From: Eubacteriales bacterium
Lineage (GTDB): Bacteria; Bacillota; Clostridia; Oscillospirales; QAKW01
NCBI GenBank assembly: GCA_045593905.1
Contig: JAZNXL010000055.1
Coordinates: forward strand, 2 to 64,001
DNA length: 64,000 bases
Direction of reading: 5' to 3'
Shown here piece after piece: positions 1 to 64,000 of this stretch (positions are counted from its first letter, which is position 1; every line of letters begins with the position of its first letter). The translations under genes and the position numbers were made by a program. The notes under the pieces were generated by a model that saw only the letters and a program-made list of their open reading frames with translations, did no database searches and was not told the origin of the DNA.

Positions 1-960
1 TATACCGCCTGTTACAAGAGCTGCGCTTGTCAGCATTTGTATAGCCGCAAGTGTAAAGTATTTAACAACTGATTTTGATACGCTTTTATCACTGTGAAAT
101 ACAAACTTGTAGTTTATAAGGCAGTTGTATGTTGCTGATATAATTCTTGCAACAACTGTTGCTATTGTTGCATAAAAAACAGGAAAACCGGGTTTTAATA
201 CTACCGAGAACATTGCAAAAAGCGTAATGTCAACAACGCACGAAGAAAGGGATGAGAGCAAATACTTTACAAACATACCAAAGAATATTTTGTAAATTCG
301 TATTGAGTCTAAAATGGGGTTAAAGTGTGTTTTATGGTTTTCTTTTGAATCATAAACGGTTTCAATTTCAACCTCGACAATTTCGTGCTTGTTTTTGGTT
401 TCAATAAGCATATATGTTTCAAACTCAAACCGCTCACCCTTAACATCTAATAACTCACGCATAAACTGTGTAGGTATTCCTCTAAGTCCTGTTTGAGTGT
501 CAGATACTTTAACACCGCAAAAAGTCGAGCAAATCTTTTTGGTAAGCTCGTTACCAAACCTGCTTTTAGGCGGAACATTTTCACCTGAAAAATCTCGGCA
601 ACCAAGCACTAAGGCATTAGGTTTTTCTACAAGCGCATCCATACACTTTTTAATGTCTTTAGGCAGGTGCTGACCGTCAGAATCGGCAGTGATACAGCCT
701 ATTGCATCAGGCATATTTTTTAATATGTAGTCAAAAGCAGTTTTTAAAGCTCTGCCTTTGCCCTTGTTTACCTCATGTGTTAACAGGGTTACACCAAGCT
801 CGTTTTTAACTGTTTCAAAATATGTATCATATTCCTTTTCACTACCGTCATTTATAACAATTATGTTACTGTAGCCTGCATCAATAATGCCTTTACAAGC
901 GGAATATAAACACTCATCAGGCTGGTAAGACGGAATAACTATCGGTATGTTTTTGTTCAT
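1..960 (-). CDS. Glycosyltransferase family 2 fused to a GtrA-like membrane domain (runs off the left edge)
   Basis: Own translation from ATG at 960: MNKNIPIVIPSYQPDE...IVIINDGS...NKGKGRALKTAF...ITADSDGQH...DTQTGLRG, followed by hydrophobic GtrA-like helices. Confidence 0.85.
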   Translation of the reverse strand, partial: MNKNIPIVIPSYQPDECLYSACKGIIDAGYSNIIVINDGSEKEYDTYFETVKNELGVTLLTHEVNKGKGRALKTAFDYILKNMPDAIGCITADSDGQHLPKDIKKCMDALVEKPNALVLGCRDFSGENVPPKSRFGNELTKKICSTFCGVKVSDTQTGLRGIPTQFMRELLDVKGERFEFETYMLIETKNKHEIVEVEIETVYDSKENHKTHFNPILDSIRIYKIFFGMFVKYLLSSLSSCVVDITLFAMFSVVLKPGFPVFYATIATVVARIISATYNCLINYKFVFHSDKSVSKSVVKYFTLAAIQMLTSAALVTGGI

Positions 961-1045
961 TTGACTACCTTTTAATAATTATTAAATAATAATTTTTAAT
1001 AATTATATCACTGCTTTTTTAAAGCGTCAATACGCTCTGTAAAAC

Positions 1046-1078
1046 AAAAGCCCGTAGGGTTTAACCTACAGGCTTTTT
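1046..1078 (-). terminator. Intrinsic terminator after the PPIase gene
   Basis: aaaagcccgtagg...cctacaggcttttt hairpin with A/T tails. Confidence 0.7.
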
Positions 1079-1080
1079 AA

Positions 1081-2640
1081 TTATGCTTTGATTTTGTTCA
1101 TTTCTTTATCGCTTGATTTAAGCTTGTATTCTTTACCAAGGTCTTCGATGTGGTGTTCCCAATCGTGAGCTTTTTTATCAGATGTTGCTTGAATCTTCCA
1201 AGCAATATCACCTTTGCCTTCAAAGTACATTACGTGGTAACCGCTATCGGTTTTTATAACACCAACGTCGCCTTGATTTCTTGTGGCATCAAATGACCAG
1301 TTAACAAATTCTTCGGGGTATGAAGATGTGTTTTTGGTAACGCCTTCGTAAAGACCACCGTTTGTTGAAGCGTTAGCGTCTTCGCTGTTTTCTTTAGCAA
1401 GTGCTTCGAAAGCTTCGCTTGTTTTTTCGCCTTCGTTAAACTTTTTAACAAGCTCGTCGGCCTTTGCTTTTGCTTCGTCCCAAGCGGTTTGGTCAGCCTC
1501 TGTGCTGACTGAAAGTAAAATGTGTCTTACGTTTACTGTTTCGTAATCGTCGCGGTACTCGGGTTTAACCATCATATAAACGGTGTAGGCTGTTTTGTCT
1601 TCAGCAGGTTCAACAACGAGTGTCTCATTAACTTTTGTTGCGTTGTTAAATAACCATTTTTCAAGTTCGGTTTGTTCTTTTTCTTCTTTGGTGGGGAAGT
1701 AAGCAGTTGCATTTGCTGCATCAAGACCAGCCTCTACATCTGTTTTTGTTTTATCTTCAGACTCTGCTTCGGCAGCATTTTTCTCGGTATAGTAGTCGGT
1801 TAAAAATGTCTCCAAAACCGACTTGAATTGTTCGGATGTTTTGGTTGCTGCAAGTTTATCAGCAATATCCTTTGATTCTTGCTTTGCAGCGTCTTTATCG
1901 CTGTTTGAAGACTCAAATGAATACTTTAAGTAATCAGCCTTAACATAGCTTGATTTGTTTTCTTCAAAATATTTATTAAGGTCGTCGTCAGTATACTCGA
2001 GCTTTTTATTAAAATCTTCGCTGTAGTTAGATGCAAGTAACGAAAGCTCCATAGCGCGTCTTACATCGTCTTCGTTAATACCTGCTGCAAAAGCTGCTGA
2101 AAGGTATTTTTTAAGTGTCATTTTGTTTTGTTTTGCATAAGTTTGCATTGTTTCAATTGACTCGTCAATAGACTTTTTGTCGTCTTTTGAAAGCTCCATG
2201 CCTTCAGCTTTTGCTTTTTCTGCGCAAAGTAAAACGTCGTTTACTGAATTTTTAGCTTGTGATAAAAAGTAGTCAAACCAGGTTCCGTCGCCATAGCTTT
2301 GTGACCTTAAGCTTTTCGATGTATCAAGACCATACATTGTTAAATAATCAGCATACTGGTTTGTAAAAGAATAGTATTCATTCTTTAAGTAATATGTCAT
2401 CATAGCGTTGTCAACTTCAAAGTTTTTAGACGACATAGCAACAGTGTTTCTTAAAAAGTAGCCTGTACTTGCAATTGTGTTGTAGGTTATAAGTGCAACA
2501 ACAGCAACAGCTGCAACACCTGCAACTGAATAGCCTACAATTTTAGTGATTTTTTGACGTAATGCGAGCTTTTTAGCTCTAATTTTCATTTCTTGTCTTT
2601 TGCCTGCGCGGGCTTCGCGCACACGTTTACCTTTTCCCAT
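1081..2640 (-). CDS. Membrane-anchored parvulin/PpiC-type peptidyl-prolyl isomerase (PrsA/SurA-like foldase)
   Basis: N-terminal basic stretch plus TM helix; VNVRHILL, FEALAKENSED, NGGLY and IKTDSGYHVM parvulin motifs. Confidence 0.85.
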   Translation of the reverse strand: MGKGKRVREARAGKRQEMKIRAKKLALRQKITKIVGYSVAGVAAVAVVALITYNTIASTGYFLRNTVAMSSKNFEVDNAMMTYYLKNEYYSFTNQYADYLTMYGLDTSKSLRSQSYGDGTWFDYFLSQAKNSVNDVLLCAEKAKAEGMELSKDDKKSIDESIETMQTYAKQNKMTLKKYLSAAFAAGINEDDVRRAMELSLLASNYSEDFNKKLEYTDDDLNKYFEENKSSYVKADYLKYSFESSNSDKDAAKQESKDIADKLAATKTSEQFKSVLETFLTDYYTEKNAAEAESEDKTKTDVEAGLDAANATAYFPTKEEKEQTELEKWLFNNATKVNETLVVEPAEDKTAYTVYMMVKPEYRDDYETVNVRHILLSVSTEADQTAWDEAKAKADELVKKFNEGEKTSEAFEALAKENSEDANASTNGGLYEGVTKNTSSYPEEFVNWSFDATRNQGDVGVIKTDSGYHVMYFEGKGDIAWKIQATSDKKAHDWEHHIEDLGKEYKLKSSDKEMNKIKA

Positions 2641-2716
2641 GATAAACCTCCGTAATCAAATAACTTTTTTAATAATACCACATAAATAAAATTCGGTCAA
2701 TATCTTCAAATGTAAA

Positions 2717-3412
2717 TTATTTATCAACATTTAAAATGTAGTTACACAAAATTTCAGCGGCATTTTTTGCAGCTATTCTTGAAAAAGTAGGGTAGTCAAC
2801 GCAAGCTTTTCCGTCAGCACTGTCTGATATTGCACGTATAATGCAAAACGGAATATTATTTACATAGCACACATGACCTATTGCGCCTGCTTCCATATCA
2901 CAAGCAACCGCGTTAAAGGTTGACTCGATAAAATCTTTGTCGTCTTTACTTGCAACAAACTTATCGCCCGATGCAATAACTCCTGTTAAAACTTTTAAAC
3001 TGCTCTGCGTTGCAATGTTTTTAATACTGTTTAAAGTATCATTGTCGCAGTTGAAGTTAATAATGTTAATTCCGGAAATAAGACCTTTTGGGTCACCAAG
3101 AGGGGAAGTGTCCATATCGTGTTGAACAACGCTTGTTGCAATGGTAATATCGCCGCAACCAAGCTCTTTATGTATTGCACCTGCGACACCGCTATTAATT
3201 ACAACGTCGGGTGAAAACTTAAGCGCCATAATTTCAGCGCACATTGCGGCAAAAACCTTGCCAACACCACAAACTGCAATAATAACCTCGTTATTACCAA
3301 GCTTTCCATGTGTAAAGGTGATTGCGCTTACAGTTGTTTTGACAGTGTTTGTGAGCCTTGATTCAATAAGCTCTGCTTCATATTGCAAAGCACATATAAT
3401 TCCTATCTTCAT
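2717..3412 (-). CDS. mtnN: 5'-methylthioadenosine/S-adenosylhomocysteine nucleosidase
   Basis: MKIGIICA, GVGKV, INSGVAG, SGDKF, DMEAGAI, IRAISD motifs; adjacent to luxS. Confidence 0.95.
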   Translation of the reverse strand: MKIGIICALQYEAELIESRLTNTVKTTVSAITFTHGKLGNNEVIIAVCGVGKVFAAMCAEIMALKFSPDVVINSGVAGAIHKELGCGDITIATSVVQHDMDTSPLGDPKGLISGINIINFNCDNDTLNSIKNIATQSSLKVLTGVIASGDKFVASKDDKDFIESTFNAVACDMEAGAIGHVCYVNNIPFCIIRAISDSADGKACVDYPTFSRIAAKNAAEILCNYILNVDK

Positions 3413-3415
3413 TTT

Positions 3416-3874
3416 TTATTCTCCGTAGCTATAGCTTGTATTTTCAAAGTTATTTAGTATGTTTAAGTACTGCTTACACTCGGTTTTTGCCTTTGAAAGC
3501 TCAAGGGTTTTGTAATTTCCGCACTCAATGGCCGATGCACCAAAAACTTCGCCGTCGTGGTCAATAATTTGTTCTAAAATTTGTTTGGTAATTTCAAAAA
3601 CCTTATCGTTATCAGCGTTTCTTACAAGTAGATAAAACCCTGTTTGACAGCCCATTGGTCCAAAATAAATAACGTCATCTTTGATTTCGCTGTTTCGTAC
3701 AAATGTAGCAAACATATGCTCGACAGTGTGCATTGTAACATTGTCCATTAAATCGTTAGTATTAGGTTGTTTAGTTCTTAAATCATATGTGGTAATATCG
3801 CCGTCAATACGCGAAATATAAAACCCCGGTTTTAGCGTGGTATGGTCAATTTCAAAGCTTGTTATTCTTTGCAT
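3416..3874 (-). CDS. luxS: S-ribosylhomocysteine lyase (AI-2 synthase)
   Basis: SFEIDH, HTVEH, GPMGCQTGFY, ECGNY motifs. Confidence 0.97.
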   Translation of the reverse strand: MQRITSFEIDHTTLKPGFYISRIDGDITTYDLRTKQPNTNDLMDNVTMHTVEHMFATFVRNSEIKDDVIYFGPMGCQTGFYLLVRNADNDKVFEITKQILEQIIDHDGEVFGASAIECGNYKTLELSKAKTECKQYLNILNNFENTSYSYGE

Positions 3875-3996
3875 AAAGTGACTCCTTGTTTGTTATTTCT
3901 AATAAATTATACAATAAATAAAATATATTTCAATATCTATTGATATATTTTAAAAAGATTGATATAATTACCATTAGTTTTTTTGTGGAGGATGTC

Positions 3997-4899
3997 ATGA
4001 GTAAAAAATTTAAAGCGAATCTATTAATGATGCTAACAGCAATGATTTGGGGCTTTTCGTTTATATCACAGCTTCTTGGCTTTGATTATATGGGCCCGTT
4101 TACGTTTAATGCTGTTCGTTTTGTTATGGGCGCACTATCATTAATTCCTGTTATATTAATTTTTGAAAAAATTGATGACAAGCCGTTAAAACATACAATC
4201 GTTTCGGGCATTATAGCAGGTACAATATTGTTTACTGCATCTTCACTTCAGCAATACGGAATAATGATTACACAAAGTGCGGGTAAATCAGCATTTATTA
4301 CAGGCCTTTATACTGTTTTAGTTCCGTTTATAGCTGTATTCTTCGGTAAAAAAACAAAAATCAATACCTGGATTGGCGCAGTTATCGTTATTGTAGGACT
4401 TTATCTTTTAAGCTTTTCAAACGGTATTTCGTCAATTGGCATTGGTGATATTGTTCTACTTATTGGTGCTGTGTTCTGGGCATTACATATTATTTTCATT
4501 GACTTAAACGGCAACAAAATTTATTCACTCCGCTTTGCAATGATACAGTTTTTAACAAGCAGCTTATTAAGCTTTATTGTTGCGTTTTTAATCGAAGACG
4601 TATCGTGGCAGGGAATACTCGATGGCCGTTACACAGTTCTTTACTCCGGTCTTATGTCGGTAGGTGTTGCATATACCTGTCAAATCATCGGTCAAAAACA
4701 TGCAGACCCTGCAACCTCGGCTATTATTTTGTCATTTGAATCATTCTTTGGCGCTATAGGCGAAGCCATCTTCTTCACCTTTATAATGACAAGCCGTGAC
4801 TATGTTCCGCTAACAGTTAAAAACTATATCGGTTGCGCTATTATGTTTGTTGGCATAATTGTTTCGCAATTAAATATTAAATTAAAAAATAAATCATAA
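3997..4899 (+). CDS. DMT/EamA family transporter
   Basis: About 10 TM helices, IWGFSF...GPFTFNAVRF; start moved to ATG 3997 behind a GGAGG RBS. Confidence 0.9.
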   Translation: MSKKFKANLLMMLTAMIWGFSFISQLLGFDYMGPFTFNAVRFVMGALSLIPVILIFEKIDDKPLKHTIVSGIIAGTILFTASSLQQYGIMITQSAGKSAFITGLYTVLVPFIAVFFGKKTKINTWIGAVIVIVGLYLLSFSNGISSIGIGDIVLLIGAVFWALHIIFIDLNGNKIYSLRFAMIQFLTSSLLSFIVAFLIEDVSWQGILDGRYTVLYSGLMSVGVAYTCQIIGQKHADPATSAIILSFESFFGAIGEAIFFTFIMTSRDYVPLTVKNYIGCAIMFVGIIVSQLNIKLKNKS

Positions 4900-4906
4900 A
4901 AAGCTA

Positions 4907-4943
4907 TTGACTTTACTGTGTTATCGTGGTAAAGTATTAAAGT
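4907..4943 (+). promoter_or_regulatory. his operon sigma-A promoter overlapped by a palindromic operator (HisR/TrpR-family-like)
   Basis: TTGACT-17-TAAAGT with extended TG; palindrome ACTTTAC-N12-GTAAAGT at 4910-4935, and a second TAAAGT 8 bp further on. Confidence 0.65.
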
Positions 4944-4967
4944 AAAATTACAATTATAGGAGAAATT

Positions 4968-6077
4968 ATGCTTATTAACGATACAGTTTTAAAATCGGAT
5001 GAGAGCGCTGCTTTTGCGCTTCGTTCTTTATATAAAAGCTATGGCTACAGCCATTATAAAATGAGCAAGTTTGAAGAATATGCGCTTTATATCAAAAACA
5101 AAGACTTTTTGGTATCAGACGGTATTATAACTTTTACCGACACAAGCGGTAAGCTTTTAGCGCTCAAGCCTGACGTTACTTTGTCTATTATTAACAACTC
5201 AAAAGATATTGCAGGTCAGGTGCAAAAACTCTATTATGACGAAAACGTATATAGAATTTCTCCTGATTCAAATACCTATAAAGAAATTAAGCAGACAGGT
5301 CTTGAGTGTATTGGCGACGTTGGTATTTACGAGGTTTGCGAGGTAGTAATGGTTGCTATCCGTTCATTAAAGACCATTACCGATAACTTTATGCTTGAAA
5401 TATCGCACGCAGGTATTGTTGAAAGCGTTTTTGAAGAACTCGGTATTTTTGGCGATAACAAAAAAACACTTTTAAACTGCATCTGGAGTAAAAACTCGGG
5501 TGAGCTTTTAGATAAGTGCGATGAGTTTGGATATGACGAAGGCGTAAAAAAATCGCTTGTTTCATTTGTGCAAAACTATACAAGCTTTGAAACTGCAATT
5601 TCATCACTTGAGCAAATTTGTATAGGTGAAAAATCAAAAGCACAGTTAGTTGAGTTTAAAAGCATACTTGATGTAATTTGCAAAAACTCACTCGATAATA
5701 ATGTTTGTATTGATTTTTCTCTTTCTAACAATATGAACTACTACAGCGGTGTTGCTTTTAAAGGTTATATCGAGGGAATACCTACAAGCGTAATCTCAGG
5801 CGGAAGATATGACAAGTTAATGCAAAATATGGGCAAAAATTCAGGTGCTGTCGGTTTTGCGGTATATCTTGATGCGCTTGAAAGATACAACTTTAGCGAA
5901 AAAGAGTACGATGTTGATACCATTATTATTCACAATAACAACATCACAAAAGCCCTTGATAAAGCAAATGAGCTTATAAACAGCGGTCTTACTGTACGGG
6001 TGTGTGAAAAAGCACCTGCTGACATTAAGTATAAAAATGTAATCACTTTGCAAGGGGGAGGAAAAGTAAAATGTTAG
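4968..6077 (+). CDS. hisZ: ATP phosphoribosyltransferase regulatory subunit
   Basis: LALKPDVTLSI, EIKQTGLE, YYSGVAF, GGRYD; directly upstream of a short-form hisG. Confidence 0.93.
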   Translation: MLINDTVLKSDESAAFALRSLYKSYGYSHYKMSKFEEYALYIKNKDFLVSDGIITFTDTSGKLLALKPDVTLSIINNSKDIAGQVQKLYYDENVYRISPDSNTYKEIKQTGLECIGDVGIYEVCEVVMVAIRSLKTITDNFMLEISHAGIVESVFEELGIFGDNKKTLLNCIWSKNSGELLDKCDEFGYDEGVKKSLVSFVQNYTSFETAISSLEQICIGEKSKAQLVEFKSILDVICKNSLDNNVCIDFSLSNNMNYYSGVAFKGYIEGIPTSVISGGRYDKLMQNMGKNSGAVGFAVYLDALERYNFSEKEYDVDTIIIHNNNITKALDKANELINSGLTVRVCEKAPADIKYKNVITLQGGGKVKC

Positions 6078-6697
6078 ATATAGCACTCCCTAAAGGAAGA
6101 CTCGGTCAAAAAGTTCTTTCAATGTTTGAAAAGGCAGGCTTTGAGTGCCCGTCTATTCATGAAGAAAACCGAAAACTCATTTTTGAAAACACAGAGCTTG
6201 GTATCCGCTTTTTTTGGGTAAAACCGTCTGACGTTGCAATATACGTTGAACGTGGCGCCGCTGACATCGGCGTTGCAGGTAAAGATATTCTTTTAGAGTA
6301 CAACCCAGATGTTTACGAACTGTTAGACCTTAATATTGGCAAGTGTAAAATGGCGGTTGCCGCAAAAAAAGGCTTTACCGATAATACCGATATGACACTT
6401 CGCGTTGCTACCAAGTTTTCAAACATTGCGCGCAGTCACTATGCAAAAAAGAGCAGAGATATTGATATTATCCACTTAAACGGCTCAATCGAACTTGCGC
6501 CAATACTTGACCTTGCTGATGTAATCGTTGATATTGTAGAAACAGGTAAAACACTTTTAGAAAACGACCTTTGTCCATTTGAAACAATAGTACCCATCAG
6601 CGCAAGGCTTATTTCAAATAAAGCAAGCTATCGATTTAAAAACGAACAAATCGAACTTATAAAATCACGCCTGTCACAACAGGTAAGGAGTAAATAA
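6071..6697 (+). CDS. hisG: ATP phosphoribosyltransferase (short form)
   Basis: IALPKGRL, VATKF, GSIELAP, DIVETGKTL. Confidence 0.97.
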   Translation: MLDIALPKGRLGQKVLSMFEKAGFECPSIHEENRKLIFENTELGIRFFWVKPSDVAIYVERGAADIGVAGKDILLEYNPDVYELLDLNIGKCKMAVAAKKGFTDNTDMTLRVATKFSNIARSHYAKKSRDIDIIHLNGSIELAPILDLADVIVDIVETGKTLLENDLCPFETIVPISARLISNKASYRFKNEQIELIKSRLSQQVRSK

Positions 6698-7980
6698 TGA
6701 TTAAAATTTTACAATACGGACAAGTTGAAACATCGCAAATATTTAGTCGCGGCACTGCCGCTACCGATGTTTCGGGAGTTGTTAGCGAAATTATAAATAA
6801 TGTCCGCAAAAACGGCGATAAAGCGCTCTTTGAGTATTGTGAGCGTTTTGACGGCGCTAAACTTTCGTCACTTTTAGTAACTGAAGCCGAGATTGACGAG
6901 GCTTTTGCACAGGTTGAACCAAGATTTATTGAAATTTTAGAAAAAGCCGCAAAAAACATTCGCGCTTTTCACCAAAAACAAGTTAAAAACAGTTTTATTA
7001 TTAACGATACCGACGGTGTTGTAATTGGTCAAAAGGTTATTCCCGTTGAAAAAGCAGGTCTTTATGTACCGGGTGGCACCGCCGCTTATCCCTCAACCGT
7101 TTTAATGGACTCTATTCCTGCAAAAATTGCGGGCTGTAAAGAAGTGGTAATAACAACACCGCCCAACAAAGAGGGGAAAGTAAACCCTGTTATTCTTGCC
7201 GCTGCAAAAATCGCAGGCGTTACAAAAATATTTAAGGTTGGTGGCGCACAGGCAATTGCCGCGCTTTCATACGGCACCGAGTCAATTCCTAAGGTTGACA
7301 AGATTGTTGGCCCCGGTAACGCGTTTGTTGCCGAAGCAAAAAAACAAGTCTACGGTCAGGTTTCAATTGATATGATTGCAGGCCCCAGCGAAATTTTAAT
7401 TGTGTCGGATAGCAACAGTAACCCCCGTTTTGTTGCGGCTGACCTTTTATCACAGGCTGAACACGACAAAATGGCAAGCGCAGTACTTGTTACCGATAGC
7501 TATTCGTTCGCAAACAAGGTTAGTGCCCAACTCGAAATTCAAATTCCGCTTTTACCGCGCGCCGATATTGCAAGAACATCAATAGATAATAACGGCAAAA
7601 TCATAGTCGTTGACAATATTTTAAAAGCCATTGATATTTCAAATGAGATTGCACCCGAGCATTTAGAGCTTTGTGTTGATAATCCGTTTGACTACCTTGA
7701 TAAAATCAAGCACGCAGGCTCAATCTTTATGGGTAGATACTGCCCTGAGTCACTTGGTGACTATTTTGCAGGCCCTAACCACACATTGCCTACAAGCGGT
7801 ACCGCAAGGTTTTCAAGCCCGCTTTCAGTAGACGATTTTGTTAAGAAAACACAGTATACATACTACACCAAAGACGCACTTAAATCAGTTGCCGATGATG
7901 TTGCGTTTTTTGCAAACAAAGAGGGACTTGATGCCCACGCAAAAGCGGCAACAATACGTTTTGAGGAAGAAAATGAGTAA
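6697..7980 (+). CDS. hisD: Histidinol dehydrogenase
   Basis: GLYVPGG, GGAQAIAAL, GPGN, DMIAGPSE, QAEH, APEHLE, GPNHTLPT. Confidence 0.98.
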   Translation: MIKILQYGQVETSQIFSRGTAATDVSGVVSEIINNVRKNGDKALFEYCERFDGAKLSSLLVTEAEIDEAFAQVEPRFIEILEKAAKNIRAFHQKQVKNSFIINDTDGVVIGQKVIPVEKAGLYVPGGTAAYPSTVLMDSIPAKIAGCKEVVITTPPNKEGKVNPVILAAAKIAGVTKIFKVGGAQAIAALSYGTESIPKVDKIVGPGNAFVAEAKKQVYGQVSIDMIAGPSEILIVSDSNSNPRFVAADLLSQAEHDKMASAVLVTDSYSFANKVSAQLEIQIPLLPRADIARTSIDNNGKIIVVDNILKAIDISNEIAPEHLELCVDNPFDYLDKIKHAGSIFMGRYCPESLGDYFAGPNHTLPTSGTARFSSPLSVDDFVKKTQYTYYTKDALKSVADDVAFFANKEGLDAHAKAATIRFEEENE

Positions 7981-9040
7981 ATTTTTAAACCAAAAATACC
8001 AATCACTACAAGCTTATACCCCCGGTGAACAACCGCAGGATAAGCAGTATATAAAGCTTAACACAAACGAGTCACCGTATCCGCCCTCACAAGCTGTAAT
8101 TGACGCAATAACAAGCGACGAGGTGAAAAAGCTACGCCTTTACTGTGACCCCGATTGTAAAAAGCTTAAAAAAAGTATTGCCGACCTTTATGGTGTTGAG
8201 CCGTCAAATGTGTTTTTATCAAACGGCTCTGACGATATACTCAACTTTTCTTTTATGGCTTTTGCATCAAAGGAATGTCCTGCAATATTTCCCGAAATAA
8301 GCTACGGCTTTTATAAGGTTTATGCAAAACTTCATGGTGTTGCTTTTGAGCAAATACCGCTTAATGCTGATTTTACGATTAATTATAACGATTATTGCAA
8401 CAAAAACGCTTTTGTTGTAATTGCAAACCCAAATGCGCCCACAGGTCTTGCTTTGACGCTCAACCAAATCGAAGATATTGTTAAATCAAACCCCAATAAC
8501 GTAGTTTTAATTGACGAGGCGTATGTTGATTTTGGCGCAGAGTCGTGCGTTGAGCTTACTAAAAAGTATAAAAACCTTTTGGTTGTTCAAACCTTTTCAA
8601 AATCACGCTCGCTTGCAGGTGCAAGACTTGGCTTTGCAATTGCCGACAGCGAGATAATTGCCGACCTTGAGCGTATTAAATATTCTACCAATCCATATAA
8701 CGTTAACCGTCTTACTCAAATTGCAGGCGAGGCGGCAATATCAGATAACGCTTACTATATGCAAAACTGCAAAGAGATTATTAAAACTCGCGATTTTACA
8801 GTAAGCGAGCTTAAAAAACTCGGCTTTGATGTAATAGACTCAAAAGCAAACTTTATTTTTGCCAAAACTCAAAAAATCGGCGGCGAACAGCTTTATTTAA
8901 AATTAAAAGAAAAGGGTATACTTGTTCGTCATTTTAATACCGAAAGTATAAAAGAGTTTAATCGCATAACAATCGGCACACCTGATGAGATGCGTTCGCT
9001 TATAAGCGCAGTAAAACAAATTATGGAGGAGCAGTTATGA
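7973..9040 (+). CDS. hisC: Histidinol-phosphate aminotransferase
   Basis: YTPGEQP, KLNTNE, NPNAPTG, DEAY, TFSKSRSLAGARLG; true start ATG 7973 overlaps the end of hisD. Confidence 0.96.
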   Translation: MSKFLNQKYQSLQAYTPGEQPQDKQYIKLNTNESPYPPSQAVIDAITSDEVKKLRLYCDPDCKKLKKSIADLYGVEPSNVFLSNGSDDILNFSFMAFASKECPAIFPEISYGFYKVYAKLHGVAFEQIPLNADFTINYNDYCNKNAFVVIANPNAPTGLALTLNQIEDIVKSNPNNVVLIDEAYVDFGAESCVELTKKYKNLLVVQTFSKSRSLAGARLGFAIADSEIIADLERIKYSTNPYNVNRLTQIAGEAAISDNAYYMQNCKEIIKTRDFTVSELKKLGFDVIDSKANFIFAKTQKIGGEQLYLKLKEKGILVRHFNTESIKEFNRITIGTPDEMRSLISAVKQIMEEQL

Positions 9041-9624
9041 GAACATCATCACTTACCCGTAAAACCAACGAAACAGATATTACTTTAACATTAAATATCG
9101 ACGGCACAGGAAAATCAAATATTGATACAGGCTGTGGTTTTTTAGACCATATGCTAACACTTTTTGCATCACACTCACGTTTTGATTTAGATATAACCTG
9201 CAAAGGCGATACCCACGTTGACTACCACCACACAGTCGAAGACGTTGCAATTGCTCTTGGCAGTGCACTTTCTGAGGCGCTTGGTGATAAACGCGGTATT
9301 GTTCGTTACGGTAGCTTTATTCTTCCAATGGACGACGCACTAATACTTACAGCAATTGATATTTCGGGTAGAAGCTATCTTGGTTACGGTCTTTCAATTC
9401 CCGCTTTTAAAGTAGGTGATTTTGATACCGAACTCACACAAGAGTTTTTTGCTGCAATTGTTCGTAATGCAAACATTACAATTCATATTAAGCAGTTTGA
9501 CGGTATTAACTCGCACCATATCATAGAGGGAACATTCAAATCGTTTGCTCGTTCACTTAAAGCCGCGGTTGCTATTGATAAAGACTATGCAAACGAAATA
9601 CCCTCAACCAAGGGAGTTTTATAA
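9037..9624 (+). CDS. hisB: Imidazoleglycerol-phosphate dehydratase
   Basis: RKTNET, FLDHML, DYHHTVED, NSHHIIE, PSTKGVL. Confidence 0.97.
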   Translation: MRTSSLTRKTNETDITLTLNIDGTGKSNIDTGCGFLDHMLTLFASHSRFDLDITCKGDTHVDYHHTVEDVAIALGSALSEALGDKRGIVRYGSFILPMDDALILTAIDISGRSYLGYGLSIPAFKVGDFDTELTQEFFAAIVRNANITIHIKQFDGINSHHIIEGTFKSFARSLKAAVAIDKDYANEIPSTKGVL

Positions 9625-10241
9625 TGATTGCAATAATTGACTACGGTGTAGGCAACCTGTTTTCGCTTATGTGCTCCTTTAAGGCAGTTGGTGCCGATGT
9701 TATAGTAACAGGCGACAAAGATGTAATTGAAAAGGCTGACAAGCTTGTTTTACCGGGCGTTGGCGCATTTGAAGACGCCGCCAAAAAGCTATTTGATTCA
9801 GGCCTTGCCGATGTTGTGATTGAACGCGCAAAAGCGGGTACACCGCTTCTTGGTATATGTCTTGGTATGCAAATGCTTTTTGAAAAGAGCTACGAGTATG
9901 GTGAGCATAACGGTCTTGGACTTATTAAAGGCTCTGTTGTTTCAATGCAGGGGAGGATACCCCAAAACCTTAATATTCCGCATATCGGCTGGAATGCACT
10001 CAAAAAAACAACTGACAGCCCAATACTTAAATACGTTAATAATGGCGACTGTGTTTATTTTGTTCACTCCTACTTTGCAACAGACTGTGACAATAGCGTT
10101 TCGTCAGTTGCCGATTACGGCATAGATATTACCGCTTCAGTAGAAAACGGCAACGTCTTCGGTTGTCAGTTCCACCCCGAAAAAAGCGGTAACGTCGGAC
10201 TTTCTATTTTACGAGCATTTTGTGAACTTGGAGAAAACTAA
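9624..10241 (+). CDS. hisH: Imidazole glycerol phosphate synthase, glutaminase subunit
   Basis: IIDYGVGN, LPGVG, GICLGMQ, YFVHSY, QFHPEKS. Confidence 0.97.
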   Translation: MIAIIDYGVGNLFSLMCSFKAVGADVIVTGDKDVIEKADKLVLPGVGAFEDAAKKLFDSGLADVVIERAKAGTPLLGICLGMQMLFEKSYEYGEHNGLGLIKGSVVSMQGRIPQNLNIPHIGWNALKKTTDSPILKYVNNGDCVYFVHSYFATDCDNSVSSVADYGIDITASVENGNVFGCQFHPEKSGNVGLSILRAFCELGEN

Positions 10242-10954
10242 TGAATATATTTCCTGCAATAGATATTGTAAAAGGTTGTGCGGTGCGTCTTTTTAAAGGT
10301 GACTACAACCAAATGACAGTTTATAGCGATAACCCCGCAAAAATTGCAATAGATTTTGAGCGCGAAGGCGCAAAGTTTTTACACCTTGTTGACCTTGAAG
10401 GCGCAAAAGACGGCACAACCCCAAACCTTGAAACAATTAAACATATTCGTGAAAACTGCAATTTGTTTATTGAAATAGGCGGCGGTATAAGAAATATTGA
10501 AACTATAAAAAAATATTTAGATATTGGCATTGATAGGGTAATACTCGGCACAGCCGCAGTAAACGACCGCGAATTTTTGATTGATGCCATTAACAAATAC
10601 GGCGATAAAATAGCAGTTGGTGTTGACATTAAAGACGGCTTTGTTGCAATAAAAGGCTGGACCGAAAAATCAACTTTTACAGGCTTTGATTTTTGTAAGC
10701 AAATGCAAGACTTAGGTGTTAAAACCATTATTTGTACCGATATTTCAAAAGACGGTGCAATGAAAGGTACTAACCACGAGCTTTACAACGAGCTTAGCCA
10801 AAAACTCGATGTAAACATTACAGCATCGGGCGGTGTTTCGTCACTTAACGATGTTAAACGCCTTGCAAAGCTTAATATTTACGGCGCAATTATTGGAAAA
10901 GCCTATTATACAGGCGCAATTTCTATAAAAGACGCCTTGGAGGCGGCAAAATGA
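10241..10954 (+). CDS. hisA: ProFAR isomerase
   Basis: IFPAIDI, HLVDLEGA, GGGIR, TDISKDG, ASGGV. Confidence 0.97.
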   Translation: MNIFPAIDIVKGCAVRLFKGDYNQMTVYSDNPAKIAIDFEREGAKFLHLVDLEGAKDGTTPNLETIKHIRENCNLFIEIGGGIRNIETIKKYLDIGIDRVILGTAAVNDREFLIDAINKYGDKIAVGVDIKDGFVAIKGWTEKSTFTGFDFCKQMQDLGVKTIICTDISKDGAMKGTNHELYNELSQKLDVNITASGGVSSLNDVKRLAKLNIYGAIIGKAYYTGAISIKDALEAAK

Positions 10955-11712
10955 TAACAAAACGCATTATCCCTTGCCTTGATGTAAGAAATGGCAGGGT
11001 TGTAAAGGGTACCAACTTTACAAATTTAAACGATGTATCTTCGCCTGTTTCACTTGCAAAATACTATAGTGATAACGGCGCTGATGAGCTTGTTTTTTAT
11101 GATATTACGGCATCATACGAAGAACGACAGCTTTTTACCGATATTTTAGCCGAGGTTGCATCGCAAATATTTATTCCGCTCACTGTTGGCGGCGGAATTA
11201 ACACACTTGACGATTTTGAACGTGTTCTTGCAAACGGCGCCGATAAAGTAAGTGTTAATTCGGGCGCTATTGCAAACCCGAGCCTTGTAAATGAGGCGGC
11301 AAAAAAATACGGAGACCAATGTGTTGTTTTAAGCGCCGATATAAAGCGTGTTGACGGACAGTTCCACGTTTTTTCAAAAGGCGGTAGAATTGATACCGGA
11401 ATGGAAGCAATCTCGTGGATAAAACGCTGTGTTGATATGGGCGCGGGCGAGGTTGTTGTAAACTCAATTGATACTGATGGTGTTAAAGGCGGCTTTGACC
11501 TTGAACTGCTTGATATTGTTTGTAATGCAGTTTCAGTTCCTGTTGTAGCATCAGGCGGTGCCGGCGGTATTAATAGCTTTATTGACCTTTTTAAGACAGT
11601 TCCAAACGTGTCAGCAGGTCTTGCGGCATCAATCTTCCATTTTGGTCAGGTTGAAATTGCCGACCTTAAACAAAATTTAAAACAAAACGGAATAATTGTG
11701 AGGACATTATGA
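10951..11712 (+). CDS. hisF: Imidazole glycerol phosphate synthase, cyclase subunit
   Basis: [46 protein letters not shown]. Confidence 0.97.
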
Positions 11713-12359
11713 TTAATATAAATGAATTAAAATTTGACCAAAACGGACTTATCCCTGCAATCGTAGTTGATGCTGCTACGAAAAAAGTTTTAACACTTGC
11801 ATATATGAACAAAGAAAGCCTTGAAATTTCTATAGAAAAAAGACTTACTTGTTTTTATAGCCGTTCTCGTAATCAGCTTTGGTTAAAGGGTGAAACAAGC
11901 GGTAACTACCAACACATTGTAAAAATTGTTGCCGATTGTGATAACGACGCACTTGTTGTACTTGTAAATAAAGACGGTCCCGCTTGCCATACAGGCAGTG
12001 AATCTTGCTTTACAAAGGAAGTTTATAGCGACCCAAAACACGCGCCGTTTTCAATAGATTCGCTTTATGCTATGCTCGAGCAAAGAAAAATTGACCTTCC
12101 AAGCGGCTCGTACACATCTTACCTTTTTGAAAAGGGTATTGATAAAATACTCAAAAAGATTGGCGAGGAGTCAACCGAGGTTATTATTGCTTCAAAAGCG
12201 AACGATAAAAAAGAAACCGTTTACGAAATTGCCGATTTGTGTTATCACATAATGGTAATGATGGTTGAAATGGGTATTTCGGTTGACGATGTAAAAAAAG
12301 AACTCGCTTCACGCCACATTATAGATACAAAAGTTAAACAAGAAAAAATGACAAAATAA
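11709..12359 (+). CDS. hisIE: Bifunctional phosphoribosyl-AMP cyclohydrolase / phosphoribosyl-ATP pyrophosphatase
   Basis: [23 protein letters not shown]; [21 protein letters not shown]. Confidence 0.96.
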
Positions 12360-12374
12360 CTTTGAGGTAACAAG

Positions 12375-13958
12375 ATGAACTTACAGTATTTTTCAATTAA
12401 CGACTGGCTTTATCCCGACAGCGAATTTACAGCAAAAACAAACAACGTTATACTCCATTCAGCTCGCGGCGCAGACGCTTGTTTTCAACTGCTTACCGAT
12501 GTAACTGTTGATGCCGGTACATTTTGCGATTTTACTTGCGATTTTAATAACGCAGGGATTAAAACAACTGTTTTAGAGCTTGGCGCAGTTAATATTCCGC
12601 TTAACAGTCACGCCGAAATGCTCACTACAAGCGATTACGAGTCGGTTAAGCACTTTGTAACACGCAAGGCGCCTTTTGATGTGTTCGACATTACATATCC
12701 TATTGTTAATAACAAGTTACACGGCGGTAGAGTTGCATTTTTAGTGCGCATCGACATTGATAAAGACGTGGCACCCTCAACATATAACGGAACACTCACA
12801 ATCAAAGTCGGCGAAAACGAAAGCTCTGTTAACATTGAACTCAACGTTTATAAAGCTGTTGTTAAACACCCAAAAGAATCTATGTATTCAATGGTTAACT
12901 GGATAATTCCCGATTCACTTGCGTTTATGCACAAGGTTGAGCGCGGTAGCGAAGAATACTACAATATGTTCGCAAAATATTTAGCCGAGCAGGTTGATAT
13001 GCGCAACACCCATTTTCAGTTACCTTCATTATTACCTATAAAAGATGGAAACGGCAAAATTATAGATTTTGATACAACCGAAAATGAACGAATCGGTAAA
13101 ATTTGTCTTGATGCAGGTTTCAGATATATCTTTGGCGGCTTTGTTACAAGATTTAAGTATTGGCGCGAGTCGGAAATGTATCTTGTATGGGACAAAGAAA
13201 CCTGTTCGGAACAATACGAGGGTATCCGCCAGCTTAATATATATTTTAAACGCATTAAAGAAATGATTGAGCGTAATGGTTGGCAAGATGTTTATATGCA
13301 AGGTCTTGTTGACGAACCTCAGGTTGCAAGTTCAATGACATATCGCGCGCTTTGCGGCTTTTTCAGAAAGGCAGTACCCGGTATTAAAATTATCGACCCT
13401 ATCGAAACACCCGATATCCACGCAAGTTGTGATATTCACGTTGTAAAACAGGCTTGCTACGATAAAGATAAAGACGCATACGATAAACTCCGCGAAACGT
13501 CTGACGAATTGTGGGTTTACACCTGCGGTTTCCCGACAGGCTATTGGATGAACCGTGTAAACGACCTTCCGCTTGCCGCAACACGCCTTCCAACCTGGAT
13601 GAGCGTTCGCTACGATATGAAAGGCTTTTTACATTGGGGATATAACGCATACCTTGACTGTATGGACTCAATGAAAGATACAATGTATCCTTGTACATAT
13701 AAAGGCGAGGACCGTTTCTATCCCGCAGGCAACCACGCTATCATTTATGGCGATAAAGATAACTTTTACGAAAGCGTGCGCGCTCACGTTCAAAGAATTT
13801 CAGCAGTTGATGCCGAGCTTTTATTAATGTTAAAAGAAAAAGATGAGAAGCTTTGCTACTCGCTTATTGATACCGTCTGCACCAACTTTAATGATTACAC
13901 AAACGATGCAGCCGAAATTGATAACGCTCATAAAAAACTATTACAATATCTTGATTAA
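12375..13958 (+). CDS. DUF4091 / GH123-like glycoside hydrolase (putative beta-N-acetylhexosaminidase)
   Basis: LVDEP catalytic-type DE pair, WVYTC, GFLHWGYN, PAGN..IIY..ESVR pattern; no signal peptide. Confidence 0.65.
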   Translation: MNLQYFSINDWLYPDSEFTAKTNNVILHSARGADACFQLLTDVTVDAGTFCDFTCDFNNAGIKTTVLELGAVNIPLNSHAEMLTTSDYESVKHFVTRKAPFDVFDITYPIVNNKLHGGRVAFLVRIDIDKDVAPSTYNGTLTIKVGENESSVNIELNVYKAVVKHPKESMYSMVNWIIPDSLAFMHKVERGSEEYYNMFAKYLAEQVDMRNTHFQLPSLLPIKDGNGKIIDFDTTENERIGKICLDAGFRYIFGGFVTRFKYWRESEMYLVWDKETCSEQYEGIRQLNIYFKRIKEMIERNGWQDVYMQGLVDEPQVASSMTYRALCGFFRKAVPGIKIIDPIETPDIHASCDIHVVKQACYDKDKDAYDKLRETSDELWVYTCGFPTGYWMNRVNDLPLAATRLPTWMSVRYDMKGFLHWGYNAYLDCMDSMKDTMYPCTYKGEDRFYPAGNHAIIYGDKDNFYESVRAHVQRISAVDAELLLMLKEKDEKLCYSLIDTVCTNFNDYTNDAAEIDNAHKKLLQYLD

Positions 13959-13959
13959 T

Positions 13960-13988
13960 AAAAAGGAGAGAAAAAATCTCTCCTTTTT
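13960..13988 (+). terminator. Intrinsic terminator of the his operon
   Basis: aaaaaggagag-aaaaaat-ctctccttttt. Confidence 0.75.
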
Positions 13989-13991
13989 ATA

Positions 13992-14043
13992 TTGACAAAT
14001 GCTCTAATGTGTTAGAGTATATATGAACTCTAATAGATTAGAG
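13992..14043 (+). promoter_or_regulatory. Promoter with two tandem palindromic operators, CTCTAA-N4-TTAGAG
   Basis: TTGACA at 13992; ctctaatgtgttagag 14002-14017 and ctctaatagattagag 14028-14043, upstream of the BlaI-like repressor. Confidence 0.75.
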
Positions 14044-14058
14044 AAAGGGGTTGCTTTT

Positions 14059-14427
14059 ATGGAAACACCAAAAGTATTTGAGAGTGAATATCGTTTTTGT
14101 CTTATTTTGTGGGAGAATGAGCCGATTAAAAGTTCAGAGCTTGTAAAGCTTTGCAAAGAGCAGCTTGATTGGAAGCCCACCACTACTTATACAGTAATCA
14201 AACGACTTTCTGAACGCGGCGTGCTCAAAAACGAAAATACCATTGTTACGTCACTTGTTAGCAAAGACGAGGTTCAGGCGGCTGAAATTGACGAGATGGT
14301 ACAAAAAACCTTTGAAGGCTCGCTGCCTGCATTTATTGCGGCATTTACAAAACACCAAAACATCTCCAAGGAGGAAATTGATGCGGTTCAACAAATGATT
14401 GACCGATTCAGGAAAGGAGAACAGTAA
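14059..14427 (+). CDS. BlaI/MecI/CopY family transcriptional repressor
   Basis: ESEYRFCLILWE...WKPTTTYTVIKRLSERG...FEGSLPAFIAAF; ATG 14059 behind AAGGGG. Confidence 0.92.
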   Translation: METPKVFESEYRFCLILWENEPIKSSELVKLCKEQLDWKPTTTYTVIKRLSERGVLKNENTIVTSLVSKDEVQAAEIDEMVQKTFEGSLPAFIAAFTKHQNISKEEIDAVQQMIDRFRKGEQ

Positions 14428-16376
14428 TGGCTAACATCTTTTTAAAAGTAGTAAATATGAGTATTTCGGCAAGCTGGATAGTAATTGCAGTACTACTGTT
14501 TAGACTGCTGTTCAAAAAAGCGCCAAAATGGATAAACGTTGTACTGTGGGGTTTTGTTGGACTTCGCCTTATAATGCCGTTTTCATTTGAAAGCATATTA
14601 AGTCTTTTGCCAAGTACCCAGACTGTCAGCCCTACAATTATGATGGATAAATCACCGCAAATTGATATTGGCATTGATGCTGTAAATAATGTAATCAACC
14701 CAATTATTACAGGCTCTTTTGCTCCTGAGCCAATGGCGAGTGCAAACCCTCTTCAAATTGTTATTCCCATAATATCAAACTTGTGGCTTTTAGGTGTTGC
14801 TGTGTTGATTTTATACACAATAATCAGCTATTTACGCTTAAAATTTAAAATTGGCACTGCTATATTATATAGTGATAATATTTATCAAAGTGAAAATGTT
14901 GCGTCACCCTTTGTTCTTGGAATTATTAAGCCAAAAATCTATTTGCCGTTTAGTATTAACGACCAAGATATAGAGCACGTTATCGCTCACGAGAGAGCGC
15001 ACATAAAACGCAAAGACTATTTATGGAAACCTATTGGCTTTTTGCTTTTAACACTTCATTGGTTTAACCCGCTTATGTGGCTTGGATATGTGCTGCTTTG
15101 TAGAGATATAGAGCTTGCTTGCGACCAAAAGGTTATAAACGAGCTTACAAATGAGCAAAAGGCGGACTATTCGCAGGCACTTTTAACCTGTAGTATAAAC
15201 CGTCGTATAATCTCAGCTTGCCCGCTTGCTTTCGGCGAGGTTAGTGTAAAAAACAGGGTAAAATCGATTTTAAACTACAAAAAACCTGCCTTTTGGATAA
15301 TTATAGCCGCAGTTATTGTAAGTATAGCTTTGGCAGTTTGCTTTTTAACCGACCCTGCCGTAACAACACTCAAAAACATTGAAAACTGTTCCTTTGATTC
15401 AATAACCGAGAGTACGTATGTGCTTGTACGTGTTGGTGAGGAAAGTAACCAAATAGGTATAGTTGATAAAGACCTTTTGCAAAAACTCTCTGATATAAAA
15501 ATATCTAAAAAGGAAATTTCTTCAGACCGTAGTGAATACAGAAGTTCTTTAAATGAAATTGTTTTGCAAACAAATAAAGAGCTTTATAGCACTACTTTTA
15601 ATTTTAATTCTGATTTTACAGAAGTATGGGCACAAGACGGTGCTAAACCAACTTTGAGTTATAAGGTTATAAGCCCTAAAAGAGCTAAAGAAATTTTCAA
15701 TAACTTTTTAAATTATTGGCTCTATAAATCGAAGGTTATATTAGCTGATTCAAGCGAGTTTAATATAAATCTTTATACACCCGAGGATGTAACTGAAGCA
15801 TTATTAAATCCCAAACAAAACAAACAAATATTAGAACAAACCACATATCAAAAAACATCACTTGGTATAAAGTTCCCACATGTTAACCCGTCAAACATAC
15901 AACCTTATAATTCTCCAAAAATAGAAACGCTTGCGGAAAAAGACGTGTTTATTAAAGAACTAGAAGAACATGGAATAACCGATTATGATATTACATTATA
16001 TGAGTATCAGCTTATTGAAAAATCGTGGCTACTTGATAGCAAAATGATTTCGATGGTAAAAGGTATGTACCCTGAACTTGAAAATATAGATTTAAGTAAC
16101 TGGACAATTGGCAAAGAACAAGCGTATACCGAAGAAAGAAATAGCGAAAACTTAAAAAGCAGATTTACCGCTGAGCAACTTGTTGAGCTTGAAAAACGAG
16201 AAATTCAAATTAACGATACATTTTACCTCTTTAAAGAATTTCATAACGCTGATACTATACTAAAACAAACTGACGAGGTTCTTAAAGAAACTATCGAGGG
16301 TTATTACCGAAAATATCTTTCATTTGCACTTGGCGAAGATGCATACTATAAAATCGCCGAAAAATACGATAACTAA
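14427..16376 (+). CDS. BlaR1/MecR1-like M56 membrane metallopeptidase with a non-canonical C-terminal sensor region
   Basis: SPFVLGIIKPKIYLP, HERAH zincin motif, HWFNPL, DIELACD; coupled to the BlaI-like gene. Confidence 0.9.
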   Translation: MANIFLKVVNMSISASWIVIAVLLFRLLFKKAPKWINVVLWGFVGLRLIMPFSFESILSLLPSTQTVSPTIMMDKSPQIDIGIDAVNNVINPIITGSFAPEPMASANPLQIVIPIISNLWLLGVAVLILYTIISYLRLKFKIGTAILYSDNIYQSENVASPFVLGIIKPKIYLPFSINDQDIEHVIAHERAHIKRKDYLWKPIGFLLLTLHWFNPLMWLGYVLLCRDIELACDQKVINELTNEQKADYSQALLTCSINRRIISACPLAFGEVSVKNRVKSILNYKKPAFWIIIAAVIVSIALAVCFLTDPAVTTLKNIENCSFDSITESTYVLVRVGEESNQIGIVDKDLLQKLSDIKISKKEISSDRSEYRSSLNEIVLQTNKELYSTTFNFNSDFTEVWAQDGAKPTLSYKVISPKRAKEIFNNFLNYWLYKSKVILADSSEFNINLYTPEDVTEALLNPKQNKQILEQTTYQKTSLGIKFPHVNPSNIQPYNSPKIETLAEKDVFIKELEEHGITDYDITLYEYQLIEKSWLLDSKMISMVKGMYPELENIDLSNWTIGKEQAYTEERNSENLKSRFTAEQLVELEKREIQINDTFYLFKEFHNADTILKQTDEVLKETIEGYYRKYLSFALGEDAYYKIAEKYDN

Positions 16377-16402
16377 AAAAAGACGGCTTGGCCGTCTTTT
16401 TT
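16375..16402. terminator. Bidirectional intrinsic terminator
   Basis: aaaaaaagacggc-ttg-gccgtctttttt between convergent genes. Confidence 0.8.
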
Positions 16403-17396
16403 ATTTTAAAAACTTTTCAACTCTTGGCATTAATCCTACCTTTGTGGGTGTGTAAGCGGGGAGCTGTAAAATATCGTGACCGGGGAAGCAGTTGCCCTCG
16501 ATAATTTGAATACTGTCTTTAGAAACTGCAATATCCCAACCAACGTATCCAACTCCGTCAATAACTGTTGCAGCGTTTTTTACAAGCTCAATAATATTGT
16601 TCCACATAGGCATTTCAAAACCAACAATCTCTTTGTTGGTGTATGGGTGCGCGGTGTATTGTATGCCGTTTTTGTCGGCAGCGGGTAGGGTAATCTTGCC
16701 TGTTTCAATATCAACAATAGCCGCCATACCGCCGCTGTTTAAGTTATCAACAAACTTACCGTTGTTACCAATTCTCCAAAACGCAAATATTGGTGTAACG
16801 CTGTTGCCGTCGTTAATTGTAACAACCCTTACTGTGTTAATAGCAAGCGGATATACCTCATTAAGTTTATCGTGCTGTAAAACAATCTCTTCAATAATGC
16901 CGTCGGGCTTGTTTTTAATGCTTTCAAAAACCTCGTCAGCGTTATCGTTTATCATTATTTTTTCAATACCGCGCCCGCAGGTGCCATCCTTTGGCTTGTA
17001 AATAAACCCGTTTTTACCTTCTATAAACTTTAAAAATTCATCTTTTGAAAGTTTGTCGGTAAATAACCAGTCGCGGTTGATATAGTCTTTAAAAATGGTG
17101 TTAAACTCGTTTTTGTTATCAAAAATATGCCACATATCACGACGGTTAAACTTTTTAACAAGCGCATTATTAACACCGCGCGTTACATAGGTTTTTCTTT
17201 GGCTTTCGGTAAGAGTGTAAAACTCGAACAAATCATAATCGAGCGGACCTGCGCCGTAGCGCACACCGCAATAAAGCATATCAAACAATATTATTAAAAA
17301 TGGCTTTTTCGACTTTTTAGCAACGCGTGACACATCACCAAAAACCCTAGAAAAGTCCATTTTAAATACTCTTTTTATAGCGTATCCAAGTGACAT
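16401..17396 (-). CDS. Sugar-transfer-associated ATP-grasp domain protein
   Basis: YKPKDGTCGRG, NTVRVVT, VDNLNSGG, VGWDIA, IEGN motifs; start likely ATG 17396. Confidence 0.8.
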   Translation of the reverse strand: MSLGYAIKRVFKMDFSRVFGDVSRVAKKSKKPFLIILFDMLYCGVRYGAGPLDYDLFEFYTLTESQRKTYVTRGVNNALVKKFNRRDMWHIFDNKNEFNTIFKDYINRDWLFTDKLSKDEFLKFIEGKNGFIYKPKDGTCGRGIEKIMINDNADEVFESIKNKPDGIIEEIVLQHDKLNEVYPLAINTVRVVTINDGNSVTPIFAFWRIGNNGKFVDNLNSGGMAAIVDIETGKITLPAADKNGIQYTAHPYTNKEIVGFEMPMWNNIIELVKNAATVIDGVGYVGWDIAVSKDSIQIIEGNCFPGHDILQLPAYTPTKVGLMPRVEKFLK

Positions 17397-17512
17397 AAAT
17401 TTTTCTTCCTTAAAAATTATTACATTAATTATATTTACACTTATAATAATTGTCAAGTTTATTAAATTTTATAAACCTGCTTGATTTTTTTAAAATTAGT
17501 GGTAAAATATGT

Positions 17513-17539
17513 TTAGCACTCTAAACCAAAGACTGCTAA
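17513..17539 (+). promoter_or_regulatory. CIRCE element (HrcA operator)
   Basis: TTAGCACTC-taaaccaaa-GACTGCTAA, one mismatch to TTAGCACTC-N9-GAGTGCTAA, just upstream of htpG. Confidence 0.92.
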
Positions 17540-17562
17540 TTTTTAATATAAAGGTGAACAAA

Positions 17563-19449
17563 ATGGCAAAAAAACAGTTTAAAACCGAGTCTAAAAAGCT
17601 ACTTGATATGATGATTAATTCAATCTATACTCACAAAGAGATATTTCTGCGTGAGCTTTTGTCAAACGCAAGTGACGCTATTGATAAACTCTATTACCTG
17701 TCACTTACTGACGGTAATTTACAAATTTCAAAAGACAATCTCGAGATTAAATTAAGCGTTGATAAAGACAACCGCACACTCACTATCGAAGATAACGGTA
17801 TTGGTATGACAAAAGACGAGCTTGAAAATAACCTTGGCACTATTGCAAAAAGCGGCTCGTTTGATTTTAAAAATACCGCCGACAAAAAAGACGATGTTGA
17901 TATAATAGGTCAGTTTGGTGTTGGTTTTTATTCAGCGTTTATGGTTAGTGATAAAATAACAGTTGTATCACGCGCCTATAACAGTGACGAGGCTTACGAG
18001 TGGCAGTCGACAGGTGCTGACGGCTACACAATAAAACCTGCTGATAAAAAAACTTGCGGTACAGTTATTACACTTAATATTAAAGATGATACCGAGACCG
18101 AAAGCTATAGTGATTTTGTAGATACTTATAGCATTAAGGCTCTTGTTAAAAAATACTCCGACTATTTGCGCTATCCTATAAAAATGGATGTTGAAAAAGC
18201 GGTTCCACCTCAAAAAGAAGGTGAAAGCGCTACAACCACCATCGAAACTCAAACCCTTAATAGTATGGTTCCGCTTTGGAAAAAACAGGCATCCGATTGT
18301 ACCGAAGAACAGTATAACAGTTTTTACAGAGAAAAGTTTTTTGACTATGAGCCGCCATTAAAGGTTGTTCACTCACGCTTTGAGGGTACTGTTTCAAGTA
18401 ACGTGCTTTTGTTTATTCCAAAACACGCACCATTAGATTACTACACAAAAGACTTTGAAAAAGGTCTAATGCTCTATTCAAGCGGTGTACTTATAATGGA
18501 TAAATGCGCCGACCTTTTGCCCGATTACTTTAGCTTTGTTCGCGGTGTTGCCGATAGCGCAGACTTAAGCCTTAACATCTCTCGTGAAATTTTACAACAA
18601 GACGCAAGCCTTAAATCAATTGCAAAAAGCGTTGAACGAAAAATTAAGTCAGAGCTTTCAAAAATGCTTGCAAACGAGCGTGAAAAGTACGAGGAGTTTT
18701 ATAAGGCGTTTGGTACACAACTCACTTACGGTCTCTATTCCGATTACGGTATGCACAAAGATGTGCTGCAAGACCTTATTATGTTTATCTCGTCAAAAGA
18801 TAAAAAGTACGTAACATTAAAAGAGTATGTTGAAAATGCAAAAGACGACCAAAACTCAATCTACTATGCATCAGGTGAAACTGTAGATAAAATTGATATG
18901 CTCCCGCAGGTTGAGGCGGTTAAAGAAAAAGGCTACGAGGTACTTTATCTTACACAAGAAATTGATGAGTTTGCTCTTAAGGTGCTTAACCAATATGCCG
19001 ACAAAGAGTTTGTTAACGTTTGTGATAACAAGCTCGACCTTTTAACTGAAGACGAGCGCAAAGAACTTGATAATAAAAACAAAGATGCCGAGCAGCTTTT
19101 AAACGCACTCAAAGACGCACTTGGCGATAGCGTAAACGCGGTAAGATTTACAAAATCACTCAAAAACCATCCTGTTTGTCTTACAACCGAGGGCGGTCTT
19201 TCACTCGAAATGGAAAAAACACTTAACAAAATGCCCGGCGCTGAAGCCGAGGGTGTTAAGGCCCAAACAGTCCTTGAAATTAACGCTGACCACCCGATTT
19301 GCGCAAAGCTTATACAACTTTTTGATACCGATAAACAAAAACTTGCCGACTACTCGAAAATTCTTTATGCTCAGGCAAGACTTATAGGCGGTATGTCAAT
19401 TGATAACCCCACCGAGCTTTCAAGCCTTATTTGTAACATACTTTCATAA
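17563..19449 (+). CDS. htpG: Molecular chaperone HtpG (Hsp90)
   Basis: IFLRELLSNASDA, DNGIGM, IGQFGVGFYSAF, LNISREILQ; start ATG 17563. Confidence 0.97.
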   Translation: MAKKQFKTESKKLLDMMINSIYTHKEIFLRELLSNASDAIDKLYYLSLTDGNLQISKDNLEIKLSVDKDNRTLTIEDNGIGMTKDELENNLGTIAKSGSFDFKNTADKKDDVDIIGQFGVGFYSAFMVSDKITVVSRAYNSDEAYEWQSTGADGYTIKPADKKTCGTVITLNIKDDTETESYSDFVDTYSIKALVKKYSDYLRYPIKMDVEKAVPPQKEGESATTTIETQTLNSMVPLWKKQASDCTEEQYNSFYREKFFDYEPPLKVVHSRFEGTVSSNVLLFIPKHAPLDYYTKDFEKGLMLYSSGVLIMDKCADLLPDYFSFVRGVADSADLSLNISREILQQDASLKSIAKSVERKIKSELSKMLANEREKYEEFYKAFGTQLTYGLYSDYGMHKDVLQDLIMFISSKDKKYVTLKEYVENAKDDQNSIYYASGETVDKIDMLPQVEAVKEKGYEVLYLTQEIDEFALKVLNQYADKEFVNVCDNKLDLLTEDERKELDNKNKDAEQLLNALKDALGDSVNAVRFTKSLKNHPVCLTTEGGLSLEMEKTLNKMPGAEAEGVKAQTVLEINADHPICAKLIQLFDTDKQKLADYSKILYAQARLIGGMSIDNPTELSSLICNILS

Positions 19450-19482
19450 AAAAATACCGTGATGCTGTTGCATCACGGTTTT
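19449..19482. terminator. Bidirectional terminator between htpG and mscL
   Basis: accgtgatgc-tgtt-gcatcacggt with A and T tails. Confidence 0.8.
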
Positions 19483-19483
19483 A

Positions 19484-19894
19484 TTATTTCTTTTCTTTAA
19501 GTAAATCTCTTATTTCTTCTAAAAGCTGAACTTCGTCGCTCTTTTTTGGCGGTTCGGGCTTAGGCTCTTCTTTTTTGCGGTTGAGTGCTGACATTATTTT
19601 AATAACAACAAACATACAAAACGCTATTATTACAAAGTCAATAATTGCCTGAATAAATACGCCGTATTTAATTGCACCCTCAACATTAAGCGGATATTGA
19701 AAGCCTGAAAAATCAGCGCCGCCGATTAAAAGACCAATAGCAGGCATGATAATATCTCCAACAAGTGAAGATACAATTTTGTTAAAGGTTGTAGCCATAA
19801 CAACACCGATAGCCATATCAATTACGTTGCCACGCATTACAAACGCTTTAAATTCACCCATAATGCCTTTTATTTTATTTGTTTTTTTACCCAT
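19484..19894 (-). CDS. mscL: Large-conductance mechanosensitive channel
   Basis: [38 protein letters not shown]. Confidence 0.97.
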
Positions 19895-19964
19895 TTTACA
19901 TGTGTCCTTTCACTTTTGTATAAGTTCATATTAACACACAAAAATGTTTTTGTATATAAATTTA

Positions 19965-20636
19965 TCACAATTTGTCGATTTTAAATATTGTAGCAATGCC
20001 ATCAGCTACTTTAAAATGTATGTCAAACTGTGAAAACTGCATACTGTACTCTCGTTCATCGTCTTGATACGATGGCCTTGGGTCGTCAGCTATGCAACCA
20101 ATTACACATTCTTTTTGATACTCGTTTAAAATGCTTTCAACACCGTCTTTAAAAATAACTTTAAGTGCGTGGTCTTTTTGTGTATCTGAAAACCCGCCCG
20201 TTGCATCGGTGTGACAGTCGGTATAGGGGATATACGGTTTTATATCGTATATAGGTGTGCCGTTTAGCATGTCAACACCCGAAACGTAAAGCACAACACC
20301 CTCGGTTTCGGTTTTTTCAATTTTTTCAAGCTTCACCGAAGAAAGCCCGATGTTATTGGGTCTAAAGGGTGAGCGTGTTGCAAAAACACCGAGTCGGGTA
20401 TTTCCGCCGAGCCTTGGCGGCCTTACTGTAGGCGGAGTGTTTTCTTTGTGTGCCTTTGAAAAATCAAAAATAAGCCAAAGGTGAGAAAACTGCTCAATAC
20501 CGCGTAAATACTCTCTCTTGCGAAACTCAGGCAAAAATACAATCTTACCCAAAAGCGATTTTACACGTCCGCTTTGACGCGGAATACCAAACTTATTATT
20601 AAAATCAGTATAAATGTGTGCAATCGGTTTAATCAT
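19965..20636 (-). CDS. trmO: tRNA (N6-threonylcarbamoyladenosine37-N6)-methyltransferase
   Basis: KFGIPRQ, FSHLWLIF, VRPPRLGGN..GVFATRSPFRPN, GTPIYDIKPY, DPRPSY. Confidence 0.92.
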   Translation of the reverse strand: MIKPIAHIYTDFNNKFGIPRQSGRVKSLLGKIVFLPEFRKREYLRGIEQFSHLWLIFDFSKAHKENTPPTVRPPRLGGNTRLGVFATRSPFRPNNIGLSSVKLEKIEKTETEGVVLYVSGVDMLNGTPIYDIKPYIPYTDCHTDATGGFSDTQKDHALKVIFKDGVESILNEYQKECVIGCIADDPRPSYQDDEREYSMQFSQFDIHFKVADGIATIFKIDKL

Positions 20637-20644
20637 AAACTATC

Positions 20645-21208
20645 CTAACTGTTATATTTTGATATAAGGTCTTTTATAGGCTTTGATAACAGTAAAAAGT
20701 ATGCGCCAACAACTGTTAAAACAAGCTCAGGCAACATATATGTTCCGTTGTACATTAATGAATAATAATAAACATTATCCCACTCACACCAAATATCAAA
20801 TATGATAACACCTGTTGTATAGTGGCAAACAAAACGTAAAAACACAGTTATTATAATGCCTACAAGCGACATGTATTTCGATTTTTTTGTAAACATACCA
20901 GAAAAACCGAGTAGGGTGTACGGCACAATGTAATCAAACATTATTGTGCCAATAAGCGCAAGGGGAGTAAGCCCCCAGCTTACAACGTTTGCAATTGAGA
21001 GCGCCATTTGTAAAAGTCCGTAAACAAACGAACAGCAAAGCCCCCATTTTACGCCAAAAATTATAGATAGCAAGCACACAGGCAGCATTGAAAGTAATGT
21101 AACAGAGCCGCCAAGTGGCATCTGCCAAATCTTTGTAACGCTTAAAACTGTTGCAAGTGCTATCATAATTGCCGAGATGGTTAGTTTTTTTGTGTCAATT
21201 CTTTTCAC
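20645..21208 (-). CDS. thiT: Energy-coupling factor S-component for thiamine
   Basis: MPLGGSVTL, DYIVP, RFVCH..G, YSLMYNGTY..PE; TPP riboswitch upstream. Confidence 0.92.
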   Translation of the reverse strand: MKRIDTKKLTISAIMIALATVLSVTKIWQMPLGGSVTLLSMLPVCLLSIIFGVKWGLCCSFVYGLLQMALSIANVVSWGLTPLALIGTIMFDYIVPYTLLGFSGMFTKKSKYMSLVGIIITVFLRFVCHYTTGVIIFDIWCEWDNVYYYSLMYNGTYMLPELVLTVVGAYFLLLSKPIKDLISKYNS

Positions 21209-21228
21209 GATTGACTCCTCCTTTAATA

Positions 21229-21259
21229 ATAAAAAATCTCCGCAAGTATGATGCGGAGA
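21229..21259 (-). terminator. Riboswitch-controlled terminator
   Basis: Minus strand tctccgca-tcatact-tgcggaga-tttttt between the aptamer and thiT. Confidence 0.8.
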
Positions 21260-21287
21260 CTCGTTATTTGAGTAACGTGAAAATACA

Positions 21288-21378
21288 CTATTTTCCTACG
21301 TCGGCATTATCCGCATCAGGTCACAGGTCGGAGCAAAAACGGCTCCCTCTCAGCCCGGCTTTACCGAGCTCCCTGAAT
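21288..21378 (-). ncRNA. TPP riboswitch
   Basis: Minus strand GGGAGC...GCTGAGAGG...GACC..ACCTGATGCGGATAATGCCGACGTAGGAA; promoter TTGACA-17-TACAAT at 21390-21418. Confidence 0.95.
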
Positions 21379-21421
21379 ATTGCTATTATATTGTATTGCA
21401 TTTAAGTGGCGTTGTCAACCA

Positions 21422-21733
21422 CTATTTTCCAAGCGCTCTTAAAATTTCGTCTTTTGTTCTGTAACCTACAATTTGGTCTACCATTTCGCCGTTTTTGATA
21501 ATTGCCAAAAACGGAATACTAACAATGTTAAACGCCATTGCAAGCTGTTGATTATTATCAACGTTGACCTTGCCAACCACAATGTCGGGGTTTTCTTTTG
21601 CAATTTCTTCAACAATAGGCGCTATCATTTTGCAAGGACCGCACCAATCGGCATAAAAGTCAACCAAAACAGTTTTATCACTGCCTAAAACTTCGCTTTC
21701 AAAGTTATCATTTGTAAAAATTTTAACTGACAT
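21422..21733 (-). CDS. trxA: Thioredoxin
   Basis: DFYADWCGPCK, SIP motif. Confidence 0.97.
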   Translation of the reverse strand: MSVKIFTNDNFESEVLGSDKTVLVDFYADWCGPCKMIAPIVEEIAKENPDIVVGKVNVDNNQQLAMAFNIVSIPFLAIIKNGEMVDQIVGYRTKDEILRALGK

Positions 21734-21843
21734 ATCAATTCTCCTTTCGTTTATGTTTATTATAACATAAAATAATTTTAATACAATATTTTATTTACTT
21801 TATATGCCCAAAGTTTTATAATAAATAAAAAAGGAGATACCCT

Positions 21844-22530
21844 ATGATTATAAACGGTTTTCAAAAATTAACATTACTTGACTTTCCATCAAAGGTCGCG
21901 TGTATCGTTTTTACACCTGGCTGCAACTTTAAATGCCCGTTTTGTCACAACGCTGCACTTGTAACACACATTAACCCTGGAGATAGAATGGATATAAACG
22001 ATATTCTATCTTATTTAAATAATAGGAAAGGTCTTTTAGAGGGCGTTAGTATTACAGGCGGCGAACCGCTTATGCAAAAAGGTATTAAAGATTTTATAAA
22101 ACAGGTTAAGGATATGGGTTATAGCGTTAAGGTTGACACAAACGGTACCTATCCCGAACTTTTAATTGAGCTTATAAACGAGAATCTTGTTGATTATGTT
22201 GCTATGGATATTAAGAACAACAAGCAAAATTACGCCAAAACAGCAGGCGTTGACAGTGTTGACCTTATCAATATTCAAAAGAGTATTTCATTTTTACTTG
22301 AGGGCAAGGTTGAGTACGAATTCAGAACAACTGTGGTTGATGGCTATCACACTGTTGATACAATTGCCGATATTGCCAATTGGATAAAAGGCGCTAAAAA
22401 ATATTACCTTCAAAACTTTAAAGATTCGGGCGATACAATACAAAAAAATCTAAAATCTATACCCCAAAATACCCTTTTAGAAATGCAAAAAGCAGCGCAA
22501 AACCGCTTGGTACCTACGTTTATAAGATGA
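21844..22530 (+). CDS. nrdG: Anaerobic ribonucleotide reductase activating enzyme (radical SAM)
   Basis: GCNFKCPFCHN, ITGGEP, DTNG, YEFRTT; adjacent to nrdD. Confidence 0.93.
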   Translation: MIINGFQKLTLLDFPSKVACIVFTPGCNFKCPFCHNAALVTHINPGDRMDINDILSYLNNRKGLLEGVSITGGEPLMQKGIKDFIKQVKDMGYSVKVDTNGTYPELLIELINENLVDYVAMDIKNNKQNYAKTAGVDSVDLINIQKSISFLLEGKVEYEFRTTVVDGYHTVDTIADIANWIKGAKKYYLQNFKDSGDTIQKNLKSIPQNTLLEMQKAAQNRLVPTFIR

Positions 22531-22551
22531 CTTGTGGTATATAAAAAATAA

Positions 22552-22639
22552 ACACAATATATTGTGAAAAAGTGCTTGACATACCACCATATATATCGTA
22601 TAATTGTACAGGCGTAGAAAATTAACACAATATATAGGA
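22552..22639 (+). promoter_or_regulatory. nrdD sigma-A promoter with NrdR boxes
   Basis: Consensus TTGACA(22576)-17-TATAAT(22599); NrdR-type boxes acacaatatattgtg (22552-22566) and acacaatatatagga (22625-22639). Confidence 0.88.
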
Positions 22640-22648
22640 GAGAAAGTT

Positions 22649-25018
22649 ATGTACAACGTAGTTAAAAGAGACGGAAAAATAGCGTCATTTGACCTATCAA
22701 AAATCAGTTCCGCAATTACACAAGCGTTTGAGGCTTGTAACAAACAGTACAATTCAAACATTATCGACTTTTTAGCGCTTAAAGTTACAGCAGAATTTGA
22801 GCCTAAAATCGAAAATCAGGCAATTTCAGTAGAAAACATTCAAGACAGCGTTGAGTCGGTTCTTATTAAGGCGGGTTATGACGATGTTGCCAAAGCATAC
22901 ATCATTTATCGCCGTCAAAGAGAAAAAGTTCGTAACCTTACAGCAACAATGGTTGACTATAAGGCTATTATCGACAACTACCTTAACGTTAGCGACTGGC
23001 GCGTTAAAGAAAACTCAACAGTAACATATTCAGTAGGCGGTCTTATCCTTAGCAACTCTGGTGCAGTTACCGCTAACTACTGGCTCTCTGAAATATACGA
23101 TGATGAAATCGGCAACGCTCACCGCAATGCTGATATTCATATTCATGACCTTTCAATGCTCACAGGCTACTGTGCAGGTTGGTCATTAAAACAACTTATT
23201 CAAGAAGGTCTTGGCGGTGTTCCGGGTAAAATCACATCAGCTCCCGCAGGCCACCTTTCAACTCTTTGCAACCAGATGGTAAATTTCCTTGGTATTATGC
23301 AAAACGAGTGGGCAGGCGCTCAGGCTTTCTCATCATTCGATACTTATCTTGCTCCCTTTGTAAAGGTAGATAACCTTACATACAAAGAGGTAAAACAGTG
23401 TATCCAAAGCTTTATTTACGGTGTAAATACTCCTTCAAGATGGGGTACACAGTCACCGTTTACCAACATTACACTTGACTGGACAGTTCCTGCTGACCTT
23501 GCTGAGCTTAACGCTATTGTTGGCGGCAAAGAAATGGACTTTAAGTATAAAGATTGTAAAAAAGAAATGGATATGGTTAACAAAGCCTTTATTGAAATTA
23601 TGGTTGAAGGCGATGCTAACGGCCGTGGCTTCCAGTATCCTATTCCTACCTATTCAATCACACGTGATTTTGACTGGTCAGAAACCGAGAACAACAAGCT
23701 TCTCTTTGAAATGACTGCAAAATACGGCACACCTTATTTCTCGAACTACATCAACTCAGATATGGAGCCGAGCGATGTTCGTTCAATGTGCTGCAGACTC
23801 CGCCTTGACCTTCGTGAGCTTCGCAAAAAATCAGGCGGCTTCTTTGGTAGCGGTGAGTCAACTGGTTCAGTTGGTGTTGTTACCATTAACTTGCCCCGTA
23901 TTGCGCATCTTGCAAAAGACGAGGCTGATTTCTATGCGCGTCTTGACAAAATGATGGATATTTCTGCACGTTCACTTCACGTTAAACGTACAGTTATTAC
24001 CAAGCTTCTTGATGCAGGTCTTTATCCTTACACCAAGAGATACCTTGGCACATTTAACAATCACTTTTCAACTATCGGTCTTGTTGGTATGAACGAGGTT
24101 GGTCTTAACGCTAACTGGCTCAAAGCTGATATGACCCACGAAAAGACACAACAGTTTGCAAAAGATGTTCTTAACCATATGAGAACAAGACTTTCAGACT
24201 ACCAAGAACAATACGGTGACCTTTACAACCTCGAGGCAACTCCTGCTGAGTCAACCGCATTCCGTCTTGCAAAACACGACCTTAAGCACTATCCCGGTAT
24301 CATTACTGCAGGTAGCTGCGACGGTCAGACACCTTACTATACAAACAGTTCACATCTTCCTGTTGGCTATACACACGATATCTTTACAGCTCTTGATATG
24401 CAAGATGAGTTACACACTCTTTACACATCAGGTACAGTATTCCATGCATTCCTTGGTGAAAAACTCCCTGATTGGCAATCGTGTGCTAAGCTTGTAAGAA
24501 AGATTGCCGAAAACTACAGACTTCCTTACTACTCAATCTCGCCCACATACTCAGTATGTAAAAACCACGGCTACATCGCAGGCGAAGCATTTACATGTCC
24601 GCAGTGTGGCGAAGAGGCAGAGGTTTACAGCCGTATCACAGGCTACTATCGTCCTGTTAAAAACTGGAACGACGGTAAAACACAAGAGTACAAAGACCGT
24701 AAGGTTTATGATGTTGCTAACTCAAAGTTCACACGCGACGAGGTAAAACCCCAGGCTTGTGAGTGTGGAGCACCTAAAACAACCGAGTTAAACGATGCTG
24801 TGTATCTCTTTACAACAGCAACCTGCCCCAACTGTAAAATAGCTTGCGCTGTTCTTGATAAAGCCGGCGTTTCATACCAAAAACTCCTTGCAAACGAACA
24901 CGCAGACCTTGTTGAACAGTTTGGTGTAAGACAGGCACCCACACTCGTTGTTGTAAAAGACGGCGTTGTATCAAAATTCACAGGTGTATCAGATATTAAA
25001 AAAATGCTTAATGTATAA
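22649..25018 (+). CDS. nrdD: Class III (anaerobic) ribonucleoside-triphosphate reductase with an N-terminal ATP cone and a C-terminal glutaredoxin-like domain
   Basis: VVKRDG ATP cone, HIHD, SMCCRL finger loop, EATPAES, CKNH..CPQC Zn site, RITGY glycyl-radical loop, then TCPNCK...QAPTLVV. Confidence 0.95.
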   Translation: MYNVVKRDGKIASFDLSKISSAITQAFEACNKQYNSNIIDFLALKVTAEFEPKIENQAISVENIQDSVESVLIKAGYDDVAKAYIIYRRQREKVRNLTATMVDYKAIIDNYLNVSDWRVKENSTVTYSVGGLILSNSGAVTANYWLSEIYDDEIGNAHRNADIHIHDLSMLTGYCAGWSLKQLIQEGLGGVPGKITSAPAGHLSTLCNQMVNFLGIMQNEWAGAQAFSSFDTYLAPFVKVDNLTYKEVKQCIQSFIYGVNTPSRWGTQSPFTNITLDWTVPADLAELNAIVGGKEMDFKYKDCKKEMDMVNKAFIEIMVEGDANGRGFQYPIPTYSITRDFDWSETENNKLLFEMTAKYGTPYFSNYINSDMEPSDVRSMCCRLRLDLRELRKKSGGFFGSGESTGSVGVVTINLPRIAHLAKDEADFYARLDKMMDISARSLHVKRTVITKLLDAGLYPYTKRYLGTFNNHFSTIGLVGMNEVGLNANWLKADMTHEKTQQFAKDVLNHMRTRLSDYQEQYGDLYNLEATPAESTAFRLAKHDLKHYPGIITAGSCDGQTPYYTNSSHLPVGYTHDIFTALDMQDELHTLYTSGTVFHAFLGEKLPDWQSCAKLVRKIAENYRLPYYSISPTYSVCKNHGYIAGEAFTCPQCGEEAEVYSRITGYYRPVKNWNDGKTQEYKDRKVYDVANSKFTRDEVKPQACECGAPKTTELNDAVYLFTTATCPNCKIACAVLDKAGVSYQKLLANEHADLVEQFGVRQAPTLVVVKDGVVSKFTGVSDIKKMLNV

Positions 25019-25037
25019 TTTAAGGGAAAAATAAAAA

Positions 25038-25943
25038 ATGTATGACATTATAATAATCGGCGGCGGCCCTGCTGGGCTGACCGCCGCCCTATATGCCCGT
25101 AGGGCTAATAAAACCGTTTTGGTTATTGAAAAGGGCTCATTTGGCGGACAAATAACATACTCGCCAAAGGTAGAAAATATTCCCGGCTTTACCGAGGTTA
25201 CAGGCAACGAATTTGCTGACAAACTCGTAGAACAAGTGCTTTATCAACAGGCTGATGTTGAGTGCGCCGAGGTTTTGAAAATTGTTGACGGACCTACAAA
25301 AACAGTTGTTACCGATTCGGGTGATTTTGAAGGTAAATCAGTTATTATTGCAACAGGTGCAAAGCATAGACTTTTAGGCCTTGAAAACGAACAAAATTTA
25401 ATAGGCGAGGGTATCTCGTTTTGCGCCGTTTGTGACGGTGCATTTTATGAGGGTAAAACCGTTGCTGTAATAGGCGGCGGTAACTCGGCACTTCAAGAAG
25501 CAATACTGCTTTCTGACCTTGCAAAAGAGGTTATTGTTATTCAAAATTTAAGCTTTTTCACAGGCGAACAAAAGCTTGTAGAAAAGCTTGAGTCAAAGTC
25601 TAATGTTAAAACAATACTTGATACCACCGTTGAAAAGCTTGTTGGTCAAAATGTTTTAGAGGGAATTATTGTTAAAAACACAAAAACAGCCGAGCAAACC
25701 GAAATAAAACTTGACGGTATGTTTGTTGCAATCGGACTTGTTCCTCAAAACGAAGTGTTTGCTGATGTTATTGCACTCGATGAGCGTGGCTATGTAAGCT
25801 CAAGTGAAGATTGTGTTACAAATGCAAACGGTATATTTGTAGCAGGTGACTGCCGCACAAAAACTATAAGACAGGTAGTAACCGCAGCATCAGACGGTGC
25901 AACAGCAGCTCTTGCAGCTTGTGATTATATCGACAATTTATAA
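25038..25943 (+). CDS. trxB: Thioredoxin-disulfide reductase family flavoprotein
   Basis: GGGPAG, ATGA, CAVCDG, GGGNSA, IFVAGD. Confidence 0.9.
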   Translation: MYDIIIIGGGPAGLTAALYARRANKTVLVIEKGSFGGQITYSPKVENIPGFTEVTGNEFADKLVEQVLYQQADVECAEVLKIVDGPTKTVVTDSGDFEGKSVIIATGAKHRLLGLENEQNLIGEGISFCAVCDGAFYEGKTVAVIGGGNSALQEAILLSDLAKEVIVIQNLSFFTGEQKLVEKLESKSNVKTILDTTVEKLVGQNVLEGIIVKNTKTAEQTEIKLDGMFVAIGLVPQNEVFADVIALDERGYVSSSEDCVTNANGIFVAGDCRTKTIRQVVTAASDGATAALAACDYIDNL

Positions 25944-25945
25944 GT

Positions 25946-25977
25946 AAAAAACACCTTTTACAAAAAAAGGTGTTTTT
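25946..25977 (+). terminator. Intrinsic terminator of nrdD-trxB
   Basis: aaaaacacctttt-acaa-aaaaggtgttttt. Confidence 0.75.
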
Positions 25978-26003
25978 ATTTTGTTAACAAAAATTCACTT
26001 TTA

Positions 26004-26032
26004 TTGACATTTAATTATAATTAATATAAAAT
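26004..26032 (+). promoter_or_regulatory. sigma-A promoter of the SPFH / P-type ATPase operon
   Basis: TTGACA-17-TAAAAT; the spacer contains the perfect palindrome TTAATTATAATTAA (26011-26024). Confidence 0.7.
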
Positions 26033-26062
26033 TATATATTATTAATTATATTGGAGAATTAT

Positions 26063-27826
26063 ATGCTAAAACAAAAAAACAACAATATATGCATCGGCAT
26101 AATCGTTGGTAATATAAGTTTTTATATTATCTCGGCGGTGTTTTTTGCAATGTATATTGTAAGCGATTATATCCCGTTTGTATTATTATCGGTTGCGGCA
26201 ATAACCCTTTCTGCGTTAATTACAATGCAAATGTTATTTAAACGTTCGCTTAAATTGAAACAAATAGGCGATAAACCGTTTTCTCAAAATAAGGTTGTTG
26301 CGTTTTTACAAAAAATAGCTGTGTTTATCGTTAAAGCATTTAATTGCGCAGTCGATTTTTATAATAAGCACAGGGTTGCAATTAAATTGATTGTTACTTT
26401 TGGTTTGTTTGTGGCTTTTCATGCTTTGTTCTTAAGGTTTTTAAGATATCTCACAACACCCGTTATTGCAATTTGGCAGCCTGTAGTAGTTGCGGTTTTG
26501 TTTATTATAACAATTGTTGTAGATAAAATTTGTTTTCATATTGAGCCACAAAGCGAGCTTTACGTTGCTGTTAACAAAAACATTCGTGTTTTTATAAAGT
26601 TTATTTACTTTTTGCTTGCTTTAACAATTGTTTTTACTGCATTAAATTCACTCGGTATTTGGAACGGTGATAATATATTAAAATACATAATTGCTATAGT
26701 GTTTTACTATATCAGTACTTTTGTAATTATTTCGTATATTGGTATTATAGTTAAAAAAATAGTTGATGATTATCCGCTTTTAGTAATACCTGTACCGTTT
26801 TTAAAAACTGATAAAGACGGCGTTTCGGTGCTTGATTATTTAGAACAAAACACAGGAGTTTCAATGCGTGGGCTGTGGAGTATGCGCTTTGTGAAACAAA
26901 TTGCACCTGTTACAGTTTTTGTTGTTGCAGTTTTATTATGGTTGTCAACAAGCATTGTACAAATCAACTCTAACAGCGAGGGCGCGGTATACAGGCTTGG
27001 CGTTTTACAAAAAAATACCTTGTCACCGGGTATACATTTGGTTTTGCCGTACCCCATTGATAATGTCGAGATTTACAACACCAAAACACTCAATACCATA
27101 ACAATAGGCTATAGCTCTAAAAAAACAGGCGATAACCTTTGGACAGGTTCGCACGGTGCGCAAGAGCATAAGCTATTGCTTGGTAGCGGTGATGAGCTTG
27201 TGTCAATAAATCTGCGGCTTGAGTATAGAATAAGCGATACAATTAAGTATCTTACAAGCACATCTTCACCGGTTAAGTTTTTGGAGGCACAGGCGTATGA
27301 CCTTGTCACCGATATGACAATAAACACCGACCTTACCGAGCTTTTGTCAACCGACCGTGATGCTTTTTCAAAAAGCTTTGAAAATCAACTTTCAAAAACA
27401 ATCAAGTCGTATGACCTTGGTATAGAGCTTGTGAACGTTGTTCTTGAAAGCATACACCCACCAATCGAGGTTGCCGGTATGTTCCAAAGCACAGTTAGTG
27501 CGCAAATTGAGGCTGAGCAAATTATAACCGAGGCACAGATGTTTGCCGAAGAAGTAATAGTAGGTGCCAAAGAAACAAGCAACGATGAAATTGCAACTGC
27601 AACTGAAGAATATTATACAAAACTAGCGGCTGCTCAAACCGAGGTCGCCGAGTTTATGGCAGGTGTCGAGGCGTATAACGCTTACTCGAAAGAATACAAG
27701 TATTATAAATACCTCAGTGCAGTATCAAAGGCCTATAACAACTCAAAACTTGTTATTGTTGGCAAGGGTATAGACAGTTCAAGAATATACTTCGGTAGTT
27801 TCTCTGCCGCCGAAGCAAAGGAGTAG
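26063..27826 (+). CDS. HflK-like SPFH protein with a large N-terminal multi-TM domain
   Basis: About 7 hydrophobic helices, then GAVYRLG..LSPGIHLVLPYPID, LLGSGDELV, GIELVNVVLESIHPP and an A/E-rich coiled coil; ATG 26063 behind GGAGA. Confidence 0.85.
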   Translation: MLKQKNNNICIGIIVGNISFYIISAVFFAMYIVSDYIPFVLLSVAAITLSALITMQMLFKRSLKLKQIGDKPFSQNKVVAFLQKIAVFIVKAFNCAVDFYNKHRVAIKLIVTFGLFVAFHALFLRFLRYLTTPVIAIWQPVVVAVLFIITIVVDKICFHIEPQSELYVAVNKNIRVFIKFIYFLLALTIVFTALNSLGIWNGDNILKYIIAIVFYYISTFVIISYIGIIVKKIVDDYPLLVIPVPFLKTDKDGVSVLDYLEQNTGVSMRGLWSMRFVKQIAPVTVFVVAVLLWLSTSIVQINSNSEGAVYRLGVLQKNTLSPGIHLVLPYPIDNVEIYNTKTLNTITIGYSSKKTGDNLWTGSHGAQEHKLLLGSGDELVSINLRLEYRISDTIKYLTSTSSPVKFLEAQAYDLVTDMTINTDLTELLSTDRDAFSKSFENQLSKTIKSYDLGIELVNVVLESIHPPIEVAGMFQSTVSAQIEAEQIITEAQMFAEEVIVGAKETSNDEIATATEEYYTKLAAAQTEVAEFMAGVEAYNAYSKEYKYYKYLSAVSKAYNNSKLVIVGKGIDSSRIYFGSFSAAEAKE

Positions 27827-27830
27827 TTTT

Positions 27831-28895
27831 ATGAAAAATATATTTAAAAAATCAATTGCCGGTGAACAGAAAACACTGTCGTTTAAATGGCTTAAAATAG
27901 CATTTTCAGCAATTGTTGCTATTATTCTCTTATATTTCATGTTTACCTGTGTAGTTCGCGAGGGTACAGGTGCAATAATTTTGCGCTTTGGTGCACCACG
28001 TGCTGAAATTACCGAAGCAGGTCTTTACTTAAAGTTGCCGTGGCCATTTGAAACAGTAGAAAAGTTTGAAAACCGTTTACAATACCTCGAATCAAATCAC
28101 CTTGAAACAACCACAAAAGATAATAGAAATATTATTTTACAGTCGTATGCTGTTTGGAAGGTAAAAGACCCGCTTTTATACTATAACAGTGTTGGTGTTA
28201 ACGGTAATATTGATTCGTTTATTAAAGACCAAATTTTTAGTGCAACCAATAGTGTTATGGGTGCTTATAACCTTAGCGACCTCGTTTCACTTGAAAAAGA
28301 GCAAATTAAAACCGAAGAAATTCAAGATAAGATTTTTAAAGAAGTAAAATCAACCTGCGAAAAGAACTATGGCATATATGTGTCTGATGTAAATATTCTT
28401 CGCATATCGCTTCCTCAAACAAACCTTGATAGTGTATTTTCACAAATGAACGCTGAAAGACAAAAGGATATTGACTCGATTTTAGCAAACGCAAGAAAAG
28501 ATGCCAATAAAATAAAAGCTGACGCCGACGCCGAGGCGGCAAAAATAATTGCCGACGGTCAGATTGAGGCTGCCGAAATAAAGGCTAAAACCGAAACTGA
28601 GGTTGCTCAAATTTATGCAAAAGCACAAGCTGCAAATGTTGAGCTTTATAAGTTTTTACAAGAACTCGATACAATTGTTGCATCGGTAAACAAAAATACA
28701 GTTTTAGTTGTAACTGCTGATTCATATCCTTTTAACGTGTTGCTCGATTATAGTAAAACTGTCAGCAACGGAACATCAAACGAGCTTATTCTTCAAGACC
28801 TGAACTATATAATGACTCAGTTACCCGAAGAAGATGCAAAAGCAGTTTCAAATTCACTTTTTGAGCTTCTTAGCACTCAGCAAGGAGTTGCATAA
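27831..28895 (+). CDS. HflC-like SPFH protein
   Basis: IILRFG...AGLYLKLPWP, WKVKDP, LP..N..SVFSQMNAER, AQIYAKA..ELYKFL. Confidence 0.87.
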   Translation: MKNIFKKSIAGEQKTLSFKWLKIAFSAIVAIILLYFMFTCVVREGTGAIILRFGAPRAEITEAGLYLKLPWPFETVEKFENRLQYLESNHLETTTKDNRNIILQSYAVWKVKDPLLYYNSVGVNGNIDSFIKDQIFSATNSVMGAYNLSDLVSLEKEQIKTEEIQDKIFKEVKSTCEKNYGIYVSDVNILRISLPQTNLDSVFSQMNAERQKDIDSILANARKDANKIKADADAEAAKIIADGQIEAAEIKAKTETEVAQIYAKAQAANVELYKFLQELDTIVASVNKNTVLVVTADSYPFNVLLDYSKTVSNGTSNELILQDLNYIMTQLPEEDAKAVSNSLFELLSTQQGVA

Positions 28896-29836
28896 TGAAA
28901 AGAAACGAAATTTTTAAAGACGTTTTAAACACAACTACAAAGCTGTTTGTTTTTGTTGTTATTATTATCGTCGCACTTTTTTGCCTTTCTGGCATAAGGT
29001 TTATAAAAAGCGGTAATGTTGCGCTTGTTCTTCGTTTTGGTAAGCTTGTTGGCTCTACTGCCGAAGAGCAAATTCATGATGCAGGTATCCTTTTAGCGTT
29101 TCCTTCAATCATTGACGAGGTTATAACCGTACCTACATCGAGCGTTATTGAACAAAAAATTCAAACCCACTATACCTCTGGTAAAATGGGCTCTGACCTT
29201 TCTAAAAACAAATATGTAATTACAGGTGATAATAATATTGCGGTTATTTCAGCTTCGCTTAAATACACCGTTACCGACCCTGTAGCCTATGCTCTTAAAA
29301 TCAAATCAATTGAGTCAATTATTGATGCAACAGTCAGCAACGCTATGGTAAAAACCTCTGCAAATATGTCAGTTGACGACATTTTAACATCGGGAAAAGA
29401 ACAGTTTGCAAAACAAGTTGTAAAATCTGCACAGTCAGAACTTGATAAAATTGAGGTCGGCGTAACAATTAAAACAATTGAACTTACATACGTGGGTATG
29501 CCAAAAGAGGTAAGAGAGCTTTACGAAGGCGTAAACGCCGCAACGGTTGAAGCAAACACTTTAATTGAAAAAGCAGAGCAACATAAACAAACTGTTATTC
29601 CTTCTGCTGAAGCGTCGGCAAGCAGAGAAATAACAGCAGCACAGTCAGAATACTCAAATGCAGTTGCAAACGCAAACTCTGCACTTTCAGAGTTTTGGGG
29701 CGTGCTTGATGAATATAAGCAAAACAAAAGTGTTGTTCGCACAAGAATATACAATAAAAAAGTCGCAGCGGCTATTGCAAAAATAGGCACAGTAAAAATT
29801 GTAACCGACGGAAACAGCAGCATAATAATAGATTAG
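28895..29836 (+). CDS. HflK-like SPFH protein
   Basis: ALVLRFGK, ITGDNNI, YTVTDP, PKEVR and a C-terminal coiled coil. Confidence 0.85.
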   Translation: MKRNEIFKDVLNTTTKLFVFVVIIIVALFCLSGIRFIKSGNVALVLRFGKLVGSTAEEQIHDAGILLAFPSIIDEVITVPTSSVIEQKIQTHYTSGKMGSDLSKNKYVITGDNNIAVISASLKYTVTDPVAYALKIKSIESIIDATVSNAMVKTSANMSVDDILTSGKEQFAKQVVKSAQSELDKIEVGVTIKTIELTYVGMPKEVRELYEGVNAATVEANTLIEKAEQHKQTVIPSAEASASREITAAQSEYSNAVANANSALSEFWGVLDEYKQNKSVVRTRIYNKKVAAAIAKIGTVKIVTDGNSSIIID

Positions 29837-29843
29837 GTGTAAT

Positions 29844-31763
29844 ATGGAAAATATTGATAATATGGCAAAAAACAGCTTAAAAGCGCTGTCATATGATACT
29901 GTTTCACACAAAGAACAATCAAAATTAAAGCGTGAAATAATAAGCGGGACCGCTGCACTTTGCTGCGTTGCAGTTGGGCTTTTATACTCGCTTATTTTCC
30001 CGTCGCAGCAAACAATACCTGCGCTATTTTACACGGTTGCATTTTTGATTGAGGGTATACCTGTTTTTGTTGCCGCAGTAAAAGGTGTTTTTTCTGACCA
30101 ACTTAAAAACGCAATGGAAATGCTTGTTTCAATAGCAATTATTGCTTGCTATTTAAGCGGACAGCTTATTCTTTCTGCTCTTATTCCGTTTATTTTGAAT
30201 GTTGCGCACTTTTTAGAAGAACGCAGTATTATGGGCGGCAGGGAAGTTATTGACGGCCTTAAAAAGATGCAGCAAGATACCGCTATACTGTATGAAAACG
30301 GTACTGAGCGTGAGGTTGATGCTAAAACCCTAAAGGTCGGTCAGCAAATTATTGTAAAACCCGGCAGCGTTATTGCAATTGACGGTGTAGTGGTATCAGG
30401 CAGCAGCTATGTTGACCAAAAATCACTTACAGGCGAGCCTCAACCGGAGTTTGTAACAACTAACAGCAATGTATATGCAGGCACTCTTAACCTTGACGGT
30501 AAAATTATTATCGAGGTTAAAAAAGAGTATGTTGACACATCGTTTTCAAAGATACTTAAGCTTTTAGAAGAGTCTGAAAACATCGCAATACCAGAAACGC
30601 GAATTATTGACAGGTTTATGTGTTACTATATTCCGCTTATTCTTGCGATTGCAGGTGCTGTTGCGCTTGTGACAATGGATATTAACAAAGCAATAGCAAT
30701 ACTTGTTGTTTCTTGTCCGTGCGGTCAAATGCTTACAAGCTCTGCACCGATGATTGCAGCTTTGTCGGTTGCCACAAAACGCGGAATACTCATAAAAAAC
30801 TCAAAGTTTATTGAAGAATTGACTGAGGTTGATACCGTTGTTTTTGATAAGACAGGTACAATTACAAAGGGTGACTTGACTTTATCGAATATTATAACCT
30901 GCAACGGCTTTGAGGCAAGTGATGTTGTAAAATATGCGGCATCAGTAGCTGTTGCATCAAACCACCCTGTATCACGCGCCCTCGTTTCGTCATGTGAAAA
31001 ATCTGATATTGATTTAAACTTTAGCGTCAAAGAAATATCAGGTAAGGGTATGCAAGGACAAAAAGGCAATACCGTTGTTTTATTTGGTAACCTTGATTGG
31101 TTTAAAGAAAAGGGCATTGAAATTCCAAACGACATTTTGCCCGAGGCTTCCTCTTCGGTCAGCTTTGTTGCAAAAGACGGCGTATTGTTAGGTGCAGTAT
31201 CGTTTTTGGATACAGTTCGTGATGAAGCAAAAGAGGGAATTGACGCGCTTTATAAAATCGGCATCAACAAAACTGTTATGCTTACAGGTGATAGAGAGCA
31301 AATTGCAAAAAGTATTTGTGAGCAGGTTGGCATTAACGAATATAAGGCAAAGCTTTTGCCCGAGGATAAGCTTGAACAGTTAAAGCTTTTAAAACAAAAC
31401 TCGAATGTTTTAGCAGTTGGCGATGGCATAAACGACGCACTTGCGCTAAAAGAAGCGCAGGTTGGCGTTGCAATGGGTGCAATGGGTTCTGACCTTGCAA
31501 TTCAGTCGGCTGATATTGCACTTATGAACAATAATCTTACAAATATTCCGTATGTTATAAAACTCTCGCGTCTTACACGAAAAGTGATATACCAAAATTT
31601 AACTCTTTCAATTTTAATAAGTATTGCAATGATAACGCTTTCTGCTTTTGGTGTAATATCTGCTTTTGCAGGCTCGATTTTACATAATTTGGGCGCTTTT
31701 GCAGTGCTTATAAACAGTTCAAGAATCATAAAAAATCAAGGTAAGTTAAATGAAAATAATTGA
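29844..31763 (+). CDS. P1B-type (heavy-metal) cation-translocating P-type ATPase, lacking an N-terminal metal-binding domain
   Basis: LTGE, SCPC, FDKTGT, SNHP, MLTGD, GDGIND motifs. Confidence 0.93.
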   Translation: MENIDNMAKNSLKALSYDTVSHKEQSKLKREIISGTAALCCVAVGLLYSLIFPSQQTIPALFYTVAFLIEGIPVFVAAVKGVFSDQLKNAMEMLVSIAIIACYLSGQLILSALIPFILNVAHFLEERSIMGGREVIDGLKKMQQDTAILYENGTEREVDAKTLKVGQQIIVKPGSVIAIDGVVVSGSSYVDQKSLTGEPQPEFVTTNSNVYAGTLNLDGKIIIEVKKEYVDTSFSKILKLLEESENIAIPETRIIDRFMCYYIPLILAIAGAVALVTMDINKAIAILVVSCPCGQMLTSSAPMIAALSVATKRGILIKNSKFIEELTEVDTVVFDKTGTITKGDLTLSNIITCNGFEASDVVKYAASVAVASNHPVSRALVSSCEKSDIDLNFSVKEISGKGMQGQKGNTVVLFGNLDWFKEKGIEIPNDILPEASSSVSFVAKDGVLLGAVSFLDTVRDEAKEGIDALYKIGINKTVMLTGDREQIAKSICEQVGINEYKAKLLPEDKLEQLKLLKQNSNVLAVGDGINDALALKEAQVGVAMGAMGSDLAIQSADIALMNNNLTNIPYVIKLSRLTRKVIYQNLTLSILISIAMITLSAFGVISAFAGSILHNLGAFAVLINSSRIIKNQGKLNENN

Positions 31764-32628
31764 TATATTAAATTCTAAAAAGCTTTCACTTTCTTTCGAG
31801 GTGTTTCCGCCTAAAACTGAAACATCTTTTGAAAGTGTAAAACACGCTACCGAAGAAATCGCAAAGCTTTCGCCATCATTTATGAGCGTTACCTACGGTG
31901 CAGGCGGCGGTACAAGCAAATACACACTTGAAATTGCTAAAAACATTAAAAAAATGTATGGTGTTCCAACGCTTGCGCATCTTACCTGTGTTTCGTCTAC
32001 CAAAGACACCGTTTTACAAAAAATTAATGCTATCAAAGACGCGGGTATTGAAAATGTTATGGCTCTTCGCGGTGATATTCCTGATTACTTACAAAATTCT
32101 GACCGCAGTAATTGGGATTATAACTATGCAATTGACCTTGTTTTACAGTTGAAACAAGTAAATCCCGATTTTTGTATCGGAGGTGCGTGTTATCCCGAAA
32201 TCCACCCCGAAAGTGCAAACCAAAATGACGATATAAACCATTTAAAACAAAAGGTGGATGCGGGCTGCGATTTTTTAACAACCCAAATGTTTTTTGATAA
32301 CAATCTTTTATATAACTTTTTATATAAAATACGTGAAGCGGGTATAACTGTTCCTGTAATTCCGGGAATTATGCCTATCACCAATGCAAACCAAATTGAA
32401 AGAGCAATTAAGCTTTCGGGTTCGTTTATTCCTCAGCGTTTTAAAAGCCTTGTTGATAAATTTGGTAATAGCCCCGATGCTATGCATCAGGCAGGTATTG
32501 CGTATGCAACCGACCAAATAATAGACCTTTATGCTAATGGCATTACAAACGTTCACGTTTATTCAATGAACAAGCCTGAGGTTGCTATTAAAATACAACA
32601 AAATCTTTCGAATATTATTGAAAAATGA
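31750..32628 (+). CDS. metF: 5,10-methylenetetrahydrofolate reductase
   Basis: SFEVFPPK, SVTYGAGG, AHLTC, ALRGD, YPE.HPE, TQMFFDN, PGIMP. Confidence 0.96.
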   Translation: MKIIDILNSKKLSLSFEVFPPKTETSFESVKHATEEIAKLSPSFMSVTYGAGGGTSKYTLEIAKNIKKMYGVPTLAHLTCVSSTKDTVLQKINAIKDAGIENVMALRGDIPDYLQNSDRSNWDYNYAIDLVLQLKQVNPDFCIGGACYPEIHPESANQNDDINHLKQKVDAGCDFLTTQMFFDNNLLYNFLYKIREAGITVPVIPGIMPITNANQIERAIKLSGSFIPQRFKSLVDKFGNSPDAMHQAGIAYATDQIIDLYANGITNVHVYSMNKPEVAIKIQQNLSNIIEK

Positions 32629-33215
32629 GCGTTTTAGTACAAATAAAAACTTATAATGCACCACCTGTTTGCTATGATACGGTTTTACATTACGCACAGT
32701 GTAAAAACAACGATTCACAAATGCAAACACTAATTGATGAGTGTCTTGCTGAACTTGAAAACAAGCTCACATTTAAGGTTTGCTTTGTTGAGATGCCAGT
32801 TAAAATAACAGGTGATAAGTGTGATTTTGATTTGTTTTTTGTAAACTCAAAAGACCTTGCTAAAAACCTTGCCGGTTGCAAAGGTGTAATTATGTTTGCT
32901 GCTACTATAGGCGTTGCACCTGATAGACTTATAGCAAAATACGGACGTATTTCTCCGTCAAAATCACTTATAATGCAAGCAATCGGCACTGAACGAATTG
33001 AGTCGCTTTGCAATATGTTTCAAAACGATATTGCAAAAGAGTTCATCACATCAAATCGTCCTCGTTTTAGTGTTGGTTACGGTGATTTACATCTTAACAC
33101 TCAAAAAGATATTTTTAATATTTTAGACTGTTCAAAAAATATTGGTGTAACACTAAACGATAGTCTTATTATGTCGCCGTCAAAATCAGTAACGGCTTTT
33201 ATAGGAGTTTTATGA
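32625..33215 (+). CDS. Stand-alone B12-dependent methionine synthase activation (SAM-binding) domain
   Basis: FAATIG, RFSVGYGD, IGVTL...MSPSKSVTAFIG; lies between metF and metH. Confidence 0.85.
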   Translation: MSVLVQIKTYNAPPVCYDTVLHYAQCKNNDSQMQTLIDECLAELENKLTFKVCFVEMPVKITGDKCDFDLFFVNSKDLAKNLAGCKGVIMFAATIGVAPDRLIAKYGRISPSKSLIMQAIGTERIESLCNMFQNDIAKEFITSNRPRFSVGYGDLHLNTQKDIFNILDCSKNIGVTLNDSLIMSPSKSVTAFIGVL

Positions 33216-35599
33216 ATTTTAAAGAGTTTTTACAAAACAATATTGTCTATTTAGATGGCGGTATGGGTACGCTTTTGCAAAGCGCAGGTCTTAAGCCCGG
33301 CGAAAAGCCTGAACTTTGGAATATCGCCAACCCTGATGCTATTGTTAAAATACATAAAGACTATTTTGATGCCGGAAGCAACGTTGTATCTACCAATACT
33401 TTTGGCGCAAATATTTTAAAATTTGACCAAGACCAGCTTGACCAAATTGTTAAATGCGCAGTTGCTAACGCAAAAACTGCAAGGGATAGTTCAAAAAATC
33501 AGGCGCCAAAATTTATAGCTCTTGATATAGGTCCTACAGGTAAACTTTTAAAACCTTTGGGTGACCTTGATTTTGAAGACGCGGTAAGCGTTTTTTCAAA
33601 GACGGTTAAGCTCGGTGTAAAATACGGTGTTGACCTTATAATTATTGAAACAATGAACGATTGCTATGAAACAAAAGCGGCTGTGCTTGCGGCAAAAGAA
33701 AATAGCAATCTCCCAATAATTGTGACTAACGCGTATGGCGAGGACAAAAAGCTTATGACGGGTGCCACACCGCTTTCTATGGTTGCAATGCTTGAGGGTC
33801 TTGGTGTTGACGCAATAGGTGCAAACTGTTCGCTTGGTCCAAAACAGCTTTCGGGTGTTATTAAAGAACTGCTTAAATATGCATCAGTACCTGTTGTTTT
33901 AAAACCCAATGCAGGTCTTCCAAGAGTAGAAAGCGGCAAGACGGTTTACGATGTTGACGCCTATGAATTTTCAAAAGAAATTTTTACACTTGTTGAGCAG
34001 GGTGTTCGTGTTGTCGGCGGTTGTTGCGGTACAACTCCTGAATATATTAAAGCTTTGTTTGAAACAACAAGCTGTTTGTCGCCTAAACCAATTACTCACA
34101 AAAACGATACTGTTGTCAGTTCATATACCCACGCAGTAACCTTTGAAAAACCTGTTCTTATAGGCGAAAGAATTAACCCTACAGGTAAAAAACGCTTTAA
34201 ACAAGCGCTTTTAGAAAACGATATTGACTATATTTTATCAGAAGGTGTCAGCCAACAAGAAAAAGGTGTTCATTTGCTTGATGTAAATGTCGGTCTGCCT
34301 GATATTGACGAGGCAAATATGCTTGTGTCTACTGTAAAAGAATTACAGGCTGTTGTTGATTTGCCGCTTCAAATTGATACTGCTGACACAGTTGCTATGG
34401 AAAAGGCTTTGCGTGTATATAACGGCAAGGCTATGATTAACTCGGTAAACGGCAAAAAAGAAAGTATGTCGGCTATATTCCCACTTGTTAAAAAATACGG
34501 CGGCGTAGTTGTGGCTCTCACTCTCGACGAAAACGGCATATCCGAAACTTTTGAAAAAAGGGTAGCAATTGCTAAAAATATTCTAAAAACTGCAAATCAA
34601 TACGGAATTGATAAAAAAGATATTGTATTCGACCCGCTTGCAATGACTATTAGTGCCGATAACAATGCGGCGGTTACCACCTTAAATGCACTTAAAGTTA
34701 TTAAAAACGAACTTGAATGTCATACTGTTTTAGGCGTTTCAAATGTATCGTTTGGTCTTCCTTGCCGCGATGTTGTTAACAGCACGTTTTTTGCACTTGC
34801 TCTACAAAATGGGCTTTCAGCGGCAATTATGAATCCGTTTTCGGTTGAAATGCAAAAAGCTTACTACTCTTTTTGTGCTCTTAGCGGACAAGATTTAAAC
34901 TGTCAATGCTATATAGACGCAAGTAGTGAGTTTGCTATCGAGCCTGTTGCTTGTCAGAACGCTAAACAAAACCAGTTGCAGTATTCATCAGACCTTCAAT
35001 ACTCTATCATTAAAGGTCTTAAAGATAAGGCGTGTGAAATAACAAAACAACTTTTAACAACAGATGCGCCTCTTGATGTTGTAAATAACCATATAATTCC
35101 TGCTCTTGATACTGTAGGAATTGGTTTTGAAAATAAAACGGTATATCTTCCGCAGCTGCTTATGAGCGCCGAGGCTGCAAAGTCGGCTTTTGAAGTTATC
35201 AAGTCGTCAATGCTACCTCTTGAAAGCCAACAAGACGGACCTTGTATGATTCTTGCAACAGTAAAAGGCGATGTACACGATATCGGCAAAAATATTGTAA
35301 AGCTTTTACTTGAAAACTACGGTGTTAAAGTAATAGACCTTGGAAAAGACGTTGAGCCTCAAATTGTTGTTGATAAAGCAATTGAATACAATGCCGCTTT
35401 TGTTGGATTGAGCGCGCTTATGACAACAACGGTTCCTTCAATGGAGCAAACAATCAGACTTTTAAATAAACAAATGCCGAGCTGTAAAACAATTGTTGGC
35501 GGTGCGGTGCTCACAAAAGAGTATGCAGAAAGAATCGGTGCCGATAAATATTGCAAAGATGCCATGGAATGTGTACATTTTATTAAAAATATTGATTGA
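33212..35599 (+). CDS. metH: Cobalamin-dependent methionine synthase (Hcy, pterin and B12 domains; no activation domain)
   Basis: LDGGMGT, GANC, GGCCGT, IGERINPTG, GDVHDIGKNIV, LSALMTTT. Confidence 0.95.
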   Translation: MNFKEFLQNNIVYLDGGMGTLLQSAGLKPGEKPELWNIANPDAIVKIHKDYFDAGSNVVSTNTFGANILKFDQDQLDQIVKCAVANAKTARDSSKNQAPKFIALDIGPTGKLLKPLGDLDFEDAVSVFSKTVKLGVKYGVDLIIIETMNDCYETKAAVLAAKENSNLPIIVTNAYGEDKKLMTGATPLSMVAMLEGLGVDAIGANCSLGPKQLSGVIKELLKYASVPVVLKPNAGLPRVESGKTVYDVDAYEFSKEIFTLVEQGVRVVGGCCGTTPEYIKALFETTSCLSPKPITHKNDTVVSSYTHAVTFEKPVLIGERINPTGKKRFKQALLENDIDYILSEGVSQQEKGVHLLDVNVGLPDIDEANMLVSTVKELQAVVDLPLQIDTADTVAMEKALRVYNGKAMINSVNGKKESMSAIFPLVKKYGGVVVALTLDENGISETFEKRVAIAKNILKTANQYGIDKKDIVFDPLAMTISADNNAAVTTLNALKVIKNELECHTVLGVSNVSFGLPCRDVVNSTFFALALQNGLSAAIMNPFSVEMQKAYYSFCALSGQDLNCQCYIDASSEFAIEPVACQNAKQNQLQYSSDLQYSIIKGLKDKACEITKQLLTTDAPLDVVNNHIIPALDTVGIGFENKTVYLPQLLMSAEAAKSAFEVIKSSMLPLESQQDGPCMILATVKGDVHDIGKNIVKLLLENYGVKVIDLGKDVEPQIVVDKAIEYNAAFVGLSALMTTTVPSMEQTIRLLNKQMPSCKTIVGGAVLTKEYAERIGADKYCKDAMECVHFIKNID

Positions 35600-35663
35600 T
35601 TTTGCCGATTATATGTGATAGTATTATAATGTCATTATATTTTTTTATTCGAAGGAGGCTAAA

Positions 35664-36605
35664 ATGAAAGTTACAATCATTGGTGCCGGTGCCGTTGGTG
35701 CTGCAGCAGCATACTCAATACTAACACGCAGCGCTGCAAGTGAGGTTGTTTTAATTGATGTTAATATGGATAAAGCCCTTGGCGAGGCTCTTGATATTAA
35801 ACAAGCAACACCATTTTTAGAGAACTGCGATATTTACGCAGGTGATTATGAAGATGCAGTAGATTCTGACTTTGTTATTATCACATCAGGTACAGGCAGA
35901 AAACCCGGTCAAACAAGGCTTGACCTTGTAAATACTAATATTCGTATAATTGAGAGCATTTCTAAAAAAATTGTACGATATGCCCCAAATGCTCTATATG
36001 TTTTGGTGGCTAACCCTGTTGACGTGTTAACTTATGCGTTCTTAAAATTTACAGGTCTTCCTAAAAATCAAGTTTTTGGTACAGGTACAGTTCTTGATAC
36101 CATTAGACTCAGAACAAGACTTGCCGAAATTTACGGAATTAATAAGCAACAGGTTCACGCTCACGTTTTAGGTGAGCACGGCGACAGTTCGTTTGTTGCC
36201 TGGTCACAGGCAAGAATAGCAGGTGTTCCTCTTCTTGACTATACAAGTTCGGTTGTAAACCCTGTCAATATTCCTACTGAGTATAAGTTTGATGAGATTG
36301 AAACTTATGTTAAAAAATCAGGTGGTAAAATTATTGCAAGGAAGGGCTGTACTGTTTACGGTATTGCTACATCTTGTATGCATATTGTAAAAACAATTTC
36401 GGGTAACGCACTCACTGCAATGACTGTTTCTTCACTCCATGAGGGTGAATACGGTGTTAAAGATGTTTGCTTAAGTTCTCTTTCGCTTGTCGGCCATGAT
36501 GGTGTTAGGTCTATCATTACCCAGCCGTTATCAGACGACGAAATAAGAAAAATGCATCAATCAGCTGAGGCACTCAAATCAATTATTAAATCGGTTGGTT
36601 TATAA
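35664..36605 (+). CDS. ldh: L-lactate dehydrogenase
   Basis: GAGAVG, RKPGQTRLDL, NPVD, GTVLDT.R, GEHGDS. Confidence 0.88.
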   Translation: MKVTIIGAGAVGAAAAYSILTRSAASEVVLIDVNMDKALGEALDIKQATPFLENCDIYAGDYEDAVDSDFVIITSGTGRKPGQTRLDLVNTNIRIIESISKKIVRYAPNALYVLVANPVDVLTYAFLKFTGLPKNQVFGTGTVLDTIRLRTRLAEIYGINKQQVHAHVLGEHGDSSFVAWSQARIAGVPLLDYTSSVVNPVNIPTEYKFDEIETYVKKSGGKIIARKGCTVYGIATSCMHIVKTISGNALTAMTVSSLHEGEYGVKDVCLSSLSLVGHDGVRSIITQPLSDDEIRKMHQSAEALKSIIKSVGL

Positions 36606-36611
36606 TTACAT

Positions 36612-36648
36612 AAAAAAGACAAGGCTTTTTGCCTTGTCTTTATTTTTT
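36612..36648. terminator. Bidirectional terminator (ldh, and probably the original tRNA-Pro terminator)
   Basis: aaagacaaggc-ttttt-gccttgtcttt. Confidence 0.8.
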
Positions 36649-36711
36649 ATGGTCGGAGTAGCGTTATAGTAATCAAGCGAAAAACGCGCATAAATACTGG
36701 GTTTTTCGCAA

Positions 36712-37704
36712 CTATAAAGATAGAACATCTCCTAAACAAATATAAGTATGTATGATACACTGCATAGCATCATCTTTAGAAATCTCATTATGAACACCTT
36801 TGCATTGCAAATTAATTAGATTGTCCATCCTATCAATTAAGTAAATTATGCTACTTCCGACTAAGCATTTATTTGTCGATTTATCTTGTAATTTTTCAAT
36901 TACTGCTGATAACTTGTTTTTGTAATGTTCACCACTCACATCGATTTCTTTGCCTGATTTTGTTTTATACATTTTTCCTTTATAGTTAGGGAAATGAATT
37001 TTAAACAATTCATCTGCAACATCCTCAAACAATCTGCGACAAGTAGTAAGAGCTTGTGAATACAGTTCGGGATTATCCGAGTTGATTTTATCATCAATAG
37101 CACGAAGTTTGGATGTGATTTCGGTTGGGAATTTAGAAAAGTAATTATCAACTTTTTCACGATAAATTGAAAAAACATCTGCTGTTGTATTGCTAAACGA
37201 TAGTTCAATGTGCTTTTTTGAAACATAATCATAATACTGTGCTCTTAACAAAGAAAGCTTTCTTTCGTCTTCTGTTATATCTTTTAATAACACTTCTGTC
37301 GACTCTGAAACGCTTCTTGTTAGCGCACCCATAGCAACCAATGCATAGTCCCCCGATACTGACGCACCGCTCATACTAAAATTTTTCAAAGCATCTTTTC
37401 GTGAAGAAATTCGCCCTTCTAACGTGGAGGATAATTGGGTAAATATTACTTTCTTCTTTTCTTTGTCATAACTGCCACGACCATGCTTCCAACCAACTTT
37501 CCAAGCATTAGCAAATATAAACCCATTTTCATCTTCTGGATAACCGCTATTTTCGTATTGGAGCCACGTAATAGCATCTTCATCGTTTGTTAATCTTGCA
37601 ACACGCAAACACATCATAAGCATTGAAGATGTACTCATCGTTCCAAGTTCAACCCCTGTTAGTATTTTTTCACATGTTTCAAGAGCTTGTTCAAATTTTG
37701 TCAT
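36712..37704 (-). CDS. AbiTii-domain-like protein (putative abortive-infection/defence effector)
   Basis: N-terminus SSMLMMCLRVARLTNDEDAITWLQYENSGYP resembles the AbiTii pattern; helical C-terminus with ALTTCRRLFE..AD and CKGVH (HEPN-like). Confidence 0.65.
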   Translation of the reverse strand: MTKFEQALETCEKILTGVELGTMSTSSMLMMCLRVARLTNDEDAITWLQYENSGYPEDENGFIFANAWKVGWKHGRGSYDKEKKKVIFTQLSSTLEGRISSRKDALKNFSMSGASVSGDYALVAMGALTRSVSESTEVLLKDITEDERKLSLLRAQYYDYVSKKHIELSFSNTTADVFSIYREKVDNYFSKFPTEITSKLRAIDDKINSDNPELYSQALTTCRRLFEDVADELFKIHFPNYKGKMYKTKSGKEIDVSGEHYKNKLSAVIEKLQDKSTNKCLVGSSIIYLIDRMDNLINLQCKGVHNEISKDDAMQCIIHTYICLGDVLSL

Positions 37705-39799
37705 TAAAAATCTCCTTTATTTTGCGTTTACTATCATTTTTTGTTTTTTTACAAATAGGACAGCCACGACCTTTGTTTCTATCTGCAATCCTTGCCTGCC
37801 ATTCGTGACCTTCGCTGCATTTCCACCAGACTTTTTTATTGCTGTTAGGTAATACATCCATAGGTGTTAATCCGTCATTTTTTTCATAATTCCATTCTTT
37901 TGCTAACGACGGATTAACCGTTTGCAAATCATTTTCTCCTTTTACGGCATATCGACCTGAACAATATGGGCAACTATTTCCTCTATTTCGCTCTATTATG
38001 CTTGCTTGCCATTCGTGACCTTCGCTGCATTTCCACCATACTTTTTTATTACTATTAGGCATTACGTCTGCAGGCGTTAATCCATTGTTCTTATCATAAT
38101 GCCAATCTTTAGCTAAAGTTGGATTAACTGTTTCCAGATCGTTATAACCCTTTAAAACTTTTCTGCTTGAACAATATGGACATCCACGACCTTTATTTCT
38201 GTGATCAATTGTTGCTTGCCATTCGTGTCCTTCGCTACATTTCCACCATACCTTTTTATGGCTATTTGCTGCAAAATGTTCTGGTCTTAAATTACCGTTC
38301 TTTTCGGAATTCCATTCTTTCGCTATCTCTGGATTAGAAAATAATAGGGAAGTTTCTTTTTCTGAATATTCCCGCAAATTTTCTATGGCAATATTGTCTC
38401 TTTTAATGTCAACATCTACGTTAGTTTCGGTGATTTCACTTAAAAGAAGTTCAAGTATTTTTGATAGATCTTTTTGACTCCTTTGAACAACATAATCTAT
38501 AGAACTGTCATTAAGAGGCGGTAGCCCTTCTCTTATTCGATATAGTTTAATTCCATCGTTTACGCAATTACGGTTTTTTATCAGATCTTGTTTCGTTTTG
38601 TTTTGGTGCCAAAAATACCCATCATATTCAATGGCAACTTTTTTGGATGGAATATAAACGTCTAACTCGTATCCTCTTTCTTTATAAGAATGGATTGTTT
38701 CTAAACCAAATTTTTCAAGATAGAAAACTATAGCATATTCGGGGAAAGAAGTGTTTTGTTCAGAATGACATATAGGACAGCCATTCCCTCTATTTCTACT
38801 ACCTATTGTTGCTTGCCACTCGTGGCCTTTGTTACAAATCCACCATACTTTTTTATCACTATTAGGCCTTACGTCCATAGGTGTTAATCCAATGTTTTTA
38901 TCATAGTTCCATTCTTTTGCCAAAGTTGGGTTAACGGTTTGTAAATCATTTACACCTTTAACAGTATGTCGCCTTGAACAGTATGGACATCCAATTCCGT
39001 TATTTCTACTATTTATTGTCGCTTGCCACTCGTGTCCACCGCTGCACTTCCACCATACTTTTTTATTGCTGTTAGGCATTACATCCATAGGTGTTAATTC
39101 GATGTTTTTTTCATAATTCCATTCGTTTGCTACAGTTGGATTAACCGTTTGCAAATCAGTTTCACCTTTAATGACGTATCGGCCAGAACAATATGGGCAT
39201 CCTCGCCCATCATTTCTGCTACCTATTGTTGCTTGCCACTCGTGGCCTTTGATACATTTCCACCAAACTTTTTGCCCGCTATTGGGCATTACTTCTGCAG
39301 GTGTTAATCCATTGTTCTTTTCATAATGCCATTCTTTCGCTAAAGTTGGATTAACCGTTTGCAAATCATTATATCCTTTTAAAGCTTTTTTGCTTGAACA
39401 ATATGGACATCCTCGCCCATTATTTCTATCCGCTATACTCGCTTGCCATTCATGCCCACAGGGACCAAGCCACCATGCTTTGCGATGACTATTTATAGTA
39501 ACGCCTTTTGGGGTAAAATCGCTGTTTTTTGAGGGATGCCATTGCAAAGCGATTTCGGGCGCAAGTGTAGATAAATCATTATATCCGACAAGCACTTTTC
39601 TTCCAGAGCAAACAGGACATTGATTCCCAGCAACGCGACTGTAACAAGCCGCTTGCCATTCATGTCCTTTGCCACATTTCCACCATACTTTCTTTCCGCT
39701 ACCAAGGGTTAATTGCGATGGATCAAAATTTGTATTTCTTTCCCAGTTCCATTCTGCCATCAGTTCGGCATTATCAATTATATAATTCTTTTCTGCCAT
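37691..39799 (-). CDS. Zinc-ribbon repeat protein (8 DUF4379-like repeats) with an internal PD-(D/E)xK/Vsr-like nuclease domain
   Basis: Eight copies of EW...N...TP..V..NS.KKVWWKC..GHEWQA....R..G.GCP.C; insert SFPE...ELDVYIP..KVAIEYDGYFWH...DLIKN after repeat 5. Confidence 0.85.
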   Translation of the reverse strand: MAEKNYIIDNAELMAEWNWERNTNFDPSQLTLGSGKKVWWKCGKGHEWQAACYSRVAGNQCPVCSGRKVLVGYNDLSTLAPEIALQWHPSKNSDFTPKGVTINSHRKAWWLGPCGHEWQASIADRNNGRGCPYCSSKKALKGYNDLQTVNPTLAKEWHYEKNNGLTPAEVMPNSGQKVWWKCIKGHEWQATIGSRNDGRGCPYCSGRYVIKGETDLQTVNPTVANEWNYEKNIELTPMDVMPNSNKKVWWKCSGGHEWQATINSRNNGIGCPYCSRRHTVKGVNDLQTVNPTLAKEWNYDKNIGLTPMDVRPNSDKKVWWICNKGHEWQATIGSRNRGNGCPICHSEQNTSFPEYAIVFYLEKFGLETIHSYKERGYELDVYIPSKKVAIEYDGYFWHQNKTKQDLIKNRNCVNDGIKLYRIREGLPPLNDSSIDYVVQRSQKDLSKILELLLSEITETNVDVDIKRDNIAIENLREYSEKETSLLFSNPEIAKEWNSEKNGNLRPEHFAANSHKKVWWKCSEGHEWQATIDHRNKGRGCPYCSSRKVLKGYNDLETVNPTLAKDWHYDKNNGLTPADVMPNSNKKVWWKCSEGHEWQASIIERNRGNSCPYCSGRYAVKGENDLQTVNPSLAKEWNYEKNDGLTPMDVLPNSNKKVWWKCSEGHEWQARIADRNKGRGCPICKKTKNDSKRKIKEIFNDKI
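37745..39760. repeat. Intragenic 210-bp tandem repeats (5 + 3 copies)
   Basis: gcttgcca(c/t)t ends at 38820, 39030, 39240, 39450, 39660; the equivalent gc(c/t)tgcc ends at 37800, 38010, 38220 (exact 210-nt period). Confidence 0.95.
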
Positions 39800-39836
39800 A
39801 ACTTAGGCACCTCGCTTTTTAAATTATTACTTATAA

Positions 39837-39865
39837 AGTATACCATAAAATTTTCCAATAGTAAA
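39837..39865 (-). promoter_or_regulatory. Putative sigma-A promoter of the islet operon
   Basis: Minus strand TTTACT-17-TATACT with extended TG, upstream of a GAGGTG RBS. Confidence 0.6.
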
Positions 39866-40051
39866 CATGTGCTGTTTTACGATAAAAACTAATAAGAAAG
39901 GGGTGATGTTATTTGTTTGTTTAATAATTTTGAATCAGTAAAAATTTGACTGGATAATGTGAAAAAGTGTAAAAAGCGTTTATAAAAAAGAAAATGCCGA
40001 AATCGGCATTTTGCAAAATATTATAAATCCGTCTGCGAACCAAACACCGAA

Positions 40052-40150
40052 CTTCTTCACTATTCACTATTACTTATTACTTCCAAAAATCCTTTATTCA
40101 AAATAGCAGAGAATAGTGAAAAGTGAAGAGTGAAAAGCGAAAAAGTAAAA
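40052..40150. repeat. Inverted arrays of degenerate 7-nt repeats
   Basis: tcttcac tattcac tattact tattact ... agagaat agtgaaa agtgaag agtgaaa agcgaaa; ttcactattc pairs with gaatagtgaa. Confidence 0.7.
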
Positions 40151-40177
40151 ATCCCCATTCTTACGAATGAGGATTTT
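40147..40177 (-). terminator. Terminator immediately after tRNA-Pro (islet side)
   Basis: aaaaatccccattc-ttac-gaatgaggattttt. Confidence 0.75.
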
Positions 40178-40253
40178 TGGTGGGAGTGACAAGACTTGAA
40201 CTTGCGGCCCCTAGACCCCCAGTCTAGTGCGCTACCAACTGCGCCACACCCCG
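40178..40253 (-). tRNA. tRNA-Pro(GGG)
   Basis: CGGGGTGTGGCGCAGTTGGTAGCGCACTAGACT-GGG-GGTCTAGGGGCCGCAAGTTCAAGTCTTGTCACTCCCACCA; own promoter TTGACA-17-TAAAAT at 40266-40294. Confidence 0.93.
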
Positions 40254-40378
40254 ATTACTTTATAGATTTTAATGCAAATATTAGCTTATGTCAATACAAT
40301 TTTAAAATTTAATAAACAAAGATTCGCTCAACCGAAAACTAATTATAAACTAATAATCGGTCGAGCTTGTCTTTGGTA

Positions 40379-40454
40379 TGGCTGGGATAGTTGGGTTCGA
40401 ACCAACGAAATGACGGAGTCAAAGTCCGTTGCCTTACCGCTTGGCTATATCCCA
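40379..40454 (-). tRNA. tRNA-Gln(TTG)
   Basis: TGGGATATAGCCAAGCGGTAAGGCAACGGACT-TTG-ACTCCGT...GGTTCGAACC...TATCCCAGCCA. Confidence 0.96.
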
Positions 40455-40472
40455 GTATTAAATTAGAAAAAG

Positions 40473-40550
40473 TGGGGTGGATGATGGGACTCAAACCCAC
40501 GACCTCCAGAGCCACAATCTGGCGCTCTAATCAACTGAACTACATCCACC
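40473..40550 (-). tRNA. tRNA-His(GTG)
   Basis: G-1 plus GTGGATG...CCAGATT-GTG-GCTCTGG...CATCCACCCCA with the C73 discriminator. Confidence 0.95.
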
Positions 40551-40565
40551 ATATAAAATTAAATG

Positions 40566-40642
<77 letters not shown>

Positions 40643-40645
40643 ATC

Positions 40646-40719
40646 TGGAGCGGGTGATGGGAATCGAACCCACGTTATCAGCTTGGAAGGCTGGAGTTCT
40701 ACCATTGAACCACACCCGC
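40646..40719 (-). tRNA. tRNA-Gly(TCC)
   Basis: GCGGGTGTGGTTCAATGGTAGAACTCCAGCCT-TCC-AAGCTGA...GGTTCGATTCC..CACCCGCTCCA; promoter TTGACA-17-TAATAT at 40739-40767. Confidence 0.96.
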
Positions 40720-40854
40720 AAAATTTACGTGCTTAAATATATTAGCATAACTGCTTTATGTTGTCAAGCACATTTTTTAATAATTTATATTTAATATTAA
40801 ACTTGACTAAAATTTATATTTAAAATATACTTATTTAATAAAAGAAGGTGTAAT

Positions 40855-41862
40855 ATGAAACAAAATGGGTTTTTAAAAACTAAAATGATGCAAGAGGCGA
40901 GTGAACAGTCGAAACCGAAAACTCGTTCTAAAGAGCTTTTAACATTTATTATTTTAAGTTTTATTATTTCAATAGCGCAGGGCTTTTTGGTAACACCTGC
41001 GTCGCTTATTTATGTATATACTGACAGCAAAATACTTAATATGATACGCTCAGCAAATCTTGATTTTGATGCTTTTACTGAACGTACGCTTGAACTTGCG
41101 AATAATCAACCTGACTGGCTTTCGATTTTAACATTGTTTTCAACTGCCGTAATGATATTAGGCGCTTGTGTATATTGTAAGTTTATCGAAAAGCGCTCGT
41201 TAAAATCAATGGGCTTTAGAAAAAACAGAGCGCTTGGCGAATACTTAACAGGAATTATTATTGGTGCAATTTTGATTTTTTCGGTTGTAGGTTTGCTAAT
41301 ATTAATGGGTATAATAAAGGTTGAAGGCATTAACTCTTTTTCGGCAATTACAATAGGTTTATACTTTTTAGCTTTTTTGGTACAAGGTGCCGCCGAAGAG
41401 GTTTTATTGCACGGTTATTATATGACAAGCCTTTCGCGTTGCAATTCGGTAAAATACTCAATGGTAAACTGCTCAATTTTATTTGCGCTTATGCACGGCT
41501 CAAACAATGGTATGTCAATACTCTCGTTTATTAATCTGTTTATGTTTGGACTGCTAATGTCAATGTACCTTGTAAAACGTGGTAATATATGGGGTATCTG
41601 CGCAATACACTCTATTTGGAACTTTGTTCAGGGCAATGTTTTTGGTTTGTCGGTTTCGGGTAATGCGAAAACAGCCAGCATATTTAAAACAACAGTTATT
41701 AGTGATGTATCAAATCTTACGGGCGGAGATTTTGGAATTGAAGCAAGTCTTATAACAACACTTGTTTTGTTTCTTGCAATAGGCGTAGTTATTATGCTAA
41801 AACAAAATAAATCAGAAATCGCACAGATTAAACCTGTATTAGAAGGAGACCAAAATGTCTAA
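40855..41862 (+). CDS. CPBP (CAAX/Abi) family intramembrane glutamic endopeptidase
   Basis: AAEEVLLHG, LFALMH, AIHSIWN motifs in a polytopic membrane protein. Confidence 0.9.
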   Translation: MKQNGFLKTKMMQEASEQSKPKTRSKELLTFIILSFIISIAQGFLVTPASLIYVYTDSKILNMIRSANLDFDAFTERTLELANNQPDWLSILTLFSTAVMILGACVYCKFIEKRSLKSMGFRKNRALGEYLTGIIIGAILIFSVVGLLILMGIIKVEGINSFSAITIGLYFLAFLVQGAAEEVLLHGYYMTSLSRCNSVKYSMVNCSILFALMHGSNNGMSILSFINLFMFGLLMSMYLVKRGNIWGICAIHSIWNFVQGNVFGLSVSGNAKTASIFKTTVISDVSNLTGGDFGIEASLITTLVLFLAIGVVIMLKQNKSEIAQIKPVLEGDQNV

Positions 41863-42787
41863 CATTTATAATTCAGTTGACCAGCTTATAGGTAACACTC
41901 CTATATTACAATTGAATAATCTGAAGAAAAAATTGGGACTATATGCCAATGTTTTTGCAAAACTTGAGTTTTTTAATCCTGCAGGCTCAGTAAAAGACCG
42001 TGTTGGTCTTATGATGCTTAACGAGGCTGAAAAAAGCGGGCAGTTAAAACCTGATTCAACTATAATTGAACCAACCTCGGGGAATACAGGTATTGGAATT
42101 GCGGCGGTTGCGGCTTGTCGCGGCTACAGGGTAATAATAGTTATGCCCGAAACAATGTCGGTTGAAAGGCGTATGCTTATGAAAGCTTTTGGCGCCGAGC
42201 TTGTTCTTACTGACGGCTCAAAGGGAATGAGCGGGGCTATTGAAAAAGCCAACCAACTTGCAAAAGAGATTAAAAACAGTTTTGTGCCGGGTCAGTTTAC
42301 AAACCCTGCAAACCCAAAGGCACATTTTGAAACTACAGGTCCTGAAATTTATCGTGATACCGATGGTAATATTGACATTTTTGTAGCAGGTGTGGGTACA
42401 GGCGGTACTATAACAGGCACAGCAAAATATTTAAAATCAAAAAACAACGATATAAAAATAGTAGCTGTTGAACCTAAAGACTCGGCTGTTCTTTCGGGTA
42501 AAGATGCAGGCGCACATGCCATTCAAGGTATTGGCGCAGGTTTTATACCTGATGTGCTCGATACCTCCATTATTGACCAAATCATAACTGCGTCAACTGA
42601 TAACGCTTTTGAAAGCGCACGTGTATTAGGTAAAACTGAGGGCGTTGTCGTTGGCATTTCATCGGGAGCTGCGCTGTATGCTGCTATTGAACTTGCAAAA
42701 GATGTTAATAACAAAGATAAAAACATTGTGGTACTGTTGCCTGATGCAGGCGACAGGTATTTATCAACCCCGCTTTTTAGTGAGTAA
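41855..42787 (+). CDS. cysK: Cysteine synthase A
   Basis: NPAGSVKDR, EPTSGNTG, GVGTGGT, IQGIG, GISSGA, PDAGDRYLST. Confidence 0.96.
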   Translation: MSNIYNSVDQLIGNTPILQLNNLKKKLGLYANVFAKLEFFNPAGSVKDRVGLMMLNEAEKSGQLKPDSTIIEPTSGNTGIGIAAVAACRGYRVIIVMPETMSVERRMLMKAFGAELVLTDGSKGMSGAIEKANQLAKEIKNSFVPGQFTNPANPKAHFETTGPEIYRDTDGNIDIFVAGVGTGGTITGTAKYLKSKNNDIKIVAVEPKDSAVLSGKDAGAHAIQGIGAGFIPDVLDTSIIDQIITASTDNAFESARVLGKTEGVVVGISSGAALYAAIELAKDVNNKDKNIVVLLPDAGDRYLSTPLFSE

Positions 42788-42788
42788 T

Positions 42789-42820
42789 AAAAAATCACCA
42801 AATTAAATTTGGTGATTTTT
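42789..42820. terminator. Bidirectional terminator
   Basis: aaaaatcaccaaatt-a-aatttggtgattttt. Confidence 0.75.
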
Positions 42821-42824
42821 ATTT

Positions 42825-43331
42825 TTATTTAAGAGGTAATTCTTTAAATACCTTTTTAACTTTGTTGTTTTTCTTTGTGCAGTCTTCGCCGTCATAGTTT
42901 TTGTCGCCTGCAAGCATAAGTACAAAGTTTCCGTTTGAAACAGCTTCATATGTCTTTAAAACTTTTCCGCTTGAATCGCGAATGTTAAACTCGTTCTTTT
43001 CGGCAGCCTCTTTTATTTTAATTGAGCCGCTTTCATATTCGAATATTTCAATGTTGATTCCGTAGCAGTTTACTTTAAAGCTCGCTTTAACCTCGGGGTC
43101 GGTTGAATGTGTTTTGATTGCGGTTTCAACCTTATAAGCCTTTTCGTTAATTGCTGTTACAACCGAGAGTGCGGTTCCCTCATCAACCTTTTTTGATGAT
43201 GGAACATAGAATTCACCAACATAGTCTTCGGGTGCTGTTAAAATGTTAACGCCTTTATCTTTGTTACATGAGCAAACGCCTAATAATGTGATTATACATA
43301 ATAAAACTAATATTGATTTTTTAAATTTCAT
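42825..43331 (-). CDS. Hypothetical lipoprotein
   Basis: Signal peptide with lipobox-like LGVCSC; GAAAGGCGG RBS. Confidence 0.7.
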   Translation of the reverse strand: MKFKKSILVLLCIITLLGVCSCNKDKGVNILTAPEDYVGEFYVPSSKKVDEGTALSVVTAINEKAYKVETAIKTHSTDPEVKASFKVNCYGINIEIFEYESGSIKIKEAAEKNEFNIRDSSGKVLKTYEAVSNGNFVLMLAGDKNYDGEDCTKKNNKVKKVFKELPLK

Positions 43332-43443
43332 ATCTTAAAACCGCCTTTCTTTTAAATAATATCACAACAACAAACTCATTTCAATAATAATTTATTGAAA
43401 ATGCGGTGTTTATGTGTTATATTTTTAAGGACGGAGGAAAGAT

Positions 43444-44151
43444 ATGAAACGTGTAATATCATTTATTTTTTTAGTTTTAATATTGATTTCGCTTTGTTCG
43501 TGTAGCGGTTTAAAAATCACTCCTGAAATGGAGGGATATATTGAACTTTATAAAAAGGCGATTGAAAACACGACTGTTAAACAACAAGGTGAGGTTAAAG
43601 TAACTTCTGTTACAAATGATAACGCAATTGAATTTACCACAACAACATCTTTGATTGAGTTTGACTATTACATTAAAGACGATAAGGTTGTATTTAACCG
43701 AAACGACCACGTGAACGATGAGCTTTTGGCTGTGTATATTTGTAACGGTGACGAAATACTTGTTAAAAACGACGCCGAAGCCGAATTTAAAGACGCTACC
43801 AAACAAAACGAGTCGTTTTTATATGTCGATAAAAACCCGTTTATTACACTCTCACTGTTTAGGGTTGACAGTAACGGCAAAATCGACAGTTCGGTTTTAA
43901 ACAATATTAAACAGTATACCGAAGACGAATACACTGTTGTTGAGTTTGTTTTGTCTGATAAGGCTGTGTCAACAGTACTTGGCTACACAAAAGCAGACGG
44001 TGTTGTTCGTAAGTCATCAGGACATACACGAAAATACTATATCGACACAAATAATAATGTTTGTAAAATACAAATTGATGCAAGTCAAAAAATAATTTCA
44101 AACGGTGTTGAGGGCGATTATATCACATCAATGACAGTAGAGATATCATAG
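43444..44151 (+). CDS. Hypothetical lipoprotein
   Basis: Signal peptide with LCSC lipobox; GGAGG RBS; beta-rich mature region. Confidence 0.7.
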   Translation: MKRVISFIFLVLILISLCSCSGLKITPEMEGYIELYKKAIENTTVKQQGEVKVTSVTNDNAIEFTTTTSLIEFDYYIKDDKVVFNRNDHVNDELLAVYICNGDEILVKNDAEAEFKDATKQNESFLYVDKNPFITLSLFRVDSNGKIDSSVLNNIKQYTEDEYTVVEFVLSDKAVSTVLGYTKADGVVRKSSGHTRKYYIDTNNNVCKIQIDASQKIISNGVEGDYITSMTVEIS

Positions 44152-44156
44152 TTTTA

Positions 44157-44876
44157 CTATGATATCTTTTCTATTTCTTTACGTAGTCTTGAAATTATCT
44201 TTTTTTCAAGCCTTGATATGTAAGACTGAGATATACCAAGTAAATCGGCAACCTCTTTTTGAGTCATTTCTCGTTCGTTTTTTAAACCGTAGCGCATCTC
44301 GGTTATTTGCTTTTCGCGAGGTGAAAGCACTTTCATTGCTTGGTTTAGTAGCTGTATCTCGGCATCGGTTTCTAAATTTCTATAAACACTGTCGCTGTCG
44401 GTACCTAATATATCCGATAACAGTAGTTCGTTTCCGTCCCAGTCAATATTAAGCGGTTCGTCTAATGAAATTTCGTTTTTTTGAACATTGTTTTTTCTTA
44501 AAAACATTAGTATTTCATTTTCAATACAACGCGATGCGTATGTTGCAAGCTTAATGTTTTTATCAGCATTAAAAGTTTTAATTGCTTTAATAAGCCCAAT
44601 ACTGCCTATTGAGATAAGGTCGTCTGCCATAATGCCGGTGTTTTCAAACCTTTTTGCAATATATACTACAAGTCTTAAATTGTGTTCGATTAGTTTTTGT
44701 TCGGCATCTTTGTCGCCGTCTTTTAACAATGATATGTATTTGCTTTCTTGCTGTTGTGAGAGCGGGGGAGGCAGTGCAGTAAATGTTCCGATGTAGTAAA
44801 GGTTGCGGCCTAAAAGCTTAAATACTTTTTTAAAAAAGTTAAATCTTAATAAAAAACTTATAAAAGTGTTAAACAT
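44157..44876 (-). CDS. sigE: Sporulation sigma factor sigma-E (pro-sigma-E)
   Basis: [61 protein letters not shown]; downstream of spoIIGA. Confidence 0.96.
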
Positions 44877-44886
44877 AATGATTCTC

Positions 44887-45753
44887 CTAATCATAAAACC
44901 TTGAATGCAGCAAGGCTGAATATTTTAAGTCGGGGCTTAATCTGTGCTCTACTATACCAATAAGCGTTTTTTGTAAAACCTTACTGTTGGTTATGTCGGT
45001 AACGCTGTCAGGCTTTATTGCTATAATACTGTTTGAATTACCTGATGCGTCGTAATAGGGAATTAAACGGGCTTTGTATTTTTTCGCAGTTTGGTAAAAG
45101 CCACTGCTTTTAGTATTTGTCAAACTATTTAGCTCACTACTACTTATTACCGAATGCAATTTGTCTTTTTGCAAAAGTATAACAGGCGTTGAAGTTATTG
45201 GGTCGTATAACGCGTTTCCAGTGTCAATTAAAGCATCGGTAATTATTGGCTTTTGGTTTATAATAATTTTAATTGTTGTAATAACGTTACTTAGCTTTTT
45301 TTGTGTTAACGTGTTATCAATTAGTTTTACTAAAAAGTAAAAAAATATTGCAAGTAGAATTATTAACCAAAGAGGCATGTCAATATAATATTCGCCGTTA
45401 GAATAGTTCATTTTACTGCCAAGATTAGAAAAGCGGTAAAAAGCGTACATACCACCGCCGTATATAAAGTTTATTATGTAGTAAATGACGGTTAATTTTG
45501 TGATGCGGTAAAAGCTTTTGTATCCAAACGCGATTAAGATTATCATAAAGCTTATAACAATTTTAAAAACGACAATATTTAATATTTTAAGTGTGGGAAA
45601 AAATATAACAGTGCTGTAAAGTGCACCAAAAGCCGAAGCGAGAATCACTCTAATTTTTTTGAAATTTAATGACGATAATAGTGCTGTTGAAGTAATTATT
45701 AAGTAATCAATAATAAAATTAAGAAAAAACAGTTCGTCTATGTATATAGTCAA
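44887..45753 (-). CDS. spoIIGA: Pro-sigma-E processing aspartic protease
   Basis: IYID..F.LNF..DY N-terminus, TM helices, [12 protein letters not shown] catalytic motif; likely TTG start at 45753. Confidence 0.92.
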
Positions 45754-45898
45754 CTTAACCACCTGAATTAAGTTTACAACTTTTGTAGATTTAATTATGT
45801 CGATTAATGTTTGAGCGGGAAAGTTTTATGAAATTGTTTGCTATTTACATTTTTAAACGAGTGTGTTAAAATTTTTAAAAAACTGAAAGGGAATTGCT

Positions 45899-47455
45899 TT
45901 GGTACAAAAGAGTAACAAAAAATTATATATCTATATAATTCTTGTAATGGCTGTACTTTTAACAAAAGTTCTTGGCCTGGTACGCGGAATACTCTTGTCT
46001 TCGTTTTATGGCACAGGTATTGAGGCGTCGGCATTTACTGCTGTTTCAAACCTCCCTCTTATTTTATTTGATGTAACCTTTGGCACTGCTATATCCTCCG
46101 CTTTTGTACCTGTTTTTAACGAAAAGTTATCAAAAGAGGGTAAACAATCGGCAAACAAGTTTGCAAGTAATTTTGTTGCTATTGTTCTTTTAATTTCATT
46201 TGTTTTAGTGGCTGTTGGCATAACTTTTCCAAAAGCCACCGTTATGCTTACTGCTTATGGTTTTGCTAACAACGCTCAGGCAATGTCGCTTGCGTCACAG
46301 TTGATTCAGATAATTATGCCGATAATGAGTATTGCATGTGCAACGTTTATTTTTATCGGTGTGCTTCAGTCGTATGGAGAATTTATTGCACCTGCACTTG
46401 TTTCTCTTTTTTCAAACATTTCAATGATTTTATATTTTGTTTGTCTTAATAAAAGGTTTGGTATAAAAGGCCTTGCTGTTTCTTTTGTTTTTGGCTGGCT
46501 TTTGCAGTTTTTGTTTTTGGTACCCTTTTTAATTAAGAAAAAGTTTAAATTTAGCTTTGTACTTGACTTTAAATCTCCTGATGTTAAAAAGGTTGTAATT
46601 TTAACTCTTCCGCTTTTTGTAGCGGCACTCGCTCAACCTGTAAATCAACTTATATCATCAAATATCAGCTCGTCTGTTTCTGATACAGGTGTTGCTACTG
46701 TTAACTACGCCTATAATGCCTATTACATTGTTGCAGGTGTTTTTGCTTACGCACTCACTAATATGTTCTTTCCTGAAATGTCAAGGTGCTTTGCGCGTGG
46801 CGATAAAAATACTGCTACAAAAATTTGTTCGAATATGCTTTCGAATATAACTGCAATAATTATGCCCGTTATGGCGTTTATGGGCGCTTGTTCATACGAT
46901 GTTATTAAAATTTTGTATGAACGCGGTAAATTTACATCTTACGATACCAAAAACGTTTCGATTTTGCTCGCTATTTATGTTGTGGGCATGATTTTTATTT
47001 CTTGGCAAGATATATTGAACAAATTTTTTTATTCAATGCAAAAATCGGTTTTGCCAATGATTTGTGCAGCTGTGGGCATAAGCGTTAATATTACTTGCTC
47101 ATTTTTGCTTACAAAAGTAATTGGCCTTGCAGGTCTTGCGGTGTCTACTGTTATTGCCGGTGCTGTTATGACATTGATGTTATCGGTATTTGCTCAAAAA
47201 ACCACCCTCACTATTTTTAATAAACAATTCTTTGCAGAGGTCTTAAAACTAATTACCTCTGGTGCTATCTCTTTTGCTGTTTGTAAAACAGTAAATACTT
47301 ATTTATATCTAGGCGACGGAATATTATGGCAAATTGCTGTGCTTGCTATTTCGTTTGTTTTATGCTTGGTTTCATATTTGTTGTCTCTTAAATTAATGAA
47401 ATCTGAAAGCCTAAGTGCATTACTTTGCTTAATTACAAGAAAGGGGGGTAAGTAA
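45899..47455 (+). CDS. murJ: MurJ/MviN family lipid II (or polysaccharide) flippase
   Basis: KVLGLVR...FYGTG..ASAF, SSAFVPVF, ILYERGKFT, FYSMQ; about 14 TM helices. Confidence 0.88.
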   Translation: MVQKSNKKLYIYIILVMAVLLTKVLGLVRGILLSSFYGTGIEASAFTAVSNLPLILFDVTFGTAISSAFVPVFNEKLSKEGKQSANKFASNFVAIVLLISFVLVAVGITFPKATVMLTAYGFANNAQAMSLASQLIQIIMPIMSIACATFIFIGVLQSYGEFIAPALVSLFSNISMILYFVCLNKRFGIKGLAVSFVFGWLLQFLFLVPFLIKKKFKFSFVLDFKSPDVKKVVILTLPLFVAALAQPVNQLISSNISSSVSDTGVATVNYAYNAYYIVAGVFAYALTNMFFPEMSRCFARGDKNTATKICSNMLSNITAIIMPVMAFMGACSYDVIKILYERGKFTSYDTKNVSILLAIYVVGMIFISWQDILNKFFYSMQKSVLPMICAAVGISVNITCSFLLTKVIGLAGLAVSTVIAGAVMTLMLSVFAQKTTLTIFNKQFFAEVLKLITSGAISFAVCKTVNTYLYLGDGILWQIAVLAISFVLCLVSYLLSLKLMKSESLSALLCLITRKGGK

Positions 47456-47456
47456 T

Positions 47457-49256
47457 ATGTTTAATAATTTACTTAAAATTATTAAAAACTCCTTTTTTGT
47501 AAAACTTGTTTTAAAGACTGCAAATATTATATCGGGCTGTTTTAAAAAGAGTTTGTTTTATTCTTTTTTCACAAAACATAATATGCAGGACTATGCTCAA
47601 AACAGCAAAATCGTAAGCCTTATTAAAAATATTAAATTTTTCGATTTTGTAAAGACAAGCAAAATAATTTCGGCTGTTGTAAGTCTTCCCAAATACGTTA
47701 TTTCAACACCAATACGTGTGTTTTCATTTTATTTGTTACCAAGCTCGCTTACACTGTTTTGCAAATATTTTGGCGATATACCTAAAATGATTGTTTTTGC
47801 CGCATTAACTATATTTGCAACAATACTATTCAGATTTAATTTTACTGTTAGTGACTTTATAAATTCTTCGCGTATATTAAAATCGTTTTGTTCGTTTTTT
47901 GAAATTAAGACTGATTACCCGATAAATACACACACCAAAAGGGTATATGCGCTTGCCTTGGTAACAGGTGCAATATGCGGAATAGCGTGTTTGTTGTTCG
48001 ATTTTAAAACAACTATTTTACTGTTTTTTGTATTTTTGTTTTTCCCGCTTTTGCTCGATTCGCCATTACTTTTAATTTGTTTAACTGTATTTAGCGGAAT
48101 TGTGTTATCGACTCTTCCGGCAACTGTTTTTTCGATACTTACATTTTTGGTTGTTGTTTGTAGAATAATCAAACAAAAAGAAAAAATCTTGCCAATAAGA
48201 CCAATTAATATTTTCGTGTTTCTTTATGCGGTTGTTGTCTTTTATCATATGCTATTTAATTACGGCGGAAAAGACAGCACTTTAGCAGCTGGAATACAAT
48301 TAGTTTTAATGCTTTTATTCTTTAGCGTTGTGACAGTAATTAATAACGCGCAAAAATTCAAAAAACTCATTTTTGCAATATCTGCAAGTTCAATTGTTAC
48401 TTCGGTTTATGGGTTATATCAGTTTATTTTTAATAAAAGCGGCACTGGTTGGAGTGATAATACCAATTTCGATGGCGGGCTTGGAAGAATAACTTCAACT
48501 TTTTCAAATCCAAATATATACGGTGAGTTTTTAATTATTATAATTTGCATTACACTGGTTTCGTTTTTTCTTTGTAAATCAAAGCTTGCAAAAGCTTTTA
48601 ATTTGATTTGCTTTGTATTACAGCTTGTAAATCTTGCTTTAACTTATTCCCGTGGCTGTTATATTGCCGTAGTCATTGCTATTTTAATTGTAGTTTGGTA
48701 CTTCAACAAAAAACTGCTGTGGTTTGGCGTGCTTGCGCTTCCTGTAATTCCGTATGTTTTACCTCAAAATATGCTTACCCGAATTTTGAGTATGGGTGAC
48801 TATTTAAAGGATACATCAGTAACGTACAGGCAAAATATATGGACGGCATCGTTAAATATCATTAAAAATCATTGGTATGTCGGTTCGGGTGTTGGCTCGA
48901 CTGCGTTCACTGCTTTTTATCAGCAATATATGTACCCCGGTATAGAAGCTCAACACTCGCATAACTGGTTTATGCAGCTTACAATTGAATTAAGCGTTGT
49001 TGGCCTTGCGTTGTTATTACTTATATTTATTTTTACACTCAAAGATATAAGCAATGCGGTCAAAAACAGTAGCGATAAAAATATTAAACTGATTTTGATA
49101 CCGCTAATTGCTGCTTTTGTTGGGCTTATGTTTGAGGGGCTTGTTGATTATATATTCTATAACAACATAGTTTTTATGTGCTTTTGGTTATTGCTTGCGC
49201 TTATTGTGTGCTCGTTAAATATCTTTCAAGAGGTGAGTTTAAATGAGAAAGTATAA
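47457..49256 (+). CDS. O-antigen ligase (Wzy_C) family membrane protein
   Basis: RITSTFSNPN, LTYSRG, R..IW, GSGVG, HSHNWFMQL..ELSVVG. Confidence 0.88.
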   Translation: MFNNLLKIIKNSFFVKLVLKTANIISGCFKKSLFYSFFTKHNMQDYAQNSKIVSLIKNIKFFDFVKTSKIISAVVSLPKYVISTPIRVFSFYLLPSSLTLFCKYFGDIPKMIVFAALTIFATILFRFNFTVSDFINSSRILKSFCSFFEIKTDYPINTHTKRVYALALVTGAICGIACLLFDFKTTILLFFVFLFFPLLLDSPLLLICLTVFSGIVLSTLPATVFSILTFLVVVCRIIKQKEKILPIRPINIFVFLYAVVVFYHMLFNYGGKDSTLAAGIQLVLMLLFFSVVTVINNAQKFKKLIFAISASSIVTSVYGLYQFIFNKSGTGWSDNTNFDGGLGRITSTFSNPNIYGEFLIIIICITLVSFFLCKSKLAKAFNLICFVLQLVNLALTYSRGCYIAVVIAILIVVWYFNKKLLWFGVLALPVIPYVLPQNMLTRILSMGDYLKDTSVTYRQNIWTASLNIIKNHWYVGSGVGSTAFTAFYQQYMYPGIEAQHSHNWFMQLTIELSVVGLALLLLIFIFTLKDISNAVKNSSDKNIKLILIPLIAAFVGLMFEGLVDYIFYNNIVFMCFWLLLALIVCSLNIFQEVSLNEKV

Positions 49257-49737
49257 AATTTTTAATACTATACCCATATTTGATGTTATACTTGTTGTAG
49301 TTATTGCTTTGGCGGCTTTTGCAGGGTATAAGATTTTTGCGGCTGACAAAACTGCAAGTCCTATTAAACAAGCCGAACAAAAAACAATAAGATACACTAT
49401 TGAGTTTGAAAATGTTTCAAACGAAGTTGTAACAACCGTTGAATCAGGACAAAAAGTACGCGATTTGATAACTAATGTTGAAATGGGCAGTGTGGTGTCT
49501 TTTGAAAGCTATCCCTATGTGCAAAGAGAAATGAATATGCAAACAGGTGAACTTACCCAAACTGTATATCAGGACAGAAAGAGCGTAAAGGTGATTGTTG
49601 AAGCAATTGCGGATGTAACTGAGCGAGGTACATCAATAAACAATGTTAACTTTGGTCTTGGACGTGCTTATAAATTCACATTGCCCGGACTTTCAGGAGA
49701 TGCAATAGTCAGAAACATTGAGGAGGTCGAGATTTAA
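49243..49737 (+). CDS. DUF4330-like membrane-anchored protein
   Basis: IFDVILVVV N-terminal anchor, then a GQKV.D....MGSV beta domain; paralogue of the next gene. Confidence 0.6.
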   Translation: MRKYKIFNTIPIFDVILVVVIALAAFAGYKIFAADKTASPIKQAEQKTIRYTIEFENVSNEVVTTVESGQKVRDLITNVEMGSVVSFESYPYVQREMNMQTGELTQTVYQDRKSVKVIVEAIADVTERGTSINNVNFGLGRAYKFTLPGLSGDAIVRNIEEVEI

Positions 49738-50234
49738 TGAAATTGATTGACTCTAAAGGCAAACTTTTTGGAAAGATAAGCGTTATTGACATTATTATTG
49801 TTTTATGTATTGCTTTTCTGCTTTTAACTATGGTGTTGAATATTTTTAAACAAGAAAGTGCGCCTGTTTCTTCGGTAAATGATACTGAATATACTACAAC
49901 ACTCAAAGCTTATAATTTGTATAAACCATATACTCAACCGTTCAAAGTGGGCGATAGTGTGTATTCAACAGCAGGTACACTTATTGGTGAAATTGTCAAC
50001 GTTGAGGAAAAGGTATCATATGCTAAAATGAAGCTAAGTGACGGCAGATACACAGATTTTAGTTATGGCGATTTAATTAATTATTACATTACCGTTAAAG
50101 GTGTCGGTTCAAAAACCGATGCAGGAATTAAAGCTGATGGCGTATTTTCGTTACTACCAAATAGCAATATTATGATTACATCAAAGCTCTATTATGGCAA
50201 TGCTGTTGTTTTAAGTGTCGAAAAAACAAACTAA
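49737..50234 (+). CDS. DUF4330 family protein
   Basis: MKLIDSKGKLFGKISVIDI N-terminus characteristic of DUF4330. Confidence 0.75.
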   Translation: MKLIDSKGKLFGKISVIDIIIVLCIAFLLLTMVLNIFKQESAPVSSVNDTEYTTTLKAYNLYKPYTQPFKVGDSVYSTAGTLIGEIVNVEEKVSYAKMKLSDGRYTDFSYGDLINYYITVKGVGSKTDAGIKADGVFSLLPNSNIMITSKLYYGNAVVLSVEKTN

Positions 50235-50339
50235 TTTCATTTAGCTTTGTTGCAAAATGCCAAAAGTGATTATTTTCTATTGACTTGTTGAGATTAATAA
50301 TATAAGATAATAGTATATTTTGATTAGGGAGGATTACCT

Positions 50340-50603
50340 ATGTACTCCAAAGAGGTAACAGTTACAAATAATGTTGGACTTCATGCAAGACCGGCTACAT
50401 TTTTTATTCAAAAATCAAACGAATTTAAAAGCTCTATTTGGGTTGATAAAGGTGATAGACGCATTAACGCAAAAAGCTTACTTGGTATTTTATCACTTGG
50501 CATTGTAAAAGGTACTAACATCAAAATCATTGCGGATGGTGTTGATGAAGAAGCAGCAGTTGAATCGCTCATCAATCTTATCGAAAACGAGTTGACCGAC
50601 TAA
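50340..50603 (+). CDS. ptsH: Phosphocarrier protein HPr
   Basis: GLHARPA (His15), NAKSLLG (Ser46), ADGVDE. Confidence 0.93.
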   Translation: MYSKEVTVTNNVGLHARPATFFIQKSNEFKSSIWVDKGDRRINAKSLLGILSLGIVKGTNIKIIADGVDEEAAVESLINLIENELTD

Positions 50604-50657
50604 AAAACACATCGGACGGATATACTCCGTCCGATTTTTATTTAAAGGAGAATTAAC

Positions 50658-51311
50658 ATGAATATTTTATCACCATCAATTTTATCAGCTGACTTTGCAA
50701 ACCTTGAACGCGATATTAATATTACTGCCAAAGCAGGCTCTGAATACATACATATCGATGTTATGGACGGGCACTTTGTTCCTAATATGTCGCTTGGCTT
50801 TCAAACAATCGCAAGTATTAAAAAGGTTTGTGATAAAGTTTTAGACGTTCATCTTATGATTGAAAAACCCGAGCGTTACATCGAGCGTTTTGCAAAAGCA
50901 GGCTCTGATATTATTACAATTCATTACGAAGCTACAGCTGATGTTAAGGCGGCAATTGACCTTATTCACAGCTTTGGTGTAAAAGCAGGTCTTGTAATAA
51001 AGCCCGGTACCGATGTACATGTATTTGACGAATTTATAAACGACATTGAACTTGCTCTTATTATGACTGTTGAGCCCGGTTTTGGCGGTCAAAAGTTTAT
51101 GCCCGATATGCTTGAAAAGGTAAAATACTTAAGCAAAGTAAAAAAAGAACGCGGTCTTGATTTTGATATTGAAATTGACGGCGGTGTTGACCTTGCCAAC
51201 GTTAAAACATCAATAGAAGCAGGCGCTAACGTTTTTGTGGCTGGTTCTGCTGTATTTAACGGCGATATTGAACAAAACACTAAAGCATTTATGAGTATTT
51301 TAAACTCTTAG
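50658..51311 (+). CDS. rpe: Ribulose-phosphate 3-epimerase
   Basis: SPSILSADF, HIDVMDGHFVPN, DVHLM, MTVEPGFGGQ, IDGG. Confidence 0.97.
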   Translation: MNILSPSILSADFANLERDINITAKAGSEYIHIDVMDGHFVPNMSLGFQTIASIKKVCDKVLDVHLMIEKPERYIERFAKAGSDIITIHYEATADVKAAIDLIHSFGVKAGLVIKPGTDVHVFDEFINDIELALIMTVEPGFGGQKFMPDMLEKVKYLSKVKKERGLDFDIEIDGGVDLANVKTSIEAGANVFVAGSAVFNGDIEQNTKAFMSILNS

Positions 51312-51322
51312 GAGATGGAATA

Positions 51323-52003
51323 ATGCAAGGTTCTGATTTTCCCAGAATTATTACTCACTTGCGTAAGCAAAAAGGCGTTTCACAAAAACAAGCCGCCGAT
51401 AGCCTCGGCGTTTCACAGTCGCTTTTGTCACACTACGAAAAAGGCGTAAGAGAATGCGGTCACTTGTTTCTTGTAAGGGCTGCCGACTATTACGGTGTTA
51501 CTGTTGATTATTTATTGGGTCGCAGTTACGACAAAAACGGCAATAATATTTCAGTTGACGATTTACCCGATGAAGATAGTGCAGGAAAAGGTAATGTTGG
51601 TGTTAAAAGCCTGCTTTTAACACTTAATAAAAAATTAATTTGCAACTCTGTTTCGTTACTGTTTGATGTTTTATCAAAAATAAACAATAAATCTTTAACA
51701 AACGAAATATCTTCTTTTTTGTCAATAAGTGTTTATAAGGCTTTTAGGCTTTTGTATAACGCCAATCATAACAATCCTCAAACATTTTTTGGCGACGACG
51801 AGAGTGAGTTTGTTTATATGAGCGATGCTTCAATTAATTCGTCACTTGCAACATCTGCCAAAATACTGAAAGATAAAACTGTTTCAGTTAATGTCCCTTC
51901 ACTTGACGAGTCTTCTATTAAAAATGATTATCCTACGTTTGCAGCATCGTTTTTTAACTTGTTGCAAAATGTCGAAAACAAAATCGGTGCACGTAAAAAG
52001 TAA
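51323..52003 (+). CDS. XRE-family helix-turn-helix protein
   Basis: LRKQKGVSQKQAADSLGVSQSLLSHYEKG.RE...VTVDYLLGR. Confidence 0.85.
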   Translation: MQGSDFPRIITHLRKQKGVSQKQAADSLGVSQSLLSHYEKGVRECGHLFLVRAADYYGVTVDYLLGRSYDKNGNNISVDDLPDEDSAGKGNVGVKSLLLTLNKKLICNSVSLLFDVLSKINNKSLTNEISSFLSISVYKAFRLLYNANHNNPQTFFGDDESEFVYMSDASINSSLATSAKILKDKTVSVNVPSLDESSIKNDYPTFAASFFNLLQNVENKIGARKK

Positions 52004-52186
52004 AATTTAATAATTAAACATCAAATTTATCAAAGTCATAACAAAAAAATGTTATGACTTTGTTTATTTTATAATAAAATTACTTGAAATATAAAAATAT
52101 ATGTATTATAATTAATGCAAGTTACATAAAAATTTTAGTAAATACAAATAATTTTTGTGTAAAAAACACTTAAGGAGAAACCCACA

Positions 52187-54247
52187 ATGGAATATCTTGC
52201 AAAAAACATCAGAAACGTGTGTCTTATGGGGCACAAAGGCTACGGAAAAACAACTTTAACTGAGGCTATGCTTTTCTTTTCGAAAGCAACAGACAGACTC
52301 GGTAAGATTGAGCAGGGTAATACCATTAGTGACTTTGACGCAGAAGAAATTAAACGTAAAATCTCAATTTCACTTTCTGTAAATCCTTTTACATATAAAA
52401 ATACTAAAATCAATTTAATCGATACACCCGGCTTTTACGATTTTGAAGGCGAACAAAACTCGGCTTTAAGCGCTGTTGATACTGCTATAATCGTTGTTAC
52501 TTCAAAAACAACTGTTTCGGTTGGTACCGAAAAAGCTATGCTTAAATGCCGCTTGCAAAACAAACCTGTTATCTTTTTCAACCTTGGTCTTGATGACGAA
52601 AACGCCGACTTTTATAAAACACTTTCTCAACTTTATGATAAATTTGGTGAATCAAATATTGTTCCCGCACAGCTTCCCATTATTGAGGGCGGCAAGTTTG
52701 TAGGTGCGGTTGACGTTTTAGACGGAAAAGGCTATAAATTTAACGCCGACGGTACACACACCGCTTGCGATGCACCTGCTGATGTCGCTGAAAAGGCAGA
52801 AGAGTATCGCTCAAAAATGCTCGAGCTAATTGCTGAAACCGACGAAGATTTAATGACTAAATTCTTCGACGACGAGCCGTTTACTGCAGAAGAACTTAAT
52901 ACAGGTATTAAAAACGCAATTATGCAAAGAACAATGTTCCCTGTATTTTTAGGCGTTCCTACACAAATGCTCGGCATTGGTAAATTTATTGAATTTATTT
53001 GCGAGCATTTACCGTCGCCGGCAGATGTTGGTCCTATTATGGCAGGGGAAGAAAAAATTGAGTGCGACGAAAATAAAGGCACTGTTTTAAGAGTGTTCAA
53101 AACAATTGCTGACCCGTTTGTTGGTAAACTTTCTTTCTATAGAATTTATTCAGGTAAAGTTCGCCGTGATGAAACATATACAAACACCGCTAATGATGAA
53201 AAAGAAAAAATCGCTCACGTTTATACTCCGTTTGGTAAAAAACAGGTTGAGGTTGATTGCTTGAATGCGGGTGATATCGGTGTGTTTACAAAGCTTAATA
53301 GCACAAAAACATCTGATACACTTTGCTCTAAAGATATTAATGTTTCGCTCTCGCGCATCGCGTTCCCTGTACCTAACTTTTCAAAAGCAACCATGCCAAA
53401 GAAAAAAGGCGACGAAGAAAAAATCTCTCTTGGTATTAAAAAGCTTATGGAAGAAGACCCCACATTGAAGCTTGTTAATAATACCGAGACTAAGCAACAG
53501 GTTCTTTACGGTATGGGCGATATGCAGCTTGATATCGTAAGTTCAAAGCTTGCTTCAAAGTTCCAGGCTGAAATGGAGCTAAAGGACGCAACTGTTGCGT
53601 ATAGAGAAACAATTAAAAAGAAGGTTAAAGTTCAGGGTAAACATAAAAAACAATCGGGCGGTCATGGTCAATATGGCGACGTTTGGATTGAGTTTGAGCC
53701 TTGCTACGATAGTGAGTTTGTATTTGCTGAAAGCGTATTTGGCGGCTCGGTTCCTAAAAACTTTTTCCCTGCTGTAGAAAAAGGCCTTCGCGATAGTATC
53801 AAAAAAGGCGTTTTAGCAGGTTATCCTGTTACCAATATTAAGGCAACACTTGTTGATGGCTCATATCATCCCGTTGACTCGTCTGAAATGGCGTTTAAAA
53901 CAGCCGCTTCAATAGCGTTTAAAGAGGGTATGAAACAGGCATCTCCTGCGCTTTTAGAGCCGATAGGCACATTGTCAGTTAATGTTTCTGACAAACTTAT
54001 GGGCGATATTATTGGCGACATCAATAAACGCAGAGGTCAGGTTCTTTCGATGGATAACGTTGAAAACGAACGCGGTAGAAAGCTCGTTGTAGCAAACGTA
54101 CCTATGAGCGAACTTTCTTCGTATGCTATGGACCTTCGTAGCATGACTCACGGCAGAGCGTCGTTTACTCTTGAATTTTTAGAGTATCGTGAAGCTCCCT
54201 CAAATATCGTTGCAAAAGTAATTGCCCAAGCAGAAAAAGAAGAATAG
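52187..54247 (+). CDS. Elongation factor G paralogue (EF-G2-like)
   Basis: DPFVGKL, EEDPT, HKKQSGGHGQY, DGSYHPVDSSEMAF, LLEPI; divergent G motifs (GHKGYGKTT, DTPGF). Confidence 0.9.
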   Translation: MEYLAKNIRNVCLMGHKGYGKTTLTEAMLFFSKATDRLGKIEQGNTISDFDAEEIKRKISISLSVNPFTYKNTKINLIDTPGFYDFEGEQNSALSAVDTAIIVVTSKTTVSVGTEKAMLKCRLQNKPVIFFNLGLDDENADFYKTLSQLYDKFGESNIVPAQLPIIEGGKFVGAVDVLDGKGYKFNADGTHTACDAPADVAEKAEEYRSKMLELIAETDEDLMTKFFDDEPFTAEELNTGIKNAIMQRTMFPVFLGVPTQMLGIGKFIEFICEHLPSPADVGPIMAGEEKIECDENKGTVLRVFKTIADPFVGKLSFYRIYSGKVRRDETYTNTANDEKEKIAHVYTPFGKKQVEVDCLNAGDIGVFTKLNSTKTSDTLCSKDINVSLSRIAFPVPNFSKATMPKKKGDEEKISLGIKKLMEEDPTLKLVNNTETKQQVLYGMGDMQLDIVSSKLASKFQAEMELKDATVAYRETIKKKVKVQGKHKKQSGGHGQYGDVWIEFEPCYDSEFVFAESVFGGSVPKNFFPAVEKGLRDSIKKGVLAGYPVTNIKATLVDGSYHPVDSSEMAFKTAASIAFKEGMKQASPALLEPIGTLSVNVSDKLMGDIIGDINKRRGQVLSMDNVENERGRKLVVANVPMSELSSYAMDLRSMTHGRASFTLEFLEYREAPSNIVAKVIAQAEKEE

Positions 54248-54298
54248 TCATAATAAGCGGCACACCCGAATAATATTTATTAAAGTATTATAAAGGTT

Positions 54299-54772
54299 GT
54301 GCCGCTTATGTATATTGTTTCGGTTAAATTCAGTTTAAAAAAGTTTTTGTGTTGTGTGGCAGCATTTTGTGTGGTTATTGCTATTGCATGTGCTTTTATA
54401 CCACAAAGGTCAAGTGATGTTTTGAGTTCTAAAGCTGACACTACTGCCAAAACAACTCAGGACCATATTGATTTTTTAAAAGAGTATGGTTATAATGTTG
54501 GTGATAAACCGATTCAAATACAAGAAATTATTATTCCGCAAGAATTTAGCGCCGAATATGAACAGTATAACAATTACCAAAAACTTTCGGGGTTTGATTT
54601 ATCTAAATACAAAGGTCAGCGTGTAAAAAAATACACTTACAAGGTGACTGACTATAAAGATTCTGATGACGAGGTTGTTGCCAACATATATCTATATAAT
54701 GAAAAAGTTATTGGCGGAGACATTAGTTCGACAACACTCGGTGGCTTTGTTCATGGTTTTATAAAAGAATAA
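54299..54772 (+). CDS. DUF4830 family protein
   Basis: IIPQEF...YEQYN..QK.SGFDLSKYKG..VKKYTY...VIGGDI. Confidence 0.75.
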   Translation: MPLMYIVSVKFSLKKFLCCVAAFCVVIAIACAFIPQRSSDVLSSKADTTAKTTQDHIDFLKEYGYNVGDKPIQIQEIIIPQEFSAEYEQYNNYQKLSGFDLSKYKGQRVKKYTYKVTDYKDSDDEVVANIYLYNEKVIGGDISSTTLGGFVHGFIKE

Positions 54773-54812
54773 TACTGCGGTTTTTCCGCAGTTTTTTATT
54801 TAAAGGTGAAAT

Positions 54813-55532
54813 ATGAGAATTGATAAGTATATTTGTGATACTGTAAACATTACAAGAACGCAGGTTAAAAGTAAAATATCCAAGGGTTGTGTTTTTGCAA
54901 ATGGCGAACGTGTTAAAACATCGTCTTTGCAAATAGATGAAAAAACTGCGACTGTTGTAATGGATGGACAAACAATTGTCTATAATAAATTTATATATAT
55001 TATGATGAATAAACCCGCAGGTGTCATAAGTGCCTCGAGCGACAAAAAGGCTGTTACTGCGATTGATTTGCTAAAACCCGAGGACAAGCACAAAGATTTA
55101 TTTGTGGCGGGCAGACTTGATAAAGATACAACAGGTTTTTTGTTTATAACGAACGATGGGAATTTAGCCCACAATATTTTGTCACCGAAAAAACATATTA
55201 ATAAGACTTATCTTGTTACTCTTGAGCAAAGTATTAAAAGTGAGTATAAACAGGCGTTTGCATCGGGTGTTGTTCTTTTAGATGGCTATGAATGTAAAAG
55301 CGCTGTGTTCGAGCAGCTGAGTCAAAACGTTTGTACTCTTGAGATTGTCGAGGGTAAGTTTCATCAGGTAAAACGTATGTTTGAGGCGTTGGGAAACAAA
55401 GTGATAAAATTAAAACGCATAAAAATGTGCGATATTGAACTTGATTGCAGTTTAGCCGAGGGTGAATATAGACGGTTTTATCCTTGCGAAATTGAACAAA
55501 TTGTTAACAAAATAAACAAAAATACCCGATAA
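54813..55532 (+). CDS. rsuA: RsuA-family pseudouridine synthase
   Basis: MRIDKY S4 domain, NKPAG, GRLDKDTTG, EGKFHQVKRM. Confidence 0.88.
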   Translation: MRIDKYICDTVNITRTQVKSKISKGCVFANGERVKTSSLQIDEKTATVVMDGQTIVYNKFIYIMMNKPAGVISASSDKKAVTAIDLLKPEDKHKDLFVAGRLDKDTTGFLFITNDGNLAHNILSPKKHINKTYLVTLEQSIKSEYKQAFASGVVLLDGYECKSAVFEQLSQNVCTLEIVEGKFHQVKRMFEALGNKVIKLKRIKMCDIELDCSLAEGEYRRFYPCEIEQIVNKINKNTR

Positions 55533-55680
55533 TTTTTTTATTTGGTGTCATTTTAGTTTATTTTGCACAAAAAAATTGCATTTTTTTTGTAAAAAAAATC
55601 ATTTGATTTTTATACAGGTTTGTATTAATATATAATAGAAATATAAAATGAATTATAATGTGACGTAGGAGGAACATTTA

Positions 55681-56790
55681 ATGGCAAGTTTATCATTAAA
55701 AGGTATTTATAAAAGATACCCCGGCGGCGTAGTAGCTGTTTCTGATTTTAACCTTGAAATCGAAGACAAAGAATTTCTCGTACTCGTTGGTCCTTCAGGT
55801 TGTGGTAAATCAACTACACTTAGAATGATTGCGGGCCTTGAAGAAATCACCGAGGGCGAACTCTATATCGGCGATAAAGTAGTTAACGATATCGCTCCTA
55901 AAGATAGAGATATTGCAATGGTTTTCCAAAACTATGCTCTCTATCCGCATATGACAGTATTCGATAATATGGCATTTGGTCTTAAACTTAGAAAAACACC
56001 TAAGGATGAAATCAAACGCCGCGTTGAAGAAGCTGCAAAAATTCTCGATATCAGCCATCTTCTCGATAGAAAACCGAAGGCTCTTTCGGGTGGTCAGCGT
56101 CAGCGTGTTGCTCTTGGACGTGCTATTGTTCGTGAGCCTAAAGTATTCCTTCTTGACGAACCGCTTTCAAACCTTGATGCTAAGCTTCGTGCACAGATGA
56201 GAACAGAGCTTTCAAAAATTCACCACAACCTTGCAACAACATTTATTTACGTTACTCATGACCAAACTGAAGCTATGACAATGGCTACAAGAATTGTTGT
56301 TATGAAAGACGGCTTTATCCAACAGGTTGATACACCTCAGAACCTTTATAAGTATCCCTGCAATATGTTCGTTGCTGGATTTATCGGTTCACCTCAAATG
56401 AACTTCTTCGATGCTGAAATCGAAGAAAAAGCTGACGGTCTTTACATTAACTTTAAAGGCAACTCACTTAAGCTTCCCGAATCAAAGGTTAACGACGATG
56501 TTAAATCATACGTTGGTAAAACAGTTGTTGTTGGTATTCGTCCTGAGCATGTTCACGACGAAGAAAGATTCCTTGAATCACTTGCTGATTACGCTATCGA
56601 CGCTTCAGTAGAGGTTACAGAGCTTATGGGTGCTGAAACCTTCCTTTATCTCGATGTTAACGGTGCAAAGCTTACTGCAAAAGTTGCTCCTACAACTACT
56701 GCAGAGCCCGACGCTCAAATCAAAGTTGTTCTTGACCTTGATTTTGCACACCTCTTTGACAAAGAGACACAACGTACAATTATTAACTAA
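55681..56790 (+). CDS. Multiple-sugar ABC transporter ATP-binding subunit (MsmX/UgpC-type)
   Basis: [48 protein letters not shown] tail; no adjacent permeases. Confidence 0.93.
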
Positions 56791-56803
56791 TTTGTGCATA
56801 TTT

Positions 56804-56834
56804 ACCGCTACGTTTTTAGACGTAGCGGTTTTTT
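56804..56834 (+). terminator. Intrinsic terminator
   Basis: accgctacgt-tttta-gacgtagcggtttttt. Confidence 0.75.
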
Positions 56835-56985
56835 ATTGTGTAAAAATGTTAAAAAACTGTAAAAATTTTCAATTAAATTTACGCTCTTGTGCAATTTTAA
56901 CATATAAAATGTAAAAAAACTGTTGAAATCGTAGTGAAAATGTAATAAAATATTATACAAGATAGTTACATTAGGGGGAACTAAA

Positions 56986-58071
56986 ATGTCTAATAGATTT
57001 TTTCAGGGCGTCGTTTACCAATTAAAAGAAAGCATTGATAGAACCGTAGGTGTTATTGATGAATACGGTACAATTATTGCTTGCAGCGATTTAATTAAAA
57101 TTGGTGAAAAACGCGACAATATAATTCCTATGGTTTCTACAACTATGGATATTGTAAAAGATAACGAGTGCACATACAAACCTATTTCTAACAATAATGG
57201 CTTAGAATATATCGCTTTTGTAGATGGTGTTGACGATATTGCTGATAAATTTATTTCGGTTGTTGTAATTGCTCTTGCTAACATTAAACAGTATTACGAT
57301 GAAAAGTTTGATAAGAACAACTTTATTAAAAATGTAATACTCGATAATATCCTGCCGGGTGACATTTATATTAAAGCAAGAGAACTTCATCTTGAGGCTG
57401 AAACACCGCGTGTTGCAATTCTGATTCGTCTTGCTGAAAACGGCGATGTATCGGCGTATGATATTTTACAAAATCTTTTTCCTGATAAGCAAAAGGACTT
57501 TATTATTAACGTTAACGAAACCGATATTGTTCTTGTTAAAGAAGTTAAAGATATTAGTGATACAAAAGACCTTGAAAAGCTTGCAAAAAGTATTGTTGAT
57601 ATTATTAACTCTGACCTTTACGTTAAGGCTTATGTTGGTATTGGTACTATAGTTAACAATATTCGTGATTTGCCGCGTTCGTTTAACGACGCTCAAATTG
57701 CTCTTGAGGTTGGTAAAGTGTTTGATATGGAACGCTTTATTATGACATACGATAATCTTGGTATAGGTAGTCTTATTTATCAACTTCCTACAACACTTTG
57801 CGAAATGTTTTTATCTGAAGTGTTTAAAAAAGGCTCTATAGAGTCACTTGATTATGAAACGTTGTTTACTATTCAAAAGTTCTTTGAAAACAATCTTAAT
57901 GTTTCAGAAACATCAAGAAAGCTTTTTGTACATAGAAACACTCTTGTTTACCGTCTTGAAAAAATCAGAAAACTTACAGGCCTTGACCTTAGAAAGTTTG
58001 ATGATGCTATTGTATTTAAGGTAGCGCTTATGGTAAAGAGATACCTTGTTTCTAATCCAACTAAATTTTAA
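56986..58071 (+). CDS. CdaR/PucR family transcriptional regulator
   Basis: C-terminal NLNVSETSRKLFVHRNTLVYRLEKI..LTGLDL HTH; GGDEF-like middle region. Confidence 0.9.
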   Translation: MSNRFFQGVVYQLKESIDRTVGVIDEYGTIIACSDLIKIGEKRDNIIPMVSTTMDIVKDNECTYKPISNNNGLEYIAFVDGVDDIADKFISVVVIALANIKQYYDEKFDKNNFIKNVILDNILPGDIYIKARELHLEAETPRVAILIRLAENGDVSAYDILQNLFPDKQKDFIINVNETDIVLVKEVKDISDTKDLEKLAKSIVDIINSDLYVKAYVGIGTIVNNIRDLPRSFNDAQIALEVGKVFDMERFIMTYDNLGIGSLIYQLPTTLCEMFLSEVFKKGSIESLDYETLFTIQKFFENNLNVSETSRKLFVHRNTLVYRLEKIRKLTGLDLRKFDDAIVFKVALMVKRYLVSNPTKF

Positions 58072-58086
58072 TTTGAGTAGGTTACA

Positions 58087-58776
58087 ATGATTTTATTTGA
58101 TGATGTTTATAAAAACTATCCAAACGGAACAAACGCGTTAAAGGGCATTAGCTTTAAAATTGAAGACGGAGAGTTTGTTTTTGTTATTGGACACAGCGGC
58201 GCAGGTAAAAGTACACTTATAAAGCTTTTACTACGCGAAGAAAAACAAACAAGCGGAAAAATAATTGTTAACGATTTTAATTTAAATAAAATTAAAACAA
58301 ACAAAATTCCGCATCTTCGTAGAAGTATGGGTGTTGTTTTTCAAGATTTTCGCTTAATAGAAACAATGACAGTATATGAAAACGTCGCTTTTGCAATGCG
58401 AGTAATCGGTTGCTCTAATAGGGTAATAAGACGCCGTGTGCCTTATGTTCTTGGGGTTGTAGGTCTTGGTCACAAGTCTAAAAACTATCCTAAGGAATTA
58501 TCGGGTGGTGAGCAACAGCGTGTAGCGCTTGCCCGTGCTCTTGCAAATAACCCTAAAACAATTATTGCTGACGAGCCTACAGGTAACGTTGACCCTGCTC
58601 TTGCTCGTGAAATTATGGAATTGTTAATTGAAATCAACAAAATGGGCACCACTGTTATTGTAATTACACACGATAAAACTCTTGTTGATGATTTTTCAAA
58701 GCGTGTAATTGCGTTAAAAAACGGACAAATTATTAGTGACACAATGGGTGGTTATAATTATAATGAACACAGGTAG
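58087..58776 (+). CDS. ftsE: Cell division ATP-binding protein
   Basis: GHSGAGKST, VVFQDFRL, LSGGEQQR, ADEPTGN. Confidence 0.94.
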   Translation: MILFDDVYKNYPNGTNALKGISFKIEDGEFVFVIGHSGAGKSTLIKLLLREEKQTSGKIIVNDFNLNKIKTNKIPHLRRSMGVVFQDFRLIETMTVYENVAFAMRVIGCSNRVIRRRVPYVLGVVGLGHKSKNYPKELSGGEQQRVALARALANNPKTIIADEPTGNVDPALAREIMELLIEINKMGTTVIVITHDKTLVDDFSKRVIALKNGQIISDTMGGYNYNEHR

Positions 58777-59665
58777 TATTGCTTATTTTATAAAAACAGC
58801 ATTTAAGAGTATGTATAAAAACGCTCTTATGACTATTGCTTCAATTTTTGTCCTTATTGCTTGTATGATTATTATTGGCTCTGTATATCTTACAGGTGCT
58901 AACGTTGTAAGCTTTATGTCAAAACTTGAGGCGCAAAATGAAATTGTAGCTTTTATTGACGACGATTATAAAGACGATAGCTTATCAAGAAAAAATCTTT
59001 GTCAAAAGGTTAGCGCAATTAAAGGTGTAGAGTCAGTTGAGTATATTACTAAAGAACAGGCTTTTGCCGAATACAGAGACGGTCTTGGTTCTAATGGTGC
59101 ATATCTTGAAGGATATGACGGCGAAGACAATCCGCTCCGTAACGAGCTTCGTATTAAAATTAACGATTTATCACGTTTTTCGAAAATTTCAAAAGAAATT
59201 TCAAAGCTTGATGAAATCGCCAATATCCGTGATTCACAAGATATTGTTGATGTTTTGATTTCGGTACGCAAGGTTCTTACAGTTTTAGGTGTTTGGATAA
59301 TAGCAATTCTTGCAGTTGTTTCACTATTTATAATTTCAAATACCATAAAACTTGCGATGCATAATAGAAGAAACGAAATTAACATTATGAAGTATGTGGG
59401 CGCCACAAACTCGTTTATAAGATTTCCGTTTATACTCGAGGGTGTTCTTATGGGTGTTATTTCAACAGCCGTTGCGTTACTTGCGCAGTGGTGTCTATAC
59501 ACTTATGCTATTATTCCGCTTTTAAGTGACCTTTCGTTCCTTTCTTCGAGCATTGTTCCATTTAAAGATATGTTTAGCGTGCTGCTAATTATATTTGCAT
59601 TAATAGGATTTTTAGTTGGTATATTTGGCAGCTCCCTTTCGATGAGAAAATATTTAAAGGTTTAG
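58763..59665 (+). CDS. ftsX: Cell division permease
   Basis: ISNTIKL...RRNEI.IMKYVGAT..FIRFPF..EG; start ATG 58763. Confidence 0.94.
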   Translation: MNTGSIAYFIKTAFKSMYKNALMTIASIFVLIACMIIIGSVYLTGANVVSFMSKLEAQNEIVAFIDDDYKDDSLSRKNLCQKVSAIKGVESVEYITKEQAFAEYRDGLGSNGAYLEGYDGEDNPLRNELRIKINDLSRFSKISKEISKLDEIANIRDSQDIVDVLISVRKVLTVLGVWIIAILAVVSLFIISNTIKLAMHNRRNEINIMKYVGATNSFIRFPFILEGVLMGVISTAVALLAQWCLYTYAIIPLLSDLSFLSSSIVPFKDMFSVLLIIFALIGFLVGIFGSSLSMRKYLKV

Positions 59666-59668
59666 TTT

Positions 59669-60865
59669 ATGAGTAATAAAGTAAGATTTTTAGCTTTAAT
59701 TATCATTATATTAATGGCGGTTTCAATGATTTCGTCATTTGTTATTGTTGGCAGTGTAGCAAAAGCTCAGTCTGTTGACGATATGCAACAGCAACTCGAG
59801 GAACTTGCAAAGAAAAAGCAAAAGCTTGAGCAAGAACTTAATGCTATCTCTCAAAAAAAGAAAAACGAGCTTGAAAAAAAGAGTATTATTGATGAACAGG
59901 TTAATGCCACGCGTGATGAAATTAACGTTCTAAACGGCGTTATTAATTCGCTTGATAAACAACTTGATAATGCACAAAATGAGCTTGATACTGCTTCTAA
60001 AACATTAGACGAAAAGTTACAACTCAGCAAAAACAGAATCAGAAGCGCCTATGAACAAGGCGAGGCTTCTTATTTAGAAATAATTATACAATCAAAAAGT
60101 GTTTATGATTTTATAAGTAAAATCGAAATAGTTTCACAGATTGCAAACCGCGATAAAGAGGTAATTGAACAGGTTAAAAAAAGCAAAGAAACTATCGAGG
60201 CTAAAAAAATCGAGATTGAACAAAGCAAGGCTGAAAAAGAAAAAAATGCCGAGTCTTTGAAATCGAAGCAAAACTCTTTATCAAAAAAACAAGCCCAAAG
60301 CGACCAGCTTATTCAAGAAATTAATTCTGATGCGGCCGCTACAAAACGTGCTGTTCTTGCGGCCGAGGCTGAAGAAGAGAAACTACAGGCTGAAATTAGA
60401 AAAATGCTTTCTTCTTCGGGTAATTCCGAGCTGATTGACACCGGTGAGTTTAGATGGCCTCTTAATACAAAGTTTAATAATATTACAAGTAAGTTTGGAT
60501 ATAGAACACACCCGGTTACCGGCAAATATAAACTCCATACGGGTGTTGATATTGCAAGCTCGGGTATTAAAGGTAGCTCTATTTACGCTGCAAAAGGCGG
60601 AACTGTTTTAAAAGCCGGTTATAATACAGGATACGGTAACTATGTGCTTATTGACCACGGTGGTGGATATGCTACACTTTATGGCCATGCAAGTACACTT
60701 ACAGTAAGTGCAGGTCAAAATGTTTCAAGGGGCGATGTTTTAGGCTATGTTGGAAGCACTGGCTACTCAACAGGACCACATCTCCACTTTGAAATTATTA
60801 AAAACGGTGAATATACAAACCCATTAACCTATTTTAGCGGTGTTATGTCGTTTACCTATTATTAA
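59669..60865 (+). CDS. Coiled-coil M23 peptidase (EnvC/CwlO-like FtsEX partner)
   Basis: Signal peptide, long coiled coil, HTGVD, YGH, STGPHLHFE. Confidence 0.9.
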   Translation: MSNKVRFLALIIIILMAVSMISSFVIVGSVAKAQSVDDMQQQLEELAKKKQKLEQELNAISQKKKNELEKKSIIDEQVNATRDEINVLNGVINSLDKQLDNAQNELDTASKTLDEKLQLSKNRIRSAYEQGEASYLEIIIQSKSVYDFISKIEIVSQIANRDKEVIEQVKKSKETIEAKKIEIEQSKAEKEKNAESLKSKQNSLSKKQAQSDQLIQEINSDAAATKRAVLAAEAEEEKLQAEIRKMLSSSGNSELIDTGEFRWPLNTKFNNITSKFGYRTHPVTGKYKLHTGVDIASSGIKGSSIYAAKGGTVLKAGYNTGYGNYVLIDHGGGYATLYGHASTLTVSAGQNVSRGDVLGYVGSTGYSTGPHLHFEIIKNGEYTNPLTYFSGVMSFTYY

Positions 60866-60874
60866 AGGTGTTTT

Positions 60875-62116
60875 ATGAAAAAGAAAATTGAAGTTGGTAC
60901 AGTTATTTTTATTGTAATAGTTGCTATTGTTTTATCGGCTATTACAACGTATATGTATTTAACAAGTCTTATGCCAAGTCTTGTTGCAAAAGAGTCGTTT
61001 TACGATAAAATTACCGAGGTTGAAAATACCATCAAACAACGCTATGTAGGCGACGTTGACGACAAAAAAGCAATGGAATCATTGTTATATGGCTATGTTT
61101 CCGGTGTCGATAAGTATAGTACTTATCTCAATGCCGATGACTATGCTACCTATATGGAACAATTAGACGGCAAGTACTCTGGTATAGGTATTACAACAAA
61201 GTATATTTCAAGCAGCGGACTTTTACAGGTTGTAAATGTCAACTCTAATTCTCCTGCTCAAAATGCTAATATCAAGGCAGGGGATTTGATTGTTAAAATC
61301 GGTGAAAAAGATGTAAGTTCTATCTCATATGATGAGGCTATTTCGCTCCTTCGCGCTGAAATTGGTACCGAAATGACTCTTGTTGTAATGCGCGATGAAA
61401 AAGAAATTACAAAAAAACTTACCGTAGCACAGTATCAAACATCAAGCATTGAATATAAAATGCTTTTAGACGATATAGGGTATGTATACATTAGCGAGTT
61501 TAGTAATACTACCTTTGACGACTTTAAAAAGGCTGTTGAAACACTCGAGACAGATGGCGCTCAAAAGTTTGTTTTTGATGTGAGAAACAACTCGGGCGGC
61601 AGTCTTACATCGGTTGTTAAAATTCTTGATTATTTGTTACCACAAGGAAAGCTTGTTACACTTAAAGATAAAGCAGGTAATGAAACCGAATATTCTTCAA
61701 ATAAAGACAGCTTTGACAAGGAGTATACTGTAATAATTAACGGTTCAACCTATAGTGGCGGTGAACTTTTTGCTGCGGCAATTAAAGATTTTAAAGCTGC
61801 AAAATTAATAGGTAAAACCACCTACGGCAAAGGCTATGCTCAAGAAATTATACCTCTTTCAGAAGGCGCTATTTATCTTTCAACAAAGCTTTATTATCCG
61901 CCGAGCGGCGAAAACTATGAGGGCGTAGGCGTAGCTCCTGATATTGAAATTGATATTGCTACTGAACTTGAAAATAATTTCTATAACCTTGAAATTAAAG
62001 ACGATACTCAGCTTGCCGAGGCATTGAAAACACTTGGTAAAACAATTGAATCGGAAGATGCAGACGAACAACCTGCTGACCAAGAACAAAACGACGAAGA
62101 AGACAAAAAAGATTAA
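60875..62116 (+). CDS. S41 C-terminal processing peptidase (CtpA-like)
   Basis: GIGI PDZ loop, DVRNNSGG, TYSGGE, TYGKG, GVAPD. Confidence 0.9.
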   Translation: MKKKIEVGTVIFIVIVAIVLSAITTYMYLTSLMPSLVAKESFYDKITEVENTIKQRYVGDVDDKKAMESLLYGYVSGVDKYSTYLNADDYATYMEQLDGKYSGIGITTKYISSSGLLQVVNVNSNSPAQNANIKAGDLIVKIGEKDVSSISYDEAISLLRAEIGTEMTLVVMRDEKEITKKLTVAQYQTSSIEYKMLLDDIGYVYISEFSNTTFDDFKKAVETLETDGAQKFVFDVRNNSGGSLTSVVKILDYLLPQGKLVTLKDKAGNETEYSSNKDSFDKEYTVIINGSTYSGGELFAAAIKDFKAAKLIGKTTYGKGYAQEIIPLSEGAIYLSTKLYYPPSGENYEGVGVAPDIEIDIATELENNFYNLEIKDDTQLAEALKTLGKTIESEDADEQPADQEQNDEEDKKD

Positions 62117-62152
62117 ACAAAAACCCAACCGATATATCGGTTGGGTTTTGTT
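62117..62152. terminator. Bidirectional terminator
   Basis: aaaacccaaccgat-at-atcggttgggtttt. Confidence 0.8.
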
Positions 62153-62189
62153 CATTAAATCTTAAATATTTAGGATATTTATTATTGAT

Positions 62190-62687
62190 TTATTTTGTTG
62201 TTATGTTTAGTATTTCGGCGACATACATTCTATGCATACCGCCTGAAGAATAGGTTTTTTCGAACGCTTCGGTATCTACAAAACAATCTTTCTCAATGTC
62301 TTGTTTATACATCGTTTTGCACTCAATGTTAATTCTTGCTTCGCTTATAACAGGTGTTTCGTTGTCGGTGTATTCTAAAGTAAAACCACACTCTTTAAAT
62401 TTGTCGTAGTTCTTACCGCTGTTTCTTCCGCAAAATGTGAGTTTTTGTTTATATTCAGGTTCAAAAAAAGATAGTGAGAATGTTTTATGCTTTTCTAAAA
62501 ATTCGTAAGTATATCTTTCGGGTCTCACATAAATTATTGCAATATTTTTAAAACAAAACACACCAAAGCCGCCAAAGCTTGCGGTCATTGTATTAGCTTT
62601 TTGCTTATCGCCGGCAGTAATCAGCATCCAATCGTTTTCGATTAATTTAAAAATATTATCTTGTAATTCTTTTGTAGTAATGTTCAT
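62190..62687 (-). CDS. Flavin reductase-like (flavoredoxin) protein
   Basis: WMLITAG...NTMT, YVRPERYT, CGRNSG...DK, H.MYVAEI. Confidence 0.85.
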   Translation of the reverse strand: MNITTKELQDNIFKLIENDWMLITAGDKQKANTMTASFGGFGVFCFKNIAIIYVRPERYTYEFLEKHKTFSLSFFEPEYKQKLTFCGRNSGKNYDKFKECGFTLEYTDNETPVISEARINIECKTMYKQDIEKDCFVDTEAFEKTYSSGGMHRMYVAEILNITTK

Positions 62688-62791
62688 AATCTATTCCTCC
62701 TTGTTATATTTTATCATTATTCTGAAAAATTCGCAATAATTATCTTGTTTTATTATTTTTGAATAAAATAAAATAAAAACATGGTGATATT

Positions 62792-63019
62792 ATGACTGTA
62801 AAGTGCAAAAACCTTACAAATGCAATAAGAGCAAGTAAAGCACTTGCAAAAAACAATATAAATTGCAGTGTTATAAAACTAACAGATGAAAAAAGCGGTG
62901 GCGGCTGTATTCATGCCATAACCTTTTCAGATGAGCAAACTAATCGCGCGCTTCAAATAATGAATTTAAACGGAGTAAAGCTTCATAGTAAAGAAAATTT
63001 AAAATACGGTGGCGAGTAA
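62792..63019 (+). CDS. DUF3343-like small protein (putative S/Se carrier)
   Basis: T.AIRASKAL...GGCIHAI pattern; directly upstream of a cysteine desulfurase. Confidence 0.6.
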   Translation: MTVKCKNLTNAIRASKALAKNNINCSVIKLTDEKSGGGCIHAITFSDEQTNRALQIMNLNGVKLHSKENLKYGGE

Positions 63020-63020
63020 A

Positions 63021-64000
63021 ATGATATATTTCGATAATAGCGCCTCGTCTTATCCAAAACCGCCAACAGTAATTAATGAGGTTTGCAGTTTTATAAAGCA
63101 TAACGGTGCAAACCCTGGCAGAAGTTCACATAAACCTGCAATAACTGCTGCTGAAAAAATTTATGAAACACGCGAAACTATTGCAAAGTTTTTTGGTGTT
63201 TCAAATGCCGAGAATGTTGTTTTTGTTCCAAACGCCACGTATGGTCTAAATATGGTTATACAGGGCGTTGTGAACAGCGGCGACGAAATTGTTATAACTG
63301 ACCTTGAACACAATAGTGTAATAAGACCTGTTCATAATCTTTTTGTAAATAAAGGTATTAAATACAAAATAGCCAAAACCGATTTGTACAATGACCGGGT
63401 CACCGTTGAAAATATTGCAAACTGTATAACCAATAAAACAAAGCTTGTGGTGTGTACACAGTGTTCAAATACTTGTGGTAAAGTTTTACCCATTAAAGAA
63501 ATTGCAAATATACTTCCTGTAAACGTCAAATTTCTTGTTGATGGTTCTCAAGGTGCGGGAAGTGTTGCGATTAATTTAGAAAAATATGGTGTTGACTATT
63601 ATTGCGCCCCATCTCACAAGGGGCTTATGGGTATTCAGGGCAGCGGATTTTTAGCGATTAATTCAACCTTACCAAAACCAATTATGTTTGGTGGTACGGG
63701 CAGTGATAGCAATAACTTATTAATGCCCGGTTATTTGCCCGATGCGCTTGAAAGCGGTACACTTGCTACCCCTGCAATAATCAGTATGAAAAAAGGAATA
63801 GACTTTATAAATTCAGTGGGTATAGAAAAAATCTATAATCACAAAGTCAACCTTACTCGAATTTTAGATTTTAAGCTGAAACAACTTGAAAACGCTATAA
63901 CATACACCGACTGTAAGAAAAATGATTTTTGCGGTGTGTACTGCTTTAATCTAAAAAGCAAGCCTTGTTGGGAGATTGCACAGTTTTTGTCAGAAAACGA
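63021..64000 (+). CDS. Cysteine desulfurase-family PLP enzyme (class V aminotransferase), runs off the right edge
   Basis: Own translation: MIYFDNSASSYPKP...ANPGRSSH...NATYGLN...LEHNSV.RP...VDGSQGAG...SHKGLMG...ESGT. Confidence 0.9.
   Translation, partial: MIYFDNSASSYPKPPTVINEVCSFIKHNGANPGRSSHKPAITAAEKIYETRETIAKFFGVSNAENVVFVPNATYGLNMVIQGVVNSGDEIVITDLEHNSVIRPVHNLFVNKGIKYKIAKTDLYNDRVTVENIANCITNKTKLVVCTQCSNTCGKVLPIKEIANILPVNVKFLVDGSQGAGSVAINLEKYGVDYYCAPSHKGLMGIQGSGFLAINSTLPKPIMFGGTGSDSNNLLMPGYLPDALESGTLATPAIISMKKGIDFINSVGIEKIYNHKVNLTRILDFKLKQLENAITYTDCKKNDFCGVYCFNLKSKPCWEIAQFLSEN

Follow-up and report, generated by a model that had tools for sequence, protein, structure and literature searches.

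Two overlapping genes lie next to a tRNA-Pro gene in the 64,000-nucleotide stretch of an Eubacteriales genome analysed here (the window). The question raised by this locus is whether they act together against phage. The first-pass annotation had proposed that they form a dedicated pair, in which a zinc-ribbon nuclease serves as sensor and an AbiTii/HEPN-like protein as toxic effector.

Layout of the locus and coupling of the genes

The features of the locus were as follows.

35664-36605: ldh, convergent with the pair
36615-36641, no strand: bidirectional terminator, common to the convergent ldh (promoter/terminator scan)
36650-36674, minus: conserved 25-nt distal end, GATTACTATAACGCTACTCCGACCA, identical in the window and in loci L010 and L073
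36677-36709, minus: hairpin GCGAAAAAC...GTTTTTCGC directly past ORF2, half of a conserved insertion element
36712-37704, minus: ORF2, 330 aa
36715-37146, minus: C-terminal HEPN domain of ORF2, residues 187-330 (structural matches)
ORF2 residues 121-189, minus: long helix (model)
ORF2 residues 1-120 (about), minus: N-terminal AbiTii domain (Pfam, PADLOC)
37691-37717, minus: coupling junction, where AAGGAG and the ORF2 ATG lie and ORF2 overlaps the last 14 nt of ORF1
37691-39799, minus: ORF1, 702 aa
37745-38326, minus: three C-terminal DUF4379 repeats of ORF1, residues 492-685 (repeat alignment)
38351-38752, minus: nuclease domain of ORF1, residues 350-483 (alignment, model, fold matches)
38762-39763, minus: five N-terminal DUF4379 treble-clef repeats of ORF1, residues 13-346 (per-repeat E-values)
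39800-39975, minus: conserved stretch at the 5' side of the ORF1 cassette, holding a promoter-like site and an RBS
39976-40177, minus: spacer after the tRNA, with hairpins and REP-like inverted repeat
40012-39991: second terminator-like hairpin
40054-40129: REP-like inverted repeat
40178-40147: terminator hairpin of the tRNA
40178-40253, minus: tRNA-Pro, anticodon GGG, proximal anchor of the islet (ARAGORN; Rfam tRNA, 58 bits)

As previously annotated, the two minus-strand genes overlap by 14 nt (37691-37704). The ATG of ORF2 (37704-37702) falls within the last codons of ORF1 and is preceded, 7 nt upstream, by the ribosome-binding site AAGGAG (37717-37712), in agreement with the proposed coupling of the two genes. 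A single upstream promoter had been suggested for both. The promoter scan placed a TTTACT-17 nt-TATACT site with a TG extension at 39865-39837, but this match is weak on its own, because the scan found no more sites overall (13) than expected from shuffles (16.1 +/- 4.0). However, two other genomes (L010 and L073/G026) have the same stretch of about 170 nt (39800-39975) in conserved form ahead of their ORF1-like genes, and L073 differs from the window in the sequence nearer the tRNA.

No further ORF of substance was present between tRNA-Pro and the ldh terminator, and the pair is the only cargo of the islet. Its earlier description as the "only intact cargo" is misleading, as no remnants of broken genes were seen there. 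In four gut metagenomes, ORF1 was covered in short pieces only. One metagenome contig joined position 36718 to 39875, with 38 nt on its shorter side and undetermined letters between, which is too weak for a cassette-free allele to be called.

Domains of the two proteins and related systems

In ORF1, a Vsr/EDxHD-type nuclease domain is preceded by five DUF4379 zinc-ribbon repeats and followed by three more, which bears out the annotation of the protein as a zinc-ribbon nuclease. The eight repeats matched PF14311 with an E-value of 1.5e-169 (per-repeat values 1.7e-24 to 6.3e-19), and the C...H...C..C zinc-ligand pattern was kept in all of them in the repeat alignment; the N-terminal repeats are of about 70 aa each, with C-H-C-C ligands. 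Alignment of the nuclease domain in 13 sequences revealed eight invariant residues (S351, E354, E378, D380, E391, H398, D405 and K408). The model of this domain (pLDDT 90.5) was matched in the VIA comparisons to Vsr (1cw0; Z 8.7, rmsd 2.7, 98 aligned), to the EDxHD homing endonuclease I-Bth0305I (3r3p; Z 8.7, rmsd 3.0, 93 of 98) and to 3hrl (Z 8.4), and Foldseek matched it to 3r3p with a probability of 1.00 and a TM of 0.67, but an E-value of 7.5e-3. ORF1 scored below the cut-offs of PF18741 MTES_1575 (20.4 bits; cut-off 38.2) and TIGR00632 vsr (15.1; cut-off 97.85); it is related to the Vsr/MTES_1575 families but lies outside their curated models. The sole match in the PADLOC HMM scan was a weak one to "HEase" (E 0.0069). 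Overall, ORF1 is predicted to be a DNA endonuclease.

The repeat arrays diversify fast: 23 architectures were found among 133 proteins related to ORF1, and the array order differs between the window and L010. The zinc-ribbon modules may bind DNA and choose the target. The sensor role formerly given to the array found no support, and related repeats have been published as DNA-binding modules of homing endonucleases in a recent study (PMC12350094). It assigns proteins with CapR/DUF4379-like repeats and a Vsr-like domain to the homing endonucleases of phage group II introns (NAR 2025). ORF1 resembles these proteins and I-Bth0305I in its Vsr-like fold, its arrays of zinc-binding repeats of about 60-70 aa and, perhaps, its conserved acidic and His residues. 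It differs from them in that the nuclease is located mid-array (5 + 3 repeats) and not C-terminally, and in being chromosomal, outside any intron or intein, with a coupled downstream gene.

ORF2 had been described as AbiTii-like with a degenerate HEPN motif, and this proved correct. PF18864 (AbiTii) matched residues 12-60 with 29.8 bits (cut-off 27.6; E 8.4e-7) and PADLOC PDLC02334 matched residues 12-120 (E 3.5e-11); the match spans just the N-terminal 50-120 residues or so of the AbiTii models. All 63 aligned relatives matched the AbiTii model, and E19 in this domain was kept in at least 90% of them. Residues 1-108 were modelled as helices with a small beta-hairpin. Structural matches spanning residues 187-330 were mostly to HEPN proteins. 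The best of these were 2hsb (Z 9.0, rmsd 3.8, 114 aligned), Roquin (8.8) and the sacsin HEPN domain (8.4), followed by the AbiA C-terminal domain (8.2), TT1696 (7.6), SO_3166 (7.5) and LsoA (7.3), and Z values below about 13 are not decisive for helical proteins. With the whole ORF2 model, Foldseek gave no match at E <= 0.001 and only weak Csm6 rows, and a PDB sequence search with the family profile gave nothing meaningful (best E 0.25). Weak DUF4145 matches were obtained in 2 of the 63 relatives.

The His of the CKGVH sequence (H305) was conserved in at least 90% of the 63 diverse relatives, as was G303, and the family consensus is KGxH. No Arg is present 4-6 residues upstream of H305, so the Rx4-6H motif of the canonical catalytic HEPN RNases is absent. 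Together with H305, two residues located on other helices, R223 and N263, were invariant or nearly so across these relatives (24-53% identity). Conservation at such a distance points to an active site and not to a mere scaffold. The HEPN domain may be a metal-independent RNase using H305, with R223 and N263 in place of the missing motif Arg, and the AbiTii domain could act as its sensor or regulator.

The architecture of ORF2, which the first-pass annotation had not recognised, is the AbiTii and c2405-type HEPN fusion described in silico by Anantharaman et al. (2013, Biol Direct 8:15; PMC3710099). According to the part of that work available to us, the c2405 family belongs to a DUF4145-like clade, has the conserved H, lacks the R and is fused to AbiTii, itself an alpha+beta domain in which a glutamate is highly conserved. 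ORF2 has the same two domains, the His without the motif Arg and the near-invariant Glu (E19). What sets it apart is its translational coupling to a nuclease with a zinc-ribbon array, which is absent as a neighbour from the family description in that part. The ORF2-family profile matched C_RS11400 of E. coli CFT073 along the entire protein (profile positions 6-331; 183.9 bits, E 4.3e-58), and tblastn aligned ORF2 residues 148-328 to the same gene (29.8% identity, E 1.8e-22); gene order suggests that C_RS11400 corresponds to the old locus tag c2405. Some relatives of ORF2 carry a helix-hairpin-helix extension at the C-terminus. Neither longer proteins related to ORF2 nor ORF1-ORF2 fusions were found, which is weak evidence.

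The AbiTii domain is also present in the lactococcal AbiT system (AbiTi and AbiTii), whose AbiTii lacks a HEPN domain in the accessible parts of two sources (PMC3710099, PMC13064643). ORF1 had no AbiTi match in PADLOC, so the two genes of AbiT were not both represented. HEPN domains of the DUF4145 type are likewise joined, by fusion or in one operon, to DNases of the restriction endonuclease fold in defence loci, whereas here the genes are separate and overlapping, and the DNase is of the zinc-ribbon-array Vsr type. No methyltransferase domain, as expected of a restriction-modification system, was found in the two-gene cassette.

The anticodon nuclease PrrC is a latent HEPN RNase encoded in EcoprrI, a restriction locus of type Ic in which prrC is located between hsdS and hsdR. 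The present locus is similar in that a HEPN gene adjoins, and would be co-expressed with, a putative DNA-restriction module, and two ORF2 relatives (L029 and L030) occupy the same slot between hsdS and hsdR, in the order hsdM-hsdS-X-hsdR. Where PrrC has an ABC-ATPase domain, ORF2 bears AbiTii; it also lacks the motif Arg, and its partner ORF1, unlike the EcoprrI module, has no methyltransferase.

Mobility, distribution and pairing

The pair is carried by a mobile cassette of about 3.3 kb, whose site, with tRNA-Pro on one side and the hairpin/25-nt element on the other, is a recurrent hotspot. The last 9-10 nt of the 25-nt element resemble the 3' end of tRNA-Pro. A search of 401 genomes from the order recovered the element in 7 of them, at 8 places in total, against 0 in the reversed control. 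No repeat of at least 12 nt of the tRNA 3' end was detected, exact or with up to 2 mismatches, the repeat being of 9-10 nt only. Rfam returned five tRNAs only for positions 36400-40900 and nothing for the conserved hairpin element. The inverted-repeat part of the spacer recurs at 9 other sites in the genome; the spacer (39976-40177) probably lies outside the mobile cassette, whose left boundary would be at about 39965-39985.

The earlier annotation of an islet anchored on a tRNA was confirmed, and the islet proved variable. In three further genomes, ORF1-like genes were located 320-400 nt downstream of tRNA-Pro, and the tRNA-Pro genes before the four so placed have three different anticodons among them. 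Other genomes carry other, defence-like cargo in the hotspot, for instance a RelA/SpoT-domain protein matching PADLOC PDC-S33, and two cassettes were without ORF1 (G661 and G724). An occupied site (G026) and a near-empty one (G024) have one common insertion point, in the hairpin, which in G026 is duplicated at both cassette ends. Cassettes without ORF1 and the near-empty site indicate that ORF1 is not needed in cis, and a requirement for ORF1 in insertion was thereby ruled out. An islet with its own recombinase was also ruled out, as none was present on its contig; the genome's four tyrosine recombinases lie elsewhere, on other contigs.

ORF2 was found in none of 40 related genomes, and in 1 among the 398 others of the class that were scored. 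Its relatives were present in 27 plasmid records, where they are solitary, and in none of the viral contigs or of 50,697 phage records; the family comprises 1053 clusters at 50% identity. ORF1-like genes were single-copy, in 3 of the 40 related genomes, and occurred at 538 places in 273 phage records. Some stood alone in housekeeping contexts (L074, L075 and L037), and another lay amid a McrBC fragment, PDC-S07 and a PtuA-like ATPase (L038). The genes downstream of them vary and include ORF2, DUF2513, proteins of 265 aa (L037) and 208 aa (L041) and NUDIX. The 265-aa and 208-aa proteins were considered as ORF2 kin and rejected, as profile comparison gave no relation; neither had a match in PADLOC, and the Atlas placed the former in unnamed clusters only.

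The claim of a dedicated sensor and effector system was not supported. An ORF1-like gene preceded an ORF2-like gene in 2 of 25 other loci, belonging to two lineages, whereas none of 10 independently found ORF1-like genes had ORF2 beside it, other genes or none being present downstream. Co-occurrence of the pair in other genomes was thus found from the side of ORF2 and not from that of ORF1, and the pairing is facultative, not obligate. Eight of the 25 loci had the ORF2-like gene amid restriction-modification genes, and the remainder looked solitary. Every one of the three ORF2s linked to ORF1 belongs to a single six-member clade, so one or two events may account for the link. Between the window and L010, the ORF2 block differs at 4 of 993 nt (99.6% identity) and ORF1 is a mosaic. 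Prediction of a complex between ORF1 residues 216-702 and ORF2 gave a score of 0.00 (mark 0.32), which speaks neither way.

A possible two-layer defence and its alternatives

With a confidence just short of even, we favour the reading of ORF1 and ORF2 as a facultative two-layer anti-phage cassette, made of a DNA nuclease and a latent RNase. Both genes would be expressed from one promoter, with translation of ORF2 coupled to that of ORF1. The Vsr/EDxHD-type domain would cut DNA at targets set by the eight flanking zinc-ribbon modules and, by analogy with HEPN genes in restriction systems such as PrrC in EcoprrI, ORF1 would act first, on incoming DNA. ORF2 would be a self-contained abortive-infection-type protein in which the AbiTii domain controls the HEPN RNase, and would shut down translation if the ORF1 line fails or is inhibited. 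Some cross-talk between the two proteins is conceivable.

Several observations bear on this reading. On its side are the coupling of the genes, the AbiTii/HEPN family of ORF2, the invariant nuclease residues and Vsr-like fold of ORF1, its fast-diversifying arrays, the location of ORF2-like genes beside restriction genes (8/25) or ORF1-like nucleases (2/25), their patchy distribution, the defence-like cargo of the same hotspot elsewhere and the context of L038. On the other side are the rarity of the pairing and its confinement to one clade, the homing endonucleases as closest characterised relatives of ORF1, the presence of ORF1-like genes in 273 phage records, a cassette without methyltransferase or other evident self-protection, the missing Arg of the HEPN motif and, as weak evidence, the absence of fused ORF1-ORF2 forms among the proteins found. 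The literature searched contained no phage tests of any member of either family.

The main rival, which is possible though rather unlikely, is that ORF1 is a selfish homing-type endonuclease adding mobility or persistence, not immunity, and that ORF2 is an independent Abi/HEPN defence gene which hitch-hikes, co-transcription being due to compaction. The fold match to I-Bth0305I and the published homing endonucleases with similar repeats (PMC12350094, as available) agree with this, as do the abundance of ORF1-like genes in phage records, their solitary occurrence in housekeeping contexts, their position past tRNA-Pro genes of three anticodons and their varied downstream genes. ORF2 relatives are solitary on plasmids, and the near-identical ORF2 block next to a mosaic ORF1 looks like separate exchange of the modules. 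Phage carriage and homing kin suit either view of ORF1, selfish or defensive. On the other hand, ORF1 is dispensable in cis for insertion in the hotspot (G661, G724, G024), and the ORF1-like genes, rare and single-copy, have not spread within genomes. Furthermore, the usual partners of ORF2 are restriction nucleases, which suggests that ORF1 takes that role.

It is a good deal less probable that the HEPN domain of ORF2, having lost the motif Arg, is a non-catalytic regulator or adaptor binding RNA or nucleotides and not an RNase effector. The Arg of the Rx4-6H motif is missing from the family, which the 2013 classification (PMC3710099) groups with the non-catalytic HEPN protein MtlR, and some HEPN domains without the motif are non-catalytic, but the near-invariance of H305, R223 and N263 argues for an active site. 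Least probable of all is an addiction or toxin-control module, in which a toxic RNase ORF2 stabilises the cassette, ORF1 or the coupled translation tunes its level and defence is incidental: HEPN domains are often toxins of toxin-antitoxin systems (PMC3710099, same part), the coupling is tight and the mobile cassette has no recombinase of its own, but most ORF2 relatives have no ORF1-like or small antitoxin-like neighbour, and a 702-aa nuclease is unlikely as an antitoxin.

A wider model can be offered as speculation of low probability. ORF1-type arrays would be reshuffled to retarget the nuclease, and would head promoter-bearing cassettes that enter the conserved hairpin beside tRNA-Pro with exchangeable effectors (AbiTii-HEPN, DUF2513 and others), in an integron-like manner with the recombinase supplied in trans, and the HEPN protein would guard the nuclease as PrrC guards EcoprrI. 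If this is true, gut Clostridia would have a means of exchanging immune modules. The AbiTii-HEPN (c2405-type) proteins are numerous as a family and, in the literature searched, known from sequence analysis alone; whether a HEPN domain retains RNase activity after loss of the motif Arg can be put to a direct test. Zinc-ribbon-array Vsr-type nucleases are abundant, with characterisation limited to the recent homing-endonuclease proposal. The compact cassette and its natural variants with other or no cargo make clean genetic tests possible, and a nuclease with specificity set by reshuffled small zinc modules would be of interest to defence biology and genome engineering.

Organization of the locus and its expression signals

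Both minus-strand open reading frames that the first-pass annotation had proposed as a coupled candidate anti-phage system were present in the window exactly where it had placed them. Their 14-nt overlap was also recovered, with the ATG of ORF2 lying within the final codons of ORF1.

Features of the locus
36615-36641: bidirectional terminator, common to the convergent ldh gene
36650-36674: 25-nt element GATTACTATAACGCTACTCCGACCA, just beyond ORF2; identical in the window, in L010 (a locus from another Acutalibacteraceae genome) and in the related genome G026
36712-37704, minus strand: ORF2, 330 aa
37691-39799, minus strand: ORF1, 702 aa
39865-39837: promoter-like TTTACT-17-TG-TATACT, from a promoter scan
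40178-40253: tRNA-Pro(GGG), closing a Gly-Arg-His-Gln tRNA cluster

An AAGGAG motif was located 7 nt 5' of the ORF2 ATG. In the scan as a whole, promoter-like sites were no commoner than in shuffled sequences, and the assignment of the ORF1 promoter therefore rests mainly on conservation, as about 170 nt 5' of ORF1 are kept before ORF1-like genes in two other genomes.

Two relatives (G006 and G009) carry a tRNA-Val(GAC) between tRNA-Gln and tRNA-Pro(GGG), in place of which the window has a 125-nt spacer (40254-40378). As this spacer holds a strong promoter-like site (TTGACA-17-TAAAAT), the tRNA-Pro of the window may be transcribed separately. A REP-like inverted repeat (TCTTCACTATTCACTATT / AATAGTGAAAAGTGAAGA; 40046-40155) lies directly 3' of the tRNA-Pro terminator; it has nine further copies in the same genome, and in gut metagenomes its summed contig depth is very high.

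Domain content and relatives of the two proteins

ORF1 carries eight DUF4379 treble-clef zinc-ribbon repeats (Pfam, E 1.5e-169), and its middle part resembles MTES_1575 and Vsr nucleases weakly, below the thresholds of the models. The repeat unit of about 70 aa keeps a C-H-C-C pattern, and five units lie N-terminal and three C-terminal to the nuclease domain. Eight residues (S351, E354, E378, D380, E391, H398, D405 and K408) were invariant in 13 aligned nuclease domains. The model of this domain (pLDDT 90.5) matched Vsr (1cw0; Z 8.7, rmsd 2.7, 98 residues aligned), the EDxHD homing endonuclease I-Bth0305I (3r3p; Z 8.7, 93/98 residues) and NGO0050 (Z 8.4), and 3r3p was ranked second by Foldseek (prob 1.00, TM 0.67, E 7.5e-3). 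The nuclease domain had 1317 matches in proteins of 386-1229 aa, the length classes of which mirror repeat number, and an HMM scan of 133 relatives gave 23 distinct repeat-nuclease-repeat architectures. One locus (L040, 1021-4481) holds a tandem pair of ORF1-like genes with the nuclease domain (N) C-terminal to the zinc ribbons (Z), as ZZZZN and ZZZZZN, not mid-array.

The N-terminus of ORF2 matched AbiTii in both Pfam and PADLOC. The family comprised 703 matches in a clustered database and 1053 clusters at 50% identity (E <= 0.001). Invariant positions in a diverse set of 63 full-length relatives (24-53% identity, with five closer ones in addition) were G54, R223 and N263; E19, C222, G303, H305, T320 and Y321 were conserved in at least 90%. 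The C-terminal CKGVH, pointed out from the sequence as a degenerate HEPN motif, corresponds to a KGxH consensus in this set. In the ORF2 model (pLDDT 89.9), an alpha+beta N-domain is followed by a helix of 70 residues and, at the C-terminus, by a helical bundle (residues ~187-330). When the bundle was compared with 48,161 chains, the leading matches were HEPN proteins: AF_0298 (Z 9.0), Roquin (8.8), sacsin (8.4), the AbiA C-terminal domain (8.2), TT1696 (7.6), SO_3166 (7.5) and LsoA (7.3). For a helical protein such Z values alone are not decisive, but the recurrence of HEPN proteins among the matches to the model is. The invariance of R223 and N263 and the near-invariance of H305 argue for a catalytic HEPN domain, while the missing arginine leaves doubt.

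The ORF2-family profile matched positions 6 to 331 of C_RS11400, a 390-aa protein of the tcpC island of E. coli CFT073 (183.9 bits, E 4.3e-58) with an HHH_3 domain at 332-386; TTCRRL, NRL and NKGVH are common to this protein and the family. From the gene order, C_RS11400 is probably c2405 itself, the prototype of the AbiTii-HEPN family (Anantharaman et al. 2013), and by sequence ORF2 belongs to this family already described. No experimental study of the family was found in the literature searched on AbiTii and DUF4379. In the annotation, C_RS11400 is a ComEA family DNA-binding protein; its island also holds tcpC, a TIR-domain gene, and a macro-domain gene. In the region 17573-19768 of this locus (L081), a co-directional gene for a 320-aa protein without a Pfam match lies 60 nt 5' of C_RS11400.

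A recurrent insertion site between tRNA-Pro and a hairpin element

L010 has other flanks and carries the same gene pair directly after tRNA-Pro(TGG). From 37751 to 36672, covering the last ~20 codons of ORF1, ORF2 and the sequence up to the hairpin, the window and L010 are almost identical (99.6%), with 4/993 nt differing in ORF2. The body of ORF1, in contrast, has 72-90% identity across the three final repeats, beyond which it is out of register, the array being ZZZZZNZZZ in the window and ZZNZZZZZZ in L010; the flanks also have 72-90% identity. The near-identical ORF2 and the diverged, reordered ORF1 thus have different histories inside one cassette. The mosaic boundary is sharp and falls within one operon. 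In L010, the ~340-nt stretch from tRNA-Pro to ORF1, promoter included, occurs a second time after ORF2 (3522-3900 and 7045-7375), beginning there with a 10-nt tRNA-like end; this repeat may be a remnant of a second cassette or of inter-cassette recombination.

In two relatives (G026 and G004), ORF1-like genes were found 320-400 nt 3' of tRNA-Pro(CGG). The 25-nt element, the last 9-10 nt of which resemble the tRNA-Pro 3' end, is kept in G026 although the downstream gene there is a DUF2513 gene. Allowing up to 2 mismatches, it was found at 8 places in 7/401 genomes of the order, and its reversed control at none in the 401. It forms the end of a conserved element of about 95 nt (a hairpin, with a terminator 3' of it), which bounds variable islets 3' of tRNA-Pro on their far side (window 36650-36709; L010, L073, L088-L093). 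This element, for which Rfam gave no match, may serve as a recombination site or encode a small RNA.

In the genomes with sequence available for it, the interval from tRNA-Pro to the element differed from one to the next. It holds ORF1 and ORF2 in the window and L010, and ORF1 with DUF2513 in G026; G673 has the latter arrangement on a contig that ends within ORF1, so that the tRNA is not visible. The cargo is a reversed RelA/SpoT-domain gene matching the PADLOC candidate PDC-S33 in G661 (L091, 5676-6791); in G724 (L093, 3544-6930) it comprises an IS3-type transposase and two proteins that belong to no known family. The site in G024 is near-empty, at about 250 nt. This site aligns with G026 on the left (95% over 261 nt) and on the right (91% over 46 nt), and because these alignments end within ~5 nt of each other, inside the hairpin loop, the cassette of G026 is a precise insertion that duplicated the left half of the hairpin. 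At its right junction the window aligns with this site as well (87.5% over 56 nt), and the onset of similarity to the G026 cassette suggests a left boundary at ~39965-39985. No tyrosine recombinase is encoded on the contig of the window, the four of the genome all being elsewhere. The comparison bears out the tRNA-anchored islet initially proposed, and indicates that the pair is a promoter-bearing cassette of ~3.3 kb at a hotspot that recurs between tRNA-Pro and the conserved hairpin element.

A sheep-gut metagenome contig joins 36718 to 39875 of the window, skipping 3156 nt (both genes), with only 38 nt on its shorter side and the letters between unknown. It may represent a cassette-free or differently loaded allele.

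Association of the two genes and possible functions

Scanning one genome per species by pattern gave 26 loci, 25 with true ORF2 relatives (48-99% identity). The pair recurs in only two of these, L010 and L021; the other 23/25 ORF2 loci lacked a directly upstream ORF1-like gene, and none of 10 ORF1-like genes retrieved with the nuclease domain (six metagenome loci plus three relatives) had an ORF2 relative nearby. A class-wide sample of 398 other scored genomes added one ORF2-like gene, which has an ORF1-like gene upstream but DNA identical to L021. Restriction-modification genes were immediate neighbours in 8 of the 25 loci (L020, L025, L026, L027, L029, L030, L033 and L034), the ORF2-like gene being X in hsdM-hsdS-X-hsdR in L029 and L030 and lying just 3' of a Vsr gene in L026. 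Other neighbours were a HARE-HTH protein and a NOV_C/PDC-S36 protein (L014/L015; L014, with the layout of L015, was left out of the Pfam scan) and a KAP NTPase (L019); the remaining loci had mobile-element or unrelated genes nearby. Relatives on plasmids (27 records) looked solitary in the three inspected. Tightly linked genes 3' of ORF1-like genes encoded DUF2513 in G026, a NUDIX protein matching PDC-S07 in L038, and unknown proteins of 265 aa in L037 (13-nt overlap) and 208 aa in L041 (4-nt overlap). In L012, tRNA-Leu(TAG) (5631-5714) has directly downstream of it an ORF2-like gene that lacks an ORF1 partner, and a Mor-family regulator gene follows the ORF2-like gene in L011 and L012.

In a maximum-likelihood tree of 24 ORF2-like proteins (without L014, the truncated L022 and L035, a 25% partial match), the three ORF1-linked proteins fell within one six-member clade (support 98/99), and ORF1 linkage required two changes of state. 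Among 40 relatives, three had an ORF1-like nuclease and none an ORF2-like gene. As both genes are rare, their association is far above chance, but it is facultative and narrow in phylogenetic range.

HEPN domains within DNA-restriction modules are a theme of a 2013 analysis (PMC3710099), which describes as paradigm PrrC, kept latent by EcoprrI until it is released when restriction is blocked by phage T4. ORF2-like genes resemble this arrangement in usually adjoining DNA-restriction modules. Beside the domain identities, gene coupling and comparative patterns observed, every activity of the two proteins is predicted: ORF1 would cut DNA picked by its zinc-ribbon array, and ORF2 would be a latent RNase that aborts infection. 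This two-layer defence is the most likely reading, preferred because the usual neighbours of ORF2 are DNA-restriction modules, with PrrC as the paradigm.

Nearly as likely is a reading in which ORF1 acts as a selfish nuclease of the homing type, and ORF2 as an Abi gene independent of it, within a common cassette. ORF1 relatives are abundant in phages (273/50,697 records, at 538 places, often annotated as endonuclease), and CapR/DUF4379/DUF723-like repeats followed by an EDxHD/Vsr-like domain are described among phage group II intron homing endonucleases, where the repeats are treated as DNA-binding modules (PMC12350094, 2025); a marseillevirus protein is reported to carry four DUF4379 domains together with a restriction-endonuclease domain (PMC5513546, 2017). 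ORF1-like genes are also solitary on chromosomes, they prefer tRNA-Pro sites, and the genes downstream of them are exchangeable; however, the hotspot also accepts cassettes without ORF1.

Both protein families and the theme of a HEPN protein adjoining a restriction-type nuclease were known already. The ORF1-ORF2 pairing, the mid-array position of the nuclease and the rapid reshuffling of its repeats are new, and the conserved hairpin hotspot with its exchangeable cargo is a candidate new element.
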